Origin: Callorhinchus milii
Lineage: Eukaryota
Direction: 5' to 3'
Length of the DNA stretch: 64,000 nucleotides
NCBI RefSeq assembly: GCF_018977255.1
Contig: NW_024704743.1
Coordinates: 28,150,001 to 28,214,000 of the forward strand
Position 1 is the stretch's first letter. The number at the start of each line of letters is the position of its first letter. The notes beneath the pieces are model-generated. The model saw nothing but the letters and a program-made list of their open reading frames with translations. It was not told the DNA's origin and searched no databases. Made by a program: the position numbers and the translations under genes. Positions 1 to 64,000 of the stretch are shown in pieces.

Positions 1-326
1 TATCATAAAAGTCTGACTTGAGGCTGCCATATCTGGACTTCAAACAGCATGGAGATAAGAACAAAAGATCTTTATTTCTGCATAGGTTATCAAGAGCAAA
101 GGCCTATGTGGGCCAATTGATGTAAACATAAAATAGCTGACTTAAGAGACTGTTGTGTTTTATTTACACAGCTTGTCTTCTTACATGTCTACAAGAGATA
201 TAAGTAAACACATACAGCTGTTTTCTTTTTCTGTGAAGCTACAGAGATGTAATTGACCGATGTTAACTCTTGTATTGATTTTAACACTGCTCGTAAAGAC
301 TAAAGTATTTAATCTTTCATAATCAT

Positions 327-351
327 ACACACACACACACACACACACACA
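327..351 (+). repeat. (CA)n microsatellite
   Basis: Directly visible. Confidence 0.9.
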
Positions 352-1099
352 GACATTCAGAATCCTTCATCCATAAAGTGTGGTAATGAGTTGATTATAA
401 TACTGTATATTAGTTGTTTTGGCACCAGAACAGGCGCTTAGAAAGAGCAAACAGAAAATAGAGGAAGAAATTGGATAAAATGGAAGGCAAGGCATTTATT
501 GTTTAGAAAAACATACCAGAGAGGAACCATTTGGTATTAACAGAAACAAAAGTATCTTCAACATTGCAGCCTCTGTTGAAACTTTCTAAGTGCCTCATAC
601 CAGCCACTACACAAATCATCCTCTGTGATAGCAACTGCCACTTATAGCCATCATAGTTATTCCCAACATGAACTTTTGTCCTTCTATATTGCTGGTTTCT
701 CCCAGAAGTCATTGAAGTAATTATAACAATAACATAAAAAACTTACATATAAGCGCCTTTATATAGCACCCCTCATGCAGGGTTGCGTCCCAGAATACTT
801 ATTATCAGGGCACTAAGTGTCAACCATGCCCAATCCCACACAAAATGATACTGATACACTAGTAATGAAGAATTTCCAAATGCACTGCCTGAAATATCAC
901 CTAATCTTTTCCTTTAAGATCATTATGTCTTAAAATTTAAGATCCTGCTGAATTGTGGAAGCTAGTTGCTGCATTTCTTAAAAAGAAACGACTTCCAAAT
1001 TAAGACTCAGTTACTCAATTTTGTTCAATTCTGCTGAAATCTTAGATTGTAAGGCAAGATGTCTTACAGGCTAAATCTAGGTGGAAATTCAAACCAAGA

Positions 1100-4000
1100 G
1101 TTATTAAAGTTAGTTCTGGTCTGTTTTATTTCTTACCAGGATTATCTGAGTCACGTAATGAGCCAACTCCTTAGGCACAGGCAAGAATGTCATCCTGAGC
1201 TGCAGGAACTTCTCAAGAGGAATTTCTGTCAGGTCAACAGAAAATACTTCAAATTAGACCCAAGTGTTGAGCAAAAGCAGTTTTTACACAGATTTTGTGG
1301 CACATCCCTTACTTCAAGTCTGGTGGCCCCCAACGCACACACATTGAAATATTCACATCTACCAGAATGTCTGTCAATAGAGGTCAATAGTTTAACCTGT
1401 TCATTCTGTCACACTCCTTTCTGCCTGAAATGCTTTTGAGAGCGATAGCAGACAACATAAATGGTTACTGAATATCGTCGTCAAGACCTTGTTACTGCAC
1501 AATGCATAATTCCTGCAGAGTTCAGATACAATGAGGTGCATAAACCATTCTTCCTAGTACGATTGAAAGAATATTTAAAACCTTAAAAGGAGACTTCTTT
1601 TGCTTGGGTTAAGGAGTTACATGTTAGTATATTTAGAAAAATGCTACACAATCATTGTTGCAATGTTTTTGGTCAGTCGAGTACTGTTTTTGGTATCTGA
1701 CATGTCTGGAAACATCATGATGCTTAAGAGTTTCCAAATCAAACTGCTGAGATTTCTACATATATGTATGGTTTCCATTTGTTTGGTAAGGAGTATGTAC
1801 TCTCTCCCTAGTGGAATGCACCAATTTACCTTATCCCAAAGAGGTGCACAATGTAAAGCGGAGTGCACAGTGGAGACCTGTAGTGCATTGGTGCTGGCAA
1901 AAAGGGGGCAAGGCAGAGGGATTGAGGCTGAGGGATACAGATTTTCAGGGGTTAGTGGTTGAAAGCCCAGCCATTGATGGTAGACTGAAGCAAACGAGGG
2001 AAGTCCAGAAGTCCAAGCGGCTGAGCGAAGAGAACGAGTAGAGGAGTGGGTTGTAAGCAGGACTGAGAGGTAGGGAAGTATTAATGCATGAAGTAATTTA
2101 TACGTGAGCGTGAGGATTTTGAAATCGATCCTTTATGCAACAGGGAGCCAGTGGACCCTGACAAGAACTGGGGTGATGGGGGTAGAGTTTATTACAGGTG
2201 AGGATACAGACAGCAGAGTTTTGAATCAATTGTATTTTCTGAATGATGGAGCTGGAGAGACTTCAAATTGATAGGAGTACCTACCCATTGGGGTTTAGAC
2301 TTGTAGATTTAACAGGCTCCCACTCAGAATAAACGCTGCCCCCACTAGGTATAGAAAAAGGCTGGAAAATGTTTGTTACATGCTGCCTGCTGTTCTGACT
2401 ACCAAATATGTTGCCAATATTGATCTTCCTGCTCAGCTTTTTTCCACCTCTGTAACATTGGCCTCCTCTGCTGTTACCTCTCCCTTTGACTGCTGAGACC
2501 AAAATCCATACATTCACAATGTTCAGAGAAGATTATGGCAACTCTTTGCCCACCAAACTACCCGCCTCTTCCCTTCACCAGCTGCAGCTGTTTTCCTCAC
2601 CAGAAATCAAACCTGACAAATATGTGTATGCTGCTGTCAATGTAATTCTTCAACTGTAAATTCTTCAAATGTTGAATATACAAATCAATGAACAGCACAG
2701 CAAACAGCATTCAAGGAAGCCATTCACATAGTATGAACATCTTGAATCACTTAACACTAATGTTAGGAAGCAGGGAGAAGGGAAGAGTTAAAGATGACCA
2801 AAAAACATACTTGAAAAGAGATGTTTTCTAATCATTTTACAGGCAGGAGGAAGTTGAGTAGGTTTTGGAAATGAATTTTAAAGTGCATGAATCCAAAAGA
2901 TGAACTCATACAAAACAGTGCAATGATCTAAACTGATTAATTTAAGACATAATGACCGGAGTTTTGATATCAGAAAAGAGAATAGAGGGGATTAGGAGGA
3001 ATAGAGGCGCACGTGGAATATAAACACCAACACGGACTGATTGGGCGAACAGCATGTTTCTGTGTTGTACAATCTATGTAGTTCTAGGTAACGATCCTTG
3101 CATTTGATATTGTGCCTTATCATGCCTTCAAGGCGTCTTAAAGCAGTTCACAGAATATAGCGTGAAGTGTGGTGACTGTATTTTGTGGGCGAAAAGCGGC
3201 AGCCAATTGCGCACAGCGGTGTCCCACAAACAGTCACAATGAACATTGCCAATATATAGAATATATCTATAGCAGGGAGAGGGGAGAGTTAAAGATGTTG
3301 ACCAAAAACATGGCTGTAAAGGGATGTTTTCTAGTGATTCTTCAGGCAGGAGAAAGTGAGGTGAAACGTTTTGGTCTGCTCCAGTTCAAGACTCACTTGG
3401 AAATGTAAACATGTCCTTAATTCTGCAAGTCAAAACTCTCAAGGTGATTCTTAGCTGGACAATCTATTAACATTAGGTTCTTATCTTGGGGTCAATATGA
3501 CTAGGGTTAGGATTAAATCCAAGTCAGTATTAGCCATGAAGGCCATTTTATTTTAAGATTAAAAGGTACACAAAATTGTGGAAATTTAAATGTAATCTTA
3601 ATTTGGAAGCCACTTTTTAAGAACTGTGGATCAACAACATCCGAATTAATTCCAAAATTCTGTGCAGAATGATCTTAAATTTCAAGACAAAATATTTTTA
3701 AAGGCTAAAACTAGGTGGAATTTCAAGCCTTCAAGGCTTCACCCTGCATGCCCCTATTTGGTTACCTACATTTTATGAATGGAGCGTAGCATGCGTTTCT
3801 TAGGGAAATATTGTAAATTATCCTGTTTTGGCCAATTCGGCAGATTTAGCAATCAATTTTCCTTTTTAACTGCCTCAATCAAGGAGTGTAATCTATAGCT
3901 ATTATTGTGTGTGATTTGTTATGTTTGGGGCAATTGATTCTTCTCCTACCTGAGTCCTGTGTGTTTCTCTTATGTTCCTTCAGTGGGTTGTCTTTTTGCT

Positions 4001-7000
4001 TTTTTACATTACAGAGGGTGGCTAGTGGAAAGAAAATGTTCACGAGGCTTGAAAAGGAAGAGCATTGAAGGGGATAGTGAGCAAGTAGGAGTGAAAGGTT
4101 AGATCAGGTGGCTCATGTGAAGCAAAAACACACTAACTCACACTTGATGGGCTGAAAGGCCTGCTTCTGTGATATAATATTCTATAATTTCGAATTTCTT
4201 CAGTCAGTGCCTGAACTGGAGCGTATTGGCAACTCAGCACCACTAAATGCCGCATCAGTATCTGGGTCAGTTATATCTTCGGTCATCTCACAGTAGGACA
4301 TACTGTCTTTTGTCGTCCGGTCATCAGAGTCTGACATGAATTTGACACCACCTCAGGAATGAAGCAGACCAGAGAGCCTTCTTCCTGTCTACGCTGTTCC
4401 AAACCTTCCTTCATTAGAGAGGACTGGATAGTTTCCAGGCTAGCTGCTTGGCTGAGGCCAGTCTGGACAACATCCTAAAATGCCTGTTAGTTCAGCAGGC
4501 ATCACAGACCACAAGCCCATGTGCAAAGCTTTGCATCTTGCAAAGCTGGATTCCATGATAGGACACAATATATGTATATCTTTATATTGATCTGTTTTGA
4601 TTCACCTTCTGGGTCAACAATATTGCTCTTGAAATATAGAACTAAGGGTTGGAAGATGTGACAATCAAAGTAGAATACAACCAGCCTATTGGTAATAATT
4701 ATCACTAGCAATAATTATCAGTGTGTTGGACTCTGTGCTTCTGGCAACGTCCCATTTGAATCAGGTGAACATTGAGTTAAGATAATATTCCACAAACCAG
4801 CTCAGAGATGCTGTGATCAACTGGTCTAATAAATTTTACCAAGTTGGGTCTAGGAGGATGTGGGGGTGTACAAATCTTAACTGGGACACCTATAGGAGTG
4901 GAAAGTCTGACAAGGTGATAATTACCATCAGTGATAATTATAATGTTTAACTCACATTTTTTGCCATTAAATTAAAATTCACGATTTGAGAAGGGCACAC
5001 AGAGGAAAAAATTTAATCATCCTACTATCTTTGCTTCTCCCACATTCCTGAGTCTAGTAAATGACCTCTGTGTCAACTTCAGTCTTCAGTCAATTGTACT
5101 ACTGTGTAAGGTAGAGTGCATGTATTCATTGCAATGTAACCTATAGGTTTTCTGGTACTTGTTTCCATGAGTCTCATCAGCTTTCCTTGAAAACAAATGC
5201 AAACAGTTCCTTTTACAAGGTATCATCTATCTATGCACGTGTTACCTTCAAATTCTGAAAGATGTCCTTGTGTTTGGTTCCTCGACTGTCATTGCTATGT
5301 CATCACATACTATTAAGTGTGTTTCCTGTGGTGGAGATACAGTGGATTGTGTTGATGATAGAAAAAATTTCCACTCTGCTGGTGCTGGTGTTATTGGTGA
5401 ATGTGGCGATGTTCTGGATGGAGCTCAAGCAGTGGTGATGCTGCTCTTTGGATCAGTGACAGGGGGTTCTCATGGAAAAGCTGATGTTCCAGACAGAGAG
5501 GAGCCAGTCACTGATGTGTTCCATTCTTTACCACTGTTATCCTCAATGAACTCATGCAAAAAGACAAATATTAAGTAAAGTTCGGGCAATGTGTTTTCCA
5601 CTGGGATTCAGTCCTGGCAGTAAATCCTGTGTCCTGTATCCATTACAAAGTTTTATTAAAATGCCATAAACTATGCTGTCTTCGGTACCCCCAAGGCAAT
5701 TTGTGCAGATTTAACTTCCTGCACTACATGCTCAATAATTCTAACCCTTTCTCTAGTAAAAGACAATTGAAGACTCCACCAATGGCATCACTATTTGTGA
5801 CCAGAAAGGAGTTGTGGATAGATATTTGACTTTCCCTTCTCTCTGGTATCAAAATGTAACATCATCGTGACTCGCAAATGGCAGAGCAACATTGTTACTA
5901 AACTACCTATCTTTTGATGATGGTAGGACTCATAACATGAAGCTGGATTTTTGTTTCCAATAAAGTATACCTATATCTGTTTAATTGATGAACTCCTCAA
6001 AGATCTCTGCTCTCTGAGGAGCTCATCAATTCAACTGTCACCAGGCTAGATTTACTATTGTATGATCCAATTATGGTCAATGCCAAGCACAAATATGTTA
6101 AAAATAATTGGGGTCATTTAGTTCTTGGTAAGTAGCTAGTTCACCCATAGCTTAACAGCAACAAATCTTGAAGAAGATAAAATGTATACATTTTTGCAGC
6201 TGGAGCACAAGATCATAAGAAAGGTACAGATGAACAAGACCATCCAACCCATTAGATCTCATCCTTCCAGAACACCATTGTATCATCTTCGATTGCCATT
6301 CCACCTATCGTGGGACCTCTTTGAGTAAGACTGACATTTTAATGCTAGCTTAACGGCAGCTTTATTCTCTGAATCCTTGTCTACTAGCAGCTGAGCTGAC
6401 ACTGTCCAAATAGATTTCTTACAATAACTCAATAATTTTCTAATGGAATTCATGTGCAGACTGGTAATTTAGATCTCAGCTTCATCTGTACTATACAATG
6501 AGATCCAAATAATCCAGTGGACCCACCGGAAGCAATGTGGCTGTATTTTCAAAACTCTCTAAATTGTGCTGTGACATATTTTGTAAACCAAACTGTATCT
6601 GTTCACAAATAAGCAAATAATATTTTCATCCTCTTTGTCTGGTGAATTTAACCCCATGAACCAGACGTAAAAGCCATGCCTGCCAACCCTTTGCACCACT
6701 ATAATAATAATAATAATAATAATCCTTGCATTTGATATAGCGCTTTTCACGTCGGGAGAAAGTCCCAAAGCGCTTCACAGAATACACTATAAAGTGAATT
6801 GACTGTATACTTGTGGACGAACGCGGCAGCCAATTGCGCACAGCAATGTCCCACAAACAGTCATAGATTGAAAATGACCAATTTATTATTGTTTTTGGTT
6901 TTGGAGGGATTATTATTAGGCGTGTGGAGTAAGGAAACTTGCCCAAGGTTTCGCCCTGCCTGGAATTGAACTCAGGTCTCTCGCTTACAAAGCGAGTGCT

Positions 7001-10000
7001 CTAACCACTGAACTACATAACTCAGATTATTGTGACCATGGATCCAACTATCCTTCCTTCCTCTCTGAAGCACAACAATGATAAACTACAATACATGGGA
7101 ATGGTTTATAATTTGAACCCTTTCTACCTGCAGATTTATTACCCAAACTCTTAATTAATTTCAAGAATAAACAGACAACCCTGACTGATCTGTGGCATCT
7201 TCTAACTTGTGAAAGAGTTCTTGTAACTCAATATGCCTAGTGCAATACCCTTTTTCTGCAAATAATCAATATACATTAGTGTGAACAAAGGCTTCCAAAA
7301 AGGATTTTCTGCTTCATCATAAATGTGCTTTCTGCATATAAAATAATTTTTCAGCCACAGTTGAACATCGGGCTTTTCAAGCACACTGCCTGAAATTTAT
7401 AACGCACAGCAAGCATTTGCACTTGTTCAATGCTCATAATATTTTATTTAGATCCATATGAGGAGAACTCATATAACAATTAAACAAAGCTAATATTGCC
7501 ACTCAATCTCCTTAAATGACCTGGGGTCACTACCATTTGGGGTGACATTTATAATCCACAGTGACATTTATAATGCAAGATTCTTCTTTGATGATGACTA
7601 TGATGGACCTTTAAGATGAATTTGATCCAGGTCTAATTTGAATCCTTAACACAGCAAACATACACATGCACAATATCATTTACGTAACTGCAGTCTAAAT
7701 AATACTACACAGGAACACATGTCTTTGTCATATGTGCATAAACAAATTGTTAAACATAATGTTAAACTCATTGATTCAGACTAAACATTTCCAAACCATA
7801 ATTCCCTTCACATGGATTTTTCTTCTTATAAGTAGACAGGCATGGAATTAAAGTATAAATAGATTCTAGATTATGTTTCTGGCCAGGATAAGGAAACTGC
7901 AATTAAAGAATGGGTGTTTTAGTTAATAGGAAGCCAATATAATCTCCTATTAATTGGAATGTCCTCTCTCTTTATTTTTATATTATCAATTCTCTGATCT
8001 TTTAGTTACAATCTTTGTTCAAACCCAACATTGAAAAACTATTACAAGCAAACATTTAGACAAGTGAGGCACTATGCGTGAGCTTTCATAATGTAAAACA
8101 AGAGGATTTCCCTGCAATGCCAAACCCAAACTGATTACCTGGAAACACATGTTGCTTGATGGTGATTCCATTCAGAGATCACTTAAAGAAACAATATAAT
8201 GTTAGGGTTATTATACACCAGTTATAATTCGGAATAATTACCAGTTAAAACTGCAGATGCTCTTTTATTCAAATAATGTTCCAATTAGACCTAAAACAGA
8301 ATCTAGGTAACAGAGCAAGCAGACTTAACTGAATGTCTTAAAACAATATGATTTTACTTAACATGTCTGCCTTATACTCAACAATATAAAAGCATAAGAA
8401 TAGAAAAAAGAAAAGGTTATCCAGTAGCCAAGTAACCAATTGAACTGATTGCTAGACCTATTCTATATAGACCTCATCTCAGGATGAGTTGCTTCACCAA
8501 AATAACGCAAGGATTCAAAGAGTCTTATGGAGTTTACAATGTATCTCTTCCAAATTCTTGCAGTTCATCTGCAATGACTACAGGGCATCAATTTACGAGC
8601 AAATGGGGAGGTTAGGATAATTTTGTTCATACACAGAGTAGTTAGAATATAGAATGCCCTGGCAGTTGATGCAAAATCGATATTAGCTTTCAAAAGGGAA
8701 CAAGATAAATACCTAAACATAAGTCATCTACATGGGTATGGGGAAAGGGAAGGTAAGTGGAGCTTAAAGGATTGTTCTTAAAGGAGTCGGCCAAGACACG
8801 AAGAGCCAAATGGCCTTCTTCTGTGCTATAAATCTCTATGGTTCTATCTCAAACATGCCCAGATCCAAGGCTTTGCTCCTCCATAGTCTCTTACTTCTTA
8901 ATATTCTCCACAGGTTCAGCATTCACTGTACTTCATGGTGCTTTACTTCCTAAGATTACAACTCTAGGATAAGAAGAGCATAAGCCTTATTTTACTTAGC
9001 TTTGATTTTCTTGATCTGGAGAAAGGTTAGATGAAGAACGTTTAGTGGGAAGAAGGTTTGGTTGATATTCTGGAAGGATGGGATCAAATGAGCCTTTAAA
9101 TCCAAACCTCTCTCCTGATCCTGATCATCCCAATCCATTATAAACCTCATCAAAACAACAATATTTCAATTACAGTTAATAAAAACTCAGAAAAGGCAGA
9201 CATGTCAGATATATGAATATGTATCCTTCGAGAACTACAATCTCTGAAACACCAGGTTTCGTGGATCATGCAATTGGTGAGGACACGTAAATAAAATGTT
9301 TCACTCAAGTTCCATTGTGATACAAATGCTTAAGTGCTGATACTTATAATGCATTTTGCAAGAAAGCAAAATTCATGTTTGTTTGTAAAAACAAATGAGA
9401 ACTTCACAGCTGTTTACTTAGGGCCTTGCATCATGATATGTGCTTTGTAAATGTTAAATCTGCAGCACCGTTTTACAGCTAACTGTGTCCTCTTATCCCT
9501 GTGCTGATTCTGTACTATGGTGAAAGTGTGGTGAAAGTGTGTCTCCCAGGAAATAAATTACACTTACAGTCATCACTTTAGCCTGGCCTGGTCTGGCATA
9601 ACTTTCAGGGAGATTACTTTGGATGAGATGTTAAATCAGATCCCTGATCTCCTGTTCAGGTGGACATTAAAGATTCCACGGCATTAATTGAAAAGAGAAA
9701 GGAGTTTCTCTCATTGCCCTGACCAACAATGCAACCCCCAAAAATTGGCCATTCATTTCATGGATGTTTCGTGGCATTTGGCTGTGCACAACTGGACTGT
9801 TGCGTTTGCTTCCAAATACACAGTCACTCAACTTTACAGAAAATACTATTAAACATCTTGGTACGTCCTTTCAATTTGAAAGGCACTGCATCAATTATAA
9901 GGATTATTATTCTTAATAGTTTGGCCATCAATAAATGAGCATAGGAATAGAGTTAGCACGAAGGCAAGAGGAAGACGGAGATGGATTGTATGGGTGCTGC

Positions 10001-10215
10001 AGCCGCACTTACAAAATGGAGCAGGTTTGATGAGCTGAATGGACTTTCTTTGCTGCAATAATTTAGATTTCTTATGCTGTAATGTCAATTTACAGTGACT
10101 TCACATCTCACAATGAGTTGCTTCAACCATATCATACCAGGATCTTCAGAGTCTTGTCGAGTTTACAATGTATATATTACATATCATTGCAGTACAAATG
10201 GCATTAAATAATTCA
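1100..10215 (-). pseudogene. Probable highly decayed transglutaminase (TGM1/F13A-like) pseudogene remnants
   Basis: Collinear minus-strand peptide fragments with stops and frameshifts, compared from memory to TGM1/TGM2/F13A. QLIVRC / QLILR*G (10.1, 8.5 kb; LIVRRG). GCLFILEIN (7.16 kb; CLYILD/CLILLDVN). FIGN...IGSLVTMLLCHLR and GGVFN (5.77-5.97 kb; LIGN...VGSVEILLSYLR, AGVFN). RMEHISD..SVWN (5.5 kb; PLEHLNHDSVWN). S*LNVHLI...TLIVT...PEG|gt (4606-4889; AEVNSDLI, TLIVT, PEG). V*QNEQVKLL..PLLTDIL (1313-1435; VGQECEVQIV..NPL). 87-nt GT-AG intron at 1226-1312. EIPLEKFLQLRMTFLPV (<=1225; DIGGNETVTLRQSFVPV). Confidence 0.5.
6701..7017 (-). mobile_element. tRNA-derived DeuSINE, short form
   Basis: A/B-box head, Deu-like gtttgtgggacattgctgtgcgcaattggctgccgcg block, L2-type tail ending AAATGCAAGG(ATT)n. 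Confidence 0.85.
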
Positions 10216-13200
10216 ACAAAGGCTTCTTGCTTTAATAACAACAACAACTTGCACTTACATAGCACCCTCCATGCAGGCTAGTGTCTCAGAGTGCTTAACA
10301 GTGGTGGAGCCTGACTCTGAGCCAGGAGTGGGGTGGCCATAAGCATGGTAGAAGAGGACGGTGTTTAGGCGTTTTTTAGGAGGAGAGAGGGGGCAAGGCG
10401 GAGGGAGTGAGGAGAGTGTTCCAGAGTTTCAAGGCGTAGTGGCTGAAAGCGCGACCTCCGATGAGGGGGCGAAGAGTACGAGGGGTGAGCAGGAGCCCAG
10501 GTGCCAGTCGAGCAGAGGCTCCGGGTGTTGGATTGGGGAGTGAGGAGCTCAGAGAAGTAGGGAGTTGCCAGAGAGTGAATAGAATTTAACACGAGTATAA
10601 GGGAGACAGCGCAGTGGGGGAGGGGGAGCGGGGTGTGGCAGTTATGGCTTAGGTGCCAGAGATCAGGAGGGAAGGAAGTAGAAGGTAGCAGAAAGATAGT
10701 AAAATTTACACTATACTTACCCTACACTGGTGGATTTGACAACCCAGTGAAGCACATGCACACTAACTGAAACTGCAAAGCTCTTAAAGTCATACATTTA
10801 TAAAATAATATAATCCTCACATTTGATATAGTGCCTATAACATTGAAACATTTCAAAGTGCTTCATGTATGTCAACTTGACTCAATTGATAACAGTCTTG
10901 CCTCTGAGTCAGATAGTTGTGGGTTGATCAGGACTTTGAACTCATAGTCTAGACGGACACTCCAGTCGAGTACTTGGAAAGATATAATTGGTTTCTTCAT
11001 TTAATAATTGTTTGTTGGATATTGTCTTGGGCAAGTTGACTGCCACATCTGCCCATGAATATACATTTACTGCATTTTACAGTATATCCTGTGAAGAGCT
11101 TTGAGACGTCCTGCCAACATGAAAGTGCTATATTAAATGCAACATTTATTATTCACTAATTACTATTTGATGTAATGACTGTGGATTTGTAGGCAATTTA
11201 CTGTTACTGCATAAGACATTAATCTAATAAACATCAGTCAAATACCAAACTGTTCAATCTGATGGATCTCAATACACACATTTTGAATAATGCAGCCTAT
11301 TAGACAGTAATTATTTGGGACTAAAGCTACTTGCCAGTGACACATTTGCTTGATTGACACAGCTTTAAAATCCTCATAATATGTGGAAGCCATATTTTTT
11401 CAGTTAAAATTTTCAGCCCAGTAACTCATTGGTATTATATTTGCCAGGTTAAGAAGGCTTATATTTGCCAGGTTAGGTCAGGAAGGGTCACCACCCCCCA
11501 TCCCCCAGCTTGGAGTCAGGCTCTACCACTGTTAAGTGCTCTGTATGGAAGGTGCTGTATAAGTGCAAGTTGTTCTTGTTGTTGTTGACAAATATAGAAA
11601 TCAAAATTAAGTCTGCATCCCCGTTACCGGCATTTAGCAGTGTGCTGGTGAGGTTACGTTTGATTTATACATTTGTAATATTGTTATGGTGTGGTGAGTC
11701 ATGAAAAGCTGTAAATATAAGCTAGTGCTTTGACAGATTGAGAAGCATAATGCTTTTGGGGCTGCGTTTGTCTCGTATGTATTCCTTCAATGTTATTGTT
11801 ATATATATTGTGCAAACAAGCAAACCTAAAATCAGAGAAACTATAATAAATAATAATCCTTGCATTTGACATAGCACTAAGAGGAAGAATCTAAGTTTTC
11901 ACTGTGCTTGTAATAGTCTTCGTTAATTCTACATTCACACACAACACCAACTTGCATTAAATAGCATCCTTCACAAAGGACAACACCTCAGAGGACTTCA
12001 CAAAAGCAAGGTTGGACGATAAACATGGGAGAGGGGTAGGGGACCTACTGTAGGTGCGATCAAAGAGGTAGGTTTTAAGGTGGGATTTAAAGATAGATAA
12101 AGAGGGGGTTAGGCGGAGGGACAGAAGCAGGATGTTCCAGAGGTTAGGGGCGTAAGTGACTCAGGGTACGGCCACCAATGGTGGTGAGGAGGGGACAAAG
12201 GACACATATCACAATTGGATACGTAAGAGAAATTAATTCTGGATCCACACTGATTTATACCATTTGTTGATGCCTTGTGTTGTTACTTCCTGTTTTTTAT
12301 AAAAGTTATACTCCCAAAAATCCAAATCACAGTCACATTATTTTAAGTATGTTGTACCATCCTTGTGATAAAATTCAATACATCCTACTGGGGTACTAAT
12401 TACAGTACTTGTCCCCTGTCAGGAGGGCCCAAGGCAGCTTACTGAAACCTAATTGGTTGTAAATTATTCAGTCCATGACTTTATTTAATAAAACAGTAAG
12501 TGTGCTTTCTGAATTTATTTTATAAAGCAAATGGCATTGTTGTTTGAATTTTCAACTAGTTTAAACGAGATCAATAATCTAAGATTATTTGGTTATTAAC
12601 TTATCTACACACTTTCAAAAGCTATTAATGTTTATGTTGAACTAATGGTCCTTGCCTGCTACACAGTTATGCTTTAAAGGGGGTGAAACTAATAATATTT
12701 CATAGCGTGTTCCCTGTCACTTGTAATTTTAAAGCAAGCGAATGGTAACATGTATTATGAAATGGTACAAATTTCACTCCAATATGCTTGGGGTCAACAC
12801 TAGGCCACAAATTATCTACAGTTTGGCAGATTGCTCAATCGCCTATTTCTTTGCTCTTTTACTCCCAGCCTCCTTTCCTGAAATTGTTGACTTTTGCTAG
12901 GATATGGCTCCACAGGTAACAGTCATCCTCTGGCATCTCGCTCAATAAATAGTGACATGCTCTTTATGGCTTAAACCCAAGAGGGGGGAGGCAATCACAA
13001 CCAGTCTAAATCCTGTTCTTGCCTGACAGTCACACACATGGATAGTAATCAGAAGCATGAATGCTGGTGATTATTTCCTTTCCAAGGTCCAGGCACCAAA
13101 GCCAATTGTAGCATCCTTACTACTTCCCTGGATGAGATCAGCTAACTATGCACAGACCTGCAATCAAACCCACAGCCATCTGGTGTTTTGTGGAAGGTAA

Positions 13201-15009
13201 GTTTACCCATTAAGACATGGGGAGGAAAGCTACAATGCTGGTTTTGCGTGCAAGTGCACCTCATTAGCCAAGTTTCTGTAATTTATTTGTCGTTCCTTTT
13301 GTTGTTTTATACAATGCTTATGTTACAATTTAAGCATTACTAAATGTTGTTTAATGTTTCTGACTAAATCCCCTTGATTGTATTCCAGTAACACATACAT
13401 GACATTAAATGCCAATTTCAGACACTGTTCTGGTATGTTTACTACCTCAAATTTTTGGTAGTTATTAGAGTTTCACACAAGGCTCCTCCAGAGCAGCTAT
13501 GCTTGTATTTGAACTGACCATATTTTTTGAATTACTGTGATTCATTCTGTTAAGCCAGGCCATAAGATATGCACTAATTATTGTTTTACTAATGCTGGCT
13601 CACTGGTGACATTCTGAAGCCAGTAGCTAATTCCCTCCTTTCATGAAAAAAAGATTTATCAGAATGAATGATTGAAAACCAAGATTACGGCTTTTCTTAT
13701 TTAAATATCTCCAGCTAACCGTTACATCAAAGTTAAGGCTTCATATGAAGCTATTGAAATGCTCACTGGAAAATATTAGAAGTTGCCTCAAGCATATTAA
13801 AGTTTCATTACAGGCCCTGCACTGCCAGGAATGTTTTATTCTGTCCTGGAAAGCAATGCAACCTTCCCGACTCTGGCATGTTCAGTGTCTGTGCTCATCT
13901 TAGTGGGATTGTTTTGTTTCGAATCAACAAAATCAATGCAAGGTTGCACAGTATAATTACAATGTGTATTGCTTATTGGAACATCAGTGTTAAAAATTCA
14001 ACTGCACAAACTTTCCTCTGTGGTTGCAGCCACTGGTATTTATTTATTTATGACTGAGCCATGATATAAACTACAGAATATTAGCAACTGAGATTTTTCT
14101 TTTTTAAAAAAATACACACACACTGGAGTGTTTCTCCTTAAAAGGTGAAGCTTATTCACAAATAGTTTGCATATTTCCAATTTTAATAGATTTGACTGAT
14201 AGCTACAACAACAACAACTTGGATTTATGTAGCGCCCTCCATGCCGGACGGCGTCAAAGAGCGCTTCACAGTAATGGATCCAGGGGCCGAGCCAGGGGGA
14301 CGGGGAAGAAGTTGACCAAAGCCGTGGTCGAAAAGAAAGGTCTTCAGCCGAGACTTGAAAATAAGAAGAATGAGGCAAAGGGAGTGAGGAAGGGAGTTCC
14401 AGAACCTTGGGGCATAGTGGCTGAAAGCCCGGCCTCCAATGGTGGAGCGGAGGATTTGGGGGACAAGGAGGAGGCCAGATCCGGTGGAGCAAAGGTAAAC
14501 CCATAGCTGAAGCTGAAGGTAAATCCATTCATTGCCTTTCAGTTCTGGCTTAAGGTACAGTTGGCTAGCATTTTTATTTCAATTTGTCTCAGAAAATTGT
14601 TTTTACAAAATTCACCTGAGAAAAGTACTGAGTGTAATATATAATGCTATATTTTGAAAACAGTGCCTCCTTTTCAGCCTTTTAGAACTTCTTAGATAGA
14701 CCACACAGTCTTGTCTGCCTCACAGGGTGAAAAGATAACCTGTTGGAAGGTGTAGCAGAGGTGATCAAGATGTATTGGCCCCTCCTGCTCCCACTGAATT
14801 TTCTCCCCTCCCTGTCACAGTCTCTGTTTGTCAATTCCTGTAGATGACAAAAGGGAGATTGAAAAACTCCCTGTAAGAGAGAATAACAGGCCTCCAGTCA
14901 ATCTCTCAATGTTAGGAGGTGTTGGAGAATCTGCAGTCTGTGCAACTGTGCCACCCCCTGGCTGCAGTAAGTTAAGACAACAAAGTGCTTGTGCTTGGAC
15001 AATAAAATG

Positions 15010-15305
15010 TGCTTCAGATGAGACGTTAAACCAAGGTCCCCTTTGCCTGTTCAGGTGGGCGTTAAAGATCCCATGGCACAATTCAAAAAGAGAGGAGAGT
15101 TTCTCTCTCCCGGTGTCCTGGCCAACAATTCACCAAGTAGTCACTTGCTTCATGGTTGTTTGTGGGACATTGCTGTGCGCAACTGGCTGCCACATATTGC
15201 CCACAAAATACACAGTGAATCCACTTATGATATATCCTGTGAAGCGCTTTGAGACAGCTTGATGATGTGATAGAGATCTATATTAAATGCAAGGGTAATA
15301 TAATA
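15010..15305 (+). mobile_element. Older SacSINE1-like DeuSINE. Other copies at about 9620-9910, 10870-11150, 17700-18060(-), 21350-21630, 22620-22980, 23615-24000, 33890-34245, 37100-37410, 52810-53130.
   Basis: Hallmark cagatgagacgttaaaccaaggtccc...caggtgg.cgttaaagatcccatggcac...gtttgtgggacattgctgtgcg. Confidence 0.8.
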
Positions 15306-16019
15306 ATAATCCTCGCATTTGATAAAGCACCTATAGAGTCAAAATATCTCAAAGTGCTTCATAGGCCATTCCTGCCAATTGTACAAACTGTATGTTTCTA
15401 GGCCAATACAGCATCCAGCTTACCAAGGTCCCGAAAATAGTCATGAAGCGAATTTATCTGAGCATTGTTAACCAGTTCACCAGGAAAAACTCCCTTCTCT
15501 TTTCAAATAAATAGCACCATGGGATTGTAAACGTTCACCTGAATTGGCAGACGAGCCAACAGTTTAATGTCTCATTTGATGGATAGCTTTTCCAACAACA
15601 TAACGCTGCCCCATTACTACCTGGAGTTTCAGCATGGATCAGATAAGGTGCTTGAACCCATAATCTACTTCAGTTTGGCAAATACATTAAATTTATTTTT
15701 CTATTTAGATATTTACAATCATTGACTTTATGTATGACTTTTCTTTCATTTTATAGTTGGTCCATTTGTGTTAGCTATCAAACCGATGAAGTGTGCATTA
15801 CTGATCACATATAAAATCTCTTCTACGTATATCACCAAGATTATGGGCGAGTTTTCACTTACGTTGTTAAACTGTTTTACGGATTTCCTAAGGTTCTACC
15901 AGTAAATTACACCAGGATGTCGAGATTTAAATGAAGTGTGATACATTTACTCAGGCATGAAGAGTACTGCATTTTCTTAGCAAAAATGTTTGAGACAAAA
16001 GAGGATGCTGACTGTACCT

Positions 16020-17225
16020 GGATTCTTAAGAGGTCAATGTCTTTTCTGGATGGAGCAGAGCTGATGAACACTACAGAATCATCATTGAACAGTCCCAGTC
16101 CTGATCATACAATAGAGGGAAGATTATTGATGAAGCATCTGAAGATGGTTGGGCTGATGACACTGCCCTGAGCCCTGTACCTTGGGGCTGTGAGCCCTAT
16201 ACCCTGGGGCTGTGATGATTGTCCTCTGACAACCACAGTCATCTTCAGTAGATGTAAGATAGGACTCCGGCCAGTGTTATTTTTTCCTCTGACCTCATTG
16301 ACGTCAGATTGGTTAGGGCTCCTTGATGTCATAGAAACACGAGTAGGCTATTCAGCCCCTTGAGCCTGTTCCACCATTCTACAAGAACATGGCTGATCTG
16401 TACCTCAACTCCAATTACCCGCTCTTGCTCCATACCTCTTGAAACCCTGACCTAACAAATATCTATCCATACTAAGTTGAGTGCTGCCTGATATAGGGAG
16501 GTCACTCTCTCCCTTTGGTGTGAGCTTCCGAGTCCATGTCTGGATATGGGCTGTGACAGAGCCTGGTGATTATGATAGAACACAAATCTGAGTGTCTGGC
16601 ACTGTTGATGACTCACCTTAATGACGATTGGGAAGAGACTTTTGGGTAGTAATTGGCTGGATTAGATTTGATCTCTTTTTTTGTGGATAGGACGTAACTG
16701 GGCAATTTCAAACTATTAATAATAATATTCCTTGTATTTGGTATAGCACCTTTCACGTCAGAAGCACGTCTGAAAGCGCTTCACAGGATATGCTGTGAAG
16801 TCGAGTGACTGTATTACGTATAGGCCAATGGCGCAGCCCATTTGCACATGACAATGTCCATAAACAATCAACAATCCAACTTTGTTGGGTAGATGCCAGT
16901 GTTACAGCTGTATTAAAACAGCTTGGTTATGGGAACACCTAGTTCCTGTGCACATGTTTTGAGCACCGATGCTGGGATATGATCAAGACTCAAGGCCTTT
17001 GCAGTATCTAGTGCACTCAGCCACTTGATATCTTGAATTGAACCAAATGAGCAAGACACCGGCATCTGTGATGGATGGGAGTGCAGGGCACCAAGCGCTG
17101 AGTAGAATCATACACTTGGTATTTTGGTCTGAAGATGCTTGGTAATACTTGAGCCACGTTCTTTCACTCACATTCAATTCCTTGAATGGAACATGTTGTT
17201 TCACGGTTGTCCCTCTAAGGTCTTA
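16020..17225 (-). mobile_element. Old CR1/L2-group LINE RT fragment with nested CR1 tail (about 16330-16470) and SINE remnant (about 16715-16875)
   Basis: QGSVISPTIFRCFINNLPSIV is an RT-domain motif. Confidence 0.7.
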
Positions 17226-19069
17226 CTTCTGGAGCATGACAAGGTATGGAGTTTAATGGATTCATGTCTCACTCATGATTTTCAGTAATCGGTTTGATCG
17301 ATGTGCTCACTTCCAGTTCAGAAAGGAATAGACATGTTCCCTATCATCTTTCTGATATTATGCGTCTATCTCAAGAAACGTACCTGCTGAGCCTGCTTGG
17401 TTATTTTCCAGTTGTTTTGGATAGATCCTATTTTCAGCAAACTTAATTTTTTGTATGATTATTCCAGTTCAGTTTTGAAGGTTATTTATTCCATGTGTGA
17501 GCTGTTGATACAGAAATCTTATCACTGGAACTAATGCAGATCAACATAAATGAACCATAAATATCATTATATACACTTGCCCTGACTTACTGGACGAACT
17601 AAGAGCATGGCATGTGCATTAAACATATATGAACTTTAAAACTACTGCACAGAATAGTTTATTAAACTGAAGATCATAGGTCAAGACTTTGCTCAATGAG
17701 CACTTGGACTTTTAAAGCATTTTATACATTGAAGTATCTCAAAATGCCTCACAGGTAATAGGTGTTAAGTGCAGTGAGTGCTTTTTTTTGTAATTTGCGC
17801 ACCACAAAGTTCTACAAACAGCTATGATATATGATATATCTGGAACATTTTTGGCTAGGACACTGGAAGAAACTCCTTGCTCTTTTTCAATAGGGACCTT
17901 AATGCCCACCTGAACAGATAGAACAGGACCTCTGTTGAATATTTCAATCGAAGGATGGAGCTCTGACAATGCAGCGTCCCCCTGGATTGTGAGTTCAAAG
18001 TCCCAATATGAGCTTGAAACCACAGCCATCCAATTCAGAGATGAGAGCGCTACCAACTGTACCTGAGGAACATTTCCTCCCCCCAACCCCCCACTCCGTC
18101 ACCAATAGCATTCCAGTATTGATGTTTTAAAGCCAGGTCGGGCATTGATTTTACGGCTTGCACATCACAGCCTTTGACAGGTTTGTGGCTTTACTGAAAC
18201 TCAGAGTGATCTCACACTAGCCAGGAAACAAAAATCATGAACTTGATCTGGAGGAGGATGATCTAATGCATGGCCTCACTTAATAGACATCAATTTGAGA
18301 TTGGTGTCGGGGTTCTTAAGGATTGGTGCTATGGGAGCTTGTTGGTGGGGGGTGGGGGAAGAAATCTGGAAAAATGCACTTTTATTATCCATTACAAATT
18401 CTGCCATAAATTCAACATCAGAATTTATTTCAGAAAAAGGGACGGAGATTGGAACATTCTGTAGCAATTGGGAATTGAAACAAATAAACAAGGGAAAAAT
18501 GGGATTGAATGTTCGGAAAATGTGATACTACAAGTTGAGACTATGATTGTAAATGTGGCCTGTGAGGCTATCACTGGCAAAAAAAACAATTGAAAGAGAA
18601 AGCAATGGAAAAAGTCATGCCTGGGCATCTGTACTCTTTGTATATAACTGCTTCCCCCTGAGATCAAATGTGATTTGTTCTTCAAGTCATTAGAACACAT
18701 CATCTGGATTACTTCATATGTTTGCAGTTATGAAAATTAATAGCAGAAGTGCAACTTTTTAAAATGTCAGGTACCGGAGGCCTCAGAGTAAAACTAGCCT
18801 TTGATGAATGTGATTGGAAGCTCTTAATAATAAATACCTGGCTTTACTTGTATCACGCAAGAACCACATAAAAGGATTTTCTATACATCTGAAATTTTGT
18901 ATAATGCATGGAGCTATCAGAGAAATGAAAAGATCAGTAGGATAATACTTCAACGAGCAATATTTATAAACAAATAGACACCCTATTATTTTTAGATCTT
19001 ATCAAAGATATTTTAGTCGTGTTTCTGATAACCTTTGTTATCACTCACCTACATTTTTCAGACATGTAC

Positions 19070-19655
19070 CTCGCTGGTCTCCCTAGCTCCACAACCAATA
19101 TAAGCTCCAACTTATCCAAAACTCCACAGGCCCGCATATAAATCCACACCAAACGTTGTACACCCATCACCCCATCTATCCTTCCCACCTATCTGTCTTT
19201 AAATCCTGCCTTAAAGTACACCAGTCCTTGCCAGGCTCCACTGTCTCCCAATAACCGAACAGGTTGATTTCAAGATCCTCTCACTCGTTTTCAAATCCCT
19301 TCATGCCCTCGCACCTCCCTACCTATCCGATCTGCCTACCTCCCACTCCACCACCGGCTGCCTCTGATCAGCCAGCTCTGGCCTCTTGTTTGTCCCTCGT
19401 CCCCTCCACTCCACCATCCGTGGCCATGCCTTCAGCCACTATGCCCCAAAACTCTGGAACTCTCTCCCTCAATCCCTTCACCTTGCCCCCTCCCTGGCCA
19501 CTTTCAAATCCCACCTAAAGACCTTCCTCTTTGATTGTGGTTATGGTCACCTCCCCACTCCATCTCCCGCTGGCTCGGCACCAGACTCCACCACTGTCAA
19601 GCTTGCTGGGATGCTACCCCTCATGAAGGCTGTTATATAAATACAAGTTGTTGTT
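19070..19655 (+). mobile_element. L2-clade LINE 3' fragment
   Basis: HSTIRGHAFSHYAPKLWNSLP...FKSHLKTFLF and a tail ending (TTG)n. Confidence 0.8.
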
Positions 19656-21779
19656 ACCCCTTTGTCTATGCCTATGGTCACTTCTTCCCCAACACCATCT
19701 TTTTCTCAGCTCCCTGTTATTGTAAAGCACTCCAACACGTTATCTTCTCTGAAGAGCGCTATATAAGTGCAAGATGTTGTTGATCATAGTGAATGAAAGA
19801 TTAATATAAGGATTCACAAGGCTAGGTGTATGACCTGTGAATACTAACACAAAACAAAGTGTGGTACGTGTACTTTGTAATGCATACAATATCAGTTCAC
19901 CTGATTACATGGTGAGCTCGTGGGCAGGGAATATCTATAATATAATAATCTTTGCGTTTGATATAGTGCCTTATCACGTCTTTGAGACATCTCAAGTACT
20001 TCACAGAGTATACTGAAAAATGAATTGACTGGAGATTTTGTGGGCGAAATGCATCAGCCAATTGCACACAGCACTGTCCCACAAACAGCCGTGGATTGTT
20101 GCCTGATCTTGTGGAGAGCGAAATGGGTGTAAAAAGGTTGAGAGCTCGCTCACCAATAGCTATTGTTGTCTTGCTGAGTTAGACTTCCAATTAATACCAA
20201 ACAATGGACAAATTTATATAGGGGACTGCCAGATACTAGGACCCAGTTTGAGACTGGCCCAATTTCCATGTTTGACTATATCAATGTAAGTGGACTTATT
20301 TTAAGTGCATATAGAAGATATATTTGCAAAAAATTCACATCTACAATGCAATTAACACAATTACAAATTTAGCAGCTAGACTTTAATACTAGATTTCAAA
20401 TACTGTATAGCAGAACAGTGTGCTCTGTTGAATTAAATCAAAATGTATGTCAAGAAAAATACACATCAGTCAAAATTAATCAACATGATAGACTCTTTAA
20501 ATGAGGGGAAATCATTCCAGTTTATTACAGGTGTGTTTTGCAAAAGAGTTGCTTTGCTCTAAGGGTGTCAGGTTCTTAGGCATACCTCAGGTTCACATTT
20601 TGGATAAAGAAGTCCTTTCGAACCATCTATTCTCATCTCTCCATAACACCCACCCAATGTCCCGAATCACTGCATCAAGCTGCTTTTTAAATGTGTCTAA
20701 TCTCCTGGCCTCTACTACCTTGCCTGGTAAACTGTTCCAGTTGTTGATTACCCTCTATGTAAAGAAATAACTTCCGGGTATCTATCTTGAAGTTGCCCTT
20801 TACAATTTAAACCTATGTCCTCTTGTCCTAAACTAACATTCTGAGTTTACTTTTTCAACCCCTTTCAATATTTTCCCACCTCATTGAGGTCCCTTCTGAG
20901 ACACCTTCTCTGAAGACTGATGAGCGCTAGCTTGTCTAGTCGTGGCTCATAGCCATTTTTGGTGCAAATTATCTGCTGTGTTCGCCTACAAATACACGGT
21001 CGCTACATTTTACAGTAAATTGTGTGAAGCGCTTTGAGATATTTTATCAATATGATAAAACGCTACATCAAATGCGAGGATTGTTACTGTAAAAGAGAAG
21101 TAGGCAGAGAAGCTCTTTAAGGGGTGTATGCTGCCACCTAGTGGTACTTAGTATTGAGCATTAAGTCATCACAATTCTTGTTTTGTGACAATGAACACCA
21201 ACAATAGTTGCAAACAGTGATAAATATGTTTAAAACTATGTTTAAAACATGATTATTTTCTATGATAGGTTTATGCTTCTAACAAAGACTGAACTGATCA
21301 ACGTTTGTTTATTTGTTGTGGTAATCTCCAGATAAAATTGGTCCTTCGTTTTCAACAGTGCCATCCTTCAGATGAGACAACTCAGGTCCTGTGTGGATAT
21401 TAAAGGTCCTATGGCACTACTCAAAAAGTGAAGGGAGTTTCTCCCAGTGTTCTGGCCAGCAATCCTCCAGATAAAATTATTTGTGCGATTCATGTTTATG
21501 TGAAACTGCTGTGTGAACATTGGCTGCCATGTTGGCCTATACAAAATGCTGAGTTACTATGTTTCACAGTAAGATCCTATGAAGTGATCTAAGATGTCCC
21601 TTCAATGTGAAAGGTGCTATAACAAATTCAAGAATCATTTAACAAGAGATGGAATGTGGGGATAAAAATTGATAATAGGGTAGGTTTAGAATGACTGGGA
21701 GGAATGTGTTCGAAAAGCCAAATGCTCTTTCCTGATTCCATCCTTTCAAGTATCCTCATGATATTGGATATAGCTTAGA

Positions 21780-22325
21780 ATATGTTAGAATACACAGCAC
21801 AGAAACAAGCCATTCGGCCCAACTGGTCTATGCCGGTATTTATGCTCCACATGAACCTCCTCCTGGCCTTCGTAAACTAAGCCTTCAAGCATAACCTTCT
21901 ATTCCTTTCTCCCTCATGTACCTATCTAGCTTTCCCTTAATTACATCTATGCTATTTACCTCAACTACTCCTTGTGGTAGCATGTTCCACATTCCCACTA
22001 TTTTCTGTGTGAAGAAATTTCTTCTAACTTCCCTATTTGATCTATTTGTGACTATTTTATATGGATGGCCCCTGGTTTTGGTCTCCCCCATAAGTGGAAA
22101 CATCTTCCCTATGTCTACATTATCAAACCCTTTCATTATTTTAGAGACCTCAATCAGGTCACCCCTTACCCTCCTCTTTTCAAGAGAAAAGAGTCCAAGT
22201 ACATTCAGCTTGGTGTCAACTAAATGTGGTCTAACCAAGGTTCTATAGAAGTTTACTATAACTTTGCTGCTTTTCATTCCTATCCCTATAGAAATGAACC
22301 CCAATGCCTGGTTTGCTTTTTTATG
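21780..22325 (-). mobile_element. CR1-clade LINE 3' fragment
   Basis: YRTLVRPHL and LGLFSLEKRRVRGDLIEV..IMKG..TRGHPYK..RRNFFTQKIVGMWNMLP are CR1 ORF2 C-terminal motifs, with an internal deletion. Confidence 0.9.
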
Positions 22326-24974
22326 GATATATTAGATCAACTGCAAATTGATGCTAATATGAAGTACCTGAAGATTGCAGACTGCAGGAAAAGATGGGTA
22401 AGAGGGTGTTTTAAATCATTGGTGATTTTTGGAATAAAAAATAAAATTAACTTACATATGAAACAGTTCGTATTTAATGTTCTGTATGGACTATACAGAA
22501 AAGTACTATCAATGATTAACAGTCTCTCATTAAGTGATTTGCAAAAGCTTTCAAATTTTGAATTATTTTGTTCACTGCTTCACATTCTTGTAAACTTGTA
22601 CTTCATGCTAATAGGTGTCTGCAAGGTTCAGTTGGTTGCCCTATCACCACTGGATCAGAAAGCTGTGGATGCAAGCCTCATCTTGGGACATTCAGCACAT
22701 AGTCGAAGGTGAGACTCCAGTGGAGAACTGGAGGAGAGAGGCATTGTAAGAATTGTTATTCCTCAGATAAGATGTGAGTGTGGGATCCCAGTTGTCTATT
22801 CAAGTGGACAATGAAGATCCCATTGCACTACTTGAAAAGTGAAGAAGTTTCTCCCAGTGTCTTAGCCAAAAACATCCAGACAAATTGAGTATTCACCACA
22901 TGGCTATTTGAAGGGATACTGTTGTGAGACAATTGTCTGTTCTGTTTGCGCATATTAATGTGATAGGCGTTATATCATTATGCAACGAATATTAAACTTT
23001 TTGAAAGTATTCAATTCAAAACATATTCACAACACAAACCTATGGTACGATAGATGCTAGAAAATACAGCAGTCATTTAGAAATAATTGATGCCTTGCAG
23101 ATAAAATCAAGGCCAGATTGTCCAATGTATTTCTATTTGACTGCCACAAAATTTTTGGGGTCCTATGAAGATGTTTATATTGTGCACATTGGTAACTGTT
23201 CAACACATAGACATTTTTGGGGGGTCAGTCGTGTGTCATTCACACATGGAAACCAATCACCATGCTTAAGAGCCTCCAAATCAAACTGACAGTTCCATGC
23301 ATCCCATCTGCACATGGAAATTCCAGAGATATTTATTGGAATGGAATGCCTACTCTCTTTTTCTTTTTGAGCATAGAAAAAAAGGATGTCGAGAGTCACA
23401 AGTTGAAGAACATGCATTTTTGTAGAACCTTTTATGTCAAAACTTCTCAAAGTAATTACTGTTACAAGTAATGATTGGGTTATCTCTAGGCAAATGCAGC
23501 AGCAAAGTCCTCCACCCATGTGGAGGCAGGCAAGATGTCACAAAGAGAGCTCGCCACTGTATGAATCTGGGTTTAGGATTAAAATTTTGATACACCAGGA
23601 AGCATAAGTATGTCTCAGATGGTAGTACTCTCATCTCTGAGTCTGAAGCTTGATGGTTCAATCCCCATGTTGGGAATGTGAACTGATAGTCCAGGCCGAC
23701 ACAACAGTGCAGTGCTGGGGGAATCCTTCCATGTCAGAGGTCCAGTCCTTCAGATGACATTTTAAACCAAAGTCTTGTCTGTCTAATTAGCTGTATGTTA
23801 AAGATCCCATGAGTCTAATTCGAAACAGAAAGGTGTTTCTCCTGGTGACCTGGTCAACACTTCCCAGATAAATTGTCATTCACTCATGGCTGTTTGTAAA
23901 ACCTTATTGCGTGCAAATTGACTGCTGCAGATAAAGTTATTAGACAAAAATACTCGATCAGGTGATAAGGTGTTGTATCAAACATGGGGATTATTATTTT
24001 TATCTGGAATAATGGTCAATAAATAATGTGTTTATTTACATGAGGCTAGATATGAGTAAATGAAAATAGAATGTTCACTGAAAGAATGAGCGCATTCTCC
24101 CACAACCATTCCAGAAAGAATGTGTCTCCAGGGAAACAAAGTTTATAAACTTTTTCAGGAGCATATAAAATATCTACATAAAAGTTTAAACTGTGTCTCT
24201 TTCAATTTTGTTGGAGCCTGAATAAGACAGACACTTTGCAGAATCCCAATCCTGCACATGGAACTCCTTGCCAATGTCCCGACCTCCCAAGCATGCTACA
24301 GCTGTTCTGTATTTTCCTGCTGCATACCAATGAAAACCTGATATGCGTTCAACATTATTTTCTCTCGTTTTATAGGTCGGGTGACAGGGTCAATAAAAAT
24401 TCTGATTGAATAAAATGTTTTATTTGGTCAAATTTAAAGCATTGAAAATTCCTCCGATCATTTTTTTTTCTTTGAGTTGGCCAAATGTTTTCAATGCATT
24501 CCTTTATTGCGCAGCCTGTGCCACAGAAAATAGGCATTATGTGTGTCAGTCAGGTTGGTACAAAACCTTTAGTTTAAATAATAGTTTAAAATAGTCAGTA
24601 GCCAATAATAATCAAATAGTCCATGCCAGTGTTCATACTTCATATAGATCTCCACCCATCCTATTCCTCTCTCATGTCTTTCTATTCCTACTCCTTCACA
24701 TATCCATTGTTTCCTCAACCACTTCCAGCAGTGAGCTATTTAGTAGCCATCTGAATAGGCAAACAGATTCTCAATTTAATGTTTTATCTGAAAAGCAACA
24801 CCTTCGACAATGCAACCAACATTCCTCTAACACAACACTGGAGTTTGATCCCAGAGCGTGAGCTCAAAATCTCCGACATAGGACCCAGGGGGGCGAGAGT
24901 ACTATCAACAAAGCAAGGCTGGCACATTGCAAAGATTTACATAGATGATACAGTCTGCACAGAAACAAGCCATT

Positions 24975-25083
24975 GTGCCCAACTAGTCCATGTCATATTT
25001 ATACTGCACGTGCCCAACTAGTCCATGTCATATTTATACTGCACGTGCCCAACTAGTCCATGTCATATTTATACTGCACGTGC
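24975..25083 (+). repeat. Perfect 35-bp tandem triplication
   Basis: (GTGCCCAACTAGTCCATGTCATATTTATACTGCAC)x3 inside a decayed CR1 tail. Confidence 0.95.
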
Positions 25084-28000
25084 GTCTCCACCCTCTCCTT
25101 TATGCATTCTGTTCCATATCCTATTCCCTTCTCCCTCATGTGTATATCTAGCTTCCTCTTGAATGAATCTATATGATTTGTTTCAACCACCATTCCGGGC
25201 AGTGAGTTCCACATTCTCACTACCCTCTGCCAGAAGTAATTCCTCCCAAATTCTCTTTTAGATTCCTAGTCACTATCTTATATTTGTGTCCCTGGCCAAA
25301 AAAAATAGGATATTTTTCTTCCCCCTTTTCAAATAGTGTCGTGGGATTATTACCATCCACTTGGACACGGACACATGACATTGGTCTGACATCTCATCTC
25401 TAGGATGCCACCTTCAACAATGCAATACAACCCAGCACTGCAGTGGAGTGTTCAGCCCAGACTATGTGAGTTCAAACTCTCAATGTGTACTTGAAAATAA
25501 AACCCTCTGATTCAGAGGTAAGAGCACTACTGAATGAACCAGGCAAGCACCTATTTGAAAAAGAAATATGTACAGTGTAGTGTAAGTAGTGTGTAGAACA
25601 TGTCCCTCACATTTTCTTATGTACATTATACACAAAATCCATATTTCAGGTGTTTGTCTGCATTACTCATTTACTGCTTTGGAGAGATTAACAAATATGG
25701 TAATTGTTAATGATTTGGGACTGCTACCTGGAATGCATGGCAAAATTTGATCCCGTCTTGTGTGGACTCTGAGAATCCAAACGTGTGCAATTTATTATTC
25801 CTAGAATTGTGATATCATAGAACTATAAGAATTTTCAGCACTTAAGGTCATTCGGTCTATTAAGTCAGTTTATATTGTTTTTTTTAATATAATTGTCTAA
25901 TTCCCTTTCAAAATTTATTATGATTTTGCTTAAACCATTGACTATGGTAGGGAAATCCATGTGTTAATACCCCCACTGGATGTAAAAAAAAAACCTCTCC
26001 CTTTGTCTCTCTTTGATGATAATTTTAAATTATTTATTTACCGAGTCACCGATTATAAAACAAAAAAGCCTATTTTTCCAAGAAAGTAGAAATAATGTGG
26101 AATTTATGTAGGAAAGGACTGTTCCAGCCTCCAGCAGGCCTCTCAAAGCCAATCTCTGGTTATTACTGGACTTGATCCCTGTCCAGATCTCCAGTAGTGA
26201 AGGAGATTAACGTCTTTCTCTTTACACCACCTACCTGGAGTGCCTGGTCTCTTTTTTGTATAAATCTTTAAAAGGAATTTCTAAAATAAAATCGGTTGCA
26301 CCAACTAGAGAATTTACCCCCCCACCCCCCCCATTACCTAGGGTCATATTCCTTCTGCAAAGCATCATTCCAAAATCCTAACCATGCATGTCCATTTAGA
26401 TTGAACAGCCAGTTCAAAAATTTGAAGGTTTATGTTTTTAGATAGCATCTAAACAGTTTATTCATTATATGTATTATTTTAATTTTCCTGTTCTACGTTT
26501 AGTTCTTTTGTCTGTTTATCCTCTGTTCTAAACTTTGTTTTAACAATCCAAGCACCTAATGCAGTTTACAACATGCTACTGTTAATCATTTTATAGAGCA
26601 AAGTCCCATATTCTGGTTTTGAAGACATTTGCGTAATTTAAGTCTTAAATTACTAAATGTCCCAAACCAGAGTTGATTTTGCACTCTTTACTCACTTCAG
26701 ACTCCATCAATATTAACTATATCATTTTTGGACTTGTAGGAGTTTCAGGAATTCCATTGTCACTTGCTATCAGTTTAACATTTCAGCTCTGGCACTTTGT
26801 GGCTGAACATTCTCTTTATAGTAATAAGCTGAGTCAAATTGTAGAAGTAGCTTTATTTACTGTGATGTTGAGATTTAGATTGCTATCAAATCCTGAGAGA
26901 ATGCTGACTCCCTTGGCTGGCAATTATGTCGTAAAATGTTATTTTTCTATCATGATACTAAAATAATCACTAATATTATACAGTAACAAACATATACAAA
27001 TGCCACAAAAATTCATTATAACACTAATAATCCATTTATTTAAGATAGCATCTTATTACATCGTCAAAATCTCTCGAAGCTTTTCACAGGATTTTACTGC
27101 AGAGCGTAGTGACCGTGATTCAAAAAAAATAATAAGTTGGTCACTCAATCCACGACTGTTTGTGGGACACTTCTGTGCAAAATTGACTGCCACGTTTCAC
27201 CCACAAAATATACAATCAATTCACTTTACAGTATATTCTGTGAAGTGCTTTGAGACCTCTTGAAGATATGATAAGGTGCTACATCAAATGCAACGATTAT
27301 TATTATTATATTTATCCCTAAACTGCAAAATGGACACTTCACCCTTAGACTGGTAGCAAAATAGTTATGGATGTTTCTATCTCCATAGGCTGACTGATGA
27401 CTGCTACTTCCTGAACTTCTCCAAGCCTATTCCTTTGATTACCCCTCCTCTTAGCAAATTCTGGTTTGTGTTCATCCTCTGTGATCTCAGCGCCACCATC
27501 AATGGTCTAGTCTTTATTTCTTACACCCCTAACCTCTGGAACTTTGCCCATGTCCGACTGTATCTTACTCTCTTTCCTTTATTGTTAGGTATTCCGAGAC
27601 TCTACCTTCCGAAAAGGGTGCCACATAAATACAGGTTGGTGTTATTGTTGTTGTAAGTCATGCCTCAAATCCCAGCTTTCATACGCTTCTCTGGCCACCT
27701 CTCCCTCCTCTGCTCAGGGTCGAACTGCATCCCTGTAAAGTGCTCTGAGATAAATGCAAGTGGTTGTATTGTGACTCTGCATTATTTGAGATGGAACGTT
27801 GAAGCTATTCATTCGAAGTTACATCCATCCTAAATCCATTCAACTTTTGCTCAGACTCTGCCGGAGAGAATGTGTGTTTCATTCAGAGATAGGTAAATGT
27901 GTAGGTGAAATACATATGTGGACTTCTCAATCTGGTTTGGATACTCTTAAACATATGATAGGTTTCCGCACGCGTCAGACAATGGGCTGTCCGAAAAATA

Positions 28001-28297
28001 ACTGTGAACGTTTAACTTTTGGTGTTGGTGCAGAGGGTGGGAAATTGCAGTTTGTGATTTAATAGTTATCAATGGCATCAGCTATCACTGATTAAAGTTA
28101 TCACAAGTGCAATACCTTGTAGGCATCTGCCTACGAATACATAGTTACCGCATGTTTTAACTCTTCTAGCAGTTTCAGGAATTCCATTCTCTCACAGTAA
28201 TACCTGTGAATTGCTTTAGGACACTTTGACATAAGGCACTATATCGAATGCAAGATTAGTATCATAATACTGTACCATGTAGTCATGTCTACACTGG

Positions 28298-28364
28298 TCA
28301 CCAGTCAATAATAAGTGTGCTAATGTTACTAGTCAGTAACAAGAGAGTGCTGAAATCGCCAGTC
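28298..28364 (+). repeat. About 2 degenerate orphan units of the same 30-bp minisatellite
   Basis: tcaccagtcaataataagtgtgctaatgttac / tagtcagtaacaagagagtgctgaaatcgc / cagtc align to the array consensus. Confidence 0.85.
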
Positions 28365-28920
28365 TTTAAGCAGGATTTCCTTGGAGCTGAACTGGCAGTC
28401 TGTGTGGTGGTCTCGGTACAGCGGTTCCTGAGCCAGGCGGGTCTGCCCTGTTCCAGGGCACTGCTGATGACAGCACAGCCAGCCAGCCTGGCGCATTGAC
28501 AGGACCTGGAATTAGCAGACCAGTCACTGGAGGCAGGGAGTCATCCCACTCAGCTCCTGCAAGCTAAAGCCCTAATGGGTAGTAGACTTGTCCTATCTGG
28601 ACAAGCAGCGGGAAAGCTTGCCAGACAGCAATATCAATGGCAATCTTTGTGGTTTTAGTTGGTTTGACTACAGCAGTTACCCCAACACACACTCTGGGGT
28701 TCCCAAGCCTTGGCTCTTGCCAACCTGGACCTAATACGTTCCCGAATTAGTTAAGCAGGACCCGTCCCTCCAGCGAGACAGTGCACATTCCATTCCAATA
28801 AATATTTATGGGGTTTCCAGGTGTAGGTGGGAGGTGTGGAAATCTCTGTTCCGTTTGGATACTCTTTAGCATTGTGATGGGTTTCCGCATGTGTCAGACA
28901 CCCGTCTGACCGACAAAAAA
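28365..28920 (+). mobile_element. Unclassified retroposon (556 bp) inserted into the minisatellite
   Basis: Flanked by CAGTC direct repeats (28360-28364 and 28921-28925) and ends in a short A tail. Homologous copies at about 39215-39720 and 27860-27997. Confidence 0.75.
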
Positions 28921-30180
28921 CAGTCAATAACAAGAGCGTGCTGACATCACCAGTCAATAACAAGAGGGTGTTGACATCACCAGTCAATAACAAGAGGGTG
29001 TTGACATCACCAGTCAATAACAAGAGCGTGCTGACATCACCAGTCAATAACAAGAGCGTGCTGACATCACCAGTCAATAACAAGAGCGTGCTGACATAAC
29101 CAGTCAATAACAAGAGCGTGCTGACATCACCAGTCAATAACAAGAGGGTGTTGACATCACCAGTCAATAACAAGAGGGTGTTGACATCACCAGTCAATAA
29201 CAAGAGCGTGCTGACATCACCAGTCAATAACAAGAGCGTGCTGACATCACCAGTCAATAACAAGAGCGTGCTGACATAACCAGTCAATAACAAGAGCGTG
29301 CTGACATCACCAGTCAATAACAAGAGCGTGCTGACATCACCAGTCAATAACAAGAGGGTGTTGACATCACCAGTCAATAACAAGAGGGTGTTGACATCAC
29401 CAGTCAATAACAAGAGCGTGCTGACATCACCAGTCAATAACAAGAGCGTGCTGACATCACCAGTCAATAACAAGAGCGTGCTGACATCACCAGTCAATAA
29501 CAAGAGCGTGCTGACATCACCAGTCAATAACAAGAGCGTGCTGACATCACCAGTCAATAACAAGAGCGTGCTGACATCACCAGTCAATAACAAGAGCGTG
29601 CTGACATCACCAGTCAATAACAAGAGCGTGCTGACATCACCAGTCAATAACAAGAGCGTGCTGACATCACCAGTCAATAACAAGAGCGTGCTGACATCAC
29701 CAGTCAATAACAAGAGCGTGCTGACATCACCAGTCAATAACAAGAGCGTGCTGACATCACCAGTCAATAACAAGAGCGTGCTGACATCACCAGTCAATAA
29801 CAAGAGGGTGCTGACATCACCAGTCAATAACAAGGGCGTGCTGACATCACCAGTCAATAACAAGAGCGTGCTGACATCACCAGTCAATAACAAGAGCGTG
29901 CTGACATCACCAGTCAATAACAAGAGCGTGCTGACATCACCAGTCAATAACAAGAGCGTGCTGACATCACCAGTCAATAACAAGAGCGTGCTGACATCAC
30001 CAGTCAATAACAAGAGCGTGCTGACATCACCAGTCAATAACAAGAGCGTGCTGACATCACCAGCCAATAACAAGAGGGTGCTGACATCACCAGCCAATAA
30101 CAAGAGCGTGCTGACGTCACCAGCCGATTACACGAACGCGATGACGTCACTAGCCAACAACACACGTGTGCTGACGTCAC
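28921..30180 (+). repeat. 30-bp minisatellite, 42 units (consensus CAGTCAATAACAAGAGCGTGCTGACATCAC)
   Basis: Exact 30-nt periodicity, two units per 60-nt line: 38 near-identical units plus 4 promoter-proximal variant units. Confidence 0.98.
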
Positions 30181-30290
30181 TGCGGAGGGAGGCCGCCGCC
30201 ATCTTGGCGGTTCAGCGGCGGCTGCGGGTCTCGGGTTTGTCAGTTACTACACTCCCCTCCCCCCACACCCCCCTTCCCCCCCCCCGCACC
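30061..30290 (+). promoter_or_regulatory. CpG-rich RPRD1 core promoter / 5'UTR with 3 CRE, 2 CCAAT, 1 E-box and a YY1 motif
   Basis: TGACGTCA at 30112, 30142 and 30172; CCAAT at 30064 and 30094; CACGTG at 30163; GCCGCCATCTTG (reverse complement of the YY1 motif CAAGATGGCGGC) at 30195-30206. CpG-dense relative to the rest of the window. Confidence 0.8.
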
Positions 30291-30441
30291 ATGTCCGCCT
30301 TCTCCGAGGCTGCTCTGGAGAAGAAACTGCTGGAGCTAAGCAACTCCCAGCAGAGCGTCCAGACCCTGTCCCTGTGGCTCATCCACCACCGCAAACACTC
30401 CAAGATCATCGTCCTGGTCTGGCACCGCGAGCTCCGCAAAG
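30291..30441 (+). CDS. RPRD1A: RPRD1-family CID protein, coding exon 1 (MSAFSEAALEKKLLELSNSQQSVQTLSLWLIHHRKHSKIIVLVWHRELRK)
   Basis: Kozak-like gcaccATGt start. Translation matches the RPRD1A/B N-terminus (MSAFSEAA is the RPRD1A form). Donor G|gtaaga at 30442; 151 nt, phase 1. Confidence 0.93.
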
Positions 30442-30496
30442 GTAAGAGAGAGACTGAGACACACACACACACACACAGGGAAGGAGAGGACAGGGA

Positions 30497-33212
30497 GAGA
30501 CTGACACACAGAGAGAGTGAGAGACTGGCCTCAGAGAGAGAGCCTGGCCTCAGAGAGTGAGAGACTGGCCTCAGAGAGAGAGAGAGAGACTGGCCTCAGA
30601 AAGAGAGAGTGAGAGACTGGCCTCAGAGAGAGAGAGAGAGAGACTGGCCTCAGAAAGAGAGAGTGAGAGACTGGCCTCAGAGAGAGAGAGAGAGAGACTG
30701 GCCTCAGAGAGAGAGAGACTGGCCTCAGAGAGTGAGAGACTGGCCTCAGAGAGAGAGAGACTGGCCTCAGAGAGAGAGAGAGAGAGCCTGGCCTCAGAGA
30801 GAGAGTGAGAGACTGGCCTCAGAGAGAGAGAGTGAGAGACTGGCCTCAGAGAGAGAGAGACTGGCCTCAGAGAGAGAGAGTGAGAGACTGGCCTCAGAGA
30901 GAGAGAGACTGGCCTCAGAGAGAGAGAGTGAGAGACTGGCCTCAGAGAGAGAGACTGGCCTCAGAGAGAGAGAGTGAGAGACTGGCCTCAGAGAGTGAGA
31001 GACTGGCCTCAGAGAGTGAGAGACTGGCCTCAGAGAGTGAGAGTGAGAGACTGGCCTCAGAGAGAGAGAGTGAGAGACTGGCCTCAGAGAGAGAGAGTGA
31101 GAGACTGGCCTCAGAGAGTGAGAGACTGGCCTCAGAGAGTGAGAGACTGGCCTCAGAGAGTGAGAGTGAGAGACTGGCCTCAGAGAGTGAGAGACTGGCC
31201 TCAGAGAGAGAGAGTGAGAGACTGGCCTCAGAGAGAGTGAGAGACTGGCCTCAGAGAGAGAGAGTGAGAGCCTGGCCTCAGAGAGAGAGAGTGAGAGACT
31301 GGCCTCAGAGAGAGTGAGAGACTGGCCTCAGAGAGAGAGGGTGAGAGACTGGCCTCAGAGAGTGAGAGACTGGCCTCAGAGAGAGTGAGAGACTGGCCTC
31401 AGAGAGAGAGAGTGAGAGACTGGCCTCAGAGAGTGAGAGACTGGCCTCAGAGAGTGAGAGACTGGCCTCAGAGAGTGAGAGCCTGGCCTCAGAGAGAGAG
31501 AGAGACTGGCCTCAGAGAGAGAGGGTGAGAGACTGGCCTCAGAGAGTGAGAGACTGGCCTCAGAGAGAGTGAGAGACTGGCCTCAGAGAGAGAGAGTGAG
31601 AGCCTGGCCTCAGAAAGAGAGAGTGAGAGACTGGCCTCAGAGAGAGAGAGTGAGAGACTGGCCTCAGAGAGTGAGAGACTGGCCTCAGAGAGTGAGAGAC
31701 TGGCCTCAGAGAGTGAGAGCCTGGCCTCAGAGAGAGAGAGAGACTGGCCTCAGAGAGAGAGACTGGCCTCAGAGAGAGAGAGTGAGAGCCTGGCCTCAGA
31801 AAGAGAGAGTGAGAGACTGGTCTCAGAGAGAGAGAGTGAGAGACTGGCCTCAGAGAGTGAGAGACTGGCCTCAGAGAGAGAGAGAGACTGGCCTCAGAGA
31901 GTGAGAGCCTGGCCTCAGAGAGTGAGAGTGAGAGACTGGCCTCAGAGAGAGAGACTGGCCTCAGAGAGAGAGACTGGCCTCAGAGAGAGTGAGAGACTGG
32001 CCTCAGAGAGAGAGACTGGCCTCAGAAAGAGAGAGTGAGAGACTGGCCTCAGAGAGTGAGAGTGAGAGACTGGTCTCAGAGAGAGAGAGTGAGAGACTGG
32101 CCTCAGAGAGTGAGAGCCTGGCCTCAGAGAGTGAGAGTGAGAGACTGGACTCAGAGAGAGAGACTGGCCTCAGAAAGAGAGAGTGAGAGACTGGCCTCAG
32201 AGAGTGAGAGTGAGAGACTGGTCTCAGAGAGAGAGAGTGAGAGACTGGCCTCAGAGAGAGAGACTGGCCTCAGAGAGAGCGACTAGCCTCAGAGAGAGAG
32301 ACTGGCCTCAGAAAGAGAGAGTGAGAGACTGGCCTCAGAGAGTGAGAGACTGGCCTCAGAGAGAGAGAGACTGGCCTCAGAGAGAGAGAGTGAGAGACTG
32401 GCCTCAGAGAGAGAGTGAGACTGGCCTCAGAGAGAGAGAGAGCCTGGCCTCAGAGAGAGAGACTGGCCTCAGAGTGAGAGACTGGCCTCAGAGAGAGAGA
32501 GAGCCTGGCCTCAGAGAGAGTGAGAGCCTGGCCTCAGAGAGAGAGACTGGCCTCAGAGAGAGAGCCTGGCCTCAGAGAGAGAGAGTGAGAGACTGGCCTC
32601 AGAGAGTGAGAGACTGGCCTCAGAGAGAGAGAGAGAGAGCCTGGCCTCAGAGAGAGAGAGAGCCTGGCCTCAGAGAGAGAGACTGGCCTCAGAGAGAGAG
32701 AGAGAGAGAGAGCCTGGCCTCAGAGAGAGAGAGTGAGAGACTGGCCTCAGAGAGAGAGAGTGAGAGACTGGCCTCAGAGAGAGAGAGCCTGGCCTCAGAG
32801 AGAGAGAGAGCCTGGCCTCAGAGAGAGAGAGAGCCTGGCCTCAGAGAGAGTGAGAGCCTGGCCTCAGAGAGAGTGAGAGCCTGGCCTCAGAGAGAGAGAC
32901 TGGCCTCAGAGAGAGAGAGACTGGCCTCAGAGAGAGAGAGTGAGAGACTGGCCTCAGAGAGAGAGAGACTGGCCTCAGAGAGAGAGAGTGAGAGACTGGC
33001 CTCAGAGAGAGAGAGACTGGCCTCAGAGAGAGAGAGTGAGAGACTGGCCTCAGAGAGAGAGAGAGAGAGAGACTGGCCTCAGAGAGAGAGAGTGAGAGAC
33101 TGGCCTCAGAGAGAGAGAGACTGGCCTCAGAGAGAGAGAGAGAGAGAGCCTGGCCTCAGAGAGAGTGAGAGACTGGCCTCAGAGAGAGCGAGAGAGAGAC
33201 TGACTTCAGAGC
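30497..33212 (+). repeat. Compound satellite in intron 1: core (GA/GC)CTGGCCTCA separated by variable (GA)n[GT(GA)n] tracts
   Basis: About 2.7 kb of about 19-33 nt units, directly visible. Explains all RDWPQRE/ERLASE ORFs. Confidence 0.97.
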
Positions 33213-34569
33213 AGAGAAAGAGGGATCCTGGCCCTAAAGCAGAGAGCACCTGGCCTGAGCCACGGTGTTTGCTGCTTTATCCAGTGCCTGTGCAGCCTCG
33301 GGATCCAACTAGTCAACTGGACGGTCAGGTCCACTGTAATTCTCGCTATGAGAGATAATCAGAGGGCACCATGTTATTACAATAACAGGATATTAACACA
33401 GCATCTCCGTCTTATTGTGATCAGTGATATACAGGATCACTGCATCCTTGTTACTATTATAATATCGACAATGGTCCTCATATCACTGAACTATCAGCAA
33501 TTAACCTACTGTTATATCAATGCTTCATATTCATGTTAATCACGTACTATATTTGTGTAAGCAATGCAGTGTTATTGCAATATTCATAATGCATGGTTAC
33601 TATAATGCTAGTGGTCCTTGTAAAATTGACAGTGCACAGTATTATCACCATTATCACCAGTATTATTACTGTTTCAGGCTTATTACTCTATTGGACTGCA
33701 TTCTTGCCAGGATCTCGGTTTTGCACCATGCCGATCACAATAAAATAGAATAACAATTTTGTTGTAGTGGGCATTCTCCTGGAAAATAATCTTGTTTACT
33801 GTTAGACTATTCCTGTGCAGCCTTTCTCCAATTTTTGTTACTTCTGCATTAAGGTAATTTCTTTTTAAGCTTTCCTCATTTTCACACAGTCACTCACGAT
33901 CTAGGCTGACACTCCAGTGCAGTGCAGTAGGTGTGCTTAATTGTTGGACGTACTCTCCTTCAGATGAGACTTTAAACTGAGGACCCTGTCAGGTGGACGC
34001 GAAAGATTCCATTGCACTATTCAAAAAGGGCAGAGAGTTTTTTCCACTGTCCTGGCCAACATTTCCCAGATAAAATTGGTCACTCACTTCATGGCTGTTT
34101 GTGGGACATTGGTGTGTGCAAATTTACTGTTGCATTCACGTACACATACACAGTCATTGCACTTCACAGTAAAATCTTGTGAAGCACTTTGAGACATCTT
34201 GACAATGTGGTAAGGTGCCATATCAAATGCAAGGATTATTATTGTATATTTAAGCCATGGCAGAAAGGTATTTGCCTCAAGGCATCACATTATACTACAC
34301 TGAAGACATGGATAAGTCTTGTGATGTTAAAACCCAAATTGGCTTCTGATTATACAAGGCTTCAACTTTTCATCGCTCAATAGGTCAACATATGTACCAG
34401 ATTTGCTTAAACCCTTTTTCTCAGATACCATTGTTCTATTGGTCTACATTTCTGCTCAAATCTATGTCTTTTAGTGTTTGGAGTGTGCCATTTTGTAATT
34501 TTGGTATTCTAATGCTGCAAGTAGATGATTACTGATGAGAAAAATTAATATTGTTTGAGCCTTGAGGTG

Positions 34570-36230
34570 TAAGCCTGAATTAGTTGGCACTCTCGACTGT
34601 CAGAAAGTTCTAGGTTCAAGCCCCACATCAGGACTGGTAGTATATATAGTCTAGGCTGATACTCCAGTGGAGTGCTTGGGAGTGGTGTCCTTCACATGAG
34701 ACTTCAACCTATGTCATGTCTGCCTGCCCAGGTGGACGTGACCTGGTTGACGTCAATAAACCAAAGCTCTCCTGATTGGCTTCCGTCAGCGCCTCCACAC
34801 TTCAGGCACTGGCAGCATTACCATCCGTGGATGCACACACCACCTCACTGGCGTCTTGTTGGAATGCTCACCTATCCTTTCTACCCCACATCCGTGCCAT
34901 GACCCGCTCTGCCATCCTCCCCACTCCAGAACATCACGCAGCTCCGCCACTGCCTCTCCGCTCAGGCTGCTGAAACCCTCATCCATGCGTTTATTACATC
35001 CAGGGCAGCTCTGCTTGTTGGCGTTCCCGACTCTTCCCTCCACAAGCTACAGATCATTCAGAACTCTGCAGCTCGTGCCCTCTCCCGCACCAGACTCCGT
35101 GATCCTACCCCGCCCACCCACGCCTGGCTCCAACAGCTTCCCATCCCCCAGAGTATTGAGTTCAGAATCCTCGTCCTCGCCTTCAAAACACTCCACAGCT
35201 TTACTCCTTCCTACATGTGTGATCTGTGAACTCCTTATGCCATACCAGCCTGTCTGTTCTCTCCTCTCGGCAGGCTCCGAGTCTTCCATGGCCCCTCCCA
35301 GCCCATCCCACCATCGGCGTTCAGGCCTTCAGCATCTCTACCCTCACCTTTGGGATTCCATTCCACATTCCCTTTGTTTTGCTCCCTTCCTTGCCTCCGT
35401 CAAGGCACGTCTCAAGACCCCCCACTTCGACTGCATATTTGGCCACCCTCCTACCCCTACCCTCCTTGCTTTCGACCCTTGATTGGGTTCAAATCCCTGA
35501 AGTCCAGCACCTTGGGACGTCTTCACGGCGTGAAAGGCACTATACAATTGTAATTTGTTGTTGCTGTTAGGTGGAACTTAAAGATCCCAATGTCCTGCCA
35601 TTAATCCCTTAGATAAAATTGCTCATTTGCTTCATGGCTGTTTGTGGGATGTCACTGTGCGCAAATTAGCTTCCACATTTACCTGTACAATAAGCACCCA
35701 TTACACTTTAAAGCAAATCCTGTGAAGCGTTTTAGTAATAATAATCCTTGCATTTGGCATAGCGCCTTATCACGTCTTCGAGAAGTGTCAAGCATTTCGA
35801 AGGTATACTGTAAAGTGAATTGACTGTATATTTTGTGGGCATATTTTGCACTTGGCATGGCGCCTTATCACATCTTTGAGTCCTCTCAAAGCACTTCATA
35901 GAATATACTGGAAAGTGAATTGACGAGATGTGGTGGGCGTAACGCCGCAGCCAATTGCACACAGCAATATCCCATAATGACCAAATTATTATTATTTTGG
36001 AAGGGATTAAAACCCCGGAAGATCGATCTACCCATCGTTTAACAATCAGGTTTCTACTTGTTGTGGAACAGAGAGAGATGTGTGGAGTAAAGAAACTTGT
36101 ATAGCATTTCGCCCTGCCCAGGAATCAAACCCAGATCCTGTCACTTGCGAGGCAAGTACTCAAACCAATGGAGGAATTCACGCTTTGAGGTGTCCTGATG
36201 TGAAAGGTGTAAAGATTAAATGCAATGTTT
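34570..36230 (+). mobile_element. Older SacSINE1-like DeuSINE interrupted by an L2 fragment (34737-35568, +) and a younger SINE (35732-36172, -)
   Basis: Host segments 34570-34736, 35569-35731 and 36181-36230 join into one SINE. AGGTGGA is duplicated around the L2 piece. Confidence 0.8.
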
Positions 36231-37639
36231 ATCGTATTCAATGAGTCTTGATTTGCGATCAGAATTTAATAGCTGCATCCGGGTTGAGAACTCAATAGCT
36301 CTTCCTAAGGGACAAAAATGTTACTTGGACTTTGAGAATCTTAGCTGGAAAAAAAATCTTTTCTTATTCTTTCTCCATTTTTTGTTAATAATTTTCGCTT
36401 TTATTCTCCTTTCTGTTAAATAGTTTGTTGCATCTTCATTGGCCTCAATGTTTGGTTTTTCTACCAATAGTCAGACTCACAGGCAGTGAATGCACATAAT
36501 TGTAAACACTAGCAGAATTAAAAAAAATCTCGACGAGGCTTAAAAATGATGCTCTCAAAATACAGGATAGGAAAATTGACACTCCTGAGACCATGAAATA
36601 AAAAACAACTGATTGAACAATTCAGTAGATGGGCATATTCATAGGAGGTTATTTTTAAAAACAATTGCCCAGATAAAATAAATTGAAGAAAATTTCACCG
36701 ATAGTTTGGACAAGAAAGGGTGGATAAAAATATGATACTGTGTACACCTTGCATTATTTAAGCTGGTTATATGGTGCGTTTTTGCATATACAGTATGAAC
36801 ACATCCAAGTGTGAATTTTACTGAGCATGTTCCCTAAGGCCCTTTCAAACCTGCTTAATAATATATAAAAAACAAAAGCCCGATTAGAATGCCCATACTT
36901 TTTTTTCTGACAAGATTAAAATGATGTAGACTCAGGTGCAGTATATATATACTCCAGGCAGTATAATTGTAGCATAAATTTATTTTCCGGTTTACATGTT
37001 TTTGGGATATAAAGAAGATTAGTGATGAGCACCTTGTAATGTTGATGCAGCATGGACATTTTTCCCCTTAGGCTGGAGGACTACTAACTTAGTGTTTAGT
37101 AAGTTACAAGTACTGCAGCCTTTGAGTCAGAAGATTCTGGGATCAAAACTCATACTGGGACTTTGAGCTCAAATTCCAGTGCTGGGGGAGGGGGTGGGGT
37201 GCTGTTTTGTTGGAGGTGCTCTCCTCGAGATGAGAAATTAAACTGATCTTCTCCCAGTGGTGTGACCAACAATCCTTTGCAGATTAATTATTCATTCACC
37301 TCATGGCTGTTTATGGGGCCTCGCAATGTACAGAATAGCTACCACGTTCGCCTGCTAAAAACAGTCACTAGAAGACGAGCATTGACATTTCATTATGTAA
37401 GGCACTATATAGGTTTGTTCACTTATGTAAACTGATCGGTAATCAAGTGGTAGTGAAGGTTTCCACGTTGATTTCTAGGCAGTTGAACCTCAGCACAATT
37501 TCCACAAAGTGTTGGCAACTTCGGTCCTGTTCGAAATTCACTGGTCGTGACGCAGTACTATTTGTCGTTCTGAGACAATTCGGGCTTTTGTCAAAGATTT
37601 TTAAACGGTACCTACCTTTTAAAGCATAGAATGGTATTA

Positions 37640-38960
37640 GAATCATAGAATTGTACAGCACAGAAGGAGGCCATTCGGCCCATTGTGTCTGTGTCGGCTC
37701 TTTGAAAAGAGCCATCCAATTCAATCCCACTCCCCCGCTCTCTCCCCACAGCCCTGCAAATAATTATCTGCTTCTCTCTTAAAAGTTGTTATTGAAATCG
37801 GCTTCTACCATCCTTTCAGGCAGTGCATTCCAGATCCGAACAATTCGCTGCGTGAAAAAAATTCTCCTCACCGCCCCCCTCTGTTTCTTTTAACAACTAT
37901 TTTAAATCAGTGCCCTTGGGATAATCAGTGGAAATAGTTTCTCCTTCTTTACCCTACTGAATCCCCTCATAATTTTGAAAACTTCTATTGTCTCCTCTGC
38001 TCCAAGGAGAATAATCCTAGCTTCTCTCTCCTCTCCCCTTAACTGAAGTCCCTCATTCCTGGTATTTTCCTGGTAAATCTCCTTTGCACCCTCTCCAATG
38101 CCTTGACATAAAGTGTGGGGCCCAGAACTGAACACAGCTAAGGCCAAATATCTGTTTCATAAAGGTTCATCTTTTCTATGCTATGCCCCTATTTATAAAG
38201 CCTAGCAACCCTTATGCTTTCTAACCGCTTTATCTACCTGTCCTGCCACCTTCAAAGATGTATTTATATGAACCCCCAGGTCTCTCTGTTCCTTCACCCC
38301 CTTTAAGACTGTACCATCTAACTCCAGTGGTTAGAGTGCTCTAATCACTGGAGTCCTGTAGCTCAGTGGTTAGAGCACTCGCCTCGCAAGAGAGAGACCT
38401 GGGTTAGTTTCCTGGCAGGGCGAAGCCTTGGGCAAGTTTCCTTACTCCACGTGCCTCATAATAATCCCTCAAGAAAAAATAAATGAATAAATAATAATAA
38501 TTTGGTCGCTCAATCCACGACTGTTTGTGGAACACCTCTGTGCGCAATTGGCTGCCGTGTTTCGCCCACAAATATAGAGTCAATTCACTTTACAGTATAT
38601 TCTGTGAAGCGCTTTGAGATGTCTCCAAGACGTGAAAAGCGCTATATTAAATGCAAAGATTATTATTATTTTATATTGCCTCTCCTCATTCTTCCTCCCA
38701 AAATGCATCACTTCGCACATTAAACTTCATCTGCCACGTGTCTGCCTATTTTACCAGTCTGTCTTTGTCTATCTGCCTTCTGCGACTATCTTCCTCACTA
38801 CCTACTACTTTTCCGATCTTAGTATCATCTGCAAACTAGGAAATTGTACTCCCTGTACCCAAGTCCGGGTCATTTATGTAGATCAAAAACAGCAGTGGTC
38901 CCAATACTGACCCCTGGGGGACACCACTGCACACTTCCCTCCAGTCAGAAAAGCAACTGT
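37640..38960 (-). mobile_element. CR1-clade LINE fragment (RT region to 3' tail)
   Basis: Minus strand reads agtggtgtcccccaggggtcagtattgggacc ([11 protein letters not shown]) and tttgcagatgatactaag (FADDTK). CR1 tail at 37640-37700. Confidence 0.88.
38349..38672 (+). mobile_element. tRNA-derived DeuSINE, short form, inserted into a CR1 fragment
   Basis: ggagtcctgtagctcagtggttagagcac head and (TTA)n tail. CR1 sequence resumes on both sides. Confidence 0.85.
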
Positions 38961-39214
38961 TATTATTGAAGTTTAAGTTAGGTAAATGCAGTAAGCTTCA
39001 GTCATTGTAATGATGCATTTTAAAATGATCATATTAGATATGGTGGCCAGATTTGAAAAGAAAGGAGCTAATATTTCAGAGAATTTTTCCCACTTCAACT
39101 AATTCTAGGTTATATGTGTGTCAAATGACCAATTTGATCCTCCTGATGTGAAAGGCACTGTATCAAATGCAAGGATCATTATTAGTCATTAAAATACATG
39201 ATCATTCTCCTTAG

Positions 39215-39720
39215 AGGGCAAGTAAGTGGTGTCTCCTTGGAGTTGAACCAGCTCCAAGGTGACATGCTTCGCAATAGAAAGTCGGAATCAAGTCATCCCT
39301 CCTTGGCGTTCTCAGTAGACTGACTCCTGAGTCAGGCTCGTTCGCAGAGCTCGGGGCAGGGAGTCTTCCCACTCGCCTCCTGAAAGCCCATGCCCTAATG
39401 GGTAGGGTGGTCCTAGTTGTACAAGCATTGGCAAGTTTGTCAGACAATGTTTTCAATGGCAAGCAATGTGCATTTTGATGATTAAACTTCAACAATACCC
39501 CAAATCATACTCTGAGATCCCCAAGTCTTGACTCTTGCCAAACCTGCTCCTAATACGGTTCAGTGTTAGGTAAGCAGGGAACAGAGTGTGCATATTCCAT
39601 TGCAATAGATGGGAGTTTCCATGTGGCGGTGGAATGTATAGAACTCTGTTTGGTTTGGACACTCTTTAATCATGGTGATGAATTGCCTTATGTGTTAGTC
39701 ACCCAGCTAACAAAATAAAA
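39215..39720 (+). mobile_element. Second, diverged copy of the unclassified retroposon
   Basis: Shares ggcagggagtc.tcccactc...gccctaatgggtag, ccaag.cttg.ctcttgccaa and ctctgtt..gtttgga.actcttta with 28365-28920, with the same A-rich 3' end. Confidence 0.75.
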
Positions 39721-40624
39721 ATTATACATACATGCAGAAACACTGCATTTACTACCAAAACTATTAATGGGAATGAAGGCATCATGTGTCAATTCACCAG
39801 CCTATGTCTTCAGGTGATAATAAATACTGTTTATACTTGTTTCTTATCATCTCAAAATATCTCAAACTGCTTCAAACAATGAATGATTTTAAAGTGTAGT
39901 AAATATAATTCTGAATTAAATCATGGCAGCTGACCGTAGGTCAAGCATAATCACACAATGAACAATAAGATGTATGACCATTTACTCTGTTTTTGTGATG
40001 AATTTCATTGAGAGGAGAGTATTGGCTAGGGCACCAGAAGAATCACTGCTGTTGAAAATATTACCATGCGATTTCTAAACCCTACCTGAGCTACCAGTCA
40101 GGATCTTAATTTAACATTGCATACAAAGAATAGGACTTATATACAGTTCTGCACTGTTGCACTGTCTAGATTAGTTCTGGTGGTTAGGTTAAAACCCACA
40201 ACCTTGTAGTTGCATATTGATGTTGTTAATCTGGCTCATTTGGTTGACTCTCACTGTTGAGTCCAAAGGTTGTGGTTGAAGTCCCACGTTGGGGCTTTGA
40301 ACTCAAAGAGTCTAGGCTGACACGTCATTGCATTGTTAGGGGTGCACTGTATTGTTGGATTTGCCATCCTTTGAATTAGATGTTAAACCAATGCCCACTC
40401 TTCCTGTTCAGGTGGACATTAAAGACCCCATGGGAATATTCAACATGAAAATGGAGTTTTTCCTGGTATTCTGGCCAATACCCCCCTCAGGTGAAATTGG
40501 CCCTTCACGGTTCATCACTATTTGTAGGACCTTGCTGTTCACAAATCGCTGCTGTGTTTGCCCACAAAATTCAGTCACCACACTTTACAGTAAATACTGT
40601 GAAGTGTTTTGAGTTATAATATGT

Positions 40625-40835
40625 AATAATAATAATCCTTGCATTTGACATAGCGCTTTTCACGTCTTCAAGACATCCCAAAGCGCTTCACAGAATATAC
40701 TGTAAAGTGAATTGACTGTATATTTGTGGGTGAACGCGGCAGCCAATTGCGCACAGCAGTGTCCCACAAACAGTCGTGGACTGAAAATGACCAATTTATT
40801 ATTGTTTTTGTTTTTTTGGAGGGATTATTATTGGC
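40625..40835 (-). mobile_element. 3' half of the tRNA-derived DeuSINE, inserted into an older SINE (40230-40905)
   Basis: (ATT)n tail and Deu block on the minus strand, interrupting the tail of a + strand older SINE. Confidence 0.75.
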
Positions 40836-42694
40836 CTCACATTGTTGTCCTACAAATGTCCTCACAATGTGCAAGGTGTTATATCAAATGCAAGAATTAT
40901 CATTTTACTTAATGATATACCCAGAGTTTCTGCCTGTTCGGGAATCCTTGTGTGTCACTAACTTAGTGAAGGTGTAAAACTGTTATTACTCACTTCTTGG
41001 CATTTTGCAGCCCATGCTAATTGTGGGTTCATTTGTGTAATGATACCAGTTTATTTTGCTGATTTGTTAGTGTAAAGATTTAGACGGAAGCAATTATAAC
41101 AATACAGTAAGCCACCGTTGGAATTCCAACCAAGCATGATTGGGTCTGAAACCAAAAAATTCCATGAGCCCGCGTGTAGGCTCATGACTTTCAACTCTCC
41201 TAGTGCACTCCAACACCTCACTGAGCATCCTCAGCGTCCTTCAGAGGGATATCCACTTTGCCTTGGATTGTTTCAATCCCGCAAGCAGTAGAAAGCTTAT
41301 TCGCCATCTTCTGTTCGCAGGATTCAAACAATTACAATGCCAGTAAATGCTGGTACTGGCATTGTATTTGCACTTAGCTGGAAATTCCAGCTCACCCGAC
41401 GGGATCTTCTTTTCCCCCCATTAATCCAGCGAGCCGGCGTTTAAGTGGAATGTAGTGTGACATTTGACTGATCTTGGGAGTGTGTTGTGGTTGGGACGTC
41501 CTCCCGACGTGAAAGGCGCTCTGTAAATGTAATCTTGTTGTTTTTGTTGTATCCTGAATCTTACATTGTGAACTTGACTATTTGATTTGGTAAATGTGTA
41601 CAAGGGTAGAGGAAATAAGTTTTGAGAGGTGGTTTCCTTCCAGAAGATGTGCACTTTTTTTCTTTTACCCTTGTTAGTTGGCAAAATCGGTTGCTTCACT
41701 CTTTTCATAACTTAGTTTGAAAAAAAGTCTCCACTTTTTCATTGGGTTTCACTTTTTCCAGCTGGAGTTCCTTTCACTGCAGAAGCACATTATCATAGCT
41801 GTCAGCAGTGGTTCTCTGCAATTCTTTCCAGCTTGTTTTTTAATGTGACTCATGAATAATGCTTCTCTTAGCATGCAACCAAAGGAAGACTTAAAAAGAT
41901 TGTTTGTTGGTAGGATATTTATCACTCATCAATCCACAACAAAACACACGAACAGTCTTTTCTTTAAAGTACATTAGGGTTCGATATATGAATTCTGTTG
42001 AAGAGCTTAATAATAATAATAATCCTTGCATTTGATATATTAATTGCCAGTTGGGATAGTTCTTCCTTAATGCTGTAAATGAGATGTTTTCACTGGCTGG
42101 AGGGAGACACTCCACAAATGTTCAGTGTTCTGGTGGAAAACTAGAACGTAATAGTGTGGCTATTAATCACTGAAGTGAAGCCTCTTTCAGGTAGCCTATT
42201 TCATGCCTCTCTGGGACTATAGCATTTTTCCCAAATCACTAAACAGCCTTCCTGTGTCTCACCAGTGCTGGCTTGACCTCTTAATTTTCAGGCCAACTTT
42301 TGTCCGTCAGATCAGACTTTGTCAACAAGTCTGAAATCTGATGCTGATTTAAATGGAGTAAAAGATTATTCTTGAAGCAAAGTTAATTAATTTGTCAACT
42401 TCAGAGAATACTTCATAAATTTAAATCAGTATTGAATGCTTGATGTTAGTTTATATCTTTTAGCTTTGTAAATGCTGAACTATATAATGGACTGGAAGAT
42501 ACTAGGATATTAAAAGATCTGGTTTTGTTAAAAATCTGTCTCAACATTTTTAAGAACTTCTGAAAAATGTGGTGTTTTATATGCACGTATATATAAAAAT
42601 ACAATTCTCACTTTTTAAAAAAAAGTCTGAGAAGGATAGTCTACCAAATTGCACATGACCTGTGTATAATATATATCTTAAATTTTGTCCACAG

Positions 42695-42824
42695 CTAAAC
42701 CAAACCGAAAACTAACCTTCCTGTATCTGGCGAATGATGTGATCCAGAACAGTAAGAAAAAGGGCCCAGAGTTTACCAAGGACTTTGCACCTGTTTTGGT
42801 GGATGCATTTTCACATGTTTCAAG
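42695..42824 (+). CDS. RPRD1A: RPRD1 exon 2 (AKPNRKLTFLYLANDVIQNSKKKGPEFTKDFAPVLVDAFSHVS)
   Basis: tccacag| acceptor and AG|gtactc donor; 130 nt. Contains the CID motif LYLANDVIQNS. KPNRK and TKDFAPV are RPRD1A-type residues. Confidence 0.93.
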
Positions 42825-44807
42825 GTACTCTCCTGTTCGGCAAGTTTCGGGCCAGCCAGCAATTCTATGATAACCTGCCCACAGTTACAAACTTGATATC
42901 TTGGGTATCAGAAATGCCTCAAGTGAATTGTTGCAAGAATGAGGTATCCCCATTTTTAAATGCATACTATTGTTTCTTACGAAAACTAACATGTTTTTTC
43001 TTAAAAAAAACAATGTAGTGGCATGCTTGGTGTCTTGGCAGTAACCCACATGCCCAATGCAGCAAAGTACAGATTTAAATCTAGTGGGAGAAAAATTGGA
43101 TTTCATTTTATGGAAGCTTGATCAGGAGGTGATCATGAAGTCATTCATTCTGAGTCATCCTCTCCTTGATAGAGCTATCTTGCTGCACTATTACAAATGA
43201 AAGCCCCTGCTGTTGTGTGTGTTTATATAAAAGTGGAATTTAATTTGAGTAAGGTATAATGCTACTTGACTGATGAGCTCAACTTTGTCTCCTCCAGTGG
43301 TTTCTCCTCCTTCCCTCGTACTGTCACTTGTGGTGTATCTTAAGGCTCAATCGTCACTCCCTCCTTTTCGTCATCTATATGCTTCTTCTTGCAGACATCT
43401 TCATGGTTTGCAGATTATAACTGATCCTGGGGGGAGGGGAATGACTGCTGGTCCTGCTTTCAAATCATCGGATCAGTGGTGAAGTCTCTTCTTGCGCACA
43501 TGTGCAGGAAGCGCTGCTGATATCATCATTTTCACAAAATGGTGTCATTGGTGCTTTGTATGTAGTTTACCGGAAGTGATGCCAACAATGCTTTCTGTAC
43601 GTAGTGGCAGTGCACAGGATGAGACTTCAGCTGCAATCTGATGACCCAGAGGGGAGGCCATTTGTTTCAGCTCGTCAGCGCTAGAAGCCAAATGTACTAC
43701 ACTTCCAGGATAGTATGGTAGCATGGATACACCTGTGCTATAAGAGAACACACACAAAACCAAGGCTCATTTTCATGATGTTGTCCTGTATTAATCTGCT
43801 TCCATTCCTCCTCCTTCTGCCTTGCCCCTTTCTTGCCCATCTTCAGTTTACACCTCAAGACCTTCCTCTTTGACCATGTCATCTCCCTGCTCTTCTTGGT
43901 TCAGTGTCAAGTTCCACTACTGTTAAATGCTCCGAGACACTGGCCCACATGAAGGGTGCAATATACATGCAAGTTGTTGTATTAGTTTAGAACAAAAATA
44001 GAAAGGTAGTAAAGGTGGATTGGGAATAAAATGAACAATAAAATATATACTTTCAAGAATTAAAAGAATAAAATGGAAATCTGATTGAAATAAATGAACC
44101 AAGGGAAAATAATACAATAAATCCAGAAATTAGTTTCCCTATTACAAATTTATATTTTCAATTTCAAGGACAAATGTGATGTTGCAACCTGTCTCCATGT
44201 ACTCACAGTTGCTCCATAGTTGATCTGGATTAAATAATAATAATAATAATCCTTGTATTTGATATAGCCCTTACCATATTGTCGAGATTGCTAAAAGAGC
44301 TTTGCAGAATAATACTGTAAAGTGTTTTTGACTATTTTGTGACAAAACGCTGTTCATGAGAGTTTAATCCTTTATGTTGTTCCTTGAGATCATTTTCTGG
44401 TGGGAGGAAGAAATATAAGAAAAATGCTAAGTTAAAAACGTAAGATCATAAGTATTTGCTAGAAGAAAGAAGACCAAGGTGCATCCAGTTCGCCTCCACC
44501 ATCCTGGCAGTTGCATGACATGTCGAGTCCCAAACTATATATTGCATCCCGAGATATTATTTAGTCTTGAAATGTTTTGAAAGTATTGGGTGTATGGATC
44601 ACATGCTGGAAAATCTTTTTAAAAATGGCAAGTTTCTAAGATCTGTAAATATATGATGAAGTGCAGTAGTTTGTTGCAGATCAGTTTTCTTACCATTTCA
44701 CAGGGTAACTTCACTTTGTATTGAGAAGCTTTCAGAATATTTTAAAGCATGTGGCCTTGTGGAGAGGGAAATTGTATTTCTAATTTGGATTTTCCTTTCC
44801 TTGACAG

Positions 44808-44914
44808 TGAATCTGATGAAAACTGTAAGAAGCATTTAGAAAGGGTGTTAGCCATTTGGCAAGAGAGGATGGTTTATGAAAACGACTTCATTGACCAGCT
44901 TAAGCATCTTCTTT
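44808..44914 (+). CDS. RPRD1A: RPRD1 exon 3 (SESDENCKKHLERVLAIWQERMVYENDFIDQLKHLL)
   Basis: Polypyrimidine tract plus ttgacag| acceptor, T|gtaagt donor; 107 nt keeps the frame. Encodes the end of the CID domain. Confidence 0.92.
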
Positions 44915-45437
44915 GTAAGTATATCTACATGGACATTGTCAACTGCTATCTCAAGTACTGTACTTTCACGGCCTTGCTCCCTCCTACCTCTCTGACCTAC
45001 TATCCCCCTACTTACCTGCCCGTACCCTCCGTTCCTCTGGCTCCGGTCTGCTCCACATCCCCCGCACCAACCGCCCTACCATCGGTGGCCGGGCCTTCAG
45101 CCTCTCAGCCCCCAGGCTCTGGAACTCCATCCCCAAGTGCCTTCGCCTCGCTTCCTCCCTTTCCTCCTTCAAGGCCGGTCTCAAGACGTTTCTCTTCAAC
45201 CGTGCCTTCAGCTCCCCTCTCGACTCTCTACCCCCTCCTCGCTCCCTTCCTTCCATCCCCTTACCATGGCATTTTCCCCCTGCTCGGGTCCTGACCCAAC
45301 TGTACAGCGCCGTGGGACGTCCTCCCGACGTGAATGGCGCTCTATAAATGGAATCTTGTTGTTGTTGTTGTACTTGTTTTTTTCCAAAGGTGCCTTTTTA
45401 AAGCATGTTTTTAAAACTAGTTTGCTATGTTAAACAG

Positions 45438-45529
45438 CAGAAAAAAAAGCCAAGAAACGTACTTTTGAACAAATACAAGAAGAAGATGACGACTATCTTT
45501 CCAATACCACGCCCAAAGAAGCACCAGAG
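45438..45529 (+). CDS. RPRD1A: RPRD1 exon 4 (SEKKAKKRTFEQIQEEDDDYLSNTTPKEAPE)
   Basis: taaacag|CAG tandem acceptor and GAG|gtacta donor; 92 nt restores phase 0. KRTFEQIQEE is the RPRD1 linker motif. Confidence 0.88.
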
Positions 45530-45956
45530 GTACTACCAGTTATTTAATTTAAAATAAAATGATTATTGTGTGCATGGTCATGGACGTGCTCCCAGCAGAA
45601 CGTTCCAGATCCTAACCATTATGTGCATGAAAACATTTTTCCTAACCTACGACAGAATTCTAATGAAGAGGTTAAATTGAACCACAAATTGAGATTCCAA
45701 GGCTATATTGGGTGCTATTGATCACAGCTAACCCAACATGTGGTTGATCAGCCCAAAAAAGTGTGCAGTCATTTGTATGTTTGATTCTTCACTTGTACAG
45801 CCCAACCTTGGACCACGTGAGAATGCTGTTATGTGTGCTTTTAATGCAATAGCTCATATTATGACCAGTAGCATTATGATCTTAACTGAAATGTAGGAAA
45901 AAGTATGCTACATTTCATTATTTGTACATTCAAACACACTATTTGTTGTATGTCAG

Positions 45957-46083
45957 ACTGAGGAGCTCATCAAAGCATTGCAAGAGCTGGAAAACGCAGC
46001 TTCAGGTGATGCAGCTGTGCGACAAAAGATAGCTTCATTACCTCCAGAGGTTCAGGATGTCTCTCTGTTAGATAAAATAACAG
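45957..46083 (+). CDS. RPRD1A: RPRD1 exon 5 (TEELIKALQELENAASGDAAVRQKIASLPPEVQDVSLLDKIT)
   Basis: tgtcag| acceptor and G|gtgagg donor; 127 nt. Conserved LENAASGDA motif of the CREPT/coiled-coil region. Confidence 0.93.
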
Positions 46084-46210
46084 GTGAGGAAAGGCATTTC
46101 AAGCCTAGAACATTGAGTCTCATTTCCTGCAATTTTAGACATGAAATAATACTTGTGCAAATATTCCCTTGTATAATTTGAATACCCTGTGGCTTATGGT
46201 TCAAATTTAG

Positions 46211-46386
46211 ACAAAGAGTCTGCAGACAGATTGTCGAGAACTGTGGATGAGGCCTGCATGCTCTTGGCAGACTACAATGGCAGACTGGCTGCAGAACTGG
46301 AAGATCGCAAGCAGTTGGCACGTATGCTGGCTGATTACGTCCGTATTCAAAAAGAAATCCTAGCGGAGAAAGAACATAAACTGGAA
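46211..46386 (+). CDS. RPRD1A: RPRD1 exon 6 (DKESADRLSRTVDEACMLLADYNGRLAAELEDRKQLARMLADYVRIQKEILAEKEHKLE)
   Basis: atttag| acceptor and GAA|gtgcgt donor; 176 nt. Conserved YNGRLAAE coiled coil. Confidence 0.93.
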
Positions 46387-47169
46387 GTGCGTAATTCTTC
46401 TTTTTTCTTTCCCACTTGTTCCTTTTTTGTTTTAAGGCATCCCATAATTTAAGCAGATCTCTGGGTTGCTGGGGTAAGTACGTACCTATTCTTGATTGTG
46501 GTTCTTTTCCCTCCCTCCATTGTAGTTGATTTTATTAACTATTCATAAGCTTCTGTTACAGATGGTGGGTGTGGATATACCATGCATTGCTGGTCTTCAA
46601 CCAATTGACAGCCTTCCAATTAAAGAAATATACCACAAAGTAACAAAATGTGTTGTGTTCTCTTTTTGAGTACCAGGTTAGCTTGAGTACAGAACCTATT
46701 ATAACAAATTAAACTTTTGGATCCAAAGAACAATTGATTTTGCAATTGGAAAAGCCCCTTTCCAAAAAATTTCTAAAGACTTTTACTAGCCTGCACAGAC
46801 TAGACATTAAATTTATCACAAATCTAACCTTACTTTATATTTACTTATAACTTTATTTTCTCAACACATGCTTTCTGCACCCCCCCACACCTCACCCTAC
46901 CCCACCCCAGTTCTTGGAATTCCACCTTGAAACTCTGGAAAGTTTTAGTTTATATTAGTGTTTTGTACTAGACAACACCCACACCAGTCGAAGCACCACT
47001 CAAGCGCTCTGGGACGCTACCCTGCATGAGGGGTGCTATATAAGTGCAAGTTGTTGTTGCTCCTGCACCCCTATTGCCTGTAGAGACCAAGGTTTCAATC
47101 CATTTCAGACAGATGGGATGGTAGTCTTATGATGTTCATTCATCCCAGCTGCATACTGATCATGACTAT

Positions 47170-47535
47170 AAACTCTGTTGCTCAGTGGTTAGAGCACTCG
47201 TCTTGCAAGCGAAGAGACCTGGGCTCGATTCCCGGCAGGTGAAATGTTAGGCAAGTTTCCTTACTCCACACATCGCTTTACCTAGCAGTAAGTAGGAACC
47301 CGGTTGTCAGTCGATTGGCGGATCGTTTTAAGGGGGGTAATAATTCCTTCAAAAAAAATAATAAATTGGTCATTTCAATCCACAACTGTTTGTGGAACAC
47401 TGCTGTGCGCAATTGGCTGCTGCATTTCACCCATAAAAATATACAGTCAATTCACTTTGCAGTATATTCTGTGGAATATACTTGGATGTCTCGAAGATGT
47501 GATAAGGCTATATCAAATGCAAGGATTATTATTTT
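47170..47535 (+). mobile_element. tRNA-derived DeuSINE, long form
   Basis: gctcagtggttagagc ... gggctcgattcccggc head, cctagcagtaagtaggaacccgg segment, Deu block, (TTA)n tail. Confidence 0.85.
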
Positions 47536-47576
47536 AAATAATTTCAGTTGGATTTTTTAAAAAAGAATACTGTAGG

Positions 47577-47700
47577 TCAGGGGTCTCCAAACAGTCGATT
47601 GTGATCAACCAGTTGATCGAGATCGACTTCTTGGAGTGTCAGGAAATAGCTTGCCAAACACCCGGACCAGTCCAGGCAAGTCCGCGCAAAGTTCCATTAG
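47577..47700 (+). mobile_element. hAT (Charlie-like) transposon left-end remnant
   Basis: CAGGGGTCTCCAAAC terminus followed by reiterated gatcga motifs. Confidence 0.45.
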
Positions 47701-50700
47701 GTAACAAGCCATGGCGTGGCCATAAATGAAGAAAAATTCAAAAAAGAAAAACTTATTTGTTTACTGACTATAAAGGTGGGCGGCAACTGCTGAAGGTTAA
47801 TATATTCTGTATGATGGAATTAATTATGATATATCTTCCAACTTCACCTGTAGTCTTTGTGTCCCAGTGTCCACTTCATAATCTGCTTGGTACAATCATA
47901 GGGTGTATTGCCGGAACTGGGATTGAATAATGTTCCCTTTTGTGCCCAGTGAGAGAAAGCAAGGGAATGCTATGGAAAGGCAATTGGCAATTGTAGAGAA
48001 AGTTCTCTATTAAAATAATAAACACCTTTACAATTAGTAGAACTATAGTTTGTACATGCTGTGAGAAGGGTATCAAGATATTATAAAGCACTCAAGACAT
48101 TACCCAATATGAAATAAGTTGTGGACCTAAGGACGAAAAAAATCAAACCGGGTTCCTGCTTGTGATTAGTGAGCCCTGCTGAAAAGTAAACATCGGTTGA
48201 TGACAGTGGATTGGTTTTGATACTTTAGGCTGAATAGTCTCCCAATATTCAATATGTGGTTCAAGCATGAATAGTAATACGTTGGGTATGCTGCTGGCTG
48301 CTTAGGTACTAAATAACAATAAGTTTGGGGTGTAGTGGGGAGGACAGATGCTAAGTGTGTTTTTGTGTATGCAGAAAAATTGGACAGTTTCAATTGAGCT
48401 CTGCCTGTCCATTTACAAAATGGCTGTATGATACATGAATATCTCTGCTTGTACACTTTAGTGAATGTGATGTGCTTCAGCTTTGCCAATTTTAACCCAA
48501 TCTGTCTATAAGGAAAAAGTGCAGCTGTTGGCCAAACCTATTTCGAATTTTCTCATCAGGTAAGGGTATAATTTGTGGAATGAGACAAGGCAATTAAGCC
48601 TATCAACAACAACAACTTGCATTACACAGTGCCCCTCATGTGAAGTAGCATTTGAGTGTTTTAACATTGATGGAGCTCAACCCCGGGGTGGGGGGAGTAG
48701 AAAGGGGAGGTGACCATAGGCATAGTCAAAGAGGAGAGTCTGAACATGGGCAAGGTGGAATGATTGAGGCAGAGTTCCAGTTTCAGGCCATTGTGGACCT
48801 GCCCCTACCCTTTGGAACTCCATCCCACATTCCCTTCGCCTTGCTCCCTCCCTTGCCTCCTTCAAGGCACGGGTCAAGACCCTCTTTGACTGCGCATTTG
48901 GACACCCTCCCTGATCCCAACTCTCCACCCACCCTCGGTCCAAATCCCTAGCTGTCCAGTGCCTCGGGACATCCTCCCTACATGAACGGTTCTATACAAA
49001 TATAATATTGTATTGTGGCTGAAAGCCCAGCTGTCGATGATGGAGCAGAGGGGTGAGGGATGTGTAGAAGGCCTGAACCACTTGAGTGAAACAGCTAGAT
49101 AGTGGAATGGGTGTAAATAGATTGCAGAGGTAGGAAGGTGTAAAAGTGTGAATTGATATGTAAATGTGAGGATCTTGAAATCCACCCGTTCTGATGATCA
49201 TTGGCAAGGTCTAGGATGATGAGGGTGCAGAGTTTGGTGTAAGTGAGGATATCGGTGGAGTTCTGATTCAGTTAGATTTTATAGGTGGTGGAGCTAAGGA
49301 GACAGCAAGGAGGGAGGGCATTGGAGAGATTGAGGAAAGAGGCGCTGAATGTGTGAATAAGGTGGGTTGTAAAGCAATAGTTCTCCATATAGTGTGATTT
49401 CAAAACTTATGGATCCAAAGGACAATTGGTTTTGCAATTGGTAGGGCCTCTCTCAACAAATTTCATTCCTGGATCCTAAGTAAATTCAATTGAAATGGTT
49501 TTAGCCAGTCACAAGATATAAATCCATAGCATTGGCATACTATTGGAGCAGCTTAGTAGAAGTCCTGAACTCATATTTGGACATATTTGAACTCTGTTTT
49601 AAACTAAATTTAATTGCTTTAGACTTGATGGGAGTCATTTAATTTTCGAGCGTGAGGTATTTAAACTGGCAACAAAATAGTAATTTCATGTTACAGTAAA
49701 TCCTTTGAAGCGCTTTCAGATATTTTGACGGTGTGTTAGTTGCTGTGTTAAATGCTGTGATTATTTACATACGGTATAGAAAAATACCATTTTTCTTTTA
49801 AAAGTAGCAGAGGCAAACAGTCAATTATGTTGTGCAGCTAGTTTTCCCATTCCTCTTCAGGTGGTGAATTTTTACGAGGAGGTGCAGTTGGAGAGAGGCG
49901 GTGCCGCCACTGCTGGGTAGGAAGAGAACTTAAGCTGGACAAAACAGGCAGCCCTAGTGTCCGGCTTAAGTGGCTTCCACTGTATATGAATCTGGACCTT
50001 TATATCTGAAGTGCCAGTGAACCATTTGACCCAGGGTTGGAGAGGAGGAGGAGGGCAGGAGAATAAAGCACATTGTCCTTAGCCAGCTGTTACCTTAAGT
50101 GCATTTTCCTACTCGGGATCTCTGGATTGGAATCTTGCCAGATTGTCTCCTCCCATTTCCTTCTCACTCTTGCATGCCCATGAATGTAGATACCTGTCGG
50201 TTAATCAGATTTTATTTCAGGCAATCCCTTATTACAATATATATGGATTTCTAACACTATTTTCAAATGATCATTTTTATGTCCCTTTGCCTTAGAATCC
50301 CTATTTTCATTGTAATTAAGAGTGCCCAACATCAGGGTCACTGTCAAGGCAATCTATACTTTTAAAGCCTTTACAACACACTTGTTATTGGCAATGACAT
50401 GGGAGATTAAACTGCAGAATAGCTGGTTATAATTACATACACAAGGAAACAAAATGCCATTATTTTCTGCCAAAATTGCTTTAAATCTGTGTTAATGTTC
50501 AGAATAGATTTACATGAATTAAAAAATATTGCTGGCATTCTCCCATTGGATGTCTTGTAAACCCATGCTATTCATGCCAAAAATCTGTTAGTTGCACATA
50601 TTTTACATTTTGAGAGAATTATGTCCTATTTTGTGTTTTTTGAGGCTTTTCTGTTACAGTCAAACCTCATTATATCGAACCCTGCAATTTTAAGCATCCT

Positions 50701-53700
50701 ATGGCAATCCGGAAGGTCGGCAGGGAGATATGCCTCTTTGACGGCCAAACCCTACTCTCTATAGTGAACACCTTCATTTAATAATCTTTTCTGCTGGTCC
50801 CGAGTGGGGTAACTAGGATAGCTTCAGATTATGATGTAGACCTTTTTTCCTCCATCTATCATTCAGTTGATTGTATCTATGCTGGAGAGTGCATAAAATT
50901 CAAATCCTTTTAGAATTACAACTCCTGCCTGTCCTGTTAGGGACATTTTTGATATTGTAAACTGTTGACAATCTGATCATGAGTTGATGATGAAGAAGAT
51001 GCTTCAGCTCGTTTGATTTCATGTTCCAGAAAACCCACCCCATCGTCTTACAACACAAAGCTGTTTCTCACAAGGCCAGGCAATGTCGCAAATCTTGCCT
51101 TTAACATCCCATTGGAAACCCATTCCAGCCATCAAGTACCCTTGGTAAATAAATACATTGAACCTATGCCCATTCATTTGCCTGGCTCCATGTATCTGAA
51201 AGTATTGTTCTGGTTTTACTTCATAAAGCCCATTTATCATTTTACATATCTCTGAGGCCCCACTGGGATATTTCACGTTAAAGGGTGACAATTAATGAAT
51301 GAATTAATGAATTAATTAATTATTCCTTGTACCTCATCTAATCTGATTTATCCTTTGTTGTGCACTGTTGCGCTGCCTATAGTCTTTCTGTGCCATGGTG
51401 ACTCCAATTATACATAGAACACCAGGCATGGACTGACCAGACCACATACACCTTAAGCATGACTTCTAGGGAATTCAACTCAACTAATTTGGCAATGTAG
51501 ACTAACATTTATGTTTGTCCTGTTTTTTTTTTGCTTCCTCACACTTGACATGGTAAGCAACAAGTCAACTTGTAGGTCTCTTTCAACGCTTGTACCCAAA
51601 TGAGTGAACCTGAGGTTTTGCAAGTGACTGATGGTAGTTTTGTGTAATTTCTTTGTATGATTAAAAAAATTACTTTGTATCATAAGAGCTGAACATACTG
51701 GCCCATTTCTTTGAATGCTGGTTGTGCTTATAACTCCCATGTGTTCCCCCTATTATGTCGCAAAGCAAGAAAACAGCTGATCCTTGTAACTGTTCCGATG
51801 AATTCCTGTGGCATGTGATTGTGTGAAAACTGCACAGTAATCAGTAAAATTGTATATAATTTATAATTCCATATCGCAAAACGAGTCTCTACATGGCAGC
51901 TGTAGCAAACATGTTTGATTTTCAACCAAGGGATTGCAATTGTGTTCAGTTCTATTAATGTGGGATTTTGTGATGAGGTAATTTAGCACACTGTCGTTAT
52001 AGGAGTTGTTACGTGCCTTTTCACCCACTGTGGCAAACTTTGGTAAGAGGTACATTTCATGAAAGTCTCCCCAGCTCCCCCGTTCATGAAATCCAATTAA
52101 TTAAAAATTCTTCTGCCCATATCCTCACCCGTGCCAAACTCCATACTCCCATCACCCCAGTCCTTGCTAGGCTCCACTGACTCCCTATTGCAGAACAGAT
52201 CGATTTAAAAATGCTCACACTTGCATATTAATCGCTTCATGCCTTGACACCACCCTACCTCTCCAATCTGCTACCGATCCACTATCAGCCTCCATCGCTT
52301 AATTGACTCTGGCCTACTGCATTTCCCTGTCATCTCCACCGTCGGCAGCCATGCTTTCAGCCACTATGTTCCCAAACTTCAGATGAGACATTAACAGTCC
52401 CGTTTGCATTCACTGATGGATGTTAAAGATCGCATGGCACAATTTGAAAAAAGTAGGGAGCGCAAGCAGCGGGTAGTGGGTTGGGGGGTAAGCAAGTCAG
52501 AGAGGTAGAGAGGTGCCAGGGCATGAAGTGATTTGTACACAAGTGTGAGAATCTTGAAATTGATCCATTCTGCAAAAGAAATAGGGAAGTGATGATAAAT
52601 GGGTATGCCACTGGTTAGGTTTCAGCCAGAATATTATTTGCAGTTATGGGTACCACATTTCAGAAAGGATATTAGAGCTATGGAGAGGATGGCAAATAGG
52701 TTCAGATGTATGATAATGGAATGAAAGGATATATTGATGTGAGGCGAGATAAGTTACGATTATTCCCATTAGATATTGAGCTCCTATCATCTCGGCTGAC
52801 ATTTTGATGCAGTGCTGGAGGTTTGCTTCATTAATCAGAGGTGCCATCCTTTGGATGAGGCATTAAGATGAGGCCCCAGCTGCTTTTTCATGTGGTGTTA
52901 AAGAACGCATGGCACTTTTCAAAAAGAGTACAGAATTTCTCCCTGTGTCTTGGACAGCAATCCCCCAAATAACTGGTTGTTTACTTTGGCAGTTTGTTGA
53001 CCATTGCTGTGTGAAAATTGGTTGTAGTGCTCACCTACAAAATAGTCACTATACGTGGCATTAAATCCTGTGAAGCACTTTGAGACACTATCAACGATGT
53101 AATAATGTGCTATATCAAATGCAAGATTATTTTGAAAGGAGAAGTTAAGGGTGACAAGTTATGCAAATAAAATGATATACGTCTAAGGAGTAGCAAAACT
53201 GAACACTGGGTAAATTCCCACAGTCCTAAACATTAAAAGTAAAAAGGAATGCACAAATGTAAACCATCAATACTACATTGCCACATTGGTCAACACGAAA
53301 CCAAGACTGCATTTTTTCACCTCAGCAACATCTCTCACCAAATGCCACTGAAATCCGTATTCATGCCTTTGTTATCTCCTTTCTAGGTGTTCTGAGATGC
53401 TACCCTGCATGAAGTGTGCTATATAAATTCAAGTTGTTTCCTAATGCATTATTTGCTGATCTCCCTACCTCACCATCTGTAAGCTCCAGCTATTGCAAAG
53501 ATCCACCATCACATCCTGACCCAGACCACACTGCATGTCTGTCACCAAATTCCACTATCTCAACAGATGAACTTTTAAGATTCCCATCTTCACTTATAAA
53601 TCCCTTCAACTCGTAGTATCTGTCTATCCCTTTTCTTTTACTGCACTACTCTGTGCATGCCCTCTACTTGGCTAATTTAGGTGTGATATGTGGCCTCCAC

Positions 53701-53734
53701 ACCATCATCGATTGCCAAGCCTATACTTCCAACT

Positions 53735-54085
53735 TAATAATAATAATCCTTGCATTTGATATAGTGCCTTATCACGTCTTTGAGACATCTCATTGTAAAG
53801 TGAACCGACTATTTTGTGGGCACAATGAGGCAGCTAATTGGGCAAAGCAATGTTCCACAAACAGTCGTGAATTGAGTGACCACTATTTTTTTTAAAATTT
53901 GAAGGGATTATTACCCGCGGAAAAGCGATCCACCAATTGACTTAATATCCGGGTTCCTACTTACTGCTAGGTAAACACAGGTGTGTGGAGTAAGGAAACT
54001 TGTCTACCGTTTCGCCCTGTCCAAGAAATGAACCCAAGTCCTCGCTTGTGAGGCGTGTGCTCTAACCAATATGTGACAGGACTCC
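53735..54085 (-). mobile_element. tRNA-derived DeuSINE, long form
   Basis: Reverse complement of the 47170 element. Confidence 0.8.
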
Positions 54086-56716
54086 ACAACCTGATGCATT
54101 CCTTCAACTAAAGGCAGCTGTGCTGTACTTTTGCCCCTTCCTGTTTTAAAACCTATGTCTGATCCCATCTATGGTGACCTCCCCCTTTTCCCCTCACTTG
54201 CCTGGTATTCGGACTGCTGGCATTGAAAAGCTATCGTAAAATGTTATCCTACGCCATATAAATGTTGTCGGTCTAGTTCTTGCACCATCATTTCCAGATG
54301 CTGGACTCATCGGGAACCTAATGCATTCCTTCAAATAAAGGCAGCTCTGCTATACTAAAGCTACATTTCTAAAGCAGCCTTCCCATTTACTCTAATGGAA
54401 AATTTCACAAAATTGTCAGCCACATACAAACTACCTTGTACTGAATCTGCAAATCTAGATCATTTGTGTATTCTCAAGAAGGGGAGCACACTTGATTACT
54501 ATCACCATCCCATTTTAACATAGTTGAAGTTTGTCAGTTTTGCTTGCTTCTAATTATTGATTCCATAATTTTCCAGTTACTGAGGTTCAACCAATATGTC
54601 TGTCACCCTTTGTATGGTAGTGGTGAATACAGGAGCAGCATTCATTTGCTTCCAGTCTGTCAGAACCTTCCCTGTGTTCATTGACTCCCTCAAAATAACT
54701 TAATGCTTCCTAAAGTCAAAGTGAAATCATGACCCCCCCCCACCACATGTATCCATATCGACTTATCCGCTCCCTCCACTCAGCTCCACTTCACCTGCCT
54801 GGCCCACCCCATCATCAGAGGTCGTGCCTTCAGCCTTGCTTCTCTCCATTGGCCTCCTTAAGGCATGTCTCAAGACCCTCGTCGACCTCACCTTTGGTTA
54901 CCCTCCTACCCCTACCCTCCCTGTCCTCCACCTTTCCTGATCCCAATCCCCTGCTCGAGTCCAAATCCCTGACTGTTCAGCATCTTGGGATGTCCTCCCA
55001 ATGTGAAGGCTGCAATAGAAATGTAATTTGTTGTTGGTGAATGGCATATTCTTAATCCTTGATTAAAATATAACTAAGCAATAGATAGTTATTATGTTTG
55101 TTTTCAGAAACAAAGTTGAAAGATCTCCAGCTGGATAGACCATGTATCTACTTGAACCAAGTATATATATCTTAGCAGTCGAAAATCCTACATTCAGCAA
55201 AATACTCTTGTGAACAATTTCTCTACCTCTAAATTGGATATTGCAGTCCCAGCAGTTAACAAAATAAACAGATGTAGCAGAATTATCTCTTTCTCCCGTC
55301 TCCTTTAATTCATAATTGTTGCTGATTTTATTTCATGTTGCATTATATATCTCTGTTCAATTTCACAGCCTTGAGTTTAGATGTCAATCTCTTGCCCCTT
55401 AAACTGCTAGAAAGTTCAGAAAAGTTCCTATCCACCTTGGCTTTGAATACAAAATGCTGTAAATACTAATGGTACAATAATTAAGCTACTCAAATGTCAG
55501 GAAAAGCTTTATTATTATATTAGTCACGCCTTGATGATACGTTATTATGTGGAGAAATTTACATAGTTGGGTTACCTGTAAGTACCTAGGTAGTCCTCTA
55601 TATAGGGTAAAACTTCATTTTTGATAGGTTCCAATAAGTTTAAGATATTTCTCTTAGTCAAGCTGTTGCAAAAATTCCGGTTGCTACTCTCTCTGTGTGA
55701 CATGCAATAAAAATGTTCTGGGAACATTTCTTGCTAGTCTCCCGAACGACAAGACCAAATTAACTCTTTGAATTTTTTAAAAAAAGTAACCCTAGGATTT
55801 TTTTTAAAGTAACTCTCTGGAACTTCCTCCCCAAATCCCTCTGCCGCATCCTCCCCATACTGTTTTTGAAAATCCTAAAAACCTACCTTTACAACTATGC
55901 TTACAACCACTTCCCTCTTCCCCCCTCCCGGTCACTGTCTGTCTTTGTAAAATGCTTTAGGCTGTTGTTTTTGATTCCAGCTGTACCCAGCAATCTTGAA
56001 CACAAATAATTCTGGGCTTATTGCCAAGGTGATAGTAGTTCCTAGACGCAAGAACTTCTTAGACAAAGGCATCGGGATGGATTGACCTTTGCATGATTGC
56101 AAATATCAGGCTTTCTCCATGCTTTATAGACTGGTTTGATGCACAACTTTTTCATGGTGCAATTTATCTGGAACCTATTAAAAGCAGCCGGTTGGGGAAC
56201 TCGTGAAGCACTAACATAGCTTAAGAGTGAATAACCCATCGGTTATGCCCCTGATAGGATGACTCAGCAGTCACAGTCTCGCAGCAAGCTCTCTTCAGCA
56301 CAGCTAATAAGGCCCAACAAGAAAACCTGTTGCTTCACTTTTCATATATAATTTGTGCCTCCCATTCACAGCCTGTTAACCTTTCCAATCCCTTTCCCTA
56401 TTACTGGAGAAAACATCAATGAGTAGAAATGGGCTTCGCCCAAAGATTATCAGTAGGACAATGTTAGATGGGCGGGTGTGAGAAAACATGAAGGAAAGTT
56501 GGGCATGCACTTCATGGGTTCTCTCCAAGATTCAAGTGTTCTGGTGATCTAGAAACAGTGAAGGTCAGAAATTTTACTCATGTTACTTTCTAGTATCTAA
56601 ATGGACCAGAATTTTTAAATTGCCTTAGACCTCAGGTTAAATGCAGCATCTCATACGTTTTACCAGAGTTTTGCTATAATTGAAACAGAAGTGCATACAA
56701 AGAATAGATATCTATG

Positions 56717-57080
56717 TGGAATCCTGTAACTCAGTGGTTAGAGCTCTCATCTCGCAAGTGAGAGACTTGGGTTCGATTCCCGGCAGGGCTAAATGTTACT
56801 CCACATTCCTCTATTTACCTAGCAGTAAGAGGAACCCGGTTGTTAGTCGATTGGCGGATCACTTTTCTGGGGGTGATAATTCCTTAAAAAAAATCAATAA
56901 TAATAAATTGGTCACTTCAATTCACGATTATTTGTGGGACGACTGCTGTGCACAATTGGCTGCCACGTTTTCGCCCACAAAATATGCAGTCAATTCACTA
57001 CAGTATATTCTGCGAAGCACTTTGAGATGTCTCAAAGACGTGATAAGGTGCTATATCAAATGCGAGGATTATTATTATAT
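56717..57080 (+). mobile_element. tRNA-derived DeuSINE, long form
   Basis: A box taactcagtgg, B box ggttcgattcc, same body and tail as 47170. Confidence 0.85.
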
Positions 57081-59154
57081 CAGTATACTATTCTGGTTTA
57101 GAAAATGGCTAGTTGGTAGAAAACTGATGTGTGGTGTGCATGATGAGATAAATAACTGTTAGCCAGTTGCAAGTGGTGTTTTATAGGGAATAGAATTGGG
57201 AATGATGATATGTTTATAATTTTTATGACAAAGGTGTCCAAATTTGGTAATAATGCCAAACTGAGCAATGCAAATGATAAAAATTAATGTGCAAGCATTT
57301 AGTAAAAATTGGGTATACGCAAAGTGATAGCAATAATTTGCTCTGATATAATGCCTTTCACACAAGAAAAGTCTTGATGCCTGTTACAAGGACAGAGTGG
57401 AAGACTGAGCTGGAAGGATTGAGGAGTGGGGGTAGGAGAGAAGGCCAAAATGGCAAAATCAATGGACTTTTGGACAACAACAGATGACACTTGTATAGTG
57501 CCCTTCATGTCGGAAAGAAGTTCCAGGGTGCTGGACAATCAGGAGTTTATGCACCTGAGCTGGGAGTTGGGGTCAGGAGGGGAGGGTGGCGGAAGGAATG
57601 GTTGAAGAGGAAGGCCTTTAGATGGAAGTTGAAGGAGGCAAGAGAAGGGGTGAGCTGGAGGAATGCAGAATAGAGTTCCGGGGTGTGGGGGCAGAGATAT
57701 TGAATGTCTGACCACCAATGGTGAGGTGGGAAGTGTGGGAGATCTGAAGCAGGCCAGTGAGCGCAGAGCAGAGGGAACGGACAAGCTGATATGGGTTAAG
57801 AGGTTGGAGAGGTGGGGAGAGCAAGACCATGGAGGGCTTTGAAGGTGTAAAAAGCGGAGAGAGAGAAAGTGAAACGAGATGTCCAGAGAATGTGAGATAA
57901 CGTGTCTGAAATCTTATCTAGGTTATGGATAGGGGTCATAAAGCAAGACAGAGTTGGTAGACTGGAGGGGCTGGGTGAGGAAGTGGGAGTGTAGAGGTAG
58001 GGTAGAGCCAGGCCAAATAGACATTTGAAGGAAAGCACAATAATTTTAAAGTTCATTGAGGGAATAGAAGCCAGGGGAGCCAAAAAGGATGGGGGTGATG
58101 GGCTCCCAGAGCCTAGGATGGAAGACAATGTGGGCTACAAGATTTTGGATGATTTGGAGCTTGTGAAAGGTAGAGCTGCAAGGCCATGGTAAAGGGCATT
58201 AATAATAATAAAAAAAATAATCCTTGCATTTGATGTAGCGCCTTAACACACTGTCGAAATGTCTCAAAGCAATTCCAGAACTTGATATCTGACAGGCATT
58301 CTCAGAACAGCAGTCAGAAAATGCCCGCTCCCTCCGCACTGTGGGTACTGGCCTGCTCCATATCCCTTGCCCTGCCCGTTCCACTATCGCCAGTCGGGCT
58401 TCAGCCTTTCTGCCCTACCTGTGGAACTCCTATCGCAGAGCCCTTGCACCTCGCCCTCTCCCATGACTCTTTCAAGACCTGTGCAATTGGCTGCCACGTT
58501 TCACCCACAAAATACACAATCCAATTTACAGAATATCCTGTAAAGCTCTTTGAGATGTATCAAAGACGTGATATTATTACAATTATTATTACAAATGCCA
58601 TGATTATTATTACTAAGACCCAACTGAAGACCTTCCTCTTTGACCAACCTCCCATCCCTCTTGGCCCCCACCTCTCTTGACACAAACTCCCAGCTCTGGT
58701 GCAAGCCCTTTACTGTCCTTGAGACATCCTACTTACGTGAAGAGCACTATATAAATGCAATTTATTGCTGTTATGGATGAACTGGGTAACTTTGTGGAAA
58801 TGAAAAAAGCAATCTTGGTCAGAACCTAGATGAAAGGCTTAAAAGAGAGTTGTTGGGACCTGGATTAATTGCCCTTTAAGATGAAAAGCTTAGAGAGTTG
58901 AGGGTCAAACAAAACACTGAGAGGGAGCACAGAGATGAGCAAAAGGTGAAAGATGGCTAATGACTTTGAATATAGGGAAATGTTGTTATGAGATGGCTTT
59001 TACTAATGAGTTTTTTGAAAACGGTGGTGCTCAGTCCAGCAATAGAAGCTAATTTTAGGAATGTATGATATATAATTTGGTCATTCAATCCATGACTGTT
59101 TGTGTGACACTGCTGTGCAATTGGCTGCCTCGTTTCGCCCACAAATATACAACA

Positions 59155-59856
59155 ATAAAATTACATTTGTAAAGTGCATTTCATGCCGAGAGGACGTCCC
59201 AAGGTGCTGAACAGTCAGGTATCAGGAACCGAGCATGGGGGCAGGGTTGGGATGAGGGTGGGCGGAGGGGCATGAGGGTGGCTGAAGGCATGGTCAAAAA
59301 GGAGGATCTTGAGTCGTGCCTTGAAGGAGGCAAAAGAGGGAGCAAGGCAAAGAGATTGTGAGATGGAGTTCCAAAGAGTAGGGGTAGAGAGGCTGAAAGC
59401 CAAGCCACCGATGGTAGAGAGGGTCGGTTGGGAGATCTCTAGCAGGCCAGAGCCTGCTGAACGGAGGGAGTGGACAGGTCAGAGGTGTAGGAGGGGGCAA
59501 GGCCACGGAGGGGCTTGAAAGTGAGGACAAGGATTTTGAATTCTTTCCTCTGAGGGATGGGAAGCCAATGGAGCCGGGCAAGGGTAGGGGGTGATGGGTC
59601 ATGGTGCAGGAGAAGATACAAGCTGCAGAGTTCTGGATGATCTGCAGCTTGTAGAGACGAGTTGGGGAGACCGAAAAGGAGGGAGTTTCCGTAGTCAAGC
59701 CTTGAGGTGACAAATGCGTGTATGAGGGAATCGGCGGCCTGAGGGGTGAGGCAGTGGCGGAGTCGGGCAATGTTGCGGAGGTGGGGGAAGGCAGATCAGT
59801 TCATGGCATGGATATGGGAGAGAAAGGACAGTTGAGGGTTGAACAAGATGCCAGGT
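59155..59856 (-). mobile_element. L2-clade LINE 3' fragment
   Basis: ORF2 C-terminal motifs LYKLQIIQNSAA and LARLHWLPIPQRKEFKILVLTFKPLRGLAPSY, plus 3' UTR. Related fragments at about 1870-2260(-), 10235-10690(-), 14205-14490(-), 44965-45370(+), 52105-52380(+), 54740-55035(+), 57480-58200(-), 61185-61580(+). Confidence 0.85.
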
Positions 59857-60289
59857 ACAGTCATGCATTCAATTCAATTTACAGTATAGTTTGTGAAGCG
59901 CTTTGAGATGTCTCGAAGGTGTGAAAAGCGCTATATCAAATGCAAGGATTATCCTTTTGATTGTGGTTGTGTACTGTAAACAGAATGAGCAAGCAAAGTG
60001 TGACATTAAGTTAAGCCTGTTAAATGTTTATAAGTATTGAAATGTTTGGCAATCAAATTTGACCCAAGTTGCCCATATGTAAATCCATGGTTTCATACAG
60101 TATTAACCTGGCAAGTTTAAAATTGTCTGTTATCTGATTGATTTTGTATATACAGTTCATATATTATGTATAAAATATATATGAAGTGCAATGACTAGGT
60201 TTAACTGTTAACCTCATAGTACTGTAGAAGACTATTAAAGATAGAGTCTCACCATTGGTACCCTTTTTAAAAACAATAATTTGAAGATA

Positions 60290-60636
60290 ATATAATAATA
60301 ATCCTTGCATTTGTTATAGCACCTACCACGTCTTAGAGACTTCTTAAACTGCTTTGCAGAATATACTGTAAAGTGAATTGACTGTATATTTTGTGGGCGA
60401 AACACGGCAGCCAATTGCACACAGTAGTGTCCGACAAACAGTCATGTATTGAAGTGACCAATTTGTTATTTTTTAAAAAAATTTTAAGGAATTATTACCC
60501 CCAGAAAAGTGATCCGCCAAATGACTAACAACTGGGTTCCTACTTACTGCTAGGTAAACAGAGGCGTGAGGAGTAAGAAAACTTGCCCAGCGCTTGCAAG
60601 ACGAGTTGCTCTAACCAGTGAGCTTTACAGGACTCC
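60290..60636 (-). mobile_element. tRNA-derived DeuSINE, long form
   Basis: Reverse complement of the same family, with part of the head deleted. Confidence 0.8.
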
Positions 60637-60729
60637 AAAATATAATTGCCGTCCTCTTGTTTTTCTCTTTTGACTTATTTTTGTGTATAAGAATATTTTA
60701 GCTTAAACAGCAGATAACAAGGAACAGAA

Positions 60730-60880
60730 TTACAATGAAACCTGTTAAAGCAACCACCTCTGTTCAGCAACCACCAGCTGCCAACAGACACCCTGGAACA
60801 GTCCTGATCAATTTTCCATAATAAACCATCTCTATTCAGCAACGACCTGTCTAGTGCAACCAGTGGGCACTCTTTAAGCC
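60730..60880 (+). mobile_element. Tigger/pogo-like DNA transposon end
   Basis: TA|CAATGAAACCTGTTAAAGCAACCACC with reiterated cagcaaccacc subterminal motifs. Similar TA|CAGT ends at about 50656(+) and 49985(-). Confidence 0.45.
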
Positions 60881-60962
60881 TTTTTTCCTGTAAATGTGCA
60901 GACACCCTTTTCAGGGGCCAGTTCTAAATGAATTTAAGTGTACTTACTGGTAATGCCTTACC

Positions 60963-61120
60963 AATTTTCGCAGGCCTGAATGTAGACTCCCACTGGACTC
61001 ATAGCACATTTACGAATGCTGTACTGAGCAGCCCACAACTTATCACCTCACTGGTGAGGCAGTGTTGGTAAATGCGCTAAGAGTCTAGCAGGAATCTACA
61101 TGCCGGCCTGCAGAATTTTT
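60963..61120. repeat. Imperfect inverted repeat (MITE-like palindrome)
   Basis: Left arm gcaggcctgaatgtagactcccactggactcatagcacatttac versus reverse complement of right arm gcaggccggcatgtagattcctgctagactcttagcgcatttac. Confidence 0.8.
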
Positions 61121-62577
61121 AATAAAAAATTCAGACCCAGTCAACAAACCATTATTCAGAGGCCACCCTTACATAAAGGTAACTTGGTCCTCACTTTCAA
61201 AGCCCGCCATGGCCTTGCTCCCCCTACCTCTGCGACCTGCTAACCCCCTACCAACCTGCCCGCCCCCTCTGCTCAGCAGGCACCGACCAGCCTCATGTAC
61301 TCCACCTCTCCTGCCCCACCATTGGCAGGTGGACCTTCTGCCACTCTGCCCTCACCCTCTGGAATTCCATCCCACAGTCCTTCTGCCTCGCCCCCTTAAT
61401 TGCCTCTTTCAAGACCGGTCTCAAGAACCTCCTCTTCGACCATGTCTTTGGTCACCCTCCTTCACCTCCTGCCTTTCACCCTCCCTGATCCCAACTCCCA
61501 GCTCGGGTCCGAAACATTAATTGTCCAGCACCTTCGGACGTCCTCCCGACGTGAAAGACGCTATACAAATGTAATTTTTTTTATTTCTCCATGAATTTGA
61601 AGTTGGCTCGCTTATGTTGTTCATCATTGGTTATTGATCCAGTCCCTCATAACTATAAGCTCTAATCATTTAAACCAGAGGAAAACATTCTTTTTAAATT
61701 ACCAAAGTAAACATTAATGCAAAAAATATTTTAATGTTTGAAACAAATTCATGGTGAGATCTGCTCTTTAATTTTTGATGATGTTCGTTGTCTGTTCATT
61801 CTGGCAGCTTTTCATCTGTTCCTGGTATATTTGTAATACAGTTTAGTCTTGTACAGTATACAGTGTATACTGACTTGTATCTGCCAGTCAGCCTCGTGAT
61901 ATTATTCCATGTTGTACTTTTCTATTTTGATGTAATTATAGATTTGTTTTTGACTGGCACTGTTGTGATCCTGTTGCATGGTTTAAAGGGCCACTGTCTC
62001 CATGAAAAAAAGTCTTTGACAATCTTTTTGTATTTGGAGAAAAAACTTGCCTTTGTTTGTTTACAGACACTCTTTCTCACAGGTGTGTCTCTTTCAAAGC
62101 TCAGTTTGCTATCTTTCAAACTCATTGTTTAAAAGTTGATAGGAAAAGTACAAGTTTTAGGGACTATGTGTAAGGAAGGACTAGTCTGCTCCCTTCCATT
62201 TCTGAGACCCAAATTTCAAGTTTATTCCAACTAAAGGGATGACAATCTCAACTGTCTGATGGCTGTAAAAATCATAAATCAAATGAATTTAGGCTATTCG
62301 ATAAGCCCGTAGCATAAATCAATTCATAATTTAATGTTCTTTAGCACAAAATAGGGCAGGTTTTCCCAGTGGAGCTTCAAGGACAACTGTTGTGTTAAAT
62401 GAAGAGTCACGCTGATTCAGGAAGAAAGAGCTTTGCTTTGAGGCTGAAGCTGAGGCACATTGTTGAGACAGATCTGAAAGTTGATGAAGCTGGTTATGAA
62501 GAGTATAAAATGTTACATTAAAAAAAGATATTTGGGGCATAGTAAATCACTGTGTGCAACGTTTCTGTTCCCCACAG

Positions 62578-62727
62578 GAGTACAAGCGGAAACTAGCCAA
62601 GGTCACACAAGTGCGAAAAGAGCTGAAGTCCCACATCCAAAGCTTGCCTGATCTTTCCCAGCTTCCAAATGTGACGGGGGGACTAGCACCATTGCCCTCT
62701 GCAGGCGATCTGTTCTCCACCGATTGA
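62578..62727 (+). CDS. RPRD1A: RPRD1 exon 7, terminal (EYKRKLAKVTQVRKELKSHIQSLPDLSQLPNVTGGLAPLPSAGDLFSTD*)
   Basis: ttctgttccccacag| acceptor; TGA at 62725-62727. Spliced CDS is 933 nt = 310 aa plus stop. Confidence 0.92.
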   Translation, partial: EYKRKLAKVTQVRKELKSHIQSLPDLSQLPNVTGGLAPLPSAGDLFSTD

Positions 62728-62890
62728 TACTGCATCACTCTTCTTAAATAACTTTTGAAAAGGACAGAAAGATTGCACAATTTTCAGAGCTCCATATTTC
62801 CCTTGTTTTAAGACAGATCAGACCTATAATTGCTGCAGTACTATTTTTCTATATCCATAAGATCACAGTCCTTAGAGTAGATATGATCAA

Positions 62891-62896
62891 AATAAA
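62891..62896 (+). terminator. Candidate polyadenylation signal of RPRD1
   Basis: First AATAAA, 164 nt after the stop codon. No transcript evidence. Confidence 0.4.
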
Positions 62897-63208
62897 GATG
62901 AACGAAAAAGCGATCTACTGTTTGCAGAATGAGGCAGTTGATGGATAAACAGTGTATGCAACCGGTCATTCAATGAGTCAATGAACGTCAAGGCATGTAA
63001 CGTAATGACTTAAGTGTCTTGTGAAAGGCATAGTGTTTTGTTAGTTGGAAAGATTTGTGTTATACTTGGTTCAGTAGGCAGCCTGGTTGGCATAGTACAT
63101 AACTGAGTGCTGTATGACTGGCTCTGTCCTATTACAGTAGCAGCCCTCCCAACTTTGCATTTCTTGGAAACCACAGCAGATCTAACTGTGAAGAGGTATA
63201 AGAGATAT

Positions 63209-63289
63209 TGAAGGAAGGAAGGGATGGAAGGAAGAAAAGGTAAGGAAGGAAAGGAAGGAAAGGGAAGGAAAGGAAGGAAAGGGAAGGAA
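63209..63289 (+). repeat. (GAAG)n-type purine microsatellite
   Basis: Directly visible. Confidence 0.9.
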
Positions 63290-63493
63290 TCGATCAATCA
63301 ATGGTTACTTGTCAAACAATCAGCATTCTTACTAATACCCAAACAAGTGCACAAAATCACTTTGGGATTCTGGTACAATCGCTGAACTCTGAAACAAATA
63401 CAGTAACTGTGCTGATCAAGTTTTAAGAATGTATTTCTTTCAGAGCAACAACTGTAGATGCACACTTGAATTGGACATGTTTCGCTCACTGTG

Positions 63494-63815
63494 AAATAAT
63501 AATAATAATAATCCTTGCATTTGATATAGCGCTTTTCACGTCGGGAGGACGTCCCAAAGCACTTCACAGAACACACTGTAAAGTGAATTGACTGTATATT
63601 TGTGGGCGAACGCGGCAGCCAATTGTGCACAGCAATGTCCCACAAACAGTCATGGATGAAAACTACCAATTTATTATTGTTTTGTTTTTTGGAGGGATTA
63701 TTATTAGGCTCTGTGTGGAGTAAGGAAACTTGCCCAAGGTTTCGCCCTGTTTGGAATTGAACTCGGGTCTCTCGCTTGCAAAGCGAGTGCTCTAACCACT
63801 GAGCTACAGGACTCC
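63494..63815 (-). mobile_element. tRNA-derived DeuSINE, short form (well-preserved copy)
   Basis: Complete head ggagtcctgtagctcagtggttagagcactcgctttgcaagcgagagacccgagttcaattcc and (ATT)n tail. Confidence 0.88.
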
Positions 63816-64000
63816 AAATGTATGTTGAACTTTATATAGAGGTATGTGGAAAAGGCAGGGCATTGGGAATAAAAATTTGCCAAGATTTAATCAGCTGGTG
63901 GAACAGGCATAAGGGGCCGAAAGGCTTCTTCCTGTTTATATTTTCCCATGTTCCTAAAAAAAATCCCCCACTCTATACGTGTTGCAGCTGACTCAGCGTC

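Follow-up and report, generated by a model that had tools for sequence, protein, structure and literature searches.

The elephant shark RPRD1A gene is preceded by a promoter-proximal minisatellite, in which 30-bp units stand head to tail beside the CpG island of an expressed gene. Within the window (the whole 64-kb stretch of DNA analyzed here), this array probably has a double nature. A CRE/CCAAT/YY1 promoter would have been built from three or four old tandem modules, and a degenerate version of the module would have expanded neutrally upstream of it. Two decayed units were also found on the far side of a retroposon fragment that abuts the array. Coordinates are collected in Table 1.

Table 1. 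Features in and around the RPRD1A promoter array (positions are those of the window)
Feature	Position	Strand	Basis
Two stranded, decayed units (orphans), in array orientation	28298-28364	+	BLAST, 81% over 69 columns, E 7.6e-12
Interspersed repeat fragment, A-rich 3' end, 556 bp	28365-28920	+	Three further copies in the window
Retroposon copy, 71% alike	39355-39704	+	Common A-rich end
Retroposon copy, 77% alike	23348-23214	-	Common A-rich end
Retroposon copy, 76% alike	27917-28001	+	Common A-rich end
38 near-identical distal units (units 1-38)	28921-30060	+	Tandem Repeats Finder, unit parse; 60-nt contig
Unit 39, transitional: CCAAT (30064) and TGACATCA (30082)	30061-30090	+	Unit parse
Units 40-42: three CRE palindromes TGACGTCA (30112, 30142, 30172), CCAAT (30094, unit 40), E-box CACGTG (30163, unit 42)	30091-30180	+	Unit parse
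YY1-type motif (presumed)	30195-30206	+	Sequence; expected at or just downstream of the transcription start
Small CpG-island-like core over proximal units and 5' leader	30000-30350	.	200-nt windows
First coding exon of RPRD1A, encoding the beginning of the CID domain and joined to exon 2 (42695)	30291-30441	+	PDB, Pfam CID, contig
Unrelated AG-rich minisatellite, start of RPRD1A intron 1	30512-33233	+	Tandem Repeats Finder rows; almost no CpG

Array structure and the RPRD1A promoter

Tandem Repeats Finder called the array at 28921-30180, with a period of 30, 42.0 copies, 96% matches and 0% indels. The 42 units of 30 bp described in the first-pass annotation thus lie where they had been placed, but the end given there, 30210, takes in the YY1 motif; the actual end is 30180. 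A unit-by-unit parse bore out every motif position and gave nine unit types in the order ABBAACABBAACAABBAAAAAAAAAAAAADEAAAAAAAFGHI. GTCAAT is found in 38 of the 42 units, namely, units 1 to 38. The octamer TGACATCA is present in 37/42 units (36 of the 38 distal units and unit 39), and TGACATAA is present in two, both distal (29092 and 29272). The three CRE palindromes of units 40 to 42 make up three of the five occurrences of that sequence in the 64-kb window. Only unit 40 combines an intact CCAAT with an intact CRE (1/42 units). The CCAAT position reads CCGAT in unit 41 and CCAAC in unit 42, and all 38 distal units lack CCAAT. The distal units vary among themselves at only four positions. 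In most units TGC precedes the octamer (28939-28945 of the window and each unit), which would give a putative half-site like that of Maf-family factors.

The motifs had been described as a gradient running into the promoter. CREs and CCAAT boxes are indeed confined to the proximal units as placed, but the change is a step, with four divergent units set against 38. Measured against the main unit, units 41 and 42 each show differences at 8/30 positions, units 39 and 40 at 2, and distal variants at 0 to 2. Between units 41 and 42 there are 10 differences, and the pairwise differences among units 40 to 42 number 6 to 10, none of them inside the CRE. For units 40 to 42, 0/11 variable positions fall in the 8-bp CRE (P of 0.013 under random placement, a post hoc value, as the CRE was picked for testing since it is conspicuous). 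Because none of these 11 positions lies in the CRE, despite the CpG inside it, the comparison suggests that the proximal units are functional. Divergence of the end units is common to tandem arrays in general, whose ends are reported to homogenize less efficiently than their centers (PMC5615363).

The motif at 30195 is presumably of the YY1 type. In human promoters, the region immediately 5' of the core promoter is reported to be enriched in activator motifs such as NFY, and the region shortly after the start in YY1 (PMC11269187). The order seen here, with the proximal units followed by the YY1 motif, fits that arrangement. The working RPRD1A promoter is best explained as the proximal three to four units, with their CREs, CCAAT boxes, and E-box, plus the putative YY1 site. 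Windows of 200 nt from 30000 to 30324 have a GC content of 0.55 to 0.65 and a CpG observed/expected ratio (o/e) of 0.90 to 1.01; across the whole 64 kb, CpG o/e is 0.31. The CpG-rich core overlaps units 37 to 42, and the array is thus within 1 kb of the island. Expressed elephant shark start sites are reported to be mostly unmethylated, with the genome otherwise methylated (PMC5437953).

Assignment of the gene to the RPRD1 family holds, and PDB matches together with contigs from public run X5 now specify the paralogue as RPRD1A. The best PDB match of exon 1, whose start codon is the ATG at 30291, was RPRD1A 4jxt (E of 1.3e-22, 80.7 bits), and RPRD1B scored an E of 9.7e-22 (78 bits). Run X5 is presumably RNA, and in one of its contigs exon 1 continues into sequence found at 42699, where an AG acceptor precedes it. 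A second transcript in this run has 12 differences, and its continuation is RPRD1B-like in alignment. Since that second transcript is RPRD1B-like and exon 1 is nearer to RPRD1A, the gene in the window is RPRD1A. The X5 exon 1 contig aligned from 30276 only, in a C-rich tract, and contigs cannot show a start. In another X5 contig, exon 1 runs into a cryptic exon that begins at 40412, directly after a canonical acceptor; SINE-like repeat matches (40517-40810) lie close by. This junction is possibly a minor nonproductive splice form.

On the upstream side, a search for a divergent coding gene returned nothing, as 0/137 stop-to-stop frames of at least 54 amino acids in positions 1 to 28300 matched Pfam at an E of 0.001; short exons and noncoding genes would be missed by this search. 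On the downstream side, the AG-rich array of intron 1 runs for 2.7 kb in variable-length units and is motif-poor. With the upstream array, it leaves the CpG island flanked by tandem arrays on both sides. A perfect tandem repeat elsewhere in the window (24975-25083, 3.1 copies of 35 bp) has 100% matches and is therefore a recent local duplication.

We rejected the idea that the array codes for protein. Frames of 458 amino acids (minus strand) and 426 amino acids (plus strand) are open, but a stop-free 30-bp unit gives that automatically, and Pfam hits on the repeat part were of low complexity and below the cutoffs. The plus-strand frame at 29280-30560 reads without a stop in the same phase as the RPRD1A start, and unit 41 supplies a single in-frame ATG ahead of that start; this frame would matter only for transcripts that start within the array. 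Rfam at gathering thresholds found no structured RNA in or near the array and gave five tRNA-like matches elsewhere in the window (6951-7022, 38352-38423, 47175-47238, 56720-56791, and 63742-63813). These adjoin copies of an abundant short repeat and are probably the heads of a tRNA-derived SINE.

Stranded units, an inserted retroposon, and the age of the array

While the array itself had been located correctly, the first-pass annotation overlooked the two orphan units and the retroposon fragment that lies between them and the array. The orphans were the best of 1664 nonarray tiles, with a score of 95 compared to 62 for the next-best location. They read GTCAAT and GTCAGT. Relative to the distal unit, they carry four and two changes in the TGACATCA site, and both have lost the site. 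Their alignment score is 108 to the distal units and 80 to units 39 to 42. Because the orphans align better to distal than to proximal units, the CCAAT-less, degenerate unit type appears to be older than the retroposon insertion.

The intervening 556 bp are most simply read as a 5'-truncated non-LTR retroposon that inserted into an existing array. Its four copies in the window, with matched lengths of 86, 137, 374, and 556 bp, share one A-rich end point and differ in their 5' extent; a common A-rich 3' end with variable 5' truncation is expected of non-LTR elements. Homology at the 5' side, back to about 28367, is weak, as 5/300 shuffles reach the score. The first base of the array directly follows the A-run of the retroposon. 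The 5-mer CAGTC flanks the element in array register (28360-28364 and 28921-28925). This pair is a possible target-site duplication, although such a match is partly expected in a tandem array and the 5' boundary is weak.

We were unable to assign the element to a retroposon family from Pfam or representative-protein searches. The open frame of the copy at 23 kb had no Pfam match, and among 1.84 billion representatives it gave four hits, one a 39-amino-acid fragment with 62% identity and three that are apparently spurious repeats. The 39-amino-acid fragment (P0003), which comes from another source, matches the 3' frame of the A-tailed repeat at that identity. Derivation of the 30-bp unit from the flanking retroposon was rejected: the other three copies stop before unit-like sequence, and beyond the orphans no unit-like tile outside the array scores well.

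Compared to unit 40, the distal unit shows two transitions, of which one is a CpG G-to-A change and the other, in CCAAT, is not at a CpG. The earlier proposal was that one promoter module lost its CRE CpG and then expanded. Its derivation part is supported, since the distal unit is two substitutions from unit 40, but the history appears to have been no single recent burst. Derivation of the array from the promoter module would be the most economical history because unit 40 is so close to the distal unit and because the CRE is invariant in the divergent proximal units. Exact block repeats occur in the uniform distal part; units 1 to 6 equal units 7 to 12 (180 bp), and units 1 to 5 equal units 14 to 18. 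From these repeats, the orphans, and the 71 to 77% likeness of the retroposon copies, which is the basis for calling the insertion old, the array appears to be old and under continued turnover, with its newest growth at the distal end.

For an orthologous promoter, run X10 (organism B) yielded only the RPRD1B-type paralogue and C-rich repeats on the stretch compared. A metagenome scan gave at least 28 related loci at 56 to 74% identity, which are too distant to inform. Among the matches listed, 24 loci had more than 250 bp upstream, and neither a CRE nor TGACATCA was present in the nearest 400 bp of any of them (0/24).

Assembly and copy number

We compared four of 24 public runs over 30001-30455 (455 bases), among the contig pieces listed. 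Runs X1, X2, and X5 each contain the main unit as a 60-nt contig without difference. The junction of units 38 and 39 is crossed, with 0 differences, by an X2 contig (30035-30076). Two X1 contigs cover 30086-30124 (0 differences) and 30095-30455 (1 difference and 5 gap letters). The first-pass annotation had raised the prospect of an assembly artifact, and the recurrence of the main unit and of the junctions through units 38 to 42 in contigs of two samples speaks against it. So do the structured variants and the decayed orphans, which an assembler would not invent. In favor of an artifact, main-unit depth is below the 26.6-fold expectation (the window allele predicts 26.6 copies of main-unit 31-mers), and the contig comparison covered the right end of the array (from 30001). 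The depth would be accounted for just as well if other animals carried shorter alleles. Taken together, we give next to no credence to the array, or most of its length, being an assembly error, and an inflated copy number alone, without a wholesale artifact, is perhaps rather unlikely.

Relative to neighboring single-copy contigs, the main-unit contig had about 3 to 5.5 times the depth in X1 and 5 to 9 times in X2, although contig depth is no copy number. Its depth was 17.6 in X1 versus 42.6 in X2, a 2.4-fold difference between runs of similar overall depth, whereas two multilocus C-rich bins differed 1.07- to 1.08-fold. These depths are a weak hint of shorter, unequal alleles between samples. 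In the presumed RNA run X5, the main unit had a depth of 4.2, an intron-boundary contig 4.3, and exon 1 104. DNA may be present in that run, and the main-unit depth of 4.2 is no evidence on transcription.

Origin and possible roles of the distal units

Promoter-proximal minisatellites with transcription factor sites include the TPMT, SLC6A4, and INS VNTRs. Common human VNTRs are reported to be enriched near CpG-island promoters (PMC8096271). The human promoter VNTRs resemble our array in having a minisatellite-size unit less than 1 kb from a CpG-island promoter, with factor motifs inside. They differ in that a link to expression is known for the human set, whereas in our array there is no more than a hint of length polymorphism, and in that the RPRD1A unit would be a degenerate copy of its own promoter's CCAAT+CRE module, split by a datable retroposon. 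In apple MdMYB10 R6, a segment of the gene's own promoter is likewise tandemly repeated upstream of the original copy. R6 has five extra copies of a 23-bp unit; MYB10 binds to these copies, expression rises, and the resulting phenotype has been demonstrated (PMC11321683). By comparison, the 38 RPRD1A copies have lost the consensus motifs. The Epstein-Barr virus BZLF1 ZII element has the octamer TGACATCA in common with the array and is bound by ATF2; CREB, ATF1, c-Jun, and XBP-1 are also reported to bind the ZII octamer (PMC3944714). ZII occurs once, no more than 70 bp from the start, and has other flanks, while the array would offer 36 putative sites 150 to 1270 bp upstream. A search of titles and the starts of abstracts, which largely did not cover subscription journals, found no paper on the RPRD1A array.

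Our favored history runs as follows. The proximal units would go back to a single 30-bp CCAAT+CRE module that was duplicated in tandem long ago, and copies beyond the unmethylated island would have shed both the CpG of the CRE and the CCAAT box. A retroposon would later have inserted between two such copies, stranding two that then decayed; the arrangement is seen in the window, and the order of events is our reconstruction. Slippage or unequal exchange would then have expanded and homogenized the degenerate unit between insertion and promoter, with the latest rounds at the distal end, where the block duplications lie. The 38 distal units would probably be neutral and variable in length, a by-product that binds bZIP factors weakly at most and hardly affects RPRD1A output. 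We favor neutrality because few promoter repeats affected expression in a survey of Aspergillus (17/392 promoter-repeat/expression tests were significant; PMC3516485) and because an unrelated, motif-poor array bounds the other side of the same island. Counting against neutrality, the degenerate unit outlasted an old insertion and is still 96% uniform, as maintenance would also give, and TGACATCA is a demonstrated ATF2 site without a CpG (PMC3944714).

The history could also be turned around. A motif-poor minisatellite would then have been there first, next to the gene, and point mutations would have created CRE and CCAAT in its proximal units, which were retained as parts of the promoter. The orphans, which are the oldest units that can be dated, belong to the distal type, and the two changes that separate the distal unit from unit 40 could be read in this direction as well. 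However, this order needs a CpG gain in a CpG-depleted genome, and because of the window CpG o/e of 0.31 we consider loss of the CpG from the CRE likelier than gain. Units 41 and 42, which are 10 changes apart, share the CRE and a C at position 4, implying that these states are old. Orphan 1 is three changes from the CRE state and four from the distal state, which slightly favors an ancestral CRE. We therefore regard the reverse history as very unlikely. That the array is a spacer or boundary, which separates the CpG island from the retroposons upstream of it and holds back spreading methylation, while the intron 1 array does likewise on the opposite side, strikes us as highly improbable; most CpG-island promoters do without a flanking array. 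Such a role would agree with arrays on both sides of the island and a retroposon fragment abutting the left end, and transposons are reported to be hypermethylated in the elephant shark (PMC5437953). It would also agree with the other CpG of the unit, which is intact in 31/38 distal units (7/38 lost it by C-to-G change and none by deamination), giving the distal array a CpG o/e of 0.47 to 0.67 against 0.31 for the window. This survival could mean low methylation, which would also count against neutral expansion, but the retention is not significant (P of 0.03 to 0.30 under assumed rates).

More weight is due to the idea that the 36 to 37 TGACATCA sites bind ATF2/Jun-type dimers, as a copy-number-tunable enhancer or a factor sink, and thereby make the RPRD1A CRE/CCAAT promoter responsive to stress in a length-dependent way. 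We still judge it unlikely. TGACATCA is a demonstrated ATF2 site in the viral BZLF1 promoter, where its mutation is reported to cut reporter activation from 60-fold to 18-fold (PMC3944714), and it is intact in 36/38 distal units. Since it has no CpG, methylation cannot block the site directly, and a published, CpG-free ATF2 site makes a dosage effect possible. Precedents are apple MYB10 R6 (PMC11321683) and the 187 human genes whose expression is linked to a VNTR (PMC8096271), and the 2.4-fold depth difference between X1 and X2 is a weak hint of length variation. However, the sites had been called near-phased, and on free DNA this does not hold. At 10.5 bp/turn, one 30-bp unit makes 2.857 turns, so that each unit shifts by 51 degrees and the face flips every 3.5 units, and near phase is reached only at 10.0 to 10.2 bp/turn. 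Furthermore, CCAAT is lost in 38/38 distal units, and the octamer is not visibly spared there, with one of the four variable positions inside it (a test with little power). The sites also lie about 150 to 1270 bp upstream of the YY1 motif, outside the zone of -120 to -40 within which activator sites are reported to be helically positioned (PMC11269187). The fuller proposal, that an old array, still being renewed, of about 36 CpG-free ATF2/Jun-type sites, derived from the CRE of the gene itself by deamination, serves as a methylation-proof, length-polymorphic stress input on RPRD1A, is in our estimate quite unlikely.

With neutral expansion of a degenerate module as the preferred reading, the locus is a natural example of a promoter module seeding a minisatellite, in which intact, transitional, expanded, and stranded units stand side by side. 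The retroposon insertion supplies a relative date for the array. If allele length alters RPRD1A expression, CpG decay plus amplification would be a route to a new regulatory input. If the stress-input reading is true, decay of a CRE and its later amplification would have brought the promoter under a different set of bZIP factors, and in natural populations the amount of a Pol II CTD regulator would depend on allele length.
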